DNA of 64,000 nucleotides from Pseudomonadota bacterium (lineage in GTDB: Bacteria; Pseudomonadota; Gammaproteobacteria; Thiotrichales; Thiotrichaceae). Below the pieces are notes generated by a model that was not told where the DNA came from, searched no databases, and worked only from the letters and a program-made list of their open reading frames with translations. The stretch lies in assembly GCA_002747435.1 (NCBI GenBank), contig PDPH01000052.1:4416-68415 (forward strand), read 5' to 3'. Below, one piece after another: positions 1 through 64,000 of the stretch (position 1 is the stretch's first letter; each line of letters starts with the position of its first letter). The position numbers and the translations under genes were made by a program.

Positions 1-806
1 TTGCCATTACGGGCTTTACGGCAAGCAATTGGTCACAAGCCTTGAACTTTGATTTATTACTGCCACGTCATGCTGAGCAGGCTGCTGAATTGCATACCGT
101 CACTCAATATTTAAATCAAGTGTATGTCGCCTCGCTGGCTGATATAAGCAAGGCAACAAGTTTAAGCCAAGCCACTTGTCGTGCGGCGCTGCAACAAGCT
201 TGTCAGCAAGGCTTAATCACCTACGATCCAGCGCGACAAGTCTATCGTTATCGCCCGCTCACGGCAGAACCTTTAGACATGGATCAATTCCAATTCCGCC
301 AACCTGAAGAAGCTTTGGCCTATGACTTATTAGAACGCCAAAAAGCCATTACTGAACTACACATGCAGTTGCTACCTCATGAAGGCGTGGAAATCAGTGC
401 TGAAATCAAAGTGAAGGAAGATCAACGCGAATATCTAAGCAAGTTGCGTCTCAATGAAGAAGGCCATGTCGCCCATGCAGCATGCAGTTGCCATAAAATA
501 ATGCAGCAAGGTTTAACCCAAGGCCCTTGTAGCCATTTGCTGGCCTTACGCCTCGCTTATGCCGCCAAACTAGCCAAGCGTGACCCAAGCCTGATTACGC
601 AAGAGACTCGCATTTTTACTCGTCGTAAAAATAGCCATCAGGACTTGATCCAAGTGACTTTAAATCATAAACGCCTGCTCATTCAACGCGACCTCCATCA
701 TCAGCCCAAACAACAACAGTTTGCATTTAATTCGGTGGCTAAAGCACGGCAAGCCTATTTGAGCCAGATTGCTCAACTGGAAATGATTGGATTTATTGAG
801 GGCTAA
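1..806 (+). CDS. Winged-helix + SWIM zinc-finger protein, 5' end outside the window (retron-accessory candidate)
   Basis: Frame 3 is open from the window edge, so the listed TTG at 42 need not be the start. There is a wHTH-like stretch (SLADISKATSLSQATCRAALQQACQQGLITYD). The SWIM signature CxC-x12-CxH is CSCHKIMQQGLTQGPCSH at nt 483-536. The stop lies 4 nt before the RT start codon. Confidence 0.75.
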   Translation, partial: AITGFTASNWSQALNFDLLLPRHAEQAAELHTVTQYLNQVYVASLADISKATSLSQATCRAALQQACQQGLITYDPARQVYRYRPLTAEPLDMDQFQFRQPEEALAYDLLERQKAITELHMQLLPHEGVEISAEIKVKEDQREYLSKLRLNEEGHVAHAACSCHKIMQQGLTQGPCSHLLALRLAYAAKLAKRDPSLITQETRIFTRRKNSHQDLIQVTLNHKRLLIQRDLHHQPKQQQFAFNSVAKARQAYLSQIAQLEMIGFIEG

Positions 807-810
807 GGGC

Positions 811-2097
811 ATGGCAAAGCAGACTAAACTGGAAAAACTGTGGACTGAGATTGAAAAAGCGGGTAGCCGTGATGCTTATATTCAAGAGCAATTACGCAAA
901 AACGGCTTTATGGTGCAACGACGTTCTACTGATAATTTATCCAAAAGCGAGCTAGAAAAATATAAACAAGAACTCAAAAAAGAAGCGGCTGAAAAACGTC
1001 GTCTACAACAAGCAGCCTGGGCAGCTTATAAAACGCAACATATTGTGCATTTAGGTGAGGGTATTTATTGGACGGATGACACCAGCGCTGATCAATGGGA
1101 TTTGGATAATGCCCACAAACGCCTATTAGCCAATCAATTGCCCCAGCTAACGCGCGTCAAGCATTTAAGCGATGCTTTAGGTTTATCCATTGCCGAACTG
1201 CGCTGGCTGTGTTACCAGCGTGATGCTGCACTCAAAACACATTATACTCGTTTTGAAATCCCCAAGCGCAGCGGCGGTGTACGAGCGATTTGGGCTCCTT
1301 TGCCCAAGCTCAAGCAAGCCCAACGCTGGATTTTAGATCATATTCTGGATCGCTTATTGGTACACGGTGCTGCGCATGGTTTTTTAATGGGGCGCTCGAT
1401 TGCCAGTAATGCAGCTGAGCATAGCGATAGCCAGATACTGGTGAAAATGGATATTGCAGACTTTTTTCCCAGCATCAGTTGGAAACGCATCAAAGGCGTA
1501 TTTCGTAAAGCGGGCTACCCTGAGCAAATTGCCACACTATTGGCTTTATTGTGTACTGAATCGCCGCGTGAGCAGGTCGAGCACAATGGTCAATCTTATT
1601 ATATTGCCATGGCAGATCGCTGCCTGCCCCAAGGCACGCCCACCAGTCCTGCGCTCACTAATGCCTTGTGCCTTAAACTGGATAGGCGTTTGGCGGGCTT
1701 TGCGAGTAAAACAGCTTGGCGTTATACCCGTTATGCGGATGACTTGACTTTCAGCTTTCCAAACCATAGCACCTCAAAAGCCAATATCAGTCAACTATTG
1801 GGCACAGTCAAACGCATCTTAGGCGATGAAGGTTTTAAGCTTAATAACAGCAAAACCCGCGTAATACGGCAAAATACCGTGCATGAAGTCACCGGACTTG
1901 TCGTCAATGGCACACAAGCCCCCCGCGTTAAACGTACACTCAAACGCCAATTACGTGCAGCTATTCATAACCTAAAACAAGGTAAACCCTTGCCGGAGGG
2001 CGAAAGTATACAACGCTTAAAAGGCTATGCCGCATACATTGCCATGACTGAGCGCGAACTGGGCTTGAAGATGCTGGCAGAGTTGGATAATGTTTAG
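811..2097 (+). CDS. Reverse transcriptase, retron-type, with a long N-terminal extension
   Basis: ATG at 811 is preceded by a GAGGG Shine-Dalgarno. RT motifs appear in order: NAAEH (nt 1408-1422), DIADFF, LPQGTPTSP, YADD (nt 1732-1743), NSKTRV, VTGLVVNG (nt 1888 onward). NAxxH and VTG are retron RT hallmarks. Confidence 0.9.
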   Translation: MAKQTKLEKLWTEIEKAGSRDAYIQEQLRKNGFMVQRRSTDNLSKSELEKYKQELKKEAAEKRRLQQAAWAAYKTQHIVHLGEGIYWTDDTSADQWDLDNAHKRLLANQLPQLTRVKHLSDALGLSIAELRWLCYQRDAALKTHYTRFEIPKRSGGVRAIWAPLPKLKQAQRWILDHILDRLLVHGAAHGFLMGRSIASNAAEHSDSQILVKMDIADFFPSISWKRIKGVFRKAGYPEQIATLLALLCTESPREQVEHNGQSYYIAMADRCLPQGTPTSPALTNALCLKLDRRLAGFASKTAWRYTRYADDLTFSFPNHSTSKANISQLLGTVKRILGDEGFKLNNSKTRVIRQNTVHEVTGLVVNGTQAPRVKRTLKRQLRAAIHNLKQGKPLPEGESIQRLKGYAAYIAMTERELGLKMLAELDNV

Positions 2098-2138
2098 AAC
2101 CCAGCGGGTTTGGCTTGCTTAGGAGCGGATGAGTACTG

Positions 2139-2525
2139 ATGAAATTCAGCGAAGAAGGTAAAAACACAGAGCAACGTATCCAAGCTTATGGTGAAGATTG
2201 GGTAAGGATCAATAATCAGCAACTGAATCAAGCTTGTATTGTCAGCCATAATCAGCTTTTAACAGATTGGAAGGTCACACATTTTAGTCAGCTTGAACCC
2301 GTACAGCTTAAAACCTTGCTGGATTGTGATGCAGATGTTTTTATTATTGGTACAGGCAAAAAACAACAATTACCTTCGCCGACTATTCATCGCGCTTTAA
2401 TTGAACAGGGTAAAGGCTTTGAAATCATGACTACGGCAGCGGCCTGTCGTACTTATAATGTTTTGCTAGGTGAAGGGCGCAAAGTGGCTTGCGCCCTGTT
2501 TTTTGATACTGGATTAGTTGCTTAA
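2139..2525 (+). CDS. Mth938-like (DUF498/NDUFAF3 family) protein
   Basis: 128 aa with the typical pattern ([13 protein letters not shown]...[19 protein letters not shown]). Its stop codon overlaps the stop of convergent rpoS (nt 2522-2525). Confidence 0.75.
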
Positions 2526-3544
2526 ATGCCCAATAGACTTTCGCAAGAAAAGCCTTGGTTTTCTAAAATACGCCGCAAACGCTTGAGCGCATCCATTTGA
2601 ATTTGGCGCACCCGCTCACGAGTCAAACCCAGCTCCGCACCGACTTGTTCTAAAGTGGCACGCTCATAACCATGTAGACCAAATCGGCGCACTATCACTT
2701 CTTTTTGTTTCTCTTCGAGTAAACCCAACCAGCTTTCTACAGAGTGCCCTACGTGCTCTTCTTCCAATACAGCCGCAGGCTCCTGATCTTCTTCCATCGG
2801 CACAAAGTCAACCAAAGGACTATCGCCCTCTTTACCGACTGGCATATCTAACGAAGAAATATACTCATTAAAGCTTAATAGACGGCGTACACTTTCTACT
2901 GATTTACCTAATGCGTCAGCGACTTCCGCCATACTAGGCTCACGTCCCAACTGCTGGGTCATTTCCCGCATTTTACGCATATAAGCATTCAGCTCTTTAT
3001 TGACATGAATCGGCAAACGGATAGTACGTGTCTGATTCATTAAGGCACGTTCAATATTTTGCCGAATCCACCAAGTGGCATAAGTGGAAAAACGAAAACC
3101 ACGCTCAGGGTCAAACTTCTCCACCGCATGGATCAAACCCAAATTACCTTCCTCAATCAAGTCTAACAAGGGCAAGCCGCGCCCCATATAACGACGGGCA
3201 ACCTTAACGACCAAGCGCAGATTACAAGTAATCATTTTTTTGCGACCATATTGATCGCCTGAACGCGCCAAACGGCCAAAGTAAATTTCTTCTTCTGAAC
3301 TTAGCAAAGGGGAAATTTCAATTTCGCGCAAGTAAAGATGGGTAGCGTCTCTATCCGCTTTCTGGGACAGAGCGTCAGCCCGCACCGCGACAGAAGCACC
3401 CGAATCAGGATACGCTTCTGCTGTTAAATTATCATTGGGCGCAAGATCAGTTTCATCAAATTTTTCGACCTCTAGTGCCAAGCTATCTTCGTCCAGCACA
3501 TAATCATTTTTTTTGAGGCTGACATGCGTCTGTAAGTTGTGCAT
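2522..3544 (-). CDS. rpoS: RNA polymerase sigma factor RpoS (sigma-38)
   Basis: Sigma-70 regions 1.2 to 4 are present: [68 protein letters not shown]. Size and acidic N-terminus fit RpoS. An AAGGAG SD sits 8 nt upstream of the ATG. Confidence 0.88.
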
Positions 3545-3794
3545 TGCATGACTCCTTCGTGAGTTTGCAACAGGAATTTATTCAATCCCGTTTAATCAAA
3601 TTTACGGAACTCAACTCCCCAAAAGTGACACTCGCCAATCGCGTTGTTATTTGCTGTTATTTAACGCCCAAAGTAACACAAACCAAGCAAACTGAAAAGA
3701 CCTTAACGAAAACTTAACAAAATTTTATCTCAATGATTTATAAGGATTTTTAAGGAAAAAGGCAAATATCAAGCAAATTAAACTGAATCTTGCC

Positions 3795-3824
3795 TTAACA
3801 AAAGCAGCCATTTTCCGGCTGCTT
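3795..3824 (-). terminator. Candidate intrinsic terminator (second, distal)
   Basis: Inverted repeat aagcagcc (3802-3809) / ggctgctt (3817-3824) with a 7-nt loop. On the minus strand it is followed by TTTTGTT. Confidence 0.45.
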
Positions 3825-3920
3825 GGCCTGCTGGTACTCGCCTCAAAATACCACCGAGCAGCAAGATGCCTTTATATAAAACCTGCTCAAAAGCCATTTC
3901 AGAAAATCACCAACTTCAAC

Positions 3921-3954
3921 GCAAAATGGCGAGGCATTCCTCATACCTCGCCAT
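3921..3954 (-). terminator. Intrinsic terminator of the ECF sigma/DUF3106 operon
   Basis: 9-bp GC-rich stem atggcgagg (3926-3934) / cctcgccat (3946-3954). It is followed on the minus strand by TTTTGC and lies about 55 nt after the DUF3106 stop. Confidence 0.6.
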
Positions 3955-4008
3955 GTTTATGCTTACATTTTAGCCACTTACGCGCTGATGAGCTGTTAGC
4001 TAATTTCG

Positions 4009-4488
4009 CTAATGTTTACCATATTGCTCCTCAAGACGCTGGATATAACGCTTTCGTTCAAGCTCATTCATCGTTGGCAAAACACGGTGCAATTCACGCT
4101 GCACCTGAGGGGGTAAACACTTTACCCAAGCTCGCCAACGTTTTAAGCGAATACGCTGCTCAATCGGCATATTTTTATAGCGCTCCAGCTTACGAATAAT
4201 CTTGCGTTGACGATCAGGTGGAATAGCTTGCCACTGCTTATGCCGTTCTCGGATCAATAAACGTTCATGATCCGTTAAGCGCGTCCAACGTAATAAAGTC
4301 TGCTTTTGCGTAGATGACAGGCGCGACCACTCTCGTTGATGCTTTTGTAAGATAGTACGTTGGGTATTTGTCAGATCCTCCCAAGCCAAATTGCTAGCCT
4401 GAACCCATCCTGCGACTAGTATTACACTCAAGAGACAGATCCGCCGGAAAAAATGCCTGACTCCGCGCCTCGGTAGACCGAGACTCAT
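4009..4488 (-). CDS. DUF3106-like secreted protein (last gene of the ECF operon)
   Basis: Signal-like N-terminus and repeated helical W/R/Q-rich units (QREWSRLSSTQKQTLLRW, RERHKQWQAIPPDRQRKI, RLKRWRAW). Its ATG overlaps the upstream stop (ATGA at 4485-4488). Confidence 0.65.
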   Translation of the reverse strand: MSLGLPRRGVRHFFRRICLLSVILVAGWVQASNLAWEDLTNTQRTILQKHQREWSRLSSTQKQTLLRWTRLTDHERLLIRERHKQWQAIPPDRQRKIIRKLERYKNMPIEQRIRLKRWRAWVKCLPPQVQRELHRVLPTMNELERKRYIQRLEEQYGKH

Positions 4489-4730
4489 TGCACCGTTCCT
4501 CCAGTCAGCTCGGTGCTTGGAGCCAGTCCCTGTTGATCAACCTGCGCAAAATTAATATCATCTTCAACAGATGGGTCTGCACCTATTTCTTCCCAGTACT
4601 GACCATAACTATCCCACCATTGCATCATACTGATGATATCATCCGCAGACTCATTCGCAACTACGACTATGGGTGTCATCCAGACCAGCATAGCCAAACA
4701 TAAACACCAATGGAATCCTTTCCGTTTCAT
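4485..4730 (-). CDS. Small acidic secreted protein, hypothetical
   Basis: 81 aa with an N-terminal signal peptide (MKRKGFHWCLCLAMLVWMTPIVVVA). It is translationally coupled to the downstream gene. Confidence 0.5.
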   Translation of the reverse strand: MKRKGFHWCLCLAMLVWMTPIVVVANESADDIISMMQWWDSYGQYWEEIGADPSVEDDINFAQVDQQGLAPSTELTGGTVQ

Positions 4731-4763
4731 GTGTATTACCTCAAATTGTAAGACTTGTTTTGC

Positions 4764-5192
4764 TTAGCTGGATTGCTCTGCTAACAAAACATAGACATCC
4801 AAGTTTTCCAGAAAATCCATATCTTCATTGGATAACAATACATCAATCATATCCAACTCACTACGGTTTTCCTGACTGACCTGTGTTGCACCTGTAAACG
4901 GCGTGGATATTGATTTGGACACCTGGCTCAACCACAGTATCGACATCACACCCACGACACAACAGACCACGGCAAACCCCTGAATGAGCCAGCGTTCCAA
5001 GCGCAAGTCTTTTAACTCTTTTATTTTAGGCTTGTTTAACTCGGCCTTTGCAGGTGTTGCATAATGCTTTAAAGCTTGTTGGCGCGCAGCTTGCAGACGT
5101 TCCGCTATAGCCGTGCTGATTTGTTCAGCTTGATGATTAAGCTGTTGACTTAAACGCTGCTGAAATACGGTTTTCTCCCGCCTGTTTTTCAT
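4764..5192 (-). CDS. DUF3619-like single-pass membrane protein (putative anti-sigma factor)
   Basis: One central TM helix (WLIQGFAVVCCVVGVMSILWL) and an acidic C-terminus (DMIDVLLSNEDMDFLENLDVYVLL). Its ATG overlaps the sigma gene stop (ATGA at 5189-5192). Confidence 0.6.
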   Translation of the reverse strand: MKNRREKTVFQQRLSQQLNHQAEQISTAIAERLQAARQQALKHYATPAKAELNKPKIKELKDLRLERWLIQGFAVVCCVVGVMSILWLSQVSKSISTPFTGATQVSQENRSELDMIDVLLSNEDMDFLENLDVYVLLAEQSS

Positions 5193-5788
5193 CGATAATC
5201 TCCCAACTTCTCCCGTAAACTATGAATAGCCCTAGAATAATGCGTCTTTACACTACCTTTGGAACACTGCATGATATCGGCAGTTTGGGCAATGTCGTAA
5301 CCTTCCCAAGCGCGTAAAATCAGAGCTTGTTGCTGACGCAAGGGCAAGTTAGCAATCAAATCAAGCAAGCGTTCACCCAGTATATCTAACTGCGCCTGTG
5401 CTTCCGGGTTGGGAAACAAAGTCTGCTCCACCCATTCTTCCGGCTCGGAAATATTGACCTTCTCGCCATCACTATTGCTCTGGAAACCATTCAGCCATAC
5501 ACGCCAACGGTTACGCACTTGGGTACGCCTATACCAATCATTAATTTTATTGTGCAAAATACTATTAAATAGCGCCCCCCACTCCGCTTGCGGGCGTTCA
5601 CTATACTTCTGCACTAGCGCAAGCATGGCGTCTTGCACAATATCCAGTGCTTCTTCCACATCCTGTGTTGCCATTCGGGCCGTCAGGAATGCACGCTTCT
5701 CGACTTCTTCCAGAAATCGGTTCATCAGTGCCGACGAATTCAGACCATAACTCCTTATGTTCTTCTGCTCCCTGTCAACGAACGGCAA
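5189..5788 (-). CDS. ECF-type RNA polymerase sigma-70 family factor
   Basis: Region 2 (ALDIVQDAMLALVQKY...HNKINDWYRR) and region 4 (LPLRQQQALILRAWEGYDIAQTADIMQCSKGSVKTHYSRAIHSLR). The exact start is uncertain: TTG at 5788, or an internal ATG 21 codons downstream. Confidence 0.85.
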   Translation of the reverse strand: MPFVDREQKNIRSYGLNSSALMNRFLEEVEKRAFLTARMATQDVEEALDIVQDAMLALVQKYSERPQAEWGALFNSILHNKINDWYRRTQVRNRWRVWLNGFQSNSDGEKVNISEPEEWVEQTLFPNPEAQAQLDILGERLLDLIANLPLRQQQALILRAWEGYDIAQTADIMQCSKGSVKTHYSRAIHSLREKLGDYR

Positions 5789-6182
5789 ATCCGTCTCGAA
5801 CCGGGCAGTCTGTTTACTCGGATAGCTTCCCTGAGTGAGACATTCCGACTCGTTACTAGCTAGAACGCCTCATTATTTTAAAGGTTGACACTTCGGCATC
5901 ATTTGATCATTTATGAAAAATAATCAGCAGCTCTACTTCTACCATGATTTTTTAAAAAATCAGACACATCTTTCACCATGCTTTAAAAAACGTCAACCTA
6001 AAGGCAATTTTTAATCAAATTCATTGCAGAAAAACAGATTTTCCCCAGCTTATTTTTGATTAAAAAAGATCACAGAACCATGACAGCATCATGACGACAG
6101 CGCAGTTTCGCTTTATCAGCCGGTACAGACTGTTATAAGCTAGCAAGCATAAACTCAGCATTATTTTCAGGAGAACAAAACC

Positions 6183-7034
6183 ATGCGCTGGAGATCAAGC
6201 AGACGCAGTAGCAATATCGAAGATCGCCGTAGTGTAGGCGGTACTTCAGCCAAAGTGGGGGGAGTTGGACTTATTCTGATGCTATTAGTTGCCTGGTTTA
6301 TGGGCGCAAGTCCTAGCCAATTGATTGGCATGGCAACTAACAACATGATGAGTGGTGGCGGTTCAAATCAGGGTACTCACCCAGCTTCCGCAGCAGAACA
6401 AGAAAGCGCAGAATTTGTTTCGGCGGTGGTAGCACAAACGGAAGATGTATGGAAGCCATTATTCCGCCAAGCTGGCCTAAACTACCGCGAACCCAAACTG
6501 GTGTTATTTTCAGATCAAGTACAGTCCGCTTGTGGTTTTGCTAGCGCGGCTTCAGGGCCGTTTTACTGCCCGGGCGATCAAAAAATCTATATTGACCTTG
6601 CTTTTTTTAATGAATTACGGCGCATGGGTGCTCCGGGCGAATTTGCACGCGCCTATGTCATCGGTCATGAGGTCGCCCACCATGTTCAAAAGCAACTAGG
6701 CATTTCCACCAAAGTCAGTCGTTTGCAGAGGCAGTCCAGCCAACGGGAATCTAATGCTTTGTCTGTACGATTAGAATTGCAGGCTGACTGTCTGGCGGGC
6801 GTATGGGCACACCACGCTCACCAGCAGTTTAATATCCTAGAGCAAGGCGACATAGAAAGTGGTCTACAAGCAGCCTCATCCATTGGCGATGATCGTCTGC
6901 AACGCGCTGCCGGTCGTCGTGTCAACCCAGATAGTTTTACTCACGGCACATCACAACAACGAGTGGAATGGTTCACAACAGGCTTGAAAACGGGTGATAT
7001 GAATCGTTGCGATACTTTTGGCGGAACTATTTAA
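6183..7034 (+). CDS. ypfJ: YpfJ-family neutral zinc metallopeptidase
   Basis: Characteristic N-terminus MRWRSSRRSSNIEDRR, a TM helix and an HExxH site (GHEVAHHV). An AGGAG SD is present. Confidence 0.85.
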   Translation: MRWRSSRRSSNIEDRRSVGGTSAKVGGVGLILMLLVAWFMGASPSQLIGMATNNMMSGGGSNQGTHPASAAEQESAEFVSAVVAQTEDVWKPLFRQAGLNYREPKLVLFSDQVQSACGFASAASGPFYCPGDQKIYIDLAFFNELRRMGAPGEFARAYVIGHEVAHHVQKQLGISTKVSRLQRQSSQRESNALSVRLELQADCLAGVWAHHAHQQFNILEQGDIESGLQAASSIGDDRLQRAAGRRVNPDSFTHGTSQQRVEWFTTGLKTGDMNRCDTFGGTI

Positions 7035-7204
7035 TTGTTGATTTTTTAGTTTTTAGCCTCACTGAAAGGCAGTCACTTTAAAAACGGCTGCCTTCTTGCC
7101 CGACAGACCTGTTAAGAAGCACTTGCCACACCGTCCTAAGCTGCTAGACTAGCCTGTCTTTTTGCCAGCTCGGTTAGAATAATCCATCCTCAAGCATAAA
7201 ATTT

Positions 7205-7984
7205 ATGTCGTCCTCAATTGTAGAAACGCTTATTGGCTACCTGAATACCATGCCTCCTGAAATGGTATGGGGTCTATTACTAATCACTTGCTTTACGACG
7301 GTTATTTTACTGGACAAGTTGTTTGGCTATGTCGGGCTGTATATCTACATTGCGGTTGCGATTATCAGCGCTAATATCCAGGTCTTAAAAGCCGTCAAAT
7401 TTTCCATCTATACCGATCCGGTTGCATTAGGCACTATCTTGTTTGCCTCGACTTATCTGGCAAGCGATATACTCAGCGAGAAATACGGTACAAAAATCGC
7501 TCGCCAAGCCATTTGGTTAGGTTTTTCAGCCTTTTTCCTATTTGCTGTATTAATGATTATTACGCTAGGATTCTCGCCTTTAACAGAACAACAAGCGGGC
7601 GAAGCCATGGCATGGGCACTGCCTTATCATGGGCATATTGCAGCATTGTTTACGCCACAAATGAATTTCTTGCTCGCCGGTATGTTGGCTTACCTTGTCA
7701 GCCAGATGAATGACATTTGGCTATTTGACAAACTGCGTCAGAAGACACAACGGCGTTATTTATGGCTACGTAATAATGTTTCTACACTGGTTTCGAGTTT
7801 TATCGACAATGTGGTATTTTCAGTATTTGCTTGGATTGTCTTGGCATCCGAACCACTGCCTTGGCAAACAGTTATTGTCACGTATATTTTAGGGACTTAC
7901 TGGTTGCGCCTGATTATCGCTGTTTTAGATACACCTTTTATTTACCTAGCTTGCACTGATGCACCTGTAACCGCCACGTCTTGA
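7205..7984 (+). CDS. yhhQ: Queuosine-precursor transporter, YhhQ/VUT (DUF165) family
   Basis: 259-aa polytopic membrane protein with family-typical segments (ASTYLASDILSEKYG, IDNVVFSVFAW). Confidence 0.8.
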   Translation: MSSSIVETLIGYLNTMPPEMVWGLLLITCFTTVILLDKLFGYVGLYIYIAVAIISANIQVLKAVKFSIYTDPVALGTILFASTYLASDILSEKYGTKIARQAIWLGFSAFFLFAVLMIITLGFSPLTEQQAGEAMAWALPYHGHIAALFTPQMNFLLAGMLAYLVSQMNDIWLFDKLRQKTQRRYLWLRNNVSTLVSSFIDNVVFSVFAWIVLASEPLPWQTVIVTYILGTYWLRLIIAVLDTPFIYLACTDAPVTATS

Positions 7985-7992
7985 GACCTTTT

Positions 7993-9186
7993 ATGACGAC
8001 TGATACACGCTATCCCTATCCGGGCTTTGATTTTACTATCCAGCACCAAGATACCCAGACAGGGGCGCGCGCAGGTATTTTGCGCACACCACATGGTGAA
8101 ATTGAAACCCCCAATTTCATTTTTTGTGCGACCAAGGCAGCTATTAAAGGTGCGTCGATTGACGATCTAAAAAAAATAGGTGCAGCTATTATTCTGTCCA
8201 ATACGTATCACCTCATGCTGCGCCCAGGTCCTGATTTAGTACGCGAAATGGGTGGCTTGCACCGTTTTATGGGCTGGGACGGCCCTATGTTGACTGATAG
8301 TGGTGGTTTTCAGATTTTCAGTTTGGGGCATGGGTCGGTTGCAGACGAAATCAAAGGACGGCAATCCCGTCAATCCAACTCACTCAAACGCATTAGCGAA
8401 GCAGGAGCTACTTTCAAATCGTATATTGATGGCTCCACCCATCACCTTAGCCCTGAGCTGTCTATACAAATACAGCGTAAACTGGGGGCTGACCTGATTG
8501 TGGTATTAGATGAATGCACGCCTTATCATGTCAGCAAGGCATATACCGAACAATCCATGCACCTCAGTCATCGCTGGGCAGATCGCTGCTTAACTGAGTT
8601 CTTTAATGGCTCGGAATATAACCCGCAAGCACTGGTCGGTATTGTGCAAGGTGGAGTCTATCCTGATTTGCGTAAAGTGGCGGGTGAGTTTATCTCTTCG
8701 CGCCCGTTTTTCTATCATGCCATTGGTGGCTCGCTTGGCTCAAGCAAGGCACAAATGTATGAAGTCGTTGGCTATGCTCAAGCATCTTTAGATAACAGCA
8801 AGCCGGTTCATTTATTAGGCATTGGTGGTGTGGATGATGTTTGGCACAATACAGCACAAGGCATTGACACTTTCGATTGTGTTATGCCTACACGTATAGC
8901 CCGACATGGCTGGGCACTGGTACGCGACGCCGCCGACTACAAGCTTAACCTTAAAAATAGTCGCTTCCGGCATGATCCCGAGCCCATTAGTAATGATTGT
9001 GACTGCCCGGTCTGCCAACAGCATACCCGCGCTTACCTACACTACTTGATCAAGGCCAATGAACTGCTGTACATCAATCTGCTAACGGTACATAACATGC
9101 GCTTTATGATGAATTTAATGCACACCATTCGTCAACATATTAAACAAGGTACATTTACGGCAGAAATGCGGCGTTGGCTGCACTGA
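7993..9186 (+). CDS. tgt: tRNA-guanine transglycosylase family protein (divergent Tgt paralogue)
   Basis: Conserved Tgt blocks are LTDSGGFQIFSL, LDECTPY, GIVQGG and GIDTFDCVMPTR, plus the Zn site CDCPVC...H. ATG at 7993 lies 9 nt after the yhhQ stop (the track lists TTG at 7981). Several canonical motifs are altered; see findings. Confidence 0.85.
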   Translation: MTTDTRYPYPGFDFTIQHQDTQTGARAGILRTPHGEIETPNFIFCATKAAIKGASIDDLKKIGAAIILSNTYHLMLRPGPDLVREMGGLHRFMGWDGPMLTDSGGFQIFSLGHGSVADEIKGRQSRQSNSLKRISEAGATFKSYIDGSTHHLSPELSIQIQRKLGADLIVVLDECTPYHVSKAYTEQSMHLSHRWADRCLTEFFNGSEYNPQALVGIVQGGVYPDLRKVAGEFISSRPFFYHAIGGSLGSSKAQMYEVVGYAQASLDNSKPVHLLGIGGVDDVWHNTAQGIDTFDCVMPTRIARHGWALVRDAADYKLNLKNSRFRHDPEPISNDCDCPVCQQHTRAYLHYLIKANELLYINLLTVHNMRFMMNLMHTIRQHIKQGTFTAEMRRWLH

Positions 9187-9214
9187 AACTGTACTAAAAC
9201 CTGAGATCAGTCTG

Positions 9215-10090
9215 CTAGACTATTCTAGCCTCCCCTAAAAAGACTTGCACATTATCAATCAAACGTGCCTTACCCAACCAAGCAGAGACCAAAATGACTA
9301 AATCCTTATCGCCTGCTTCAGGTTCTTGCAGGTCACAACTGCGGCGAACTTCAAAGTATTCCGGGCGGAAACCATGTTCAGCCAAATGGCCAATCATAAT
9401 TTGCTGGATTGGTTCATAATCTTCATAAGATCGACTGCCTAGCTGTATCACTTGTTGGGCAGCTTCCTGCAAGGTCTGGTGCAAGTAAGGAGCTTGCTGG
9501 CGCTGTTCGGGAGTGAGATAGCTATTACGTGAGCTCATTGCCAGACCATCTTGTTCACGCACTGCCGTAACACCTTCAATGCGTACCTTCATATCCAGAT
9601 CTTGCACCATCTGGCGCACGACACGTAATTGTTGAAAATCCTTTTCCCCAAATACTGCCACCTCAGGCTGCACCAAATTAAATAGCTTACAGACTACCGT
9701 AGCCACGCCGGTAAAATGCCCCGGGCGCTTTTCACCTTCCAATATATCGCTAATACCTGGCACTTCAACACGGGTACGCAAACGCCCTTGTGGGTACATG
9801 CTTTCAGGTGTAGGCGCAAATACCAAGTCAGTGTTCAAGGCTTTTAAGCAGGTACAATCTGCATCCAATGTTTTAGGATAAGCCGCCAAATCTTCAGCAC
9901 GATCAAACTGAGCTGGATTAATGAAAATGGACACAATCACTTTGCTGCCTAACTGCTGTGCTCGCTGCACTAGCGCGAAATGCCCACCATGCAAGTTACC
10001 CATTGTTGGAACAAAAGCAATCGTTTCACCCGCCTGTTGCCATTGGCGGATTTGCGCTTGCAAGGCAGCAATATCATGAATCAATTTCAT
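9215..10090 (-). CDS. panC: Pantoate--beta-alanine ligase
   Basis: VPTMGNLHGGHFALV HIGH-like motif. Full-length resemblance to the PanC family as recalled. Confidence 0.93.
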   Translation of the reverse strand: MKLIHDIAALQAQIRQWQQAGETIAFVPTMGNLHGGHFALVQRAQQLGSKVIVSIFINPAQFDRAEDLAAYPKTLDADCTCLKALNTDLVFAPTPESMYPQGRLRTRVEVPGISDILEGEKRPGHFTGVATVVCKLFNLVQPEVAVFGEKDFQQLRVVRQMVQDLDMKVRIEGVTAVREQDGLAMSSRNSYLTPEQRQQAPYLHQTLQEAAQQVIQLGSRSYEDYEPIQQIMIGHLAEHGFRPEYFEVRRSCDLQEPEAGDKDLVILVSAWLGKARLIDNVQVFLGEARIV

Positions 10091-10099
10091 TCAAATACC

Positions 10100-10930
10100 T
10101 CAAACAAAACAATGTTCTTCTGCTGGGAAACTGCCATCTTTGACAGCCGCCACATAAGCACCTATCGCTTGAGGAATGCGACGTCCTTCCTGCATGAAAT
10201 CTTTGGAAAAACGCGGCGCACGCGGCGTAATACCCAGCATGTCATACAACACCAGCACCTGTCCGTCACAATCGCCACCGGCTCCAATGCCAATCACTGG
10301 AATAAATAACTCATCGGTAATTTGTTTGGCCAGTGCCACCGGCACACACTCCAAAATCAACAAATCAGCTCCCGCTCGTTGCAGGGCTAGCGCATCCTCC
10401 AACATTTGCTGTGCAACCGCTTCATCGCGCCCCTGCACACGATAGCCACCAAGCTTGTGAACAGACTGGGGCTGTAAACCAAGATGGGCGCAGACCGGCA
10501 CGCCATGATGAACTAATTGGCGCACTGTTTCGACTTGCGGCGCACCACCTTCGAGCTTAACCATATGGGCATTGCCCTCCTGCATCAAACGAGCCGTATT
10601 ACGCAAAGCCATTTCTGGCGAGGTATAGCTCATAAACGGCAAATCAGCCATCACGAGTGCATGTTCGTTCGCCGCCGCCACGGCTTTGGTGTGGTAGATA
10701 ATATCGTCTGTACTGACAGGGATGGTTGTCGCATGGCCTTGAATCACCATACCGAGTGAGTCGCCAATCAGTATAATATCGACACCTTCAGCATCCAATA
10801 CCCTCGCAAAACTCGCATCGTAAGCTGTTAACATGGCAATTTTCTCACCTTCGCGTTTCATCTTACGCAAGGTAGTAACGGTAACGCGGCTACGCTGAGC
10901 CGTTAATGCTGAAGTGGCTGGTTGATTCAT
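10100..10930 (-). CDS. panB: 3-methyl-2-oxobutanoate hydroxymethyltransferase
   Basis: MLTAYDASFA, LIGDSLGMV and VKLEGG motifs. It lies directly upstream of panC. Confidence 0.93.
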   Translation of the reverse strand: MNQPATSALTAQRSRVTVTTLRKMKREGEKIAMLTAYDASFARVLDAEGVDIILIGDSLGMVIQGHATTIPVSTDDIIYHTKAVAAANEHALVMADLPFMSYTSPEMALRNTARLMQEGNAHMVKLEGGAPQVETVRQLVHHGVPVCAHLGLQPQSVHKLGGYRVQGRDEAVAQQMLEDALALQRAGADLLILECVPVALAKQITDELFIPVIGIGAGGDCDGQVLVLYDMLGITPRAPRFSKDFMQEGRRIPQAIGAYVAAVKDGSFPAEEHCFV

Positions 10931-11363
10931 AGGCTGTTCCTCTTGGCTGGGGACAGTATAACCTGAAAAAAGCCACCAAAATCAAATTATTTTGCAGCGC
11001 ACAAGCCGTCAGTATAAGAGCCAGCTTTACCTTTCATTAAACAATACAACAACCCATATTCGGCATCCCATTGACAGGATAACCCTCTTCACGCTGTGCA
11101 AATCGCTTCATTTTATCCATAATACTTTCTGATGTTTTAACTCGGTAATAATACACAATACCTTCTAAATCAGCGCGCTAAAGATAATCATTGATACTTT
11201 CGTATAAATTTAACCGATAGGACAAAATATGTTCAGTCAGCACTTTGGCACTAGCTGTAGCAGACTTTTGATCTTGCAGACACGCGCAAACGCCTTAAAT
11301 TCAATGGCATCTCAATAAACAAGCCATGTACAATCAAGCTACGCACAACGGGGAGCACAATCA

Positions 11364-11564
11364 ATGTTGGTATCTTTGCTATTAGCCATCGCCGTATTAC
11401 TGATTTTTGCGGGAGTGGCCGTAGTCATTATTGGTTTAGTACGTTATTTTTTTCCTGCGGTTGAGAGTTTTTTTCCAGACGGCTTCAAAAAACCGCTATC
11501 ACTGCAATACGGCAGCTACTATTTACTAACAGGTCTATTAGTCTTATTGATTTTTGGCGGGTAA
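11364..11564 (+). CDS. Small two-TM membrane protein, hypothetical
   Basis: 66 aa with two hydrophobic helices and a GGGGA SD-like element 8 nt upstream. I recognise no homology. Confidence 0.4.
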   Translation: MLVSLLLAIAVLLIFAGVAVVIIGLVRYFFPAVESFFPDGFKKPLSLQYGSYYLLTGLLVLLIFGG

Positions 11565-11653
11565 GTATTGAAAAGAGATACCTGAAACCATCATGCCTTT
11601 TTCAGCCGGGCGGTGATGCTGTTATGATGCCATAACGTATCATCATAAACTAA

Positions 11654-12496
11654 ATGACAGGAGAAACAGTGGATAAACAGCAAAATACGGTAGCAGAGAA
11701 CCTTGCCCCCCTAGCGGATGGTAAACAAGAGAGACATCCACGCAAACGCGGAGTCTATCTGTTACCGAACTTGTTAACCACAGGTGCTATGTTCGCTGGA
11801 TTCTATGCGATTGTGGCTGCCATGCAGGGCAAATTTGAAGCCGCCGCAGTCGCTGTATTTATTGCCATGATACTGGATGGCTTAGATGGCCGGGTAGCAC
11901 GCCTCACGAATACGCAAACAGCCTTCGGTGCTGAATACGATAGCTTGTCCGATTTAGTATCTTTTGGCCTCGCACCCAGCTTGATCATGTATCAATGGGC
12001 ATTGGTACATTTACGTGAAATGGGAACGACTTGGGGTAAATTAGGCTGGCTGGTTGCTTTTATCTATGTTGCTTGTACAGCTTTACGCCTAGCCCGTTTT
12101 AATACGCAAATTGGCAAAGCTGATAAACGCTTTTTTACTGGACTGCCTAGTCCCACCGCAGCCGCCATTATGGTAGGTACGGTTTGGGTACTTCATGACC
12201 TGGATCTGGGGGGACGCAATTTACAAATTCCAGCATTATTACTCACCTTATGCGTTGGCTTACTCATGGTCAGCAATCTCAGCTATTACAGCTTCAAAAA
12301 CTTAAATCTGCGCAGCAAAATGCCTTTTGTGGTGATGCTAGCAGTATTACTAGGTTTTGCACTGGTCACCTTAGATCCTCCCAAAGTATTATTTACCTTC
12401 TTCCTCACCTATACCTTATCAGGCCCCGTATTGTGGCTAAATCGTGTTTATCGTCGCTATAAACGTCGCCGTAGTACAAGCAATTCTGACACCTGA
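11654..12496 (+). CDS. pssA: CDP-diacylglycerol--serine O-phosphatidyltransferase
   Basis: CDP-alcohol phosphatidyltransferase motif DGLDGRVARLTNTQTAFGAEYDSLSD and multiple TM helices. An alternative GTG start at 11669 has a better AGGAG SD. Confidence 0.88.
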   Translation: MTGETVDKQQNTVAENLAPLADGKQERHPRKRGVYLLPNLLTTGAMFAGFYAIVAAMQGKFEAAAVAVFIAMILDGLDGRVARLTNTQTAFGAEYDSLSDLVSFGLAPSLIMYQWALVHLREMGTTWGKLGWLVAFIYVACTALRLARFNTQIGKADKRFFTGLPSPTAAAIMVGTVWVLHDLDLGGRNLQIPALLLTLCVGLLMVSNLSYYSFKNLNLRSKMPFVVMLAVLLGFALVTLDPPKVLFTFFLTYTLSGPVLWLNRVYRRYKRRRSTSNSDT

Positions 12497-12757
12497 GCTA
12501 TAGAAATGCTTGAGCCATTGTGCATTTTGCTGTAGCTTTGGGGGACTTTCCAATACGACTATTGATACTCATGAAACAATGCAGTCTGACAGCTTGTCTT
12601 GCTACTTGCCTTTCAGGCTCGGGCTGCTGCTTGCCTGTTGCTCTGCTGCTGCGACTGCCCTGATTGGGCACATATACCAGCTTGCCTGACGAGGCGATAA
12701 TCCGTAAACCCAATCAGCATCTATTTAACCCAGCAGCAGAATACTGGAGTATTTACA

Positions 12758-14305
12758 GTGGCTAAAGAACCCTTAATTATTTTTGATACCACCTTGCGCG
12801 ATGGCGAACAAAGTCCTGGCGCTTCCATGACCCAAGCAGAAAAAATTCGCATTGCCCAAATGCTGGAAAAAATGCACGTCAATGTCATTGAAGCAGGCTT
12901 TCCAATAGCCAGCCCAGGCGACTTTGAAGCCGTAAAAGCTATCGCGGACATTGTTAAAGAAAGTACAATTTGCAGCTTAGCGCGCGCCTTGGATAAAGAT
13001 ATTGAGCGTGCAGCAGAAGCCATTCGTCCTGCCAATTCTGGGCGTATTCATACCTTTATTGCCACCTCTCCTATCCACATGCAGAATAAATTGCGCATGA
13101 CACCGGAGCAGGTGGTAGAACAAACGGTTCACGCTGTCAAAAAAGCGCGTAATTATACTGATGATGTGGAATTTTCCTGTGAAGATGCAGGTCGTTCCGA
13201 ATTTGAATTTTTATGCCGTGTGATAGAGGCCGCCATCCACGCGGGGGCAACAACCATCAATATTCCCGATACAGTGGGTTATCAAATCCCGCATGTTTTT
13301 GGCGAAATGGTTGGCCGATTAATTCATACGATCCCCAATGCGGACAAGGCTATTTTTTCCGTTCACTGTCATAATGATTTGGGTCTGGCTGTCGGTAATT
13401 CACTGGCTGCGGTTATGCAGGGCGCACGCCAAGTCGAGTGTACCATTAATGGTTTGGGTGAACGTGCTGGTAATGCTTCTTTGGAGGAAATTGTTATGGC
13501 GATTCGTACCCGTCACGATATTTTCCCTGTGGAAACCCCTATAGATGCCACCCAAATCGTGCCCACCTCCCGCTTAGTATCCAGCATTACAGGCTTTACA
13601 GTGCAACCGAACAAAGCCATTGTCGGTGCAAATGCTTTTGCGCACGAATCCGGCATCCATCAAGACGGCGTAATCAAACATCGGGAAACCTATGAAATTA
13701 TGTGTGCCCAAGATGTTGGCTGGTCAGATAATAAAATGGTCTTAGGCAAGCACTCAGGAAGAAATGCCTTGTATACCCGCTTACAGGAATTAGGCATTGA
13801 ACTGGCCACTAAAGAGGAGCTTGATGCAGCCTTCTCCCGCTTTAAAGATTTAGCAGACCGTAAACATGATATTTACGATGAAGACCTGCATATGCTCGTA
13901 ATGGAATCACGTCAGGACACAGAAAATGCGACTTATGAATTAGTTTCTTCTAAAGTATGCTCTGAAACGGGCGAGTCGCCACACGCCAGCGTCACACTGA
14001 AAGTGAATGGCGAAGAGAGACAAGGTGAAGCAACGGGTGGAGGGCCGGTAGATGCCGTTTTCAAAGCCATCAAAGTGATTACGGGTGAAGAAGCTAGTTT
14101 GCAATTGTACTCAGTTAACAATATAACCAGCGGCACGGATGCCCAAGGCGAAGTCACCGTCCGCTTGGAACAGGCAGGCCGCTTAATACATGGGCATGGT
14201 GCTGATACCGATATTATTATTGCCTCTGCAAAAGCTTATGTAGATGGCCTCAATAAACTGATCACCTGCCAGCAACGCGCTCATCCACAACACGACGGAG
14301 TCTAA
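12758..14305 (+). CDS. leuA: 2-isopropylmalate synthase
   Basis: N-terminus [15 protein letters not shown], the [10 protein letters not shown] motif and a C-terminal LeuA regulatory domain. GTG start with a GGAG SD. Confidence 0.95.
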
Positions 14306-15115
14306 ATGAGTTTGGATCTGCAAACCCGCCGTCGCTACATGAAAGCTCTGGGTATTCCCGTGTGGATACCCAGAGCCACGCCGAACACAGCCGACTCAGA
14401 GTCTAGCTCCGCACCGTCGCCGCGTCCTGCTGCAACTGACTTAGATACCTTATTTAATGAACCGCCCCCAAGCCACTTAAGTCAGTTAGACCATCAACAA
14501 ACCGTAACAGCTTCTGCACACCCCAGCACTCCACAGCTAAAAGCACCTGATTGCAGTGATTTAGATTGGGAAGCTTTGCAAGAAACCGTTAAAACTTGTG
14601 AGCTATGTAAGCTACATAAAACCCGCACGCAGACTGTGTTTGGTACAGGTCATCATGAGGCAGACTGGATGATTGTGGGCGAAGCACCCGGAGCAGAAGA
14701 AGACCGGCAAGGCTTGCCCTTTGTAGGACGTGCAGGTCAATTATTGAATAATATGCTGTCTGCCATTGGCTTACAACGTGAACAGATCTATATCTGCAAT
14801 ATACTCAAGTGCCGTCCGCCGAATAATCGTGACCCCAAGCCTGAAGAATCCGCCTTATGTCGAGCTTATCTACAACGCCAAATTACGCTAGTGAATCCAA
14901 GACTAATACTGGTAGTTGGCCGCATTGCAGCGCATAATCTGCTACAAACTGATACACCTTTAGGAAGGCTGCGCGGCAAACTGCATTATTTACCAGGGAG
15001 TGACTTGCCAGTAATTGTCACTTATCATCCCGCCTATTTATTACGGCAACCTCGAGAAAAACGTAAAGTGTGGCAAGACTTATTACAAGCCAAACGTGTT
15101 ATGCAGGGAACTTAA
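14306..15115 (+). CDS. Uracil-DNA glycosylase, family 4
   Basis: CELCKL...TVFGTGHHEADWMIVGEAPGAEEDRQGLPFVGRAGQLL and TYHPAYLLR motifs, with a low-complexity N-terminal extension. Confidence 0.88.
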   Translation: MSLDLQTRRRYMKALGIPVWIPRATPNTADSESSSAPSPRPAATDLDTLFNEPPPSHLSQLDHQQTVTASAHPSTPQLKAPDCSDLDWEALQETVKTCELCKLHKTRTQTVFGTGHHEADWMIVGEAPGAEEDRQGLPFVGRAGQLLNNMLSAIGLQREQIYICNILKCRPPNNRDPKPEESALCRAYLQRQITLVNPRLILVVGRIAAHNLLQTDTPLGRLRGKLHYLPGSDLPVIVTYHPAYLLRQPREKRKVWQDLLQAKRVMQGT

Positions 15116-15152
15116 CGACTTTAGCAGTTGGCAGGATGAAAACGGGGGCTGG

Positions 15153-15620
15153 ATGGTAAACATGGGATCGCTATTATCCTTACACCCCATGACGGAATCC
15201 GATTTAGACACCGTCATGGCCGTAGAGAAACGCGCTTATCCTTATCCTTGGACAAAAGGTATTTTCAGCGATTGCTTGCGGCATAATTACCTATGTCTAC
15301 TGCATGCAAAACAAGGTAAGCTGTTGGCCTATTGTGTACTCATGTTATCGCTGGATGAGTTGCACATACTGAATTTAACCGTTAATCCCAATCATCAAAA
15401 ACAAGGTTTGGGAACACGTTTACTGTATACAGTGGAAAAAATTGCGCAAGAACTCAATGCCAGAGAATGCTTTCTGGAAGTGCGTCCTTCCAACAGGGCA
15501 GCCATTTGCCTTTATACAAAACAGGGCTTTAATGAAATCGGGCTACGCAGAAACTATTATCCCGCCAAACACGGTCGGGAAGATGCCGTACTGATGGGGA
15601 AAACCTTGATTGATTCGTGA
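15153..15620 (+). CDS. rimI: Ribosomal-protein-alanine N-acetyltransferase (GNAT)
   Basis: GNAT motif A (HQKQGLGTRLL) and a RimI-like length. The track ORF starts at 15015 but overlaps UDG, so ATG 15153, 15162 or 15189 are more plausible starts. Confidence 0.8.
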   Translation: MVNMGSLLSLHPMTESDLDTVMAVEKRAYPYPWTKGIFSDCLRHNYLCLLHAKQGKLLAYCVLMLSLDELHILNLTVNPNHQKQGLGTRLLYTVEKIAQELNARECFLEVRPSNRAAICLYTKQGFNEIGLRRNYYPAKHGREDAVLMGKTLIDS

Positions 15621-15646
15621 TGAGGCTAAGCAGGAATAGTGATTAA

Positions 15647-17002
15647 GTGAATTGGAATGCTATCATGTCGACCTTGGGCAATATCCTTGGAACACAGTCA
15701 GGTTTGGAAACAGAATCCGTGAATCCGGTACGCATTCCCGCAACGGTGCACAATATACAAACGCAATCTATCTGTCCTCGTGCAGATAGCATCATCCGCA
15801 AATTACAACAGGCTGGTTTTGAAGCTTATTTAGTTGGCGGCTGTGTCAGGGATCTATTGCTTGGCTATACCCCCAAGGATTTTGATATTGCGACCAGCGC
15901 TCAACCCGAGCAAGTACGTAAACTATTTTCCAGCGCTCGTCTTATTGGTCGCCGCTTTCGCTTGGCACATATTTATTTCGGTCGTGATTATATTGAAGTC
16001 GCCACCTTCCGTGCGCCCCATGCTGACAATCAGCGAGGTGGACGGGTGAATGAACAAGGGCGCATTATTCATGACAATGTTTATGGCACTATCAAAGAGG
16101 ATGTTTGGCGGCGCGACTTTACAATCAATGCCTTATTTTATGATCCTGCCACTGGTGAAGTCATTGATTATGTGGGGGGCATTCAAGACTTACGTGACAA
16201 ACGTATTCGTCTGATTGGTGAACCGGAACAACGCTACCGCGAAGACCCGGTACGCATGTTACGTGCCTTACGTTTTGCAGCCAAATTGGATACCCTGCCA
16301 GAAGGTCAGACCCGTGATCTGATTGGTGAATTGGGCTACTTATTGGAGGATGTAGCCCCTGCCCGCTTGTTCGATGAATTGTTGAAAATGTTACACAGTG
16401 GGCGTGGCTGGAAAACACTGCAATTGCTAGAAGAATACGATTTATTGCAGTGTTTATTGCCACTCACCCATGAAAGCCTAGCAGAAGATCCCGAAGGTAC
16501 ATTTCGTCCACTTATTCAGGTCGCACTGCAAAACACAGATCGACGTATCGCCGAAGGCAAAACAGTCATGCCGGCCTTCTTGTTTGCTGTTTTGCTTTGG
16601 GAGCAGATGACCCATCTCGCTGCCCAATTTCGCGAAGAGGGGCATCCCGAAGTACAAAGCTTACAATTAGCCGCTGCCGATATTTTGCGCGAGCAGGTAA
16701 ATACCACCGCTATTCCACGCCGTTTCAGCAATATTACCCGTGAAATCTGGGCTTTACAGCCACGTTTCCGTCACCGCGATCTGCGGCGTGCTAATATCTT
16801 GATCAATAATCCACGTTTTCGGGCGGCTTATGACTTCCTTTGCTTACGGGCTGCGGCTGGGGAAAATGTTAAAGACGACTGTGAATGGTGGAACAAGTTC
16901 ATTGAGGCTTCACCAGAAGAAAAGCAAGCGATGTGCAAACCGCCCCATAAAAAACGTCGTAAAAAACGCAGTAAAGCAAAAAGCTCGGAAAATGCCTCAT
17001 GA
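15647..17002 (+). CDS. pcnB: Poly(A) polymerase I
   Basis: LVGGCVRDLLLG...DFDIAT nucleotidyltransferase motif and a basic C-terminal tail, followed by folK as in many proteobacteria. The start could instead be ATG 15665. Confidence 0.92.
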   Translation: MNWNAIMSTLGNILGTQSGLETESVNPVRIPATVHNIQTQSICPRADSIIRKLQQAGFEAYLVGGCVRDLLLGYTPKDFDIATSAQPEQVRKLFSSARLIGRRFRLAHIYFGRDYIEVATFRAPHADNQRGGRVNEQGRIIHDNVYGTIKEDVWRRDFTINALFYDPATGEVIDYVGGIQDLRDKRIRLIGEPEQRYREDPVRMLRALRFAAKLDTLPEGQTRDLIGELGYLLEDVAPARLFDELLKMLHSGRGWKTLQLLEEYDLLQCLLPLTHESLAEDPEGTFRPLIQVALQNTDRRIAEGKTVMPAFLFAVLLWEQMTHLAAQFREEGHPEVQSLQLAAADILREQVNTTAIPRRFSNITREIWALQPRFRHRDLRRANILINNPRFRAAYDFLCLRAAAGENVKDDCEWWNKFIEASPEEKQAMCKPPHKKRRKKRSKAKSSENAS

Positions 17003-17520
17003 GTATGGCAACAGCGGAAACGGTCTGCTGCTATATTGGTTTAGGCAGTAATCAGGGAGAACCGCTGGCTACGCTGCACTCAGCTTTGCAACATTTAAAT
17101 GCTAATCCACACACGTTTGTCGATGCGGTCTCTAATTTTTATCGTAGCAAACCTGTTGGCCCACAAGATCAGCCTGATTATGTTAATGCTGTAGCATGTC
17201 TACAAACCCAGCTTTCTACAGAAGATTTACTCGATTATTTATTAGCTGTAGAAAAACAGCATGGCAGAGTGCGTGACCCTGCATTGCGTTGGGGACCACG
17301 CACACTGGATTTGGATTTGTTACTATACGGTGATGCAATCATTCAAACAGAGCGTTTGACTGTACCACATCCGTTTTTATGTGAGCGCAGCTTTGTAGTC
17401 TACCCTTTGTTTGAATTAGTCGGCAATCTGAAATTACCGAATGGTGTCTGGCTAGATAACTATCGAGAAAAACTGTCTGCGAATGATTTAACACTGATCC
17501 CTGCAACGAATTCCTTATAA
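16999..17520 (+). CDS. folK: 2-amino-4-hydroxy-6-hydroxymethyldihydropteridine diphosphokinase
   Basis: IGLGSN...RWGPRTLDLDLLLYGD...LTVPHP motifs. ATGA overlap with the pcnB stop. Confidence 0.92.
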   Translation: MSMATAETVCCYIGLGSNQGEPLATLHSALQHLNANPHTFVDAVSNFYRSKPVGPQDQPDYVNAVACLQTQLSTEDLLDYLLAVEKQHGRVRDPALRWGPRTLDLDLLLYGDAIIQTERLTVPHPFLCERSFVVYPLFELVGNLKLPNGVWLDNYREKLSANDLTLIPATNSL

Positions 17521-17555
17521 CTGGATAACTGGCTAAATAAATCCGGCATAGCCCT

Positions 17556-18380
17556 ATGGAGCAAGAAGCTAAACAGCTATTTTGGCGCGATAAAAAGTTG
17601 CCTTATATTGAGGCTAGATCAGCTTATAATAGTAAAGCCTGTTATGAAAAGCATACCCATCCCAGCTTATCAATTGGCATCGTAGAAGCTGGCCTTAGCC
17701 AATACCAATATCAAAGAATGAATAAAACGATAGGTTCTGGTTCTATTGTTATTATTGATCCCGAGGAAATCCATGCCTGCAACCCCAAATCACATGAACC
17801 TTGGGCTTATAAAATGCTCAATATAGACCCCATTTGGCTGGCTAATTTAAAAGGTGAGATAAATCGCGGCATTGTAAAATACGGTTATTTTAATCAAGCC
17901 TATTTAGAGGATCCAGTAGTCTATGAAAGCATACGCTCTCTTTATGTTTTACTACTAAGCTCTACTGAACTTTTAGAAAAAGAAACGCAAATTATTCGAT
18001 TCTTTTCTGTGCTATTCAGTCGCTATGGCGACATACCGTTTCAAAGTCTAAAGGCCAAAGATAATCAGAAATTAAAGCTTGCCCGTCATTATATTGCCGA
18101 TAATTGCACTTCCAAGCTGAGTATTGATCAAATTTCTGCGGCCAGCAATTTAAGCAATTATTATTTAATCCGTGCTTTCAAACAAGCCTACGGCTTGACA
18201 CCTCATGCTTTTCAGATTGATCAAAGAATTAATTTATCCAAAAAAATGCTTAAATCGGGCATGAGCTTAGCAGAGGTAGCTTTCTCTGTTGGATTTTCAG
18301 ATCAGAGTCATTTTCACCGTTGCTTTAAAAAGCGCGTTGCTGCAACACCAAGGCAATACCAAAATAGTTTCATTACATAG
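17556..18380 (+). CDS. AraC-family transcriptional regulator
   Basis: N-terminal cupin-like domain plus a C-terminal double HTH (LSIDQISAASNLSNYYLIRAFKQAYGLTPHAF...GFSDQSHFHRCFKK). Confidence 0.88.
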   Translation: MEQEAKQLFWRDKKLPYIEARSAYNSKACYEKHTHPSLSIGIVEAGLSQYQYQRMNKTIGSGSIVIIDPEEIHACNPKSHEPWAYKMLNIDPIWLANLKGEINRGIVKYGYFNQAYLEDPVVYESIRSLYVLLLSSTELLEKETQIIRFFSVLFSRYGDIPFQSLKAKDNQKLKLARHYIADNCTSKLSIDQISAASNLSNYYLIRAFKQAYGLTPHAFQIDQRINLSKKMLKSGMSLAEVAFSVGFSDQSHFHRCFKKRVAATPRQYQNSFIT

Positions 18381-18388
18381 CATTGTAA

Positions 18389-19012
18389 TTAACTGCCTAA
18401 TGCCAATTTAAATCCAAGCCCAATCAGCAGAATACCGCTGACTTTTTCAACTTTACTTATAAAATTTGCAAAAAATAACTTGACATTTTCTGAACTAATA
18501 AGCCGTACTAATAATAAATCCCAACACAAGACAACCAGAAACATCCAAACTCCATAAAAAGTTTGAGTTATTATAGCGGTACTTTCATCAATCAGTACTG
18601 TAAATAAACTCAAATAAAAAATTGATATTTTTGGATTGAGCAAACTGACTATAAAACCATTGAGCAATGCCCGAGCAAAACTGCTCTTTACAACAAGAGA
18701 AGACTGTTCTTGTTGGAAAATATCATTAGTCGCCTTAGAAAAAAGCAATTTATATCCAAGAAAAAGTAAATAAGCAGCACCTAAATACTTAATCACTTCA
18801 TACAGCCCAGCTATCTTAGCGATAAACTGGAGACTGACCAAACACAGTGTTATATAGAAAGCATTAGCAAGGGAAATGCCGATACAGACACCGCTAGCAA
18901 TAGAAAACCTGAATAACAAGCTGGTTCTAAGGATTAAAATAAAGTCAGGTCCAGGGCTGAGTAAGGCAAGAAAATGAGCAGTGGCCACCATTATGAATTC
19001 ATTCGGCATCAT
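18389..19012 (-). CDS. LysE/RhtB-family amino-acid exporter
   Basis: LSPGPDF N-terminal motif and six hydrophobic segments. The start is placed at ATG 19012 (the track lists GTG 19039). It lies convergent (tail-to-tail, 8 bp apart) with the AraC regulator gene. Confidence 0.82.
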   Translation of the reverse strand: MMPNEFIMVATAHFLALLSPGPDFILILRTSLLFRFSIASGVCIGISLANAFYITLCLVSLQFIAKIAGLYEVIKYLGAAYLLFLGYKLLFSKATNDIFQQEQSSLVVKSSFARALLNGFIVSLLNPKISIFYLSLFTVLIDESTAIITQTFYGVWMFLVVLCWDLLLVRLISSENVKLFFANFISKVEKVSGILLIGLGFKLALGS

Positions 19013-19102
19013 ACTAGTCCTCAAAAGACTTCCTATCACTAAGTATTACTTAGAGGAAATATCCTTCAAGGCGAAAAAATAATATTGGACGAAATTGCCT
19101 AT

Positions 19103-19693
19103 TTACTGCTTCTGCCAGCACAAAATCCGATTATTTACAGGCATGGCGTAATCTTCTTGGAGCATCATTCCGGCTTGTTGTGCTAGCTGGTTCAAATCCT
19201 CAAAATTGCGCACTCCACTGGCAGGATTACGCTTTTTCAGCCACAGGTCGAAACGGGCATTGCTTTCACTGGTGAAACGTCCGTCATAATTAAACGGTCC
19301 ATAGACCACAAACAAGCCACCAGCCTTTAATAATTTACCAACTCCAGCAAAGCAAGCTTCCACCGCAGCCCAACTCATAATATGCAAGCTATTAGCACTA
19401 AATACAGCATCCACTACCAATTCAGGCCAAGGATCTTGCAATACATCCAGTGTCAATGGGGCTAAAACATTAGTCAACTGAGCATCAGCAATCCAAGCTT
19501 GGATACTAGGATGTGACTCGGGTAAATCGCTGCTTTGCCAAAGCAAATGCGGCAGATGAGCTGCAAAATAAACTGCATGCTGCCCAGTCCCACTACCGAT
19601 TTCCAGTACCTTGTGACAGGATTGCAATAAAGGCTCGATCACCTGCAAGATAACCTCCCTGTTCTGATCACAAGAAAGGGAGTGCTGTTTCAT
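19103..19693 (-). CDS. DUF938-type class I SAM-dependent methyltransferase
   Basis: VLEIGSGTGQH SAM-binding motif. ATG at 19693 overlaps the rnt stop (ATGA), so the longer track ORF start at 19759 is rejected. Confidence 0.8.
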   Translation of the reverse strand: MKQHSLSCDQNREVILQVIEPLLQSCHKVLEIGSGTGQHAVYFAAHLPHLLWQSSDLPESHPSIQAWIADAQLTNVLAPLTLDVLQDPWPELVVDAVFSANSLHIMSWAAVEACFAGVGKLLKAGGLFVVYGPFNYDGRFTSESNARFDLWLKKRNPASGVRNFEDLNQLAQQAGMMLQEDYAMPVNNRILCWQKQ

Positions 19694-20358
19694 AACTGTA
19701 CGCCGTCCTCGTCTGCTTTGGTTTTGACCGTATGGAATGCAGCATCCAAGGTCTGCCAAGTGTTTACAATATGACAGAAAATATCAGCAGTTTTTTCTAC
19801 ATCATATAAAGCTGAATGCGCTTCTTCGATATTCCAACTCATGCCTGCCGCCTGTGCAACACGCGCTAATACCGTTTGCCCATAGACCACCGCCCCCAAA
19901 GTCACCGTATCTAGGGTACTGAAAGGATGGAAAGGATTACGTTTGCAGGCAATACGTTCCGCAGCAGCCAACAAGAAACCGAGATCAAAAGGTGCATTGT
20001 GCCCCACCAAAATCGCACGGTTACAACGGTTAAGTTTGACTTCCTTACGCACAATTTTGAAAAAATCATTTAGTGCCTTGTCTTCCTGCACGGCCAGACG
20101 TAAAGGGCTATAAGGCTTTATACCGTTGATTTCCAGTGACTTAGGATCAAGGTTAGCATTGGGAAAAGGTTCAATATGCCAGTTATAACTGCGGTAACAT
20201 GACAACTCGCCTTTTTCATCAATACGCAAGATCACTGCTGCCAGTTCTAGCAGCGCATCCTTCTTGGCATTGAAGCCACCTGTTTCTACATCTACTACTA
20301 CCGGTAGGAAACCCCTGAAGCGATTGGCCAGCGGGATAATTTCAATTTCATCACTCAT
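19690..20358 (-). CDS. rnt: Ribonuclease T
   Basis: DEDDh exonuclease motifs (VVVDVETGGF, ILVGHNAPFDLGFL, HSALYD) and an RNase T-like N-terminus MSDEIE..LANRFRGFLPV. ATG at 20358. Confidence 0.9.
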   Translation of the reverse strand: MSDEIEIIPLANRFRGFLPVVVDVETGGFNAKKDALLELAAVILRIDEKGELSCYRSYNWHIEPFPNANLDPKSLEINGIKPYSPLRLAVQEDKALNDFFKIVRKEVKLNRCNRAILVGHNAPFDLGFLLAAAERIACKRNPFHPFSTLDTVTLGAVVYGQTVLARVAQAAGMSWNIEEAHSALYDVEKTADIFCHIVNTWQTLDAAFHTVKTKADEDGVQL

Positions 20359-20537
20359 AAGTTGAGAGCTTACCGGATGTGACAACAAATAGACAGAATC
20401 CTTTTTATTTTTATTTAAGCCAAATAATACTTTGATATTAAAACTTATTTTTTCTTTGTTGCACTGTACCTTTATTTTGCAAGCTACTAATGCTAAGTTA
20501 TTCGGCAAACTATCCACACAAAAAGAGGATAAGGATT

Positions 20538-23204
20538 GTGAGCAAAATCAACCAAACTATGCAAGACATTGATTCGCAGGAAACCCAAGAATGGGTAGAA
20601 TCACTGGATGCCGTCATTGAACAAGAAGGCATCAAACGTGCCCACTATCTACTGGAAAAACTCATAGATACGGCGCGTCTTAATGGTGCTAACCTACCCT
20701 ACTCTGCTAATACGGCTTATATAAACACCATACCGCCTCATCAGGAAAAATACACCCCCGGCAATCCAGCCATAGAAGTTCGTTTGCGTTCTTATATCCG
20801 TTGGAATGCAGCAGCAATGGTCGTACGAGCCAACCGACAAAGCACGGAACTCGGCGGCCACATTGCCACCTTTGCCTCAGCAGCCACCTTGTATGACGTG
20901 GGTATGAATCATTTCTGGCATGCGCCTTCCCCTCAAAATGGGGGCGACCTGATTTATGTACAAGGCCATGCCGCGCCAGGTATGTATGCCCGCTCTTATT
21001 TGGAAGGTCGCCTGAGTGAAGCCGATCTAGATCATTTCAGACAAGAAGTGGGCGGCGAAGGTCTAGCCTCTTATCCACACCCTTGGCTAATGCCACACTA
21101 CTGGCAGTTTCCAACAGTTTCTATGGGTCTGGGGCCGCTAATGTCTATTTATCAGGCGCGCTTTATGAAGTACCTGCAAGACCGCAAGTTAGCAGATACT
21201 GCCAATCGTCGTGTTTGGGCCTTTGTGGGGGATGGTGAGGTTGATGAACCAGAAACATTGGGTGCCATTTCACTGGCTGGGCGGGAGGCACTAGATAACC
21301 TTATCTGGGTAGTCAACTGTAACTTACAGCGCTTGGATGGTCCGGTACGTGGTAACGGTAAGATTATTCAGGAACTGGAAGCTGTATTCCGAGGCGCTGG
21401 CTGGAATGTTATCAAAGTCATTTGGGGCTCTTATTGGGATTCCTTGCTCGCCAAAGATACCGAAGGCCGCCTGAAAGCTCGTATGCTCGAAGTCGTTGAT
21501 GGCGAGTACCAAAATTACAAAGCCAAAGATGGTGCTTATGTGCGCGAACACTTTTTTGGGGCTGATCCCAAACTGCGGGAAATGGTGGCACAAATGAGCG
21601 ATGCAGACATTTGGCGTCTCAATCGTGGTGGGCATGACCCGCATAAAGTCTATGCTGCTTATTACGCTGCGGTGCATCATGAACAGCAACCGACCGTCAT
21701 TCTGGCACATACTGTAAAAGGTTATGGCATGGGGTCTGCGGGCGAAGGCCAAAACCGCACCCATCAACAGAAAAAAATGTCAGGCGAAGAAATGATCGCC
21801 TTTAAAAATCGTTTTAGCATCCCTCTCAGCGATGAAGATGCCGCCGCCGCCAATTATTACCGCCCGGCAGAAGACAGCGAAGAGCTTAAATACTTACAAG
21901 CACGTCGACAAGCCTTAGGAGGGTATTTGCCACAGCGGCAGACACATGCAACGCCATTAAAAGTACCTGCATTGGCTATTTTCAAGACCTTACTGGAAAG
22001 TAGTGGGGAAAGGGAAATGTCCACCACGATGGCTTTTGTCCGCATACTCACCATCCTGACACGTGACAAAGGCATTGGTAAACATATCGTACCGATTGTG
22101 CCTGACGAAGCACGCACCTTTGGCATGGAAGGCATGTTCCGTCAACTGGGTATTCACTCCTCGGTAGGGCAACTTTACGAACCGCAAGACCGAGATCAGG
22201 TCATGTTCTACAAGGAAGATAAATCTGGACAAATTTTAGAAGAAGGTATTAATGAAGCAGGTGCCATGTCCAGTTGGATTGCGGCGGCAACCTCGTACAG
22301 CAATCATGGCGTTAGTATGGTGCCTTTTTATATTTTTTACTCCATGTTTGGTTTCCAACGTATTGGGGATCTGGCTTGGGCTGCGGGGGATGTTCGTTCA
22401 CGCGGCTTTTTGATTGGCGGTACAGCAGGGCGCACAACTCTAGCTGGTGAAGGCTTACAGCACCAAGATGGTCAGAGCATGGTACAAGCTAGCCTAATCC
22501 CCAACTGTGTGTCATACGATCCCACTTTTGCTTATGAAATGGCGGTGATTATTCAACATGGCATGAAACGCATGTATGAAAATCAGGAAGATGTTTATTA
22601 CTACATCACTGCCATGAATGAAAACTATCATCACCCCGCCATGCCTAAGAATGCCGAGGAAGGCATTATCAAAGGTATGTATTTATTAGATGGTGGTGGC
22701 AAAAAGCGCAAAAAAGTGCAGTTACTAGGCTCGGGTAGCATACTGCGTGAAGTCATTGCTGCGGCGGCCATGCTGGACAAGGAATGGGGTGTAGATGCGG
22801 ATATTTGGAGTGTGACCAGTTTTAATGAATTGGCACGAGAAGCACGGGATGTAGAACGCTGGAATATGCTCCATCCACTGGAAGATACCCGTACACCCTA
22901 TGTTACACAATGCCTGAAAGATCGCCGTGGTCCAGCGATTGCCGCTACCGATTATATACACACTTACGCTGAGCAAATCCACGCTTGGATTCCAATGAAT
23001 TATCGCGTACTGGGTACAGATGGCTTTGGGCGCAGTGATACCCGCGCCCAGCTACGCAAATTCTTCGAGGTCGATCGTTATTACATAGTAATTGCCGCCC
23101 TGAAAGCCTTAGTGGATGATGGCTCTTTACCTGCTGCCAAAGTGGCAGAAGCCATGGAAAAATACGCTATTGATCCCAATAAACCCAACCCGGCCTACGT
23201 CTAA
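20538..23204 (+). CDS. aceE: Pyruvate dehydrogenase E1 component (homodimeric type)
   Basis: About 890 aa with ETQEWVESLDAVI, GGHIATFASAA and a GDGE ThDP motif. GTG 20538 has a GAGGA SD; ATG 20559 is an alternative. Confidence 0.95.
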   Translation: MSKINQTMQDIDSQETQEWVESLDAVIEQEGIKRAHYLLEKLIDTARLNGANLPYSANTAYINTIPPHQEKYTPGNPAIEVRLRSYIRWNAAAMVVRANRQSTELGGHIATFASAATLYDVGMNHFWHAPSPQNGGDLIYVQGHAAPGMYARSYLEGRLSEADLDHFRQEVGGEGLASYPHPWLMPHYWQFPTVSMGLGPLMSIYQARFMKYLQDRKLADTANRRVWAFVGDGEVDEPETLGAISLAGREALDNLIWVVNCNLQRLDGPVRGNGKIIQELEAVFRGAGWNVIKVIWGSYWDSLLAKDTEGRLKARMLEVVDGEYQNYKAKDGAYVREHFFGADPKLREMVAQMSDADIWRLNRGGHDPHKVYAAYYAAVHHEQQPTVILAHTVKGYGMGSAGEGQNRTHQQKKMSGEEMIAFKNRFSIPLSDEDAAAANYYRPAEDSEELKYLQARRQALGGYLPQRQTHATPLKVPALAIFKTLLESSGEREMSTTMAFVRILTILTRDKGIGKHIVPIVPDEARTFGMEGMFRQLGIHSSVGQLYEPQDRDQVMFYKEDKSGQILEEGINEAGAMSSWIAAATSYSNHGVSMVPFYIFYSMFGFQRIGDLAWAAGDVRSRGFLIGGTAGRTTLAGEGLQHQDGQSMVQASLIPNCVSYDPTFAYEMAVIIQHGMKRMYENQEDVYYYITAMNENYHHPAMPKNAEEGIIKGMYLLDGGGKKRKKVQLLGSGSILREVIAAAAMLDKEWGVDADIWSVTSFNELAREARDVERWNMLHPLEDTRTPYVTQCLKDRRGPAIAATDYIHTYAEQIHAWIPMNYRVLGTDGFGRSDTRAQLRKFFEVDRYYIVIAALKALVDDGSLPAAKVAEAMEKYAIDPNKPNPAYV

Positions 23205-23218
23205 GGAGGAGCTGAATC

Positions 23219-24532
23219 ATGAGCCTGCAAACGATTCGTGTTCCCGACATTGGCGACTTCAAAGATGTGGAAATTATTGAAGTGCTCGTCAATCCGGGCG
23301 ATACAATAAAAGTGGAAGACTCCCTGATTACGGTGGAGTCTGATAAAGCCTCTATGGAAATCCCCTCACCTGTCAGTGGTACTATCAAAACCATGCAGGT
23401 TAAAGTGGGTGACCGCGTATCAGAAGGCAGTATGTTATTAACAATCGATGTGAGTGAGGAATTAGCTTCGCCATCCCCAACACCCACACCTGCACCGAAA
23501 GAAAATCAACAAGCCGCAGACACTCGCGCTGACCTCACAACTGCCAGACAGTCAGAGCAACAGCCTAGTAATGCGCTCGTATCTGACCCAAGCGCGACAC
23601 CGGCGCACGATGCTTTTAAAAAAGCCTATGCCACCCCATCGATACGTAAGTTTGCCCGTGAGCTAGGGGTTGATTTAAGTAAAGTGACAGGCACAGGCCG
23701 CAAAGGACGCATTACCCAAGAGGATGTAAAAGCTTACGTCAAGGACATGCTGAACTTTAGCCATACGCATCCCAGCGGCATTAGTAGTGGCGCAGGCATT
23801 CCACCCATGCCTGACATTGATTTCAGTCAGTGGGGGGATATTGAAACGCTTCCGCTTAGCCGCATTAATAAACTGACAGGTGAGTTTCTGCATCGCAATT
23901 GGCTAAATATCCCTCACGTTACGCAATTTGACCAAGCTGATATTAGCGACCTAGAAGCTTTCCGCAAGCAACTGAATAAGGAACAGGCGAAAAACAAAGG
24001 TGCCAAGGTCACTCCATTAGTTTTTATTATGAAAGCGGTCGTCGCTGGATTGAAGGCTTATCCGCGTTTCAATAGCTCACTTGCTCCCGATGGCGCAACA
24101 CTGATCCAGAAAAAGTATTACCACATTGGGATTGCCGTTGATACAGCTGATGGCTTGCTTGTACCTGTTATTCGGCATGTGGATAAGAAATCGCTGTTGG
24201 AGCTATCGGAGGAGTTACTCGAAGTGTCTGCTAAAGCGCGGGGTAAAAAACTAAAACCTGCTGAGCTACAAGGTGGCTGTTTCTCCATTTCCAGCTTAGG
24301 TGGTGTGGGTGGCACTCAGTTCACCCCTATTATAAATGCGCCTGAGGTCGCTATTCTGGGTGTGTCTCGTGCGGAAATGCAGCCGGTGTGGAATGGTAAG
24401 AAATTTAAGCCACGTCTCATGCTGCCGCTATCTTTATCCTACGATCATCGTGTCATTGACGGCGCGGAGGGTGCACGCTTTACGGCTTACTTATCCAAAC
24501 TGCTGGGTGACATACGGAGGTTACTGATATGA
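23219..24532 (+). CDS. aceF: Dihydrolipoamide acetyltransferase (PDH E2), single lipoyl domain
   Basis: Lipoyl domain ([12 protein letters not shown]), an Ala/Pro linker, a peripheral subunit-binding domain ([16 protein letters not shown]) and a catalytic DHRVIDG motif. Confidence 0.95.
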
Positions 24533-26256
24533 GCAAAGTCCTTGAAGTACGAGTACCGGATATTGGCGACTTTCATGATGTTGAAATCATAGAAGTACTG
24601 GTCGATCGCGGCGATCCGGTACAGGCTGAGGAATCGCTGATTACCATAGAATCGGACAAAGCCTCCATGGAAATACCCTGCCCGTACAATGGCACTGTAC
24701 AAACCATGAAAGTCAAAGTGGGCGACAAGGTATCACAAGGCTCAGTCATTATGACCCTAGAGCTGCTAGAAGGCGAAACAGAGCCATCCCCAGCACAAAC
24801 ACCTTCAAGGCTTAGCGAAGACGCTAAGACCTTTGATGGTCAAGCCGATCTTAAAACCGAAGTGGTCGTGCTCGGCTCTGGACCTGGTGGTTATACCGCT
24901 GCATTTCGGGCGGCTGACTTGGGTAAAAAGGTGGTATTGATTGAGCGTTATGATGTCATTGGCGGTGTCTGTCTCAATGTAGGCTGTATTCCCTCCAAAG
25001 CCTTATTACATACGGCTGAAATCATTAACGAAGCCAAGGTTAGCGCCAAACACGGCGTTAAATTTGGTGAACCTGTGATTGACTTGGATGAATGGCGTGC
25101 CTACAAAAACAGCGTGATTGCCAAACTTACTCATGGCCTGAAAGCGCTGGCTAAACAGCGTAAGGTAAACATCGTGCAAGGTTATGGTCGCTTTGCTTCA
25201 GATCACAGCATGGTTGTCGAGACGGTGGAAGGTAGCCAGCAGGTCATTCAATTTGAACACGCCATTATTGCTGCTGGTTCTCAAGTGAGCAAACCGGATT
25301 TTATTCCTTGGGATGATCCAAGAATCATGGATTCCACGGATGCGCTGGAATTACCAGCAGTACCCGAACGTCTATTGATTATAGGGGCTGGCATTATTGG
25401 CTTGGAAATGGCGACGGTGTATCACGCAATGGGGGCAAAAATCAGTCTGGTTGAGCTCTCCCCTGGCATTATGCCTGGAGCAGACCGCGATCTAGTACGC
25501 CCCCTAGAAAAAATGATTACAGAGCGTTATGAGCATATTTATACCAGTACCCGAGTCACTCGTATAGAGCCAACACCCTCAGCTTTAGTCTGTTACTTTG
25601 AAGGCCAAGATGCACCCGAAAAAGCTCATTTTGATCGTGTACTAGTCGCTATTGGCCGCAGTCCCAACGGTCATAATATTGATGCAGGTAAAGCAGGCGT
25701 ATTTGTAGGTGCACGGGGCTTTATTCCAGTGGATGAACAGATGCGTACCAATGTGCCGCATATTTTTGCCATTGGTGATATTGTCGGTCAGCCTATGCTT
25801 GCTCATAAAGCCACCCATGAAGGTAAAGTAGCGGCTGAAGTGATTGCAGGTCATAAAGCCTATTTTGATGCGCGCACGATTCCCTCAGTAGCCTATACTG
25901 ACCCGGAAGTCGCTTGGGCAGGCAAGACCGAGGAACAGTGCAAAGCAGAAAAGATTGCTTATGAAAAAGGTGTTTTCCCTTGGGCGGCGAGTGGACGCGC
26001 CTTATCGCTCAGTCGCTCAGAAGGTATGACTAAATTATTGTTCGACAAAGCATCTGGACAATTGATTGGTGCGGGGATTGTTGGAGTCAAAGCCGGAGAG
26101 TTAATCGCCGAAACGGTACTTGGTATCGAAATGGGTGCTGATGCAGCAGACCTGGGTCTAACGATTCACCCACACCCTACTTTATCAGAAACCATCAATT
26201 TTGCGGCTGAAGTGGCAGAAGGCGTGGCAACAGATATTTACGCCCCCAAAAAGTAA
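24529..26256 (+). CDS. lpdA: Dihydrolipoyl dehydrogenase (E3) with a fused N-terminal lipoyl domain
   Basis: N-terminal lipoyl domain ([12 protein letters not shown]), then FAD site GSGPGGY and redox-active [14 protein letters not shown] overlap with aceF. Confidence 0.95.
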
Positions 26257-26529
26257 CACATTGAAAGATCCACCTTCTCATACCCTTGAGCAGGTGGATG
26301 ACTATCTAGGTGATGATACGCACTATATAGGGGCGTAAATCGTGTTTTGAGAGGATCAATCACAGTACAATTTTCTACAAAGGCTTCCGTATCAATAAGG
26401 GTTTTCATTGGGGAATATTAGAATTCTCGAATACGGTTATTGGAGCAACTACGTACCGATTGCACGACACTGAGCATTTCAGAAGACCTGTGTTTTTTGC
26501 ATCATTTGCTTCAAAATAACTCATTAAGC

Positions 26530-27369
26530 TTACTGATTCTCTTTACGTGATACAAACACCATGACCTTATCTAAACCACTCGTGGGTAAGACCCGCTTAA
26601 AAAATGCAAACAAATGACTAGGAAAGGTCACCCGATAACGTGCTTTAGGCTTATCCTTTTCAAGTGCCAGTATCACCTTGTCTAAAACAGCCTCGGGCGG
26701 CAAAGTAAAGGGGGCAACTGAACCTGCTTTTTCCAAGCGCCGAATAGCCCCTTGGTATTTATGCCGGTGCACACTATTTTCAATATCAATATGATCCTGC
26801 AAGGATTTCAAGGCATTGGCACGAAAACGACTAGTAATTGGCCCAGGCTCAATTAAGACGACTTCAATACCACTATGCCTAAGCTCCAAACGCAAAGTAT
26901 CTGCCATGCCTTCAATCGCGTGCTTACTAGCATTATAAGCCCCCCTAAACGGTAAGCTTACATAGCCCAAAAGCGAACTATTATAAATAATACGTCCATA
27001 GCCCTGCTTGCGCATCATGGGAAGCAGCAAATTAGTCAGCTGATGCCAGCCAAAAACATTCGTGGCAAACTGCTTTTCCAATACATCACGACTAATATCC
27101 TCCAGTGCACCTGCTTGTCCATACGCACCATTGTGAAACACAGCATATAACTCAGCGTTGGTACGCAGCATCAGTTCATTGGCGCAATCCTTTACGCTTT
27201 CTGGATCAGCCAAATCCAGTGGAATCACTCGTAAACCCTCTGCTTCTAGTCGTTGAATATCCTCAGGCTTACGAGCAGTAGCAAACACCGTATAAGCGTT
27301 CGCCTGTAAACCTTTGGCAACACAATAACCGATACCGCTGGAACAACCCGTTACCAAAATATTTCGCAT
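26530..27369 (-). CDS. SDR-family oxidoreductase
   Basis: TGCSSGIG cofactor motif, NNAG-like NGAY, and the catalytic YNASK. Confidence 0.88.
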   Translation of the reverse strand: MRNILVTGCSSGIGYCVAKGLQANAYTVFATARKPEDIQRLEAEGLRVIPLDLADPESVKDCANELMLRTNAELYAVFHNGAYGQAGALEDISRDVLEKQFATNVFGWHQLTNLLLPMMRKQGYGRIIYNSSLLGYVSLPFRGAYNASKHAIEGMADTLRLELRHSGIEVVLIEPGPITSRFRANALKSLQDHIDIENSVHRHKYQGAIRRLEKAGSVAPFTLPPEAVLDKVILALEKDKPKARYRVTFPSHLFAFFKRVLPTSGLDKVMVFVSRKENQ

Positions 27370-27492
27370 AAAAATTCTTCCATACTGTTGTTTTTTTACA
27401 GTCAGTCCGCTGGATTTGCTGGAATCTCATTGAACTTCCATAAGGCTAAGCCTATTATTGCACAACTTCAGAATATCAGGAGACACTGATTT

Positions 27493-27798
27493 ATGCCGAT
27501 TTATGCTTATCAATGCAAGGCGTGTGGCCACGAACTAGAGACCTTACAAAAAATTAGCGATGCACCACTGACTGACTGTCCGGCCTGCCAACAAAGCGCA
27601 CTCAGCAAAAAAGTCACAGCCGCCGCCTTCCGTTTAGGTGGTGGTGGTTGGTATGAAACAGACTTCAAAAGTGGCGACAAAAAAAATATAGCTTCTAAAG
27701 ACAGTGCATCCGACAGCAGTAACAGTACCGATAGCAAAACAGACACTAAACCCGCACCTGCCTGTGACACGGGTGCTTGCCCTGCTTGTAGCAGTTAA
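27493..27798 (+). CDS. FmdB-family zinc-ribbon protein
   Basis: MPIYAYQCKACGHELE...CPAC (CxxC-x-CxxC) with a Ser/Asp-rich tail. Confidence 0.85.
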   Translation: MPIYAYQCKACGHELETLQKISDAPLTDCPACQQSALSKKVTAAAFRLGGGGWYETDFKSGDKKNIASKDSASDSSNSTDSKTDTKPAPACDTGACPACSS

Positions 27799-27961
27799 TT
27801 GGTTTAAACTTTACCCAATCTGGAGCAGGTGTTGCATAAAAGATACGCATGCTCCACCCTTCCATCGGAAAACACCACTCATCCATTGCAAAAGCCCTGA
27901 GAGCATCCCACAATTCAATTACACATAAACCTTATAACAACAAAAACAAGGCTTACTCACC

Positions 27962-28648
27962 ATGAAACATAAACTCACTCTTTCTATTTTTGCCGCCATG
28001 ATGACGCTGACTACTGGCAATGCTTTAGCCGGTGGTGCTTCCTTGTTAGGCGGTAGCGGCGCCAGCAATATGGAGGAAGGCGCTATGTATGGCGGTGCCA
28101 GCCTAGGTCAAGCAAAAACTAACTGTATAATGGCAGATGGTTTTCAATATGAAGAAGACTGCAATACTTCCGGCTGGAAAGTCTTCGGTGGCTATAAAAT
28201 CACAGATATGATTGCCGTTGAGGGGGGGTATCATAACCTAGGAGAGTCAGAAGAAAACTTGACACGCTCCGGGCTTACTGTGAAACAGGGTGATGGTAAG
28301 GAAACACCTGTTGACAGCAAAATTGCTAAGGGTAAAGCAACTGGCCTATCATTATCCGGCGTATTGACTATGCCCGTTATGGATAATCTGGAGGTCATGG
28401 GCAAAGCAGGTGTCATGAAATGGTCTTCTGAAGCCGATACTTATGCCATGAAAAATGGTGTCACCGCCGTTGGACCTAGTAAAGAAGTCGACGGAACCAG
28501 CTTCCTATGGGGCGTAGGCGCTTCCTATAAAATTACGGATAATTGGGGTGTGCGGGGTGAATACGAAGGCTTCACTCGTGAAGACATTCACGGCAAAGAA
28601 CACGATGTACGCATCCTGTCTGCCGGTGCGGTCTACTCTACCCTGTAA
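27962..28648 (+). CDS. Small outer-membrane beta-barrel protein (OmpA-like TM / OMP_b-brl type)
   Basis: Signal peptide (MKHKLTLSIFAAMMTLTTGNALA), alternating amphipathic beta-strands with WKVFGGYKI and GVGASYKI motifs, and C-terminus AVYSTL. Confidence 0.75.
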   Translation: MKHKLTLSIFAAMMTLTTGNALAGGASLLGGSGASNMEEGAMYGGASLGQAKTNCIMADGFQYEEDCNTSGWKVFGGYKITDMIAVEGGYHNLGESEENLTRSGLTVKQGDGKETPVDSKIAKGKATGLSLSGVLTMPVMDNLEVMGKAGVMKWSSEADTYAMKNGVTAVGPSKEVDGTSFLWGVGASYKITDNWGVRGEYEGFTREDIHGKEHDVRILSAGAVYSTL

Positions 28649-28670
28649 GTTGTGTAAATTGTGTAATTTG

Positions 28671-28702
28671 AAGGTAGTTGTGTTTAACACAACTACCTTT
28701 TC
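28671..28702 (+). terminator. Intrinsic terminator between the two OMP paralogues
   Basis: Perfect 12-bp stem aaggtagttgtg (28671-28682) / cacaactacctt (28688-28699) with loop tttaa, then a short T run (tttt). Confidence 0.6.
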
Positions 28703-28738
28703 CCCAACCCCAATAATAAAAACCACAAGGGATAAACC

Positions 28739-29299
28739 ATGAAAAAAATCCTAATAGGCACTGCACTCAGCCTAATGTTCCTTGGGCAAGGTGTACAGGC
28801 CAGTGACTATGACTATAGTTACGCTCCTGAGACAGAAGAAGAAGGTTTTGGTCAATTATATGCCGGTGTCGGTGCCAGTCTCGCACTGGGCGATTCATTC
28901 AGCACTTGCGATGACCATGACCTTAACTGTTTAGGCTACCGCGCTTATCTTGGCTATAAACAATCTGAAGCGATTGCGATTGAAGGCAGCTACATGAACT
29001 TTTTCCGTGGTCGTGATGATGCCAGCGGCGATAAATACGAAGCCTCTGGGCTTGGCCTATCTGTACTCGGCACGGGTATGATTAAAGATAATATAGAAGG
29101 CTTTGGCAAAGTCGGTTTTGTCGCTTGGACTAATCGTGAGAATGGTAAGTCCGTCGCTGACGGTACAGATTTAGTGTTAGGTGCTGGCGCACAACTGAAA
29201 TACCGCGACAATATTCGTTTTCGGGGCGAACTGGAATACATTGGTGGCGATATGGATAGTGTGCTCTTGAATGCAGGTGTTAACTATTCAACACTTTAA
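28739..29299 (+). CDS. Small outer-membrane beta-barrel protein (paralogue of 27962-28648)
   Basis: Signal peptide (MKKILIGTALSLMFLGQGVQA), beta-strand periodicity, and the same C-terminal ending (GVNYSTL). Confidence 0.72.
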   Translation: MKKILIGTALSLMFLGQGVQASDYDYSYAPETEEEGFGQLYAGVGASLALGDSFSTCDDHDLNCLGYRAYLGYKQSEAIAIEGSYMNFFRGRDDASGDKYEASGLGLSVLGTGMIKDNIEGFGKVGFVAWTNRENGKSVADGTDLVLGAGAQLKYRDNIRFRGELEYIGGDMDSVLLNAGVNYSTL

Positions 29300-29492
29300 A
29301 TAAATGGCTCACCACTGCCTTATAAGCGCAGCCAGAGTTTCTGTTGCGCTTTCATGACACTAATCATTCTCATTCTACCACCATTTAAACCCTTCTTTAG
29401 CTTTATAAAACTGATCCCGCTTGCGTCTGTGATCTGCAAGGCTTAACATTCCGGCTTTTGCCAAAATAGTCAAAATTCAGGAATAATAAACC

Positions 29493-31268
29493 ATGCGTAG
29501 CCATTATTGCGGGCAGGTAGACGAAAGCCTGCTGGATCAGGAAGTCAGCTTATGCGGCTGGGTAAACCGTCGCCGTGATCACGGGGGAGTCATTTTCGTA
29601 GACCTGCGCGACCGAGCAGGACTACTACAAGTTGTGTTTGATCCTGACCGTGCCGAAGTATTTGCTACTGCTGAACGTATCCGCAATGAATATGTACTGC
29701 ACGTCAAAGGCCGGGTACGTCACCGCCCTGAAGGTACTGAAAATCCTAATCTGCATAGCGGCCAAGTAGAAGTGTTAGGTTTAGCGTTGACAGTGCTCAA
29801 TGCTTCCGAAACACCGCCCTTTCAACTAGATGAAGCGAATGTCAATGAAGAAACTCGTCTGACTTATCGCTATATTGACTTGCGTCGCCCAGAAATACAG
29901 CAGCATCTGCAATTACGTGCCAAAGCAACCAGCTTTATGCGCCATTATCTGGAGGAAAATGGCTTTCTTGACATTGAAACGCCTATTCTCACTAAAGCAA
30001 CACCGGAAGGTGCACGCGATTATCTAGTACCCAGCCGTACTCATCCGGGCAGTTTTTTTGCTTTGCCACAATCACCGCAATTATTCAAACAATTGCTCAT
30101 GATGTCCGGTATGGATCGTTATTATCAATTTGCACGCTGCTTCCGTGATGAAGATTTACGCGCTGACCGTCAGCCTGAATTCACCCAGTTGGATATTGAA
30201 ACATCCTTTATGGATGAAGACGGTATTATGAATATCATGGAAGATATGATTCGCACCCTGTTCCAAACCTTGCTGGATGTTACCCTACCCGAAAACTTCC
30301 AGCGTATGACTTACGCCGAAGCGATGGATCGCTATGGCTCGGATAAACCAGACCTACGCATTCCACTGGAATTGGTCGAGGTCAGCGAGCTTATGCAGTC
30401 AGTAGCATTCAAAGTATTTGCCACACCGGCTAAAGACCCTGACAGCCGTGTAGCAGCCTTGCGTCTGCCTAATGGCGGAGCATTAAGCCGCAAAGAAATT
30501 GATGATTACACCCATTTTGTGGGTCGCTATGGTGCGAAAGGTCTCGCCTATATCAAAGTGAATGATGTAGCCGCTGGTCGTGACGGCTTACAATCGCCGA
30601 TTATTAAGAATCTCACGGATGAAGCGCTACAAGGCGTACTGGAACGTACTGGCGCACAAAATGGCGACTTGATCTTTTTCGGTGCAGATAAAACCAATGT
30701 CGTCAATGATGCCTTGGGTGCTTTGCGCGTTAAACTGGGACTGGATCGCAAATTACTCAACAGTGATTGGTCTGCATTATGGGTTGTCGATTTCCCCATG
30801 TTTGAATGGGATGCCGGTGAAAAACGCTGGTTCGCCTTGCACCACCCCTTTACTGCACCTAACTGCTCGGCTGAGGAGCTAGAAGCTGACCCAGGCAAAG
30901 CCTTATCGCGTGCTTATGATATGGTAATCAATGGTACTGAAATTGGTGGCGGTTCTGTGCGTATTCACCGCTCTGAACTACAAAGCAGCGTGTTCCGTAT
31001 CTTGGGTATTTCGGCTGAGGAGGCTGAAGAAAAGTTTAGCTTCCTGTTGCAGGCACTTAAATACGGTGCACCTCCTCATGGTGGACTCGCTTTTGGCCTA
31101 GATCGTCTGATTATGTTAATGACTGGCAGCCAGTCCATTCGTGACGTAATGGCCTTCCCAAAAACACAGACAGCGGCTTGCCCACTGACGAATGCACCGT
31201 CTGAAGTACCTGCCAAACAGTTACGCGATTTACATATTCGCACGAAATTACCAGAAAAAAGTACGTAA
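29493..31268 (+). CDS. aspS: Aspartate--tRNA ligase
   Basis: Class II motifs ([35 protein letters not shown]), 591 aa. Confidence 0.96.
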
Positions 31269-31371
31269 GTGCACAAATTTACTAAATTTGTCGCCTAGCT
31301 TTTTCTTTTGGCTGTCTTGTCTGGCTGTTCATAGTGACAGCTAGGCGCAGTCGTAAGTCTTATGCTGGTAC

Positions 31372-32940
31372 TTAGTGTGCATCGCCTTCCGATGACAGGT
31401 GCGAATCAGGCTGGGCAATCTGTTCAGCACTGGCAGTATTAGTGTTTGCACCCGACTTTGACGACTGGGTGCGTCTACGCCGACGGGGCTTTTTGGCTGC
31501 TGTTGGCTCAGATTCAGAAGCCCCAGAATCAGACTTAGTTTGATCTTCGCTCAATGCCTTTCTTTTGCTCCTGTTACCACACATAATTGCAGGCACTTCT
31601 AGTTCAGGCTGTATTGAGTGTGAACGCTTGCGCGGCGGCGGCTGATTGACAGGCTTACGCTTGCTTTTACCCTGTCTGTCATTGCTAGAACGTGAGCGTT
31701 CTTTGCGCTCTCTAGCCTCATGACGCACGGAATGACGCCCCTGCAAAGCTGCTCGTGATGGTTTTTGTAGTTCTGGCACTAAGTCGGGCGTAATGCTGAT
31801 AACTGGCAGGGATTTGCCGGTGTATTCTTCAATATCCGGCAAATAAAATGCAGTATCTTCACAAGCAAAGCTGTGTGCTTCTCCAGATGCACCTGCACGT
31901 GCTGTCCGACCAATGCGATGTACATAATCTTCTGCTACCTGAGGCAGGTCAAAGTTAAAAACATGCGTCACATCAGCAATATGCAAACCGCGCGCTGCCA
32001 CGTCCGTCGCAATCAAAACCTGATATTTGCCCGCACCAAAGTCTTGTAATAAACGCTCACGTTTTTTCTGGCGCACATCCCCGGAAATCATCGCAGCACT
32101 TACCGCATTAACTCGCAAATAGGCCTTGATCTTTTCAGCATTATGTTTAGTATTAACAAATACAATGGCGCGGGAAGGTTGCAGCTTGCGAATCAAACCT
32201 ACCAACAGGGGAATTTTTTCTTGGTTGCCCGGGTAATAAACATGCTCGGCAATATTATCAGCACTCACTGACGCTGTTTCGATTTTAACCTGAGCAGGGT
32301 TATTCATATGCTCATAGGCCAACTCCAGCACTTTCTGTGACAAGGTGGCAGAAAACAGCATATTCAGGCGCTTAGCTGGTGGTGGTAAACGGCGCAATAA
32401 AAAACGTACATCTTGAATAAAACCCATATCAAACATGCGATCCGCTTCATCTAAGACCAACACTTCCGTTTGCTTGAAGTCATAAACGCCCTGCTTCCAG
32501 TAGTCAATGACTCGCCCGGGTGTACCGATCAACAAATCCACCGGCCGCTCAAACTGCCGCCTTTGCTTGTCATAATTGGCACCACCATATACTAATACGC
32601 TGCGTAAACCAGTGTATTTGCCGAGGACATCAGCATCACGAGCAATTTGTATTGCCAGCTCGCGGGTCGGCGCTAAAATCAAACAACGCACACTACCTGC
32701 TTGTAAATCAGTGTTGCTTGCATTCAGTAAGCGCTGGAAAGCCGCTACCAGAAAAGCCCCTGTTTTTCCCGTACCCGTCTGTGCTTGCCCAGTGACATCA
32801 TGACCTGATAAGGCCAGTGGCAAAGTTTCTGCTTGGATGCGTGAACAATATTCAAAACCAGCCTTCTGTAAGGAAGTCAGCACGTGCTCATGCAAGGGAA
32901 AAGAATCGAATCGCGTGTTACTTAGATATAAATTTTCCAT
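31372..32940 (-). CDS. rhlB: DEAD-box ATP-dependent RNA helicase, RhlB-like
   Basis: Q-motif region FDSF..GFEYCSRIQ, AQTGTGKT, DEAD, SAT and HRIGRTARAG motifs, plus an Arg/Lys-rich C-terminal tail. ATG 32940 is preferred over the longer track ORF. Confidence 0.85.
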   Translation of the reverse strand: MENLYLSNTRFDSFPLHEHVLTSLQKAGFEYCSRIQAETLPLALSGHDVTGQAQTGTGKTGAFLVAAFQRLLNASNTDLQAGSVRCLILAPTRELAIQIARDADVLGKYTGLRSVLVYGGANYDKQRRQFERPVDLLIGTPGRVIDYWKQGVYDFKQTEVLVLDEADRMFDMGFIQDVRFLLRRLPPPAKRLNMLFSATLSQKVLELAYEHMNNPAQVKIETASVSADNIAEHVYYPGNQEKIPLLVGLIRKLQPSRAIVFVNTKHNAEKIKAYLRVNAVSAAMISGDVRQKKRERLLQDFGAGKYQVLIATDVAARGLHIADVTHVFNFDLPQVAEDYVHRIGRTARAGASGEAHSFACEDTAFYLPDIEEYTGKSLPVISITPDLVPELQKPSRAALQGRHSVRHEARERKERSRSSNDRQGKSKRKPVNQPPPRKRSHSIQPELEVPAIMCGNRSKRKALSEDQTKSDSGASESEPTAAKKPRRRRRTQSSKSGANTNTASAEQIAQPDSHLSSEGDAH

Positions 32941-33054
32941 ATTAACCAAAGCATAGCATATTGTTCCCCAAAGCTCAGCGTGTTTACACACTTACAAGCG
33001 TCGACGCAAGTATTACAAGTGCTTATACTGTTCGTTTGGCTAACAGGTTCAAGC

Positions 33055-34809
33055 ATGGCAAACGCTTTCCCCTTAAATGCACTGACTGAACAAGGTTTTC
33101 TGGAAGATCAGCTTGCCCGTCTAATGGTGCGTCTGTGCCAAAATGCAGGTATTCAGCTCACGCCAGAGCAACAAATCGCATTGGAACAATTGGCACGTCA
33201 TGCCAGTCTTTCAACACGCCAAGGTATTATTGCCGCACGTCTGCCAGATTCGATTAATCTGGCTGTCTTACCGTCAGACTTACCTGCTTTGGGGCAGGCA
33301 GGTGAATATAAACCTTTAATTATCGAGAATGGCTATATTTGGCTCAACCGTTATTGGCATTATGAACAGCGCCTAGCCGATAATATTCGCGCTCGCCTCC
33401 ACCCATTAACACTCAGCAACTTGCAGCAAGAACGAATTGAAACCGTTCTGGATGACTGGTTTCCTTATGCTGATACCCTCTTGCAACGTCAAGCTGTAGC
33501 ACAAGCAGCCAAATCACCTTTTCTTATTATCTCCGGTGGCCCTGGCACTGGCAAAACAAGCACTGTTACGCGCTTACTCTGCTTACTTATTGAGCAACTC
33601 GACATAGCGCCACAACGCATTCGTTTAGCCGCCCCCACCGGCAAAGCGGCCATGCGCTTGCAAGAAGCTATACAACAAACCAAGCGTAGTTTAAATCTAT
33701 CCCCGGAATTGGCTGAAAAAATTCCTGAACAAGGCAGTACCTTACATCGCTTGCTAGGTTATCTACCAGGGCGCACTCATTTTGCACATCACGCCCATCA
33801 TCCTATTCCGGCAGATGTCGTGATTGTTGATGAAGCTTCCATGATAGATATTTCGCTGATGACACATCTATTTGAGGCCGTGCGACTGGATGCACGTTTG
33901 ATTTTATTGGGCGACAAAGATCAACTAGCCTCGGTAGAAACGGGCTCTATTTTCCGCGACTTATGCGCTCGCCACAGCAAGCGTAAACATCCTTTAGACC
34001 AATTTACCGTTGTTTTACAAAAAAGCTGGCGCTTTAGCGCTGATAGCGGCATCGGCCAATTAGCCCGTGCTATCTTGCAACAGCAGGAAGCAAAAGTTTT
34101 GAAGCTATTAAAACAGCCACCTGCTGATTTAGTCTGGAATAGCAAGGCCGTACTAGACAAACACTATCTGGAGCATGCTTGGGCTGATTACCTAAAAGCC
34201 GTCAAAAACTGGCCAGCCCAAGCTACAGAACAAGCAGAACAGCCCACCGACTTAGCCGCCTTAACTGGGCTATTCAAAGCATTCAATCATTTTCGCATCC
34301 TGACACCACTACGTCAGGGCAATTTGGGAACAGAACAAATCAATCAGACTTTAAGCCGCCTATTAGCAGAGGCGCTAGGTAATGCTAATAAGCGTCAGGC
34401 GCTGTGGTATGCTGGCCGCCCAGTTATGGTGACCAAAAACGACTATCGTCAACACCTATTCAATGGTGATATTGGTATCACCTTAGCAGATACACAGGGT
34501 CAGTTACGTGTCTGGTTTGCTCATCCTGCTACAGGCAGTTTCCGTGCCATTGCGCCAGTACGTCTCCCGCAGCATGAAACGACTTGGGCGATGACTATTC
34601 ATAAAAGCCAAGGCTCAGAGTTTGAGCATGTCTTGATGTTGCTACCCGAAAGCGCAGAATCACGCCTATTAGTGCGTGAATTAATCTACACCGGCATTAC
34701 CCGTGCTCGTCAACGCCTCGATGTGATGGGAAAAGACCACGTATTACTCACTGCTATCCGGCGCAGCTTGCCAGACACCTCCAGAATCAGAGAGCGATTA
34801 CGCTATTGA
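33055..34809 (+). CDS. recD: Exodeoxyribonuclease V alpha subunit (RecD)
   Basis: SF1 helicase motifs GGPGTGKT, VVIVDEASMID, LLGDKDQLASVETG and TIHKSQGSEF. Size fits RecD1. ATG 33055. Confidence 0.85.
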   Translation: MANAFPLNALTEQGFLEDQLARLMVRLCQNAGIQLTPEQQIALEQLARHASLSTRQGIIAARLPDSINLAVLPSDLPALGQAGEYKPLIIENGYIWLNRYWHYEQRLADNIRARLHPLTLSNLQQERIETVLDDWFPYADTLLQRQAVAQAAKSPFLIISGGPGTGKTSTVTRLLCLLIEQLDIAPQRIRLAAPTGKAAMRLQEAIQQTKRSLNLSPELAEKIPEQGSTLHRLLGYLPGRTHFAHHAHHPIPADVVIVDEASMIDISLMTHLFEAVRLDARLILLGDKDQLASVETGSIFRDLCARHSKRKHPLDQFTVVLQKSWRFSADSGIGQLARAILQQQEAKVLKLLKQPPADLVWNSKAVLDKHYLEHAWADYLKAVKNWPAQATEQAEQPTDLAALTGLFKAFNHFRILTPLRQGNLGTEQINQTLSRLLAEALGNANKRQALWYAGRPVMVTKNDYRQHLFNGDIGITLADTQGQLRVWFAHPATGSFRAIAPVRLPQHETTWAMTIHKSQGSEFEHVLMLLPESAESRLLVRELIYTGITRARQRLDVMGKDHVLLTAIRRSLPDTSRIRERLRY

Positions 34810-35351
34810 AGCGCCCGCAAGCGCAACACCAACAAGCGAGCGGCTTCATCACGCAGCTCTTTACGGATAATATGCTCTCCTTCAGCCACACCTAATATAT
34901 AGCGGCTATCATACACCTGAGCTTGCTCTGCACGCACCGTGGCTTTTAGAGACGCTCTATCCGCTTTAACTATCTTAGCTGTCGGCGTGGCAATAAAGTC
35001 TATTTTGATAAAATGATTAAACTCACGCACCTGTCGCACGGAAGAATAAGCAGACACGGTTTTATCTTCCATGAACCGAGTAATGTTCAGCAACAAGTCC
35101 GGCTTAGACTGCGTATCCACAAGCAGCGCTCCTTGAACTTGTAAAGCCTGCTGCAAAGCTTGAATAAACCGGTTTCCGGGTTCCAAACCTGTAATAGCCA
35201 CCCGCCCAAACTGTAAAGGGCGCAACATGGGCGACTCCGCACCACGCAGATGAAAACCACCACAAGCACTCAGCGCAAGACTTAGCAATAAGCCTTGCAA
35301 CACGAGCAGATACTTAGTCGAATCATGGATCCAAGCATTACCAAACATCAT
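34803..35351 (-). CDS. lptE: LPS-assembly lipoprotein LptE
   Basis: Lipobox LALSAC and a position immediately downstream of leuS (conserved leuS-lptE synteny). Confidence 0.82.
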   Translation of the reverse strand: MMFGNAWIHDSTKYLLVLQGLLLSLALSACGGFHLRGAESPMLRPLQFGRVAITGLEPGNRFIQALQQALQVQGALLVDTQSKPDLLLNITRFMEDKTVSAYSSVRQVREFNHFIKIDFIATPTAKIVKADRASLKATVRAEQAQVYDSRYILGVAEGEHIIRKELRDEAARLLVLRLRALQ

Positions 35352-35353
35352 TT

Positions 35354-37957
35354 TTATTTGGCAACAATATTAATCAGGCGTCCCTTGACTACAATAAGCT
35401 TTTCCACGCTCAAACTATTCAAGAAACGTTTTACATTTTCATTGCTTAATGCAGATGCTTTGATCTCCGCTTCATCCGCATCCGCAGCAACCTGCACCTT
35501 ACCACGCACCTTGCCATTCACTTGTACAATTAATTCCAAACTTTGCTGTACCAAAGCAGACTTATCCACCACCGGCCAGTCAGCATCGATAACGGCTTGC
35601 TGATGCCCCAAGGCTTGCCACAACGCATGGCTAATATGAGGGGTGACAGGAGACAGCATTAAAACAATACCTTCCAATACCTCTTGACGAATGCGCTGAC
35701 CAACTTCAGTCTGATCATCAAAGCGTGTGACTTCATTCAAAAGCTCCATATTAGCTGCAATCGCAGTATTGAAGGTGTAGCGCCGCCCCATATCATCAGT
35801 CACTTTTTGAATAGTCTGATGCAGCTTACGTCTTAAATCCTGTTGAGTATTATCTAATTTGCCATAAGGCTCAGTATGCTGCACGATGCCCTGACTCAGG
35901 TGATCGTACACCTGTTTCCATAAGCGACGTAAAAAGCGCTGTGCACCTTCCACTCCAGAATCAGACCACTCCATGCTTTGATCGGGCGGGGCAGCAAACA
36001 TGGAAAATAGGCGCAGAGTATCTGCACCATACTTTTCAATCATTTGTTGCGGATCAACACCATTATTCTTGGACTTGGACATTTTGCTCATGCCTGCTGG
36101 CATAAGGGCTTGGCCATCACTAGCTAATTTGGCCCCCATAACACGTCCTTTATCATCGCGCTCTATGTCTACTTCAGACGGCGGAAACCATTCCACGCTG
36201 CCATTAGCATGCTCACGATAAAAGGTATCCGCCAATACCATACCTTGGGTCAATAAATTGGTAAAAGGCTCGTCAGAGTCGACCAATTCAGCATCACGCA
36301 TAAGCTTATGGAAAAAACGCGCATACAACAAATGCAAAATAGCATGCTCAATCCCGCCAATATACTGATCGACTGGCAACCAATAATTCGCCCGCTCATC
36401 CAACATGGCTTGATGATTGTCTGGGCAGGTATAACGCGCAAAATACCAAGAAGACTCAAAGAAGGTATCGAAGGTATCTGTTTCCCGAGAAGCCGCACCA
36501 CCACACTTGGGGCAAGTGGTTTGATAAAATTCGGACAATTTCTTCAACGGTGAGCCACCCGTTTCGTCAAACTCGACCTCCTCCGGCAAAACAACAGGCA
36601 AGTCCTGCTCAGGCACTGGCACAACACCACAATCATCACAGTAAATCATGGGAATAGGACAGCCCCAATAACGCTGGCGTGACACCCCCCAATCACGCAA
36701 ACGGTAATTGACCTGACGACGCCCTAAACCTTTTTCGGTTAAATCATTAGCAATAGCATTGCAGGCTTCCGCCGAGCTCATGCCAGTGTACTCAGCGGAG
36801 TTAATCAATACACCTTTTTCGACATAAGGCGCGACATTAATATCGATTTCACTGCTATCTTTAGGTGCAATCACTTGCACAATAGGTAAGTGGTATTTTT
36901 TAGCAAACTCCCAATCACGCTGGTCATGGCCAGGCACAGACATAACGGCGCCTGAGCCGTAAGACATCAATACAAAATTGGCAACCCATATTGGTATTTC
37001 CTTACCATTCAATGGGTTAATCGCGGTTAATCCGCTGGGCATGCCTTTCTTTTCCATCTGAGCCAGATCAGCCTCAGCCAGCTTGCCATGCTTACACGCT
37101 TCAATAAAAGCAGCCAATTCAGGATTAGTGGCGGCAGCTTGCAAAGCCAGCGGATGCTGGGCGGCAAGCGCCATATAAGTCACGCCCATAATGGTATCAG
37201 GACGGGTCGTAAAAACGCTTAAATGCTCCTGACTGCCCGTCAAGGCAAACTGCAACTCGACCCCTTCAGAACGACCAATCCAGTTTTCCTGCATCACGCG
37301 CACTTGCTGTGGCCAGCCAGGTAAATTACCCAGCTCCTCTAATAACTCTTCAGCATAAGCCGTAATGCGCAAAAACCATTGATCAATTTCGCGCTGCTCG
37401 ACCACCGCACCTGAGCGCCAACCGCGCCCATCGACGACCTGCTCATTAGCTAATACAGTTTGATCAACCGGATCCCAATTCACAACAGACTTTTTGCGAT
37501 AAACCAGCCCTTTTTCATACAATTGGATAAAAAACCATTGCTCCCAGCGATAATAATCCGGTGCACAGGTTGCAACTTCTCGTGACCAGTCAATACCAAA
37601 GCCCATAGACTTGAGCTGGCTACGCATGTAATCAATATTCCAGTACGTCCATTTAGCAGGCGCAGTTTTATTTTTAATAGCCGCATTTTCAGCAGGTAAA
37701 CCAAAAGCATCCCAACCCATAGGCTGTAAAACATTTTTACCTTGCATACGTTGAAAACGACTAATCACATCGCCAATGGTGTAATTACGCACATGCCCCA
37801 TGTGCAGTACACCACTAGGGTAAGGCAGCATAGACAGACAGTAGTACTTTTCCTTATCAGGATCTTCCTTGACTTCAAAGGTCTTGCTATTTTCCCAATA
37901 TTGCTGGACAACGGGTTCTACTGTTTTGGGATTATATTGTTCCTGCATGCTGCTCAT
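35354..37957 (-). CDS. leuS: Leucine--tRNA ligase
   Basis: HMGH (HIGH) and KMSKS motifs and a CP1 editing domain, 867 aa. Confidence 0.97.
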
Positions 37958-38123
37958 GAAAGTATCACTATCTAAGAATTTAAAAAGATGAAGGATACAA
38001 AGCTTGCGCGCGGAATACCAGCGATGAACTGAAAATGCGTCACCGTCCTATCATAGCCTGCAAATATCTGCCGACGGTCAATCGTAATGCTAGCAAAATG
38101 TCAGCAATTTGCATTAGATAACT

Positions 38124-38156
38124 TCAATCTTTTCTCAATCTTCTTTCAATCTTTCT
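38124..38156. repeat. Three tandem 11-bp repeats TCAATCTT(T/C)(T/C)(C/T)
   Basis: tcaatcttttc (38124-38134), tcaatcttctt (38135-38145), tcaatctttct (38146-38156). They straddle the stop codon of the DUF1820 gene. Confidence 0.7.
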
Positions 38157-38487
38157 TCTTGTCACCTGAACTAACAGGCCGTGCAAAGGGACTGACATTA
38201 CCTGTTTTACTGCCATCGAGTGCATGGATTTTACTAATACCTGGCTTCTCCACTTCATCAATACGAATAATGGCGTGCATAGGTATAAAAGTACGATTGA
38301 CGGAAGCAAATTCAGATTTAAGACGCTCTTCCGATGGATCGATGACTAAATCGCTTTGCGAGCCAAACACCAATTCTTCAATCGCAATAAATCCATATAA
38401 ATCAGACTCATAAACCTGACGTGCAAAGACTTCAAAGATTTTGTCTTGATTGATAAATGAGATACGGTAAATTCGTGAACTGCTCAA
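38146..38487 (-). CDS. DUF1820-family protein
   Basis: IYRISFINQDKIFEVFARQVYESDLYGFI...FIPMHAIIRIDEV pattern. I place the start at TTG 38487, after the fumA terminator, because the longer track ORF would run through that hairpin. Confidence 0.7.
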   Translation of the reverse strand: MSSSRIYRISFINQDKIFEVFARQVYESDLYGFIAIEELVFGSQSDLVIDPSEERLKSEFASVNRTFIPMHAIIRIDEVEKPGISKIHALDGSKTGNVSPFARPVSSGDKKKD

Positions 38488-38496
38488 GATTTTTCC

Positions 38497-38531
38497 CCAA
38501 AAAAAATAGCTCCCTGCCAATTAGCAGGGAG
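38497..38531 (-). terminator. Intrinsic terminator downstream of fumA
   Basis: Stem ctccctgc (38510-38517) / gcagggag (38524-38531), followed on the minus strand by a run of 8 T (38499-38506). Confidence 0.8.
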
Positions 38532-38573
38532 TTGTATATCATACCATTGTTGTAGCAAACTTTATGGGCGCGG

Positions 38574-40100
38574 TCAGCTTTTTAAAGCATCCACAGCCAT
38601 TTTCTGCTCAATTATTTTATGCCACTTGGCCGGGCCGGTCTGATGAACCGACTCGCCCTGACTGTCTACCGCGACGGTCACAGGCATGTCTTTCACTTCA
38701 AATTCATAAATGGCTTCCATTCCCAACTCAGGAAATGCAAGCACTTTAGCGGCTGTAATCGCCTTGGAAACCAGATAAGCTGCCCCGCCTACCGCCATTA
38801 AATAAACCGCACCGCTATCGCGGATGGCATCAATCGCCATAGGGCCACGTTCAGCCTTACCTATCATGCCCAATAAGCCGGTCTGCTCCAGAATTTGACG
38901 AGTAAATTTGTCCATGCGTGTTGATGTAGTCGGCCCCGCGGGCCCCATGACTTCATCATGTACGGGGTCAACTGGGCCGACGTAATAAATAAAGCGTCCG
39001 CTTAAATCCACCGGCAAAGTTTCACCTTTATTCAACATATCAACCATGCGCTTGTGAGCCGCATCGCGCCCGGTCAACATTTTACCCGATAGCAACACGG
39101 TCTCACCCGGTTTGAGGCTACGCACTGTTTCAGGTGTTACGGTATCCAAATTAATCCGACGTGCTTGCTCGCCACCTTCCAAGGCTATTTTCGGCCAGTT
39201 ATCCAAGCTAGGTGGCGTTTGTAAGGCTGGACCAGAACCATCCAACACAAAATGAGCATGGCGGGTCGCAGCACAGTTGGGAATCATACACACTGGCAAA
39301 GAAGCAGCATGGGTCGGGTAATCTTTGATTTTGACATCTAATACCGTGGTCAAACCGCCCAAACCCTGCGCACCAATACCTAGTTGATTGACCTTTTCAT
39401 ACAATTCCAAGCGCAACGCTTCCACACGGTTTTGTGGGCCACGCGCTATCAATGTTTGAATGTCGATAGACTCCATTAAAACTTCCTTGGCTAGAACAGC
39501 CGCTTTTTCGGCTGTACCGCCAATACCAATCCCCAACATACCCGGTGGACACCAACCTGCACCCATTGTCGGTACAGTTTTCAGTACCCAATCGACAATG
39601 CTGTCACTGGGATTAAGCATGACCATTTTTGATTTATTTTCAGAGCCACCTCCTTTAGCCGCCACATCGACAATCACCTTGTCACCCGGTACTATTTCAT
39701 AGTGAATCACCGCCGGTGTATTATCGTGGGTATTTTTACGCGCCCCTGCCGGATCAGCCAAAATCGAAGCTCGCAAAACATTATCCGGGTGCAAATAAGC
39801 CTGCCGCACGCCTTCATTAATCATATCGCTCAAGCTCATACTACCTTGCCACTGTACCTGCATACCTACCTTAACAAAGGCGGTCACAATACCTGTATCC
39901 TGACAAATAGGTCTGTGTCCTTCTGCGCACATACGTGAATTTACTAAAATCTGCGCAATGGCATCCTTGGCAGCGGGTGACTCTTCACGCTGCCAGGCAG
40001 CATACATGGCATCAATAAAGTCTTGAGGGTGGTAATAGGAAATAAATTGCAATGCGTCCGCAACGCTGGCTATGACATCTTCTTGCTTGATTACGGTCAT
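38574..40100 (-). CDS. fumA: Class I (Fe-S) fumarate hydratase
   Basis: 508 aa with a fused alpha and beta region. Contains ICQDTGI, the GGGSENKS motif and the C-terminal GKAERG. Confidence 0.93.
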   Translation of the reverse strand: MTVIKQEDVIASVADALQFISYYHPQDFIDAMYAAWQREESPAAKDAIAQILVNSRMCAEGHRPICQDTGIVTAFVKVGMQVQWQGSMSLSDMINEGVRQAYLHPDNVLRASILADPAGARKNTHDNTPAVIHYEIVPGDKVIVDVAAKGGGSENKSKMVMLNPSDSIVDWVLKTVPTMGAGWCPPGMLGIGIGGTAEKAAVLAKEVLMESIDIQTLIARGPQNRVEALRLELYEKVNQLGIGAQGLGGLTTVLDVKIKDYPTHAASLPVCMIPNCAATRHAHFVLDGSGPALQTPPSLDNWPKIALEGGEQARRINLDTVTPETVRSLKPGETVLLSGKMLTGRDAAHKRMVDMLNKGETLPVDLSGRFIYYVGPVDPVHDEVMGPAGPTTSTRMDKFTRQILEQTGLLGMIGKAERGPMAIDAIRDSGAVYLMAVGGAAYLVSKAITAAKVLAFPELGMEAIYEFEVKDMPVTVAVDSQGESVHQTGPAKWHKIIEQKMAVDALKS

Positions 40101-40249
40101 CAGTGACTCCTGCTCCTGTATGCGCTATTGATTGCTTATATAGAGGTGTGCCGCACAATCGTATGTTATTTATGGCATTGAATCCAGCTTATCAGGCTGG
40201 TTTACAGCACTCACTCATAGTAAGGTGTATCTAGCAAAGAGCGAATAAT

Positions 40250-40594
40250 ATGGAAAACAAACATCAAGCTATCTATACCATTGTGAAACAAATACCTGTG
40301 GGTTATGTTGCCACTTATGGCGATGTCGCGGCATGGGCGGGCTTACCCGGGCACGCTAGATTAGTGGGTTATGCTTTGCATGCACTGCCTCAAGACAGCG
40401 ATGTGCCTTGGCAACGGGTTGTGAATGCTAAAGGTGGTATTAGTTTAGGCCGCGCCTACCCCGGAGGTGAGCTGCGGCAAAGGCGTTTGCTGGAGGGAGA
40501 AGGGATTGTGTTTAACCTGAATGGCCGCATTAATTTACGAGTTTTTCGCTGGTCTCCACCAGATAGCGAAACTACATCAACTCATATCGGCTAA
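40250..40594 (+). CDS. Alkyltransferase-like (ATL) protein, MGMT-family DNA-binding domain without the acceptor Cys
   Basis: IPVGYVATYGDVA HTH region. The active-site position reads VPWQRVV instead of PCHRV. Confidence 0.8.
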   Translation: MENKHQAIYTIVKQIPVGYVATYGDVAAWAGLPGHARLVGYALHALPQDSDVPWQRVVNAKGGISLGRAYPGGELRQRRLLEGEGIVFNLNGRINLRVFRWSPPDSETTSTHIG

Positions 40595-40724
40595 GCTTAC
40601 ATTCCCTTTCAAGCTACCTTTTTATAGTTAAGACAGGGTGATTTTTCGCAATGCATACGCCTAAGTGCGCGTTATACTGCGCGCTGTAATTAAATCCCGA
40701 GTAAATTAATAAGGAATACAGGTC

Positions 40725-41717
40725 ATGAATCAAGTTGCTGCTACTGACCCAACACGCAAGCATGAACATCTCCCGCGTCTGGCGCATCTGCCAATAGCGT
40801 TCTTCTCCATTATTATGGGGCTAGCGGGTTTAACCCTAGGATGGGACAAGGCTGCTGTTATTTTAGGTAAGCCTCTGTATATAGGCGATATTCTGGCAAT
40901 AGTTACACCCATTGTTTTTCTAGTGGTTGCGACACTTTACTTGAGCAAACGGTTAAAATACCCTCAAGCTGTTAAAGCTGATTTGGGTCATCCAATCAAA
41001 CTGGCTTTCTTCCCCGCGATTTCCATCAGTTTATTATTGATTGCAACGACCCTAGTACATCGTTTGCCTGCCATAGCTGAAGTCATTTGGATGGTGGGCG
41101 CGGCCTTGCATTTGGTTTTAACGTTGTATGTGATTAGTTCTTGGATGCACCATCCGCACTATAAAGTACAACACATGAGTCCCGCTTGGTTTATTCCTGC
41201 GGTTGGTAATGTATTAGTGCCGGTTGCAGGTGTCGCATTAGGCTATTCGCACATATCTTGGTTTTTCTTTAGCATTGGCATGATGTTTTGGGTGATTTTA
41301 TTTACAATCGTGTTTTATCGGGTATTGTTTCATGATCCTTTACCTGCTCGCATGATCCCTACCTTTTTTATCCTAATTGCACCGCCTGCGGTTGGCTTTA
41401 TTGCTTATACACGTTTGGCGGAGAACTTTGACTCCTTTAGTCACTTTCTATACTACGCAGCCTTATTTTTAACTTTGCTGCTATTTGTACAAGTGCGCAT
41501 GTTCACTCGCTTACAATTCTTCCTCTCCTGGTGGGCTTATTCCTTTCCATTGGCCGCGATGACACTAGCCACATTCCTAATGTATGAAATAGATGGTAGT
41601 GCTTTCTTTATGTATTTGGGCTTTAGCTTACTGATTATTTTGACAGCCGTGATTGTCTTATTGCTGGTAAAAACTTTAAATGCCATTCGGCAAAAGGCTA
41701 TTTGTGTAGAGGACTGA
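40725..41717 (+). CDS. TehA/SLAC1 (TDT) family anion channel/transporter
   Basis: 330 aa with about 10 TM helices and a family-like layout (LPIAFFSIIMGLAGL..., FFILIAPPAVG). Confidence 0.78.
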   Translation: MNQVAATDPTRKHEHLPRLAHLPIAFFSIIMGLAGLTLGWDKAAVILGKPLYIGDILAIVTPIVFLVVATLYLSKRLKYPQAVKADLGHPIKLAFFPAISISLLLIATTLVHRLPAIAEVIWMVGAALHLVLTLYVISSWMHHPHYKVQHMSPAWFIPAVGNVLVPVAGVALGYSHISWFFFSIGMMFWVILFTIVFYRVLFHDPLPARMIPTFFILIAPPAVGFIAYTRLAENFDSFSHFLYYAALFLTLLLFVQVRMFTRLQFFLSWWAYSFPLAAMTLATFLMYEIDGSAFFMYLGFSLLIILTAVIVLLLVKTLNAIRQKAICVED

Positions 41718-41789
41718 AGCACTCATGCCGTCAAAAGCCTGTCTTTTATCAATCAGAATATTAACTTGACAAAACCTCCAAACAGGTGT

Positions 41790-41818
41790 TTGACAATTTA
41801 CCATAGTTCTCCTATATT
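41790..41818 (+). promoter_or_regulatory. Near-consensus sigma-70 promoter (TTGACA-N17-TATATT)
   Basis: TTGACA at 41790-41795, a 17-nt spacer, and TATATT at 41813-41818. A second TTGACA lies at 41766-41771. Confidence 0.55.
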
Positions 41819-41830
41819 CAACCCCTTCCC

Positions 41831-41869
41831 AAAAAAGGCAGCCTGTTGTGGCTGCCTTTTTATTTTTTT
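41831..41869 (+). terminator. Strong intrinsic terminator (A-tract/stem/T-tract, potentially bidirectional)
   Basis: aaaaaaggcagcc (41831-41843), loop tgttgt, ggctgcc (41850-41856), then tttttattttttt. Confidence 0.8.
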
Positions 41870-41895
41870 AAGATCATGTGGAGGATTCGCTATTC

Positions 41896-43083
41896 ATGAA
41901 TGCGAATGCTGGAGCCTTGATGCCGACTTATGCCCGTCTTCCCGTTAGCTTTGTCAAAGGCGAAGGCGTAATGCTACAGGACACTGACGGCAAAAATTAT
42001 CTGGATGCTTTATCCGGTATTGCCGTGTGCAATCTAGGGCACGCCCACCCTGCAATCGCAACTGCTTTGGCAGATCAAGCAGGTAAGCTGATACACACCT
42101 CCAACTTATATGAGATTGCTCAGCAACATGAATTGGGCAAGCGCTTGTGCGAACTGGCACAAATGGACAAAGTATTTTTTGGCAACTCGGGCGCGGAAGC
42201 CAATGAGGCGGCTATCAAGCTGGCTCGACTCTATGGACATCGTAAGGGCATAGCGCTGCCTAGCATTGCAGTAATGAGCGATGCTTTCCACGGTCGTACT
42301 CTGGCAACGGTCACCGCAACAGGCAATCCCAAAGTACAAGCCGGTTTTACTCCCTTATTAGAAGGTTTTGTGCGCCTCCCTTATGGCAATGTGGAAGCAG
42401 TCGCTGAGCTGCTGCAAAGTAATCCAAATGTGGTGGCCATGCTGGTCGAGCCTATACAAGGCGAAGGCGGCATACGTATCCCGCCTAATGATTATTTACC
42501 GCGCTTAAGTGCTTTGTGTGAGCAATATGACTGCCTACTCATGCTGGATGAAGTGCAAACTGGCATGGGACGCACCGGGCGCTGGTTCGCCCATCAACAT
42601 AGTGCCATTGTGCCTGATGTCATGACACTCGCAAAAGCACTCGCCAATGGCGTTCCCATCGGTGCTTGCCTAGCGCGTGGCAAAGCAGCGGAGGTATTTG
42701 GTCCTGGTCATCATGGCTCTACGTTTGGCGGTAATCCACTGGCCTGTCGTGCTGCCTTGACCGTATTGGAACTCATGGAACAAGAACAGTGTGTACAGCA
42801 GGCTGCCCGATTGGGCGATTACATGCTGCAACAGTTTCGTATGCAATTACAGGATGTAGCAGGCCTTATTGAAATACGCGGCAAGGGTTTAATGTTGGGC
42901 ATTGAGCTACAAAAAGCGTGTGGCGAACTGGTCAAAATAGCCTTAGCTGAAGGACTGCTCATTAATGTCACTGCGGCCAAGGTTGTGCGTTTACTGCCGC
43001 CACTGATTACGACTCAAGCACAAGCTGATCAAATTATTACAACAACGACTCGAATTATTCGGGATTTCTTGGCTTCTGAATAG
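41896..43083 (+). CDS. argD: Acetylornithine (and/or succinyl-diaminopimelate) aminotransferase
   Basis: Class III PLP aminotransferase motifs (GNSGAEANEAAIKLAR, LDEVQTGMGRTG, TFGGNPL). ATG 41896 has a GGAGGA SD 10 nt upstream. Confidence 0.92.
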   Translation: MNANAGALMPTYARLPVSFVKGEGVMLQDTDGKNYLDALSGIAVCNLGHAHPAIATALADQAGKLIHTSNLYEIAQQHELGKRLCELAQMDKVFFGNSGAEANEAAIKLARLYGHRKGIALPSIAVMSDAFHGRTLATVTATGNPKVQAGFTPLLEGFVRLPYGNVEAVAELLQSNPNVVAMLVEPIQGEGGIRIPPNDYLPRLSALCEQYDCLLMLDEVQTGMGRTGRWFAHQHSAIVPDVMTLAKALANGVPIGACLARGKAAEVFGPGHHGSTFGGNPLACRAALTVLELMEQEQCVQQAARLGDYMLQQFRMQLQDVAGLIEIRGKGLMLGIELQKACGELVKIALAEGLLINVTAAKVVRLLPPLITTQAQADQIITTTTRIIRDFLASE

Positions 43084-43116
43084 AAGCATTGCTAGCGATT
43101 TAAGCGAGATAACATC

Positions 43117-44034
43117 ATGACTGCTGTAAGACACTTTTTGAAACTGGATGATCTCACTCCAGCAGAGCTAATGGCTTTAATTAATCGTGCCATTACGCTA
43201 AAAGCTATGACCAAACGCGGTGAAATGCATCAACCTTTACAAAACCGCACCTTGGCCATGATTTTCGAAAAGGCGTCAACTCGTACCCGCGTTTCCTTTG
43301 AAACCGGCATGGCACAACTCGGTGGTCATGCTCTGTTTTTATCCCCCAATGACACGCAATTGGGACGTGGCGAGCCGATAGAAGATTCTGCACGAGTTAT
43401 TTCACGCATGGTCGATATGGTAATGATCCGTACCTTTGAACAAGAAAAGCTGGAACGCTTTGCTGAATATTCGCGCGTACCCGTCATTAATGCGCTGACA
43501 GACCGCTTTCACCCCTGCCAACTGTTAGCGGATATGCAAACCTGGATAGAGCAACGCGGCCACCCAAAAGGAAAAACCGTTGCCTGGATTGGTGATGGCA
43601 ATAATATGTGCCACTCTTGGATGAATGCTGCCCGTTTGTTTGATTTTAATTTACGCATAGCTTGTCCGCCCAATTATGGCCCGGACAGTGCTATTAGTGA
43701 GCTTAACCGTGATTATATACAATTCTTCCCTGATCCCAATGAGGCCATTCAAGCTGTTGATGTCGTCATCACAGATACTTGGGCCAGTATGGGGCAAGAA
43801 AGTGAAAAGAAAGCTCGTGAGCAAGCCTTTGCTGCTTATCAAGTCACTCGGGCTATGATGGCAAAAGCTCATCCTGATGCCCTTTTCATGCACTGTCTTC
43901 CCGCGTACCGAGGCATGGAAGTCGCAGCGGATGTGATTGATGGCCCACAAAGCGTCGTTTGGGATGAAGCTGAAAACCGTTTACACGCCCAAAAAGCTTT
44001 GCTGGAAGCTTTGTTATTAGGTTTTGAAGATTAA
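43117..44034 (+). CDS. argF: Ornithine carbamoyltransferase
   Basis: [13 protein letters not shown] and HCLPA motifs. Confidence 0.95.
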
Positions 44035-44047
44035 GGACGACTGACTT

Positions 44048-44824
44048 ATGCGAGTGATTACAGCCAATGTAAACGGTATTCGCTCAGCGGCTAAAAAAGG
44101 CTTTTTTGACTGGCTACAAACCCAACAAGCCGATGTGGTTTGCATACAGGAAACTAAGGCGCAGCGTCATCAACTGGAAGAACATCACGAATTATTCTTC
44201 CCCGCAGGCTACCATTGCTACTACCACGATGCACAAAAGAAAGGCTATAGCGGTGTCGCCCTGTATAGCCGCCAACAGCCCGAGGCTGTAATTATTGGCA
44301 TGGGACACGAGGAATTTGATGCTGAAGGGCGTTATATCGAGGCACGCTTTGGCAACTTAAGTATCGCTTCTTTGTACTTACCTTCTGGCTCGGCCAAAGA
44401 AGAGCGTCAACAGGTCAAATACCGTTGCATGGATTTTTTTGAAAATGTGATGCAGCGTTTTCACAGCGAACAGCGTGAAGCTATTATCTGTGGTGATTGG
44501 AATATCGCGCATAAAAATGCAGATATTCGCAACTGGAAAAGCAATCAGAAAAGTTCGGGCTTTTTGCCTGAGGAACGGGCGTGGCTGGATAAACTATTTT
44601 ATGAATGGGGATTTGTCGATGCCTTCCGCGAGCTAGAGCAAGCTGAACATGAATATACTTGGTGGTCTAACCGTGGGCGAGCTTGGGAAAAGAATGTAGG
44701 CTGGCGTATTGACTACCATATTCTTAGCAAAGGGCTGAAAGGCAAGGTACAAAAAACACATATTTATAAAGATAAGCGTTTTTCCGATCATGCCCCACTA
44801 ATTATTGATTATGCGCTGCCATGA
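44048..44824 (+). CDS. xthA: Exodeoxyribonuclease III
   Basis: MRVITANVNGIRSA...VVCIQETK...SDHAPL EEP-family motifs. Confidence 0.93.
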   Translation: MRVITANVNGIRSAAKKGFFDWLQTQQADVVCIQETKAQRHQLEEHHELFFPAGYHCYYHDAQKKGYSGVALYSRQQPEAVIIGMGHEEFDAEGRYIEARFGNLSIASLYLPSGSAKEERQQVKYRCMDFFENVMQRFHSEQREAIICGDWNIAHKNADIRNWKSNQKSSGFLPEERAWLDKLFYEWGFVDAFRELEQAEHEYTWWSNRGRAWEKNVGWRIDYHILSKGLKGKVQKTHIYKDKRFSDHAPLIIDYALP

Positions 44825-45717
44825 GCCATCAAGCGCGTGCATACGGGTTGGGACTAACTGCTGTTTTGTGCTGGTCGACTGTTGCAGTCGCCTTTAAGCT
44901 CGCCTTACAAGATTTAAGTCCAGCACAATTGCTATTGCTGGCCAGTCTTACCTCAACTGGTGTATTGGGGATTATTCTAGCTGTGCAAGGCACATTACCC
45001 AAACTACGCCAATTGGATCAAGCAACATGGCGCACCTCCATCCTGTTTGGCGCACTCAATCCCTTTATTTATTACCTGATTCTGTTCAAAGCCTATGCAC
45101 TATTACCAGCACAAGAAGCACAAGCCATTAATTATACTTGGGCTTTGAGCATGAGCTTGCTCGCCCTACCCTTGCTCAAACATCGCTTGCATACGCAAGA
45201 TATAATGGCAGCCTTGCTATGTTATTCGGGTGTATTGATCATTGCCACTCGAGGCCATCCGGGCAGCTTCCAATTCAGTAATGCACTAGGGGTAGGCTTA
45301 GCCTTATTAAGTACACTCATCTGGGCTTTATATTGGATATTAAATACCCGTGATCAGCGTCCGCCCATCGTAGGCTTATACCTAAACTTCCTCTGTTCAT
45401 TGCCGCTGATTAGTGTGTATTGCTTATTCACTGGCGAATTATACACCCTCAACTGGCAGGGATTGCCCACCGCTTTATATGTTGGCGTATTTGAAATGGG
45501 CTTGACCTTTGTGCTTTGGCTCAACGCCATGAAATATACTCAAAGCACTGCCAAAATTGCAAACCTCATTTTCCTTTCCCCTTTTCTGTCATTAATTTTT
45601 ATACGAGTTTTTCTAGGGGAAGCCATTCTGCCCTCTACCTTATGGGGCTTGGCTTTGATTTTATCAGGCTTAGGAATACAGCAATTGAGCAAGAAAAAAC
45701 AAGCTAAGCACGCTTAG
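44821..45717 (+). CDS. EamA/DMT-family transporter
   Basis: 10-TM protein with two EamA repeats. ATGA overlap with the xthA stop. Confidence 0.82.
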   Translation: MSHQARAYGLGLTAVLCWSTVAVAFKLALQDLSPAQLLLLASLTSTGVLGIILAVQGTLPKLRQLDQATWRTSILFGALNPFIYYLILFKAYALLPAQEAQAINYTWALSMSLLALPLLKHRLHTQDIMAALLCYSGVLIIATRGHPGSFQFSNALGVGLALLSTLIWALYWILNTRDQRPPIVGLYLNFLCSLPLISVYCLFTGELYTLNWQGLPTALYVGVFEMGLTFVLWLNAMKYTQSTAKIANLIFLSPFLSLIFIRVFLGEAILPSTLWGLALILSGLGIQQLSKKKQAKHA

Positions 45718-45725
45718 GAGCCTGT

Positions 45726-45869
45726 TTAAGATCTTCTCAGCAAGCGTGTTAAAAATGTCAAGTGTACAAAACTCAAACTGGTGTTGAGCTTACGTTCGGC
45801 GTTCTTCCAAAGCCTCCTGTATTTTTTTAACCATCTAAAGGAACGTTCAACCACCCAACGCTGATGTGG
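45726..45869 (-). pseudogene. C-terminal remnant of an IS5-family (DDE_Tnp_1) transposase
   Basis: The minus-strand translation PHQRWVVERSFRWLKKYRRLWKNAERKLNTSLSFVHLTFLTRLLRRS* matches the conserved RWVVER-F-WL---RRL---(Y)E C-terminal block of IS5/IS4 transposases. Only 47 codons remain, preceded by an in-frame TAA. Confidence 0.75.
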
Positions 45870-45923
45870 TTATCCCATGAAGTATTACACAAAAGACTGC
45901 TCTTTGCTTACATCGAACTCAGG

Positions 45924-47870
45924 TTAATTAGCCACTTCTGCCAGAATTTCGCTTTTCACATACTGCTTAAATGTATTCACCGATGTAAAACACCGAAATC
46001 CGGCTTGATTCGCCAACGCAATAGTATCGTTGTCCTCATTCAGCAGCACTGCTACCGGTTGACTCAGTTCTTCCTGTAATCCACTTGACCATACCAAATC
46101 AAACACCGCCAGTTGTTGACCACTTTGCGAATCGCTGTAGTCATACGACAATATTCCGGCAGGCAAACCTTGTTCTTGTACCCATTGGTTGAGCATCAAC
46201 AATGCTTGTTCTTCCACTTCATCGCTAATGCCGCCCTTGACTGTGATGGTAGCGGGAGGTTCAACATGGCGTCCTTCCATCCACTGAGTATCACCATGCA
46301 GTAATGAAAGCATTCGCTTATTGGCTTCTTCTGCCAGCAACGCCTTACGCGCTTCGAGAAAATCGAGGTAATTTTCCAGTTTCCATAGGTTTTCATCCAT
46401 TGGAATCCACTGCGAAGCTAGCGCACCGGTATGACGTGATTCAACTTCAACAAAATAATCCGATGGATATTTGTCACGGATATTGAGGTTGGTGTCTTTA
46501 GTCAGGAAACAGAAGTTTGCCAGTGCATTGACTTCATTTTTACGGTAGTTGGTTTTGTAAAGTCGTGCTTTGGGGAAAATATGATGCACTTCAAGGCTGC
46601 TCATTTTACCAAGTAGGTTGGCTTTCAACGGTAAACCCGTTCCCCAATCTCGTGCTTCACCCATACGAGTCAACATGTACAGCACCGGATAGAACCGAGC
46701 ACCCAGACTCCAACCATCAAAGTGCCCCGACTCTATGGCAAGGCCGCCATGCCACAGGCGTAAAGCTTCCAGCAAACCATTCACACCCTCACCATTTTCC
46801 AGAACGCTTAAATCTTTGTCGATGTAGGATTCAGTAGAACCGGAAAAACGCCCCCACATACCGGCTTGAGCAAACCAGAACAACAATTTGTCACGCTCGA
46901 TTTCATCCAACGTACCACCATGCTGATCCAGATAACGTACCATTACCGGTATGGCGAAACGCCCAAACAATACGCGGTCGTGATCTAGCCCTAAACGACC
47001 GGCAATCATGTTAAGGCTAACATCAATGTACTGAGCCGCTCGTTTCAAACCATCCTGAATATCGGGTGCCTCCTTGTCGTGTAGGTACTGAAACTTAGCT
47101 TTTCCTGTGAGTACCGTGTTAACGGAACGCAAAAGCCAATCCAGATTGAAATCATACCCGGCTGAATGCCATTCCTGTAAAGCGGCTTTCATTTGATTAC
47201 GGGCTTCCGGCCATTCTGCACAGATTTTTGCAAGTGCAAGGTCGCCTTTAGAAAGTTTCGTACCACCACTGTTAACACGGTTGAAGATGTCAACCACGAC
47301 ATCCAGCGTTTTGTCCTTACCACTGACTTCTTCTATGTGTAAGTCAATATCAAGGATAGCAAGCAGGGTACCTAAACGTGCAACATAATCCCCGACTTTG
47401 GGAGCCAATTCAGGTTGTGCAGTAATTGCTGTGATGAACTCCCCCATACCAGCATTGCCTTTCTGCATGACTGCTGTGACATCCACCCAAAGCGGGTCAT
47501 CCTGCATCTTGATCGGTTGCCAGAACTCGAAGACTTCGGTTTCCAAATTGAAGCGCAAGCTGGTAAATGCTGTTCTATTGCCATCGAAAAATTTAGGCGG
47601 TTGACCACGTACCACGCCATAAAGTGAAGTCATACGCTGCTGACCATCCAGTAGCAGCTTGACAATACCAGCAGCTAACTTTTGATTGCCTCGATATTCT
47701 GCTTCAACAGATTCGGTTGCCCATACCAGCAAACCACCTACCGGGTGACGACGATACAGGGAGCTAAATAAACCACGTACCTGTTCTTTTCCCCAGACGT
47801 AGCCGCGTTGGAATTCGGGTAAAGCCATGTGACCACTGTCGATATGGTCGAGGATAGTGGAAATTTTCAT
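45924..47870 (-). CDS. DUF262/DUF1524 fusion nuclease (GmrSD-like type IV restriction family) with an extra C-terminal domain
   Basis: N-terminal LPEFQRGYVW and LLDGQQRMTSL (DUF262/ParB-like). EVHHIFPKA...NALANFCFLTKDTN (DUF1524 His-Me finger). The C-terminal ~120 aa are unassigned. SD GAGGGTGAA precedes the ATG. Confidence 0.85.
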   Translation of the reverse strand: MKISTILDHIDSGHMALPEFQRGYVWGKEQVRGLFSSLYRRHPVGGLLVWATESVEAEYRGNQKLAAGIVKLLLDGQQRMTSLYGVVRGQPPKFFDGNRTAFTSLRFNLETEVFEFWQPIKMQDDPLWVDVTAVMQKGNAGMGEFITAITAQPELAPKVGDYVARLGTLLAILDIDLHIEEVSGKDKTLDVVVDIFNRVNSGGTKLSKGDLALAKICAEWPEARNQMKAALQEWHSAGYDFNLDWLLRSVNTVLTGKAKFQYLHDKEAPDIQDGLKRAAQYIDVSLNMIAGRLGLDHDRVLFGRFAIPVMVRYLDQHGGTLDEIERDKLLFWFAQAGMWGRFSGSTESYIDKDLSVLENGEGVNGLLEALRLWHGGLAIESGHFDGWSLGARFYPVLYMLTRMGEARDWGTGLPLKANLLGKMSSLEVHHIFPKARLYKTNYRKNEVNALANFCFLTKDTNLNIRDKYPSDYFVEVESRHTGALASQWIPMDENLWKLENYLDFLEARKALLAEEANKRMLSLLHGDTQWMEGRHVEPPATITVKGGISDEVEEQALLMLNQWVQEQGLPAGILSYDYSDSQSGQQLAVFDLVWSSGLQEELSQPVAVLLNEDNDTIALANQAGFRCFTSVNTFKQYVKSEILAEVAN

Positions 47871-48033
47871 GATACGTTCACCCTCAGTTCCTTGTATTCG
47901 TCACTTGGATGAATATCTGGCAGAAAAGTAAGTGGTAAATTTTTCAGCACCATGATTTTGTCCCCTGAAAGTCGCAAGAATAGCGTTATCGGTTAGAATT
48001 CTAGCAAATGATGGCTGAGTGAGAAAGACATTC

Positions 48034-48071
48034 TGAAACCAGTTTCATAAACCAAGTGAAACAAGTTTCAC
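48034..48071. promoter_or_regulatory. Two adjacent palindromes TGAAAC-N2-GTTTCA (candidate operator pair)
   Basis: tgaaaccagtttca (48034-48047) and gtgaaacaagtttcac (48056-48071), centres 23 bp apart, in the 470-bp non-coding gap between the DUF262 gene and the phosphatase gene. Confidence 0.45.
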
Positions 48072-48339
48072 ACTACAAAAGGGCTACGATACCGGTAAGA
48101 ATGTATCGGGCATTAAGTGTCCTATTGCGGTGTTCATCTGGCATTTTTAGTGTTATTGCTGAAAAGATCTTAAAAAGACTCTTAGGCGTCAGTTTACATC
48201 CGTTTTGTAAGGACGGACATCGCTGTCATAGCGTTAAGTAAAATTTACTTTATCTGCTTTAGAAACATCGAATTTAAAGCATAGACGTACTATGATAGAC
48301 GGTCATAGCATATTTCCCATTACTAAATCTATTAAATAA

Positions 48340-48882
48340 ATGAATCCCTCTATTTATGAAATCAAGCAAGTCGACCTAGGTCGCTTATTTATCATGCCTT
48401 GTCCAGATGGCGACAGCTTGCAAGCTGACTTAAGCTATTACCGTACCTTGGGGATACGCAAAGTGGTCTCTCTACTTGAAGTGCGCGAAGCGGAAAACTG
48501 TGGTGTAGCGCAAGAAGAGCAACTTTGCCAAACGCTTGGCTTGGAATTTATGCAATACCCTATTCGTGATCGCCGCGCGCCAACAGACCAGCGCAGTTTC
48601 AAGAAAATAGTCACGCAATTATATAGCGAACTGCGCAGTGGTAAGAATATTGCTATTCACTGTTACGCTGGCATAGGTCGCACGGGTGTATTATCAGCTT
48701 GTTTATTGATAAAAGATGGAATGACTCCACAAGAAGCTGTGGAGTTACTTTCACAAAAGCGCGGCTGCGATATGCCACAAACGCAAGAGCAATATGATTT
48801 TTTGATTGATTACGAGCCAAACACAGGCAGTGACTCAGACACCTCGAAGTGCGGTGGTTTTTGGCGGCGCTTGTTTGCCTGA
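48340..48882 (+). CDS. Cys-based dual-specificity/tyrosine protein phosphatase-like protein
   Basis: CX5R P-loop HCYAGIGRTG with a downstream helix (LSACLLIK), 180 aa. Confidence 0.8.
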   Translation: MNPSIYEIKQVDLGRLFIMPCPDGDSLQADLSYYRTLGIRKVVSLLEVREAENCGVAQEEQLCQTLGLEFMQYPIRDRRAPTDQRSFKKIVTQLYSELRSGKNIAIHCYAGIGRTGVLSACLLIKDGMTPQEAVELLSQKRGCDMPQTQEQYDFLIDYEPNTGSDSDTSKCGGFWRRLFA

Positions 48883-48931
48883 TAGGCTCTTCAATAAAAC
48901 AAATAAAACAGCAAACTTGCGCTTTAGTGCC

Positions 48932-49510
48932 CTATTGCCAGTTTGCTGTTTGTTTATCCCTAGCTAACCACCAAGCCGCAGCAATGCCTGCCATGACACC
49001 GAATAAATGACCTTCCCATGACACACCGCGCTGCCAAGGCATTAGACCCGATACCAAGGTAGAGCCATAAAGCAAAACGACTAGCACAGCAATAAACAAG
49101 GGCAATGGACGACGTTCCAACAAACCTGAAACCACTAAAAAAGCTGCCAAACCAAACACTAAGCCACTCGCACCAATATGCAAAGAAGCCCCGCGTCCCA
49201 TTAACCAAAGCAATAAACCGCCCAGAATGACAATGACGAGCACTACTTTAATGCTGTCAGCCCGCGATCCGGCTAACAAAGTTAATAACACCAACAAAGG
49301 CACTGTATTACTCAGCAAATGCCCAAAGTTACCGTGTAGAAAGGGCATGGTAAAAATACCTACCAAGCCCCCCATGTCACGCGGAACCAGTCCATAATGA
49401 TCGAAACTTCCGGGTAAAACCAAGTCGCTCAGAAAAACCAGCCAAATCAAAGCTACAAAGGCCAGCATCATAGGCAACTCTTCACGTATGCGGTGAACAT
49501 GGTTTTTCAT
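48932..49510 (-). CDS. Rhomboid-family intramembrane serine protease
   Basis: Six TM helices, HGNFGHLLSN, a GASG catalytic Ser motif (IGASGLVFG), and the downstream His (GHLFG). Confidence 0.82.
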   Translation of the reverse strand: MKNHVHRIREELPMMLAFVALIWLVFLSDLVLPGSFDHYGLVPRDMGGLVGIFTMPFLHGNFGHLLSNTVPLLVLLTLLAGSRADSIKVVLVIVILGGLLLWLMGRGASLHIGASGLVFGLAAFLVVSGLLERRPLPLFIAVLVVLLYGSTLVSGLMPWQRGVSWEGHLFGVMAGIAAAWWLARDKQTANWQ

Positions 49511-49584
49511 GACTTTATCCTTTGCAACAGTGTTTCCCGGGTTTCTGTTCCCAATTCATGTTTTTACCATAAAACCAGATTCGC

Positions 49585-52287
49585 TTATGTCTTACTGACA
49601 TTATTAATCAAATGCTTAGTCACCAAAACAATACCTTCATCATAGCTGCTTTTTTGCCGTTCAAAGCCAAGACGTTGCATAAGCTTAAGCATACCGATAT
49701 TTTCAGCCAATACCTCGCCAATAATGGCGCGTAACCCTTTCCGGCGCGCCGTATCAATCAGGACTTGCATTAGCAAACCACCTAAACCACGCCCCTGCCA
49801 ATGATCTGCAATCACCAAAGCAAATTCGCAACTCAAACGATCTGGATTAATCGCATAACGACACACACCAATTTCGACCTCATGGCCATCTTGCTTGGCT
49901 AAAGCGACAAAAGCCACTTCACGGTCATAATCAATTTGCGTAAAGCGCACCAACATATCAGAGGTTAGCTCACGCAAAGACTGCATAAAGCGCATATAGC
50001 GCGACTCTTTGGAAAGATTGCGGACAAACTCTTGTTCCATCGCCGCATCTTCTGGACGAATCGGACGAATTAATATATTTGTCCCATCGGCTAATTGCTG
50101 ATATTTCACTAAATCATTCGGATAAGGATGAATCGCCATATGATCATAACGCTGTGACCCACCTTTAGGATAACCAACCGTAATGCAGGCATCGACAGCC
50201 ACCACGCCATCAGGATTAGCCATCAAAGGATTAATATCCATTTCCAGAATTTCTGGCATTTCACTTGCCAACTCAGAAACCCGCTGTAACACTTTGCGCA
50301 AAGCGGGAAAATTCACTTCTGGCATATTACGAAACTCGACCAACATGCGTGCAGCGCGAGTACGGCAAATGGTCTTTTTAATCATATAATCATTCAAAGG
50401 AGGCAAAACAACCGCACGATCACGATGTACCTCTACTGCTGTGCCGCCCGTACCAAAGCTAATCACAGGCCCAAACACAGGATCACGAACAAGACCCACC
50501 ATCAACTCACGCGCTGCCCGCCCACGATACATAGGTTCAACCGTGACACCATCAATCCGTGCATCCGGCTTATATTTACGCGCTGATTCCAGTAATTCTT
50601 GATAAATACTACGTACTGTGCGGGCGCTATTAATATTCAAACGCACACCATTTACATCAGACTTATGAATAATGTCTGGCGAGCTAATTTTCATCACTAC
50701 AGGATAACCAACCGACTCTGCGGCCACTAAAGCTTCCGCTGGGCTACGGGTAAGGATAGTCGGTACTGAAGGAATACGAAAAGCTGACAAAATAGCACGC
50801 GACTCGGTGATTGACAGGGAGCGCCGCCCTTCTGCCAACACACTTTCAATAATAAGACGTGCCCCTTCTATATCCGGCTCAGACGCTTGTGTTTCCACTG
50901 AAGCGGGTACTTGCACAAGCATTTTCTGATTACTGCGATAAGCAGTCAAATAAGAAAAAGCGTCTACCGCAGCTTCTGGCGTATTGAAGTGCGGAATACC
51001 TGCTTCAGAAAGTATTTTACGACCTTCACGGACGCGCGCTTCTCCCATCCAACAAGCGACTACCGGCTTGTTAAAGTCCTTGACTACCCGAGCCACTGCT
51101 TCGGCCACACCTGCTGGATTAGAAAAAGGTTGCGGGGTCAACATAACCAAAACACCATCAACTCCTTCATCTTCCAGACAAATTTTCAGAACAGCTTCAT
51201 AGCGCTCTGGTGTTGCATCACCTAAAATATCCGCAGGATTGTTTTTTGACCAAGTTGCTGGCAAAACCTTATTCATAGCGGCTAAAGCCTTTGTGGAAGG
51301 CTTAGGCACACGCAACCCTGCTGCAATGGCCTTATCCGTTGCCATAATGCCAAGGCCACCGCCATTGGTTAAAATCATTAAGCGATTTTGATTCACTGCA
51401 ATACCACTGGATAATATTTCTGCTGCGGAAAACAACTGCCCAACTGAATTAACCCGCACTACACCCGCCCTTTCTAAAGCGGCATCAAAGGCATCATCAC
51501 CACCTACAATAGCTCCCGTATGGGAACTCGCCGCTCGTGAGCCTTCTTCATAGCGCCCTGCTTTGAGCACAATCACAGGCTTCATTCGTGAAGCTGTCCG
51601 CAAACCACTCATAAAGCTGCGCGCATCCTTGACGGCTTCGACATACAGTAAAATACTGTCTGTCTTAATATCCATTGCCAAATAATCCAGCACATCGCCA
51701 AAGCTGACGTCGGCAGCATCACCTAATGTAACCACCGCAGAAAAGCCAACTTGTCGAGCTTCGGCCCAATCCAGAATAGAAGTACAAACGGCGTCTGACT
51801 GAGATACCAAGGCCATTCGCCCTAATTTAGCCTGATTATAGCCAACGGTGGCATTTAGTTTGGTAGGGGGACGCATAATTCCTAGGCAATTCGGACCAAC
51901 AATGTGCATGTCATATTGGCGTGCTAGGTCGATGGCATCTTTTTCTAGTTTTTTGCCACGCACCCCGGTTTCGGCAAAACCAGCCGATAGAATAATCGCG
52001 CCTTTCACACCATGCTCGCCGCATTGATGCAAAATACTGCTGACTGTTTTGGCTGGTGTGGCAATAATAGCAAGATCGATAGTATGACCAATTGCAGAAA
52101 GATCAGCTTGGCAAGCCAAGCCTTGTAAAGTCTCATACTTAGGATTAACCGGGTAGATTTTACCTTCAAACCCGGCGGCCAAAATATTCTTTAGTACCAG
52201 CGTGCCTTGGGCACTTTCACGCTCGCTGGCTCCGAACACAGCAATACTACTTGGTTCGAATAATTGATTTAGGTAGTGGAGACCCAT
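49585..52287 (-). CDS. Protein lysine acetyltransferase, Pat/YfiQ type (ADP-forming acyl-CoA synthetase-like domains + C-terminal GNAT)
   Basis: 900 aa with an N-terminal CoA-binding domain (SIAVFGAS...KIYPVNPK), an ATP-grasp-like middle and a C-terminal GNAT motif A (WQGRGLGGLLM). Confidence 0.88.
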   Translation of the reverse strand: MGLHYLNQLFEPSSIAVFGASERESAQGTLVLKNILAAGFEGKIYPVNPKYETLQGLACQADLSAIGHTIDLAIIATPAKTVSSILHQCGEHGVKGAIILSAGFAETGVRGKKLEKDAIDLARQYDMHIVGPNCLGIMRPPTKLNATVGYNQAKLGRMALVSQSDAVCTSILDWAEARQVGFSAVVTLGDAADVSFGDVLDYLAMDIKTDSILLYVEAVKDARSFMSGLRTASRMKPVIVLKAGRYEEGSRAASSHTGAIVGGDDAFDAALERAGVVRVNSVGQLFSAAEILSSGIAVNQNRLMILTNGGGLGIMATDKAIAAGLRVPKPSTKALAAMNKVLPATWSKNNPADILGDATPERYEAVLKICLEDEGVDGVLVMLTPQPFSNPAGVAEAVARVVKDFNKPVVACWMGEARVREGRKILSEAGIPHFNTPEAAVDAFSYLTAYRSNQKMLVQVPASVETQASEPDIEGARLIIESVLAEGRRSLSITESRAILSAFRIPSVPTILTRSPAEALVAAESVGYPVVMKISSPDIIHKSDVNGVRLNINSARTVRSIYQELLESARKYKPDARIDGVTVEPMYRGRAARELMVGLVRDPVFGPVISFGTGGTAVEVHRDRAVVLPPLNDYMIKKTICRTRAARMLVEFRNMPEVNFPALRKVLQRVSELASEMPEILEMDINPLMANPDGVVAVDACITVGYPKGGSQRYDHMAIHPYPNDLVKYQQLADGTNILIRPIRPEDAAMEQEFVRNLSKESRYMRFMQSLRELTSDMLVRFTQIDYDREVAFVALAKQDGHEVEIGVCRYAINPDRLSCEFALVIADHWQGRGLGGLLMQVLIDTARRKGLRAIIGEVLAENIGMLKLMQRLGFERQKSSYDEGIVLVTKHLINNVSKT

Positions 52288-52397
52288 GGCAAAAACCTCT
52301 AGAATGTTTTCCTTGTGCCTCTGTAACAGAGACGCGCCGCTAACGAAATAATTTTGTGCATTGCAGCATATTCTACTCCTAACAGGCAGAAAATACC

Positions 52398-53336
52398 ATG
52401 ACAGCAGCAGTAATTAGTCACCATAATTGCTCCTTACACGACAATGGGAATGTCGATCACCCTGAATGTCCAGAGCGCTTAGATGCCATTAATAACCGTA
52501 TGATCACCTCGGGAGTAGACTGGATTACACGTCATTATGATGCTCACCCAGCAACACGCGAACAATTACTGCGCGTACACGATGAGTATTATGTTGGCAA
52601 GGTTTACCGAACAGCCCCCAAGGATGAGCGTACCGTAACACTCGATGGTGAAACCGCCATGAATCAATACTCGTTGGAGGCCGCTCTGCTATCGGCAGGT
52701 GCAGCCGTACAGGCTGTTGATCTGGTCATGGATAATAATCCAGCCCATAAACACGTTTTTTGCGCTACCCGCCCGCCCGGACATCATGCCGGACACGGTC
52801 ATGCTGCTGGCTTCTGTATTTTTAATAATGTTGCTGTCGGTGCAGCCCATGCCTTAGAGCATTATGGACTAGAACGGGTTGCTGTGATTGATTTCGATGT
52901 ACATCACGGTGATGGTACAGAGCAAATTTTCAGCAATGAACCACGAGTGCTATTTTGTTCTTCTTTCCAGCACCCTTACTACCCCTTTACAGGGGCAGAT
53001 ACTCATCTGCCAAATATGATTAACTTGCCTATGAAGGCCGGCACACGCTCGGCAGAGTGGCGTCAGGCCGTTTCAGAAAAGTGGCTACCCGCTTTGGACG
53101 AATTTCAGCCTCACTTGATTATGATTTCAGCCGGTTTTGACTCTCATCTGGAAGATGATATGGGTGGTTTTAACCTAGTTGAACAGGATTATGTGTGGAT
53201 TACCCGCGCACTGTGCGAAATTGCTAAAAAACATGGTGCAGGACGTGTTGTATCCTGTCTGGAAGGGGGTTATGAGTTATCTTCATTAGGCCGCAGTGTG
53301 GCTGCACATGTAAAAGAATTAGCCGAATTTCACTGA
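52398..53336 (+). CDS. Histone-deacetylase-family (Zn-dependent) deacetylase/amidohydrolase
   Basis: RPPGHHA, DFDVHHGDGT and EGGY motifs of the class II HDAC/AcuC/Aph family. Confidence 0.9.
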   Translation: MTAAVISHHNCSLHDNGNVDHPECPERLDAINNRMITSGVDWITRHYDAHPATREQLLRVHDEYYVGKVYRTAPKDERTVTLDGETAMNQYSLEAALLSAGAAVQAVDLVMDNNPAHKHVFCATRPPGHHAGHGHAAGFCIFNNVAVGAAHALEHYGLERVAVIDFDVHHGDGTEQIFSNEPRVLFCSSFQHPYYPFTGADTHLPNMINLPMKAGTRSAEWRQAVSEKWLPALDEFQPHLIMISAGFDSHLEDDMGGFNLVEQDYVWITRALCEIAKKHGAGRVVSCLEGGYELSSLGRSVAAHVKELAEFH

Positions 53337-53411
53337 AAAGCTTTAAAACCCTTTACCCAGCCTAGTTTTATCCTCCTTGTTCAAGAGGAGGACGGAATAG
53401 TGGCGGCCTTA

Positions 53412-54161
53412 TTACAATAAACTTTCCACCAAAGCTAAATCAGCCTCTGTATCCACACCAGGCCCTGGTATGACCTTAGCCACATCCACATGAACGGGGA
53501 AGCCATGAAACAAGGCGCGTAATTGTTCCAATTTTTCTAACTTTTCCAATGGACAAGGGGGTAAAGCCGCAAAAGCTCTTAAGAAGGCTGCACGATAAGC
53601 ATATAGGCCAATATGCCGCAACGCATAAGCAGGCACAGGTGACTTGTTTGTTTTATGCGCATCCCGCTGCATAGGAATCGGAGCACGACTAAAGTACAAG
53701 GCCATACCGCGTTGATCACACACGACTTTAACAATATTAGGATCGTTTAATTCATGCTCGTTTTGCAGCGGTGTTGCTAGCGTAGCTAGCATCGCATCCG
53801 TATGCTGTGCCATATTAGCCGCTAGCTGATACAAATTTTCTACCGGCGTTAAGGGCTCATCCCCTTGCAAATTCACCACAATGGTTTCATCCGGCCAAGC
53901 ATAATGACTCACGACTTCAGCCAGACGATCACTGCCACTTTCGTGTGTATTGGCCGTCATGCACACTTCAGCACCAAAGCCTTCACACACTTGGCGAATA
54001 CGCTCATCATCAGTAGCAATAATAATTTTTTCAAAGCCTTGTGCAGCTTGTGCACGTTCAAACACATGCTGCACCAAGGTTTTACCCTTTAATAAACGCA
54101 AGGCTTTAGCCGGTAAACGGGTCGAGGCGTAACGAACGGGAATCACTAGAAACGGTTTCAT
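53412..54161 (-). CDS. kdsB: 3-deoxy-manno-octulosonate cytidylyltransferase
   Basis: [22 protein letters not shown] and GLYAYR motifs. Confidence 0.94.
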
Positions 54162-54349
54162 TCAGCCAGCTTCTCCACCTCTTCCTGTGTCAAGCTGCGT
54201 GCTTCTTCCTCTAACATAATCGGCATACCCTGACGAATGGGGTAAGCTAAACGGGCAGACTTAGAAATAAGCTCTTGGGCACGCTTGTCATAAATCAGTT
54301 TGCCCTTAGTCACTGGACACACCAGTATGTCGAGTAGTTTTTTGTCCAT
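54158..54349 (-). CDS. ycaR: Trm112/YcaR-family (UPF0434) small protein
   Basis: [18 protein letters not shown]...[20 protein letters not shown] 54349, with an ATGA overlap with the kdsB start. The track ORF is extended upstream. Confidence 0.85.
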
Positions 54350-55367
54350 CTTGAGATACCTCTTCAATACGCTGCAAAAAAGCGGCGGCAAAATCTTGAT
54401 CCAATTCAGCCCGTACCGGCAAATACCAGTAAGGTACTGCTGTATTTTCATCCAATAAGAATCGACATTTTACCGCATCCTTTTCCGTCATAATGACTGG
54501 CCACCGATCGGCAAAACAGATTTCATCACCTCGAAATAAATGGTGATCAGGGAAAACATGCGGCTGGTATTGAATGCCTGCTTGCTCTAACACTGCAAAA
54601 AAGCGTTGCGGATTGCCAATGGCGGTCACTGCATGAACTATTTTGCCACGCAGGGTAGTGAGTGGTAATTGCTCGGCTGGCTGAAGCAAAGCCTGCAAAG
54701 TATCACCACTGATCAACATACTATATTCATCAGCTTTTGTTGCCTTACCATTAACCACCCTAAAATCACATGCTTGCAAGCGACTTGGCTTTTCACGCAA
54801 AGGTCCTGCGGGTAAGCACGCACCATTACCGCAACGCCTTTCACCATCAATGACCACAATCTCCATAGCTCGCCCCATGCGGTAATGCTGCAAACCATCA
54901 TCAGACAACACGACATCACAGTGCTGAGCCGCCAGCAAAGCACGAATAGCTGCCGGTCTATTTCGCCCGATAAATACCGGTACTTGAGCACGCATTGCCA
55001 ATAATAAAGCTTCATCACCGACATCTTCCGGGTGACTATGATAAGTGACTACGCGCACCATCTGCTTATCAGGCCGCGCGCCGTAACCACGACTGACAAT
55101 GCCAACGCGATAGCCTGCCTGCTGTAATAACTCAGTCAAATAAAGCGTCAATGGGGTTTTGCCAGTGCCGCCGACGCTAATATTACCAATCACAACCACC
55201 GGCACTTTAAACACTTGTTGCCGTGCTTGTAAATAAACTCGACGCACCCACACAGCCAAACAAAACAAAACACTCCAAGGCCACAGCAAAGCTTTAGCCA
55301 GTGGACGCCTGCCATACCACACTGACTCTAGCCAATGAATCAGCGGCATAAAATTATTGCTATTCAT
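54306..55367 (-). CDS. lpxK: Tetraacyldisaccharide 4'-kinase
   Basis: P-loop [12 protein letters not shown] and SRGYG motifs. The 3' end overlaps the ycaR start by 44 nt. Confidence 0.92.
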
Positions 55368-57133
55368 GGGCTAGTGTACACTGTAGTTTCACTGAATTGC
55401 ATCGCATACAGTCTGGCGTATTGACCGGCTAAAGCCATGAGTTCAGCATGCGTACCTGATTCAATAATTGCACCTGCTTGCATTACCAAAATACAGTCAG
55501 CATTTTCAATCGTAGACAAGCGGTGTGCAATCATAAAAGTAGTGCGACCTTGTAACAAATGCTCCAAACCATCTTTAATATAACGCTCTGACTCTGTATC
55601 CAATGCCGAGGTCGCCTCATCCAGAATCAAAATAGGCGCATCCGCTAAAATGGCGCGGGCAATCGCAAGACGCTGACGCTGCCCACCGGATAAGAGCACA
55701 CCATTATCGCCAATGACCGTGTCCATACCCTGTGGTAATTTTTCAATAAACTCCAGTGCATGAGCCGTTTCTGCGACTAGGCGGATTTTTTCTTCTGACA
55801 CTGCTTGCATTTCGCCATAAGCAATATTATTGCGCACCGTGTCATTAAACAGCACCGTATCCTGTCCCACATAGGCCACTTGTCGACGCAAATCATGCAG
55901 TGGTATTTGGTTTAACTCAATGCCATCCAGCAAAATACGTCCTTGCTGATAGTCATAAAAACGTACCAACAAATTCACTAAAGTCGTTTTGCCACAACCA
56001 GATTTACCCACCAGCGCTATTTTCTGGCCGGGTTCTACTTTAAAACTAATATTTTCTAATATTGGTGATTCGCTATTAGGGTAATAAAAGCTCACTTTAT
56101 CAAACACTAGCTGGCCTCGACTACGCCCCAAGGCTTGCTTGCCCTGATCAAGCTCACTAGCTTCATCTAACAAACGAAAAATGCTATCTCCTGCCGCGAT
56201 ACCCTTTTGTAGCTGAGCATTAAGCTGGGTAAGATTACGAATCGGTGTCAGCATAAAAATCATGGCCGTAATAAACGACATAAAAACACCTGGCGTCAGG
56301 CCGCTTTCCAAAGTAGAGGGGCGCGTTGCCATATACACAATCACCGCCAAAGCGATTGCAACCATAAACTGAACCAAAGGGGTGCTGAGCAATTCTGTTA
56401 ATAGCCGCTTTACTTCCAAGTGCATATTACGCTCATTAGCTCGAGCAAAGCGCTCCGCTTCGTACTTTTCACCATTAAAAATACGAATCACTTTATAGCC
56501 TTGCAGCATTTCATTAGCCACACTCGTAACTGTACTCATGGAAGTTTGTACACTCTGGCTGAGTTTACGCAAGCGACGGGTAGCATAAACAACTACGGCG
56601 GCAATTAAGGGAAGTACGACCAATAAAGTCAGTGTAAGCTGCCAGCTACGATAAAACATTAAGCATAACAAACCTACAACAGTCACCGACTCTTGGATTA
56701 ATGTCGTCAAACCACGGGTCGCTGCGGTCATTAACTGATCAACGTAATAAGTCAGATAAGCCAATAATTTACCGGAACTGTGTTGCTGAAAGTAATTAAC
56801 CGGCAAGTGTAACAGGTGATGAAATAATTCATTGCGCACTTGCTGCACCACCTTGCGCCCCACCCTACCCATAAAATAACCGGCGCTAAAGCTTGTCACC
56901 CCCCGCAGCAAAAAAATGCCTAAAATACCCAAAGGCAACCAATGAATCACCTCAGGGTCTTGCTGCATAATGGCACGATCCAGCAAAGGTCCCATAATCC
57001 AAGCAAATAGCGGCTGAGTTAAAGCACTAACAGCCAAAGCACCAACAGCAAATAGCAGATAAGGCCAATAATGAATCGAATAAGCAACCAATCTGCGATA
57101 AACCTGCAAACCGGTAGTCCGGCTTTTATTCAT
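55364..57133 (-). CDS. msbA: Lipid A export ABC transporter permease/ATPase
   Basis: Six-TM domain plus an NBD (GKSGCGKTT, LSGGQRQRLAIARA, ILILDEATSALD), positioned upstream of lpxK. Confidence 0.93.
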   Translation of the reverse strand: MNKSRTTGLQVYRRLVAYSIHYWPYLLFAVGALAVSALTQPLFAWIMGPLLDRAIMQQDPEVIHWLPLGILGIFLLRGVTSFSAGYFMGRVGRKVVQQVRNELFHHLLHLPVNYFQQHSSGKLLAYLTYYVDQLMTAATRGLTTLIQESVTVVGLLCLMFYRSWQLTLTLLVVLPLIAAVVVYATRRLRKLSQSVQTSMSTVTSVANEMLQGYKVIRIFNGEKYEAERFARANERNMHLEVKRLLTELLSTPLVQFMVAIALAVIVYMATRPSTLESGLTPGVFMSFITAMIFMLTPIRNLTQLNAQLQKGIAAGDSIFRLLDEASELDQGKQALGRSRGQLVFDKVSFYYPNSESPILENISFKVEPGQKIALVGKSGCGKTTLVNLLVRFYDYQQGRILLDGIELNQIPLHDLRRQVAYVGQDTVLFNDTVRNNIAYGEMQAVSEEKIRLVAETAHALEFIEKLPQGMDTVIGDNGVLLSGGQRQRLAIARAILADAPILILDEATSALDTESERYIKDGLEHLLQGRTTFMIAHRLSTIENADCILVMQAGAIIESGTHAELMALAGQYARLYAMQFSETTVYTSP

Positions 57134-57140
57134 GCGCCCC

Positions 57141-57581
57141 CTATGGCTTAGTATCTTTTTTACGTTCAGTCTGGGTAGTCACAATGGCAAAATTCGTCAA
57201 CCCCAAACGCCCAGCAATATCCATTGCTGTGACCACCGATTGATGTTTAACATCAGCATCCGCTAAAATGACTAAAGGTGGCTCATCTTTCAGCTCATTC
57301 AGTACTTGGGTCATGGCTTGAAACAAGGTTTCAGGCTTATTATTCAAGACTTCACGACCATTAATATAATAGCGCCCTTGACTGTCAATAATCAGCTCTA
57401 ATCTATCCTGCGCTTGAGATTGCTCGACCGCATTATCCGCTGTTGGCAGTGCTATCTTGATTTCAGCATTACGATCAAATGTGGTGGTAACCATAAAAAA
57501 CATCAATAGCGAAAACACAACATCAATCAGCGGTGTCAAATCAACATCAACAGCCTGCTGCGCATACGGACGAAAATTCAT
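57141..57581 (-). CDS. exbD: ExbD/TolR-family biopolymer transport protein
   Basis: DLTPLIDVVFSLLMFFMV TM motif, 146 aa. Confidence 0.85.
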   Translation of the reverse strand: MNFRPYAQQAVDVDLTPLIDVVFSLLMFFMVTTTFDRNAEIKIALPTADNAVEQSQAQDRLELIIDSQGRYYINGREVLNNKPETLFQAMTQVLNELKDEPPLVILADADVKHQSVVTAMDIAGRLGLTNFAIVTTQTERKKDTKP

Positions 57582-58300
57582 GCAGTACCCCCTCGAGCAG
57601 CCCGTGCAGCAGCAATTTTATTATTCGCAGCCATCGCAGCAGCACTCATGCCAGCACTTGTTGAAGCCGATGAAGTAGCTACAGCCGGTGCTGGTTTATT
57701 ATTTTGGTTCACCAACTCAATCAGCTTAACCGCCTCACGCTCCATCTCGACGACATAATTATCCACTTTAGCCTTGAAGTAACGATGAAAAATCAACGCA
57801 ACAATGGCTACCGAAATACCCGCAGCTGTTGTAAACAAGGCTTGGGAAATACCACCTGCCACCGTAGCCGGATCACCGACTCCAGCCTGATTAATCTGGC
57901 TAAAGGCTATAATCATGCCTAAAACCGTGCCTAATAAGCCCATTAAAGGTGTCGTTGCTGCAATTGTACCTAATGCAGTCAAATAACGTTCCAAACGGTG
58001 GGCGGCATGTCGCCCAGCCTCTTCAACATTTTCCTTAATAATATGGCGCGGTAATGAACTGCTGGATAAACCTGCCGCTAGGATACTTCCCATCACTGAA
58101 TTATTACGCAATTTTTCAATAGCTTCTTGCGGCACACGCCCAGCCGCTGCCATTTTTCGGGCAAATTCAATATCCCCCGGAGGAATGACTTTACTGCTTC
58201 GCAAGGAAAGGAATCGCTCAATAATAATGGCCATCGCCATTACGGAGCTCAGGATGATGGGAACCATCAACCAGCCACCAGCCCTGATAAATTCGATCAT
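57578..58300 (-). CDS. exbB: MotA/TolQ/ExbB-family proton channel protein
   Basis: Three TM helices with the LGLLGTVLGMI and ALFTTAAG motifs, plus an Ala-rich C-terminal tail. Confidence 0.85.
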   Translation of the reverse strand: MIEFIRAGGWLMVPIILSSVMAMAIIIERFLSLRSSKVIPPGDIEFARKMAAAGRVPQEAIEKLRNNSVMGSILAAGLSSSSLPRHIIKENVEEAGRHAAHRLERYLTALGTIAATTPLMGLLGTVLGMIIAFSQINQAGVGDPATVAGGISQALFTTAAGISVAIVALIFHRYFKAKVDNYVVEMEREAVKLIELVNQNNKPAPAVATSSASTSAGMSAAAMAANNKIAAARAARGGTA

Positions 58301-58476
58301 TGTTTAAGCCTCATACTTTTTATCAATTTAGCCCAAATATCAGACACGCACGACAGGCAGCCATTGTCGCCATTAGGTAACAACCCTCGCTGAACGTTAC
58401 CTTATAAATTTACCTGAATACGCCAAAATTACCGCAAATTGTCACTAATTCAGCCATTCACTGAAAATACTCCGTT

Positions 58477-59514
<1,038 letters not shown>

Positions 59515-59680
59515 CTATTTTGCAACAAAACAGGGGTATTTTACCAGTTTATGACCTTTTCTAATATGAAATGAGACTGAAACGGTGGTTTGATTCCAGC
59601 ATGAAGTGAGCCAAAATTGAGACGATAGCGCGAACGGTGTATTTGCCTAACGCCAAACGGTTGAGACAAATACAAGAAAC

Positions 59681-60073
59681 TTACTTCAGCTTAATCGTTT
59701 TACGCGGACGACCCCGCTTACGCTTGTCTATCTGCGCTTCTTCCAGTTCAGCTTTTCCCCAGTTCACTAAGGTCTCATGCAGATGACCGGCCAGCTCACT
59801 CAGGCGAGCTTCTAAGGCTTGCTGATAGCTATACTCACGCTTACGCAATAAATCCAATTCAGCATTAAGCCGTGTTGTTTCATCTTCGTAACGTTGCTTC
59901 CATTGCTCCAACTCGGTTTTCAAGCCCTCAATTAACTGGGTGTACTCCCATTTTAAACGACGCTGCTCTTCCGCAGCTTGTTTACGTACTTCCGAAATAC
60001 TCGCAGAAGTTGCGCCTTTAGGACGCCCACGTCGTTTTGCTGTTTTACTGTTAATCAGCTTGCGTCCACTCAT
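59681..60073 (-). CDS. Coiled-coil protein flanked by two AT-hook motifs (candidate DNA-binding/nucleoid-associated protein)
   Basis: 130 aa from ATG 60073: KRRGRPKG near the N-terminus (nt 60020-60034), heptad-rich Glu/Lys/Leu central helices, and KRKRGRPRK at the C-terminus (RGRP at 59705-59716). The 235-aa track ORF adds a Cys/Leu-rich, non-protein-like N-terminus. The start is uncertain. Confidence 0.55.
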   Translation of the reverse strand: MSGRKLINSKTAKRRGRPKGATSASISEVRKQAAEEQRRLKWEYTQLIEGLKTELEQWKQRYEDETTRLNAELDLLRKREYSYQQALEARLSELAGHLHETLVNWGKAELEEAQIDKRKRGRPRKTIKLK

Positions 60074-60388
60074 AGTCTTAGACTGTTTCCCCGCATTATC
60101 ATAAAACGAGCTTATTTGCACAGCAGTTCCCACGCCGCCCCCTTGAAACTCAGGTTGATGATTATTTAACCAAACACTCGGGCAAATATTACACAATACC
60201 TTAGAGTTTGTAAAACTGATAAAATCGCTCTCCAAACATTTAGTCAATTTGACTTGCTGATAGCAGAGTGCTAGTGATCGGCTAAATGAGCAAGGGCATT
60301 CATTGTAGGCATGGAGAAGCATTGTTTGTATCCACAGAGTATGCGATGTTAACCACCTGAATAATAACGACAGGATAAACAGATTCAC

Positions 60389-62569
60389 ATGTTTATAAAG
60401 CAGTCAGCTCGCTGGCTTGTACTCGGACTCTCCTTTGCCCCAAGTGAATTAATAGCCGCAACAGACTGGGAAACTTGCTCACCGCAGACAGATAGCCCCC
60501 CACAAGCTGCGTTAAATGTTTTGCGCCCACCTGATCTGGATAAGAATGCCATTTATATCGAAGCGGATCAGGCTCTATTTCGAGAGCAAGGTTATTCAGA
60601 ACTGGTGGGAGGTGTTTATATCGCCCAACAAGATGCCCAGCTACAAGCACAGCAAGCACAATTTAACCGTACGAGCGGCGATATTATTGCTCAAGGTAAG
60701 GTCAAATTAACCACAGCCCAATTACAAGTCAACAGTGCCACTATTCACTACAATCTACAAAATGGTACAGGACGCATTAATGACCTTGTTTACTTGCTAT
60801 CTGACGCAGAAGGACGGGGTAGCAGTCGCCGTCTTATACAAGAAACACCACAACGTATTCATTTGGAAGATGCCAGTTATACGACCTGCCCTCCGACAAT
60901 TAATACCTGGCAGCTTCAGGCAGACAAGATCACACTGGATCGTGAAACAGATACAGGTACTGCCCGAAATGTCACCTTTGAAATAGCTGATACGCCAGTA
61001 TTTTACTTACCCTATTTTTCATTCCCGTTAAGCAAGCAACGTAAATCCGGCTTCCTCACACCTAGCATCGGTACTGATGAAAAAAGCGGTCTACGTCTCA
61101 GTTTGCCTTATTACTTTAACATAGCCCCTAATTATGACTTAACCGTCACAACCAACTTGCTGAGCAAGCGAGGCATACAAGCACAAAGTGAATTTCGCTA
61201 TCTGCAAGAAAAGCATAGTGGACGCATACAGTACGATATTCTACCTAGTGATCAAAACCTAGATAATAGCTTGCGTTATTATTTTGCCTTAAACCACTTC
61301 AGTCAGTTAGGCGATCACACGGCGCTGAGTTTAGAGGCTGAAGGTGTTTCTGATATAGACTACCTCAATGATTTAAGTAGCTCACTAGAAGCGAGTAGCA
61401 CAGTCAATTTGGAGCGTACCTTACGCTATACCCATCAAAATGATCCTTGGACTTTCACCGCTTTGGCACAAAGTTATCAGGTTCTGGATAAAGATTCCGA
61501 GACTTACGCACGTTTACCACAATTAAGTGCTAGTTGGAAAACACCGAGCGATGCTCATGATCTGAAACTCAGTGCACATGGTGAATACACTTACTTCTCC
61601 AATAGCCAAGCTGATAATGGACATCGCTTTGATATTCAAGCAGGCATTAGCCAACGTTTTGCCAATAGCTATGCTTATATTGAGCCTAGTCTAAAACTGC
61701 GCTCGACCCATTACGAACTGGAGCGCAATCAGAACACCTCGATTAGCCGTCATCTACCTACCGTTTCAATCGATACAGGATTATTCTTTGAGCGTGAGCT
61801 GCAACAGGGCAATACAGTGCAAACCTTGGAGCCACGTATTTACTACACTTTTACGCCTTACCGTAATCAAGCTGATATTCCGGTCTTTGACAGTGCAAAC
61901 TTAACGCCCAGCTACAGCCGTCTTTTTAGCGACAACCGTTTTGCTGGTGCTGATCGTATTGCGGATACTAATCGCTTGAGCACTTCGCTCACCACCCGTT
62001 TGCAAGATGTAAAGCAAGGACGAGAAATTCTGCGTGCCAGCATTGGACAAATGTATTATTTTGATGACTACAAAGTGACGCTGCCAGACGAAAGCATAGC
62101 CGCTGATGCGCGCTCCGAAATCGTATTGGAGTTAGCCGGTCAGCTCAATACTGCAACCCAAGTCAGCGGTACAGCGTTCTTAGATGCTCATGATGGCCGT
62201 TTACTGGCTAATCAAATGCGGCTTAATTACAAGGATAAAAAACAGCGAATCTTGAATCTAGGCTATGGTCATCACAAAAATGACTATGAAGCTGTACAGT
62301 TTTCCTTTGCTACACCCTTTAGGGATCACTGGACATTGCTAGGAACGTATGAACATGACCTAGAAAATAACCGCTTACTGGAAACATTGGCTGGGATAGA
62401 ATATCAAAGCTGTTGTTGGCGCGGTCGACTGGTCAACCGAAAATATTTATTGTCTGATAATAAGACTTATGATGATGCTATATTTGCTGAATTTGAACTA
62501 AAAGGTCTGGGCAACTTTGGCAGTAGTACACGCAATCTATTGGAAAATCGAATTTATGGTTATGAATAA
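60389..62569 (+). CDS. lptD: LPS-assembly outer-membrane protein LptD
   Basis: Signal peptide, an OstA N-terminal domain and a large beta-barrel, followed by surA-pdxA (conserved synteny). Confidence 0.93.
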   Translation: MFIKQSARWLVLGLSFAPSELIAATDWETCSPQTDSPPQAALNVLRPPDLDKNAIYIEADQALFREQGYSELVGGVYIAQQDAQLQAQQAQFNRTSGDIIAQGKVKLTTAQLQVNSATIHYNLQNGTGRINDLVYLLSDAEGRGSSRRLIQETPQRIHLEDASYTTCPPTINTWQLQADKITLDRETDTGTARNVTFEIADTPVFYLPYFSFPLSKQRKSGFLTPSIGTDEKSGLRLSLPYYFNIAPNYDLTVTTNLLSKRGIQAQSEFRYLQEKHSGRIQYDILPSDQNLDNSLRYYFALNHFSQLGDHTALSLEAEGVSDIDYLNDLSSSLEASSTVNLERTLRYTHQNDPWTFTALAQSYQVLDKDSETYARLPQLSASWKTPSDAHDLKLSAHGEYTYFSNSQADNGHRFDIQAGISQRFANSYAYIEPSLKLRSTHYELERNQNTSISRHLPTVSIDTGLFFERELQQGNTVQTLEPRIYYTFTPYRNQADIPVFDSANLTPSYSRLFSDNRFAGADRIADTNRLSTSLTTRLQDVKQGREILRASIGQMYYFDDYKVTLPDESIAADARSEIVLELAGQLNTATQVSGTAFLDAHDGRLLANQMRLNYKDKKQRILNLGYGHHKNDYEAVQFSFATPFRDHWTLLGTYEHDLENNRLLETLAGIEYQSCCWRGRLVNRKYLLSDNKTYDDAIFAEFELKGLGNFGSSTRNLLENRIYGYE

Positions 62570-63869
62570 AAGAAATGTTAGCCGTTTAGGATACTTATTA
62601 CTAGCTTGCTTAGTCATGAGCTTAAACCTCGCACGGGCTGAAACGCTGGATCGAATTGCCGCAGTGGTCAATAGCGATGTGGTACTCATGAGTGAAGTGC
62701 AACAGCGTATGCGCGTACTGCAAAGCAGCCGTAAGGACAAAGTAGCAGATGCCACGCTTTTGAAAGATGCAGTGGACGAATTAATCCTAGAACGCTTACA
62801 AACCCAATACGCTGAAGAACGCGGTGTGCGTGTGGATGATGCCACTCTAAATCGCGTCTTAGAAACCATCGCCGCCAATAACAAGATGAATCTAACCACC
62901 TTCCAAGCAGCTTTGCAAAGACAAGGCATTGATTTTATAGCCTTTCGTGAAAGCACGCGGCGCAAATTACTGATTGATGCCCTACGCAAGCAGCAAATTG
63001 CTCGCCAAGTAAATATTTCTGACCGTGAAATAGCCGATCTGGTAGCGACCCAAAGCGGTAAATTAACCGCAGGAGAACGTTATCACCTGCAACATATTCT
63101 GGTATCTGCCCCTAATGGCACGCCTATCCAACAAGTTAATGCAGCTCGTCATCGAGCCGAAGAATTACGCCGTCGCGTTGCGGGTGGTCAGGATTTCTCC
63201 CAAATAGCACGACAATTTTCTGATAATAATGCAGCACAACAGGGTGGCGATTTAGGCTGGCAAACAGCAGAAAAACTACCTGTTTCCTTTGTTAGAGTGC
63301 TGGCTCTGATGAAAACCGGGGAAATTTCCGAAGTTGTGCGGGATGCTAATGGCTTTCATATTCTCAAACTGCTCGACAGACAAGGTTCTAAGCGTCGTGG
63401 CATGGTAACAGAAGCCTTGGTACGCCATATTCTTATTAGCACGGAAAATCGCACTACCACAGAAGCACAGCAACGCATTAATAAGATTTATCAACAAATT
63501 CAAGCAGGTGCTGACTTTGGCGAGCTAGCCAGCCAATACTCCGATGACCCAGGTAGCCGTGCCAAAGGTGGTAGTTTGGGCTGGGTAAAACCCGGGAAAA
63601 TGGTCAAACAGTTTGCAGCCACTATGCAACATCAGACACCGGGCACGCTTAGCCAACCTTTCCAAACTCGCTATGGCTGGCATGTACTGGAAGTCATGGA
63701 TACACGCCAAACCGATCAAACCGAAGAGCAGTTGCGCATTAAAGCAGCTAACTTTTTAGGTGAGCGCAAAGAAGGAGAACAATACCGTGCTTGGTTACAA
63801 AGCTTGCGGAATGGTGCTTATATCGAGTATCGCATTCCAAACACAGGTAAACAGTTGCAATTAAATTAA
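62562..63869 (+). CDS. surA: Periplasmic chaperone/peptidyl-prolyl isomerase SurA
   Basis: Signal peptide (MNKRNVSRLGYLLLACLVMSLNLARA), a SurA N-domain and two parvulin domains (GGDLGW, GGSLGW). The start overlaps the lptD stop; ATG 62556 is an alternative. Confidence 0.92.
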   Translation: MNKRNVSRLGYLLLACLVMSLNLARAETLDRIAAVVNSDVVLMSEVQQRMRVLQSSRKDKVADATLLKDAVDELILERLQTQYAEERGVRVDDATLNRVLETIAANNKMNLTTFQAALQRQGIDFIAFRESTRRKLLIDALRKQQIARQVNISDREIADLVATQSGKLTAGERYHLQHILVSAPNGTPIQQVNAARHRAEELRRRVAGGQDFSQIARQFSDNNAAQQGGDLGWQTAEKLPVSFVRVLALMKTGEISEVVRDANGFHILKLLDRQGSKRRGMVTEALVRHILISTENRTTTEAQQRINKIYQQIQAGADFGELASQYSDDPGSRAKGGSLGWVKPGKMVKQFAATMQHQTPGTLSQPFQTRYGWHVLEVMDTRQTDQTEEQLRIKAANFLGERKEGEQYRAWLQSLRNGAYIEYRIPNTGKQLQLN

Positions 63870-63936
63870 TTGACAAGCCATTATTCGATTGAACAAACTG
63901 GCTGACGAGTTTTTAACACACATCATTAACGACGGC

Positions 63937-64000
63937 ATGACTCAACGTTTACGCATAGCCCTAAGCACGGGCGAACCTGCTGGTATAGGACCAGAGTTGG
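63937..64000 (+). CDS. pdxA: 4-hydroxythreonine-4-phosphate dehydrogenase, 5' fragment (runs off the window)
   Basis: MTQRLRIALSTGEPAGIGPEL matches the PdxA N-terminal TxGEPAGIGPE signature, and the position after surA fits. Confidence 0.8.
   Translation, partial: MTQRLRIALSTGEPAGIGPEL

Follow-up and report, generated by a model that had tools for sequence, protein, structure and literature searches.

In the classical description of retron Mx162 the msr-msd region lies directly upstream of the reverse transcriptase (RT) gene. Mx162 (Mxa1), Mx65 (Mxa2), Sa163 (Sau1) and Ne144 (Nex2) are founding retrons that Mestre 2020 (PMC7736814) assigns to type XIII, a type that therefore holds the first retrons ever discovered and for which msDNA synthesis is classically characterised. 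The same source defines the type by one or two HEAT/ARM-repeat genes preceding a SWIM gene, includes a variant with two HEAT/ARM genes in which cluster 114_1 is preceded by 259_1 and 1688_1, and reports signs of vertical inheritance. An extended N-terminus has been described for myxococcal retron RTs (Simon et al. 2019, PMC6868368), and type XIII is one of those for which a 2026 preprint gives the msr-msd as 'not yet identified'. A preliminary description of the locus treated here knew of no mechanistic or phage-defence characterisation of type XIII; this stands for function and defence, the literature searched having yielded no type XIII defence phenotype, functional study or solved accessory protein, but not for msDNA synthesis.

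The window analysed is a 64,000-nt stretch of contig PDPH01000052.1, and its positions 1-2138 are, on sequence grounds, almost certainly the 3' end of a four-gene type XIII retron operon of a Thiotrichaceae genome. The left edge carries the last one and a half of the four genes, i.e. the RT gene and part of the SWIM gene. A broader reading, which joins this operon identity to a distant ncRNA gene, a complex of the RT, SWIM and HEAT proteins with msDNA, and a defence mechanism, is given a probability of about 0.85; its defence part is extrapolated from other retron types. The features of the segment are:

1-806, plus strand: 3' part of the WH-SWIM gene, coding for the C-terminal 267 of ~610 aa (PADLOC SWIM_XIII)
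81-251, plus strand: winged helix-turn-helix domain, fragment residues ~27-83 (Pfam, AlphaFold2, Foldseek)
483-536, plus strand: SWIM zinc-finger signature CxCx12CxH (read in the sequence)
600-785, plus strand: predicted C-terminal four-strand beta-meander and helix (AlphaFold2; outside the PADLOC model end)
798-802, plus strand: GAGGG, a Shine-Dalgarno-like sequence in the final codons of the SWIM gene; the RT ATG follows 8 nt later
811-2097, plus strand: retron type XIII RT, 428 aa, catalytic motifs intact (PADLOC RT_XIII)
811-1134, plus strand: first ~108 aa of the RT, an N-terminal extension that holds a Lys/Glu-rich helix (within the RT_XIII profile)
1408-1422, plus strand: NAAEH, the retron-specific NAxxH of region X (read in the sequence)
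1732-1743, plus strand: YADD catalytic box (read in the sequence)
1888-1896, plus strand: VTG, retron-specific region Y (read in the sequence)
2098-2138, no strand: 41-nt spacer, right boundary of the retron operon; the next ATG is at 2139

The RT frame runs from ATG 811 to the stop TAG at 2095-2097, and the SWIM frame, open from nt 3, ends in TAA at 804-806, 4 nt before the RT start; the GAGGG and the 4-nt gap suggest that the two genes are translationally coupled. The preliminary description was accurate on this gap, on the position of the SWIM signature, on the RT frame and all of its motifs, and on the 41 bp to the next gene (41 nt counted). Its type XIII call for the RT and WH-SWIM pair also proved right: the PADLOC retron models that it proposed to run match both proteins (RT_XIII and SWIM_XIII), and upstream genes of a near-identical contig described below match HEAT-ARM_XIII.

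RT_XIII covers residues 3-427 of the RT (E=7.2e-167, 554 bits), the next model being RT_other at 303 bits, and the top 25 PADLOC matches are retron RT models without exception. Pfam RVT_1 (E=1.4e-24) and NCBIfam retron_St85_RT (238 bits, cut-off 235) match as well. DIADFF, LPQGTPTSP and NSKTRV complete the motif series, and the region Y motif reads VTGLVVNG from 1888. The 14 best matches among solved structures are retron RTs only (Ec86 at 7.7e-38, Ec67, Ec78, Ec83), with the Ec86 alignment spanning residues 109-415. The supposition that this is instead a DRT/UG-Abi, group II intron or DGR enzyme beside an unrelated SWIM gene could appeal to weak HMM matches to the group II intron (58 bits), Drt2 (39) and Drt3a (35) models; these matches, of at most 58 bits, are such as any RT gives. 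Against that supposition stand the presence of both NAxxH and VTG, a SWIM gene lying 3-4 nt from the RT generally (56 nt in Minicystis), and the recurrence of the operon in several bacterial lineages; HMM, structure-match and synteny evidence together effectively refute it, leaving it next to no probability.

The Ec86 alignment begins by pairing RT residue 109 with Ec86 residue 16, and the search of solved structures gave no match to the RT before residue 109. Relative to Ec86 the N-terminal extension is thus ~100 aa, not ~190 aa as previously counted, the larger figure having included early RT regions that precede NAxxH. The extension is, by sequence comparison, typical of the RTs of the Mx162/Mx65/Sa163/Ne144 group, and, to judge by its best-matching profile (clade 10), the window RT belongs to the Mx162/Ne144 clade of retron RTs and is intact.

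The genes to the left of the window can be followed in contig PDWJ01000078.1 (L001), which is syntenic with the window at 98% identity and was reached through protein P0001, 99% identical to the window RT, for which an exact look-up returned nothing. The part of L001 examined covers the 10 kb that precede the RT; its left end falls within gene 1. Its order is a 1063-aa BRCT/HEAT protein, a 2144-aa WD40/HEAT protein, the 610-aa SWIM protein and the RT, with gene junctions that overlap or almost abut, as in a tightly coupled operon; the SWIM and RT genes are 3-4 nt apart in L001, L002, L017 and L018, as in the window. PADLOC has models for all four proteins (PDLC02921, PDLC02919, PDLC02972 and PDLC02956), and each operon protein is matched by its own model along all or nearly all of its length, with the genes in the order of the catalogued variant. 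Thus HEAT-ARM_XIII models match upstream of the RT in L001 (PDLC02921, E=2e-156; PDLC02919, 2080 bits), and SWIM_XIII matches the full-length 610-aa SWIM protein at 604 bits (E=5e-182). In the upstream HEAT/ARM proteins Pfam detects HEAT_2, WD40 and BRCT. The same four-gene order occurs in Thiolinea disciformis, Psychrobacter aquimaris, Minicystis rosea and several metagenome-assembled genomes. An accessory set of an ARM-repeat protein and a WH-SWIM protein had been foreseen; the SWIM member is as expected, but L001 has two HEAT/ARM genes (1063 and 2144 aa) where one had been named. From the two-HEAT/ARM variant of Mestre 2020 (259_1, 1688_1, 114_1 and a clade-10 RT; PMC7736814) the window locus shows no protein-level difference: the two share the CxCx12CxH signature and the DEDE motif as well as the winged helix and the extended RT N-terminus. 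On these protein features the locus is a further member of a catalogued type XIII variant and nothing new in kind.

Within the window the SWIM fragment matches SWIM_XIII at E=1.7e-51 (173 bits, profile positions 324-505 of 509), and this match, with the Foldseek results, confirms the earlier reading of the window-edge frame as a wHTH-like segment joined to a SWIM finger. The winged helix is modelled by AlphaFold2 at pLDDT ~90 and resembles wHTH regulators of the IclR, GntR and MarR families (e.g. pNOB8 AspA, rmsd 1.6 A over 59 residues); the Pfam HTH_24 match to it, at E=0.0012, is below the family cut-off. A fold search with the whole fragment returned winged-helix matches only, and no solved structure matched the SWIM protein by sequence. 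The zinc-finger residues read C-S-C-H-x11-C-S-H, with C161, C163, C176 and H178 conserved at 90% or more across 29 homologues, and the signature is identical to the one given for cluster 114_1 in Mestre 2020 (PMC7736814). Fragment residues 200-261 are modelled at pLDDT 81-90. Protein searches with SWIM and gene-1 fragments returned only proteins of other organisms, mostly fragments.

Mestre 2020 (PMC7736814) also gives a central motif of the SWIM protein, Dx7[D]x4Ex30-32Dx37E (DEDE), and likens the protein to transposases. The motif lies left of the window; in the L001 protein it comprises D117, D125, E130, D163 and E208, residues that are conserved among full-length homologues, and its last spacing is about 43 residues as against 37 in the motif as published there. 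All top 50 Foldseek matches of a 67%-identical SWIM homologue are sliding clamps, a clamp-like assignment made on a model of mean pLDDT 66 with TM scores of at most 0.43. The putative clamp-like domain, in which a WGRRRL helix is invariant, would follow the DEDE region and precede the winged helix, and so fall immediately to the left of the window; the first 88 residues of the modelled homologue, on which a nuclease fold of the DEDE region would have to be judged, have pLDDT below 50. An acidic DEDE-type motif followed by a SWIM finger is the arrangement of Mutator/IS256-type transposases; however, the type XIII protein matches no Pfam transposase family, and the domain modelled between the DEDE region and the winged helix appears sliding-clamp-like rather than RNase H-like.

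Rfam, nhmmer and a covariance model recognise no ncRNA in the window, nor in the 10 kb of L001 that precede the RT; Rfam contains no matching family, and gave no retron msr match in the window or the related loci. Eight related loci do carry an msr-msd RNA gene, which precedes the first gene of the operon and lies ~10-11 kb from the RT. This RNA gene measures ~245 nt and consists of an a1/a2 stem, a bulged G in TAGC (the commonest priming-G context; Simon 2019, PMC6868368), two small msr hairpins and an msd hairpin of ~135 nt with strong covariation; near-perfect hairpins of 30-37 bp lie upstream of gene 1 in related loci. When six of the sequences are aligned, 88.8% of cells are paired, compared with 33-42% in slid controls, and 43 pairs have changes on both sides. 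The covariance model built from these six recovers two loci on which it was not trained (67% GC, 138 bits). A seven-sequence alignment gives 96.3% of cells paired and covariation at 30/30 middle-stem pairs, counts that lean towards the covariance-model structure to which that alignment was fitted. The a1/a2 inverted repeats that the preliminary description proposed to seek upstream are therefore present in the related loci, and its placement of the msr/msd left of position 1 agrees with them; its leftward extension of 3-5 kb falls short, the ncRNA of the source genome being expected, by analogy with the related loci, ~10.7-11.2 kb left of position 1.

The Psychrobacter ncRNA is on the strand opposite to the operon. 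In several loci a terminator-like hairpin comes after the ncRNA: in L005 and L007 a hairpin followed by a T-run can be read between the ncRNA and gene 1. From these two observations we infer that the ncRNA is a separate transcription unit. A simple terminator scan found none because the hairpin loops (9-10 nt) exceed the limit of the scan, so that the hairpin and T-run are a reading of the sequence alone. Neither nhmmer nor the covariance model recognises an ncRNA in Minicystis (L012) or in L013, where the hairpins seen were ordinary GC-rich ones.

Three other positions for the ncRNA were considered and rejected. The end of the SWIM frame (nt 567-806), which lies past the PADLOC model end at residue 188, is coding: homologues cover 100% of the fragment, a beta-meander and helix are modelled there, and synonymous changes dominate; neither nhmmer nor the covariance model matches it. 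Downstream of the RT there are 41 nt of space, and nothing in this spacer (2098-2138) matches the ncRNA. A 670-nt gap between the SWIM and RT genes of L014 is an array of palindromic repeats.

Genome and metagenome scans did not return PDWJ01000078.1. An ncRNA pattern of 23 exact bases hit PDWJ01004118.1, a different contig of that WGS set, but missed PDWJ01000078.1; either the ncRNA belonging to the latter differs at one or more positions or its contig is absent from the collection. The miss, together with the disruption of the related operons in L014 and L016, might be taken as a sign of an orphan or decaying locus, one that keeps its RT and SWIM genes but makes no msDNA, its ncRNA or its upstream genes having been lost or become inactive. 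This is very improbable. The pattern is strict, requiring 23 exact bases, and the Psychrobacter ncRNA fails it too; L001, at 98% identity, has all four frames intact and at full length, and the catalytic and zinc-binding residues in the window are all in place. Moreover, the codons of the window and L001 differ at 18 synonymous and 6 non-synonymous sites in the RT and at 8 and 3, respectively, in the SWIM fragment, and this excess of synonymous changes is evidence of selection.

An active type XIII retron remains the preferred reading. The founding Mx162 group shares with it the RT clade, the extended RT N-terminus and a long msd hairpin such as is predicted for the ncRNA of the related loci. 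The predicted msDNA of ~140-150 nt is within the range of Ne144 and Mx162, and Mestre 2020 (PMC7736814) assigns the group the same type of SWIM partner. The locus differs from that group in its host, a gammaproteobacterium rather than a myxobacterium, in the context of the priming G, TAGC in the related loci rather than the CAGC of Mx162 and Sa163 or the GAGC of Mx65 (Simon 2019, PMC6868368), and in layout: the window RT abuts the SWIM gene, whereas in related loci the ncRNA is ~10-11 kb away. To the catalogued type XIII variant the related loci add this ncRNA upstream of the first gene, sometimes inverted and apparently its own transcription unit.

The spacer is followed by a housekeeping DUF498 gene (2139-2525). 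Among four Thiotrichaceae genomes the genes downstream of the RT differ from immediately after the RT stop, and the operon is flanked by housekeeping genes, not by a defence island. Housekeeping neighbours would suit a genuine type XIII retron that has been domesticated as a host system for sensing DNA damage or replication, without a toxin. The same may be said of the three accessory proteins, in which Pfam finds no toxin domain and no enzymatic effector domain, and of their BRCT domain, weak WGR match and clamp-like fold, modules typical of DNA-repair proteins. Thiothrix and Thiolinea assemblies are rich in RT homologues of 70-77% identity; the myxobacterial members are vertically inherited with host-like codon usage (Simon 2019, PMC6868368); and Mestre 2020 (PMC7736814) notes that such retrons correlate with 16S and proposes domestication for some of them. 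Yet the chromosomal position is different in each of the four Thiotrichaceae genomes, the family is patchily distributed across phyla, and the Psychrobacter operon adjoins Fic/RhuM genes. The operons in L014 and L016 are interrupted by insertions, typical of dispensable islands, and all retron types that have so far shown a function in tests are anti-phage. Domestication is an explanation that deserves some weight but is unlikely, and a role in defence is preferred.

The structurally solved anti-phage retrons Ec86/Eco1 (type II-A), Ec67, Ec78 and Ec83 have an RT core homologous to that of the window, and the ncRNA of the related loci follows the logic of Ec86, with an a1/a2 stem, a priming G in TAGC and an msd hairpin. 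Unlike Ec86 and the solved anti-phage retrons, type XIII has no NDT, ATPase, HNH, Toprim or TIR effector; it has instead three large, non-enzymatic-looking accessory proteins (~3800 aa in total), the extra ~100 aa at the RT N-terminus and an ncRNA that is not adjacent to the RT. In the source genome the ncRNA would lie ~11 kb left of position 1 and be transcribed independently, and the RT would act on the transcript in trans, priming from the 2'-OH of the TAGC guanosine and copying the msd into a hairpin msDNA of ~140-150 nt. The SWIM protein might then bind the msDNA-RT complex through its winged helix, SWIM finger and sliding-clamp-like domain, and with the two giant HEAT scaffolds added the whole would become a large surveillance complex. 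If a phage interfered with the msDNA, an effector activity would be set free, for which the conserved acidic DEDE region at the SWIM protein N-terminus is the best candidate, and abortive infection would follow.

The comparative work maps a full four-gene operon for experiments, and the covariance-supported msr-msd gene at its 5' end provides a predicted priming G and a predicted msDNA. That the ncRNA appears to be a separate unit matters for cloning, as a construct of "RT plus 5 kb upstream" would miss the template. The clamp-like domain, if the model is right, is a structural lead on the SWIM protein. A more speculative reading, which we consider doubtful, is that four-gene type XIII retrons work unlike characterised retrons. 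The ncRNA may be an independent gene 10-11 kb away, on either strand, whose transcript the RT finds in trans; the SWIM protein, through its modelled clamp-like domain, could close around the msDNA's long duplex stem or travel along it; and the remaining ~3200 aa may be non-enzymatic BRCT/WD40/HEAT scaffolds. If this were true, the output of these retrons would be assembly, sequestration or a DNA-damage type of signalling rather than a classical toxin, which might account for the fact that the founding Mx162-type retrons have never yielded a phenotype.

The left end of the window encodes, on the plus strand, a retron reverse transcriptase (RT) with its motifs intact and, 4 nt upstream of it, the 3' part of a SWIM protein gene.

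Features at the left end of the window (the first seven read from the sequence)
3-806, plus strand: SWIM protein open reading frame, open at the left edge (frame from nt 3, stop TAA 804-806)
483-536, plus strand: SWIM signature CSCH-x11-CSH, i.e. CxCx12CxH
798-802, plus strand: Shine-Dalgarno-like GAGGG
811-2097, plus strand: RT open reading frame (ATG 811, stop 2095-2097, 428 aa)
1408-1422, plus strand: RT motif NAAEH
1732-1743, plus strand: RT motif YADD
from 1888, plus strand: RT motif VTGLVVNG
2139-2525, plus strand: DUF498 gene, next after the retron
2522-3544, minus strand: RpoS/RpoD-like sigma-70 gene, convergent

The RT motifs, which also include DIADFF, LPQGTPTSP and NSKTRV, all lie where the preliminary description placed them, and its type XIII assignment is borne out by PADLOC models for both proteins. 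RT_XIII is the best model for the RT (E=7.2e-167, 554 bits, residues 3-427), the runner-up is RT_other (303 bits), and all 25 hits listed are retron RT models. Pfam matches RVT_1, and among NCBIfam models the RT scores just over the cut-off of retron_St85_RT and far under those of group II intron and DRT models. The best 14 solved-structure matches are retron RTs only, with Ec86 first (E=7.7e-38). Since the Ec86 alignment begins at residue 109, the N-terminal extension is ~100 aa rather than the ~190 aa proposed earlier; the Mx162, Mx65, Sa163 and Ne144 RTs have an extension of like kind (Simon et al. 2019, PMC6868368). The RT is coupled to a type XIII SWIM protein: the edge-truncated frame, as already described, carries a SWIM finger and ends 4 nt before the RT, and it matches SWIM_XIII (E=1.7e-51) at profile positions 324-505 of 509. 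Each of the four zinc-binding residues is conserved in at least 90% of 29 homologues. Modelled with AlphaFold2 (mean pLDDT 80.8), the 267-aa fragment forms a winged helix at residues 27-83, a beta-sheet that bears the SWIM finger at 120-191 and, at the C-terminus, a four-strand meander with a helix at 200-261; Foldseek backs the winged helix only.

The pair belongs to a conserved four-gene operon, as seen in the near-identical NCBI contig PDWJ01000078.1 (L001), which encodes a 99% identical RT homologue (P0001). L001 matches window 1-2600 at 98% identity and shares its downstream genes, and therefore stands in here for the sequence beyond the left edge. Its operon is tightly packed in the order 1063-aa protein, 2144-aa protein, 610-aa SWIM protein, RT: gene 2 begins 2 nt past gene 1, the SWIM gene overlaps gene 2 by 4 nt, and 4 nt separate SWIM gene and RT. 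The 610-aa protein matches SWIM_XIII (E=5e-182). The 1063-aa protein, with a Pfam BRCT domain, matches HEAT-ARM_XIII PDLC02921 (E=2e-156); the 2144-aa protein, which has many HEAT_2 repeats and, at its N-terminus, a WD40 beta-propeller, matches HEAT-ARM_XIII PDLC02919 over its full length (2080 bits). The expected accessories, an ARM-repeat and a WH-SWIM protein, are thus both present, but with two HEAT-ARM_XIII genes instead of one. Mestre et al. 2020 (PMC7736814) already describe this arrangement, with clusters 259_1 and 1688_1 ahead of the SWIM cluster 114_1. The same operon occurs in Thiolinea disciformis, other Thiotrichaceae, Psychrobacter aquimaris, several uncultured lineages and the myxobacterium Minicystis rosea; gene-1 homologues by NCBI name include Planctomycetota, Myxococcales, Desulfobacteraceae and Sericytochromatia. 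The locus adds one more member to a catalogued type, whose four proteins already have PADLOC models, and nothing at it departs from known type XIII architecture.

The operon's right boundary is directly after the RT stop. The next ATG (2139) follows after the 41 nt noted previously, and the downstream genes differ among four Thiotrichaceae genomes and are housekeeping in 4/4. Codon differences between window and L001 are 18 synonymous and 6 non-synonymous in the RT, and 8 and 3 in the SWIM fragment. The DUF498 and sigma-70 genes overlap tail to tail by 4 nt; beyond them lie a DUF3106/DUF3619/ECF-sigma cluster, then tgt and panBC, i.e. ordinary core genes with no defence gene. The whole 64-kb window (1-64000) lacks tRNA genes and matches no Rfam family at gathering threshold.

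The RT flanks leave no space for an adjoining msr-msd. The preliminary description placed it outside the window, and Rfam, pattern search, nhmmer and a covariance model indeed detect none inside the window, nor, in L001, across the 10 kb that precede the RT. Related operons do have a canonical msr-msd upstream of gene 1. At four genome loci a near-perfect 30-37-bp hairpin lies there within a conserved ~250-nt element, whose RNAalifold fold is the canonical retron fold. The a1/a2 stem has at its inner end a bulged G in UAGC; TAGC is the commonest priming-G context (Simon et al. 2019, PMC6868368). The first msr hairpin (GAC-TTCG-GTC, GATC-TTCG-GATC, GTTCT...AGAAC) is read from the alignment and is unpaired in the consensus fold; the second, CGGCG-UUG-CGCCG, is within that fold and covaries. 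The msd hairpin (~135 nt) is conserved at base and apex, and its middle stem is wholly different between loci yet paired. In a six-sequence alignment 88.8% of cells are paired versus 33-42% with partners slid, 43 pairs have changes on both sides versus 12-18 in the slid controls, and 0/500 shuffles come up to the observed values. A covariance model trained on these six picked up two more examples at 138 bits, both of 67% GC and both upstream of gene 1, in L014 and L016, relatives not used in model building. In a seven-sequence alignment 96.3% of cells are paired and the middle stem covaries at 30/30 pairs, counts that lean towards the structure of the model, to which this alignment had been fitted. 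Synthesis from just 5' of a2 to the msd hairpin base would give a predicted msDNA of ~140-150 nt. We infer that the window's own genome has this ncRNA; from L001 positions gene 1 starts ~10.65 kb left of position 1, so the ncRNA is expected at about -10.7 to -11.2 kb.

Contig L009 (PDWJ01004118.1), from a higher-GC second organism in L001's metagenome project, has its own ncRNA copy (4993-5236) and gene 1, and thus that sample contains two or more hosts of type XIII retrons. The 102 nt retained in L010 (PDWI01300420.1, 940-1041), of the sister WGS set PDWI, look identical to L009. GC-rich L014 and L016 have operons broken by insertions. In L014 (12483-13034 and 13289-19751) a Y1_Tnp (IS200/IS605-like) gene follows gene 1 and three separate ORFs take the place of the intact WD40/HEAT gene; in L016 (12444-21236) several small genes (DUF433, DUF7336, others) are interspersed. 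The 670-nt SWIM-RT gap of L014 is occupied by a palindromic array (21633-22257, period ~160 nt, CCTGCCGGGCAAGCCGGCAGG-type units), which the covariance model ruled out as the ncRNA.

The ncRNA shares the operon strand in seven loci and is inverted in an eighth, that of Psychrobacter aquimaris (L011; ncRNA 9258-9512, minus strand; gene 1 10001-13000, plus strand), which implies independent transcription and an RT acting in trans. Between ncRNA and gene 1, hairpins followed by a T-run (related loci L005, 6144-6177, and L007, about 6190-6225) or by a T-run or T-rich tail (L004, about 4635-4665) look like intrinsic terminators, e.g. AAAAGGGGTTAG...CTAACCCCTTTT and GGCCATTAT...ATAATGGCCTTTTTTTT; a simple terminator scan, which allowed only smaller loops, did not pick them up. 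Weak promoter-like sites flank the ncRNA in L007 and L004, but shuffled sequence has such sites at least as often. Taken together, strand, hairpins and weak sites suggest an ncRNA transcribed as a separate unit. According to a 2026 preprint, type XIII is one of the types with msr-msd "not yet identified"; the position, variable orientation and apparent independent transcription of the ncRNA may be new.

The domain of the SWIM protein that immediately precedes the window fragment is predicted, as a lead of moderate confidence, to have a sliding-clamp-like fold. It was modelled on P0124, a 67% identical homologue that is 200 residues longer towards the N-terminus (mean pLDDT 66.5; 70-87 in this domain). 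Residues 90-202 are modelled as two beta-alpha-beta3 units, with an invariant WGRRRL motif on the second helix, and the best 50 Foldseek matches among solved structures are DNA sliding clamps only (PCNA, beta-clamp, 9-1-1), at E 2e-5 to 4e-3 yet TM scores of at most 0.43. In L001 the domain lies at about 8860-9195, left of the window, and the window fragment starts at its final strand (about 3-20). Also outside the window is the Dx7Dx4E...D...E motif described for the type XIII SWIM protein (Mestre et al. 2020, PMC7736814), conserved as D117, D125, E130, D163 and E208 in L001.

The RT may copy the upstream msr-msd RNA in trans into a long hairpin msDNA, to which the SWIM protein would bind with its winged helix, its SWIM finger and the clamp-like domain, with the BRCT/WD40/HEAT giants as scaffold of a large complex. 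Phage perturbation might then, on the model of types I, II and VI, trigger an effector, possibly the DEDE region. A domesticated, non-defence role is a serious rival, because no enzymatic effector domain is detectable in the operon proteins and a literature search found no functional study of type XIII, as the preliminary description had supposed of mechanistic and phage-defence work; the remark of Mestre et al. 2020 (PMC7736814) on vertical inheritance of the type also favours it. With the template expected ~11 kb off, an RT-proximal construct or the 3-5 kb leftward extension proposed earlier would miss it. The window holds the tail end only of a retron type that is historically important and mechanistically unexplored.
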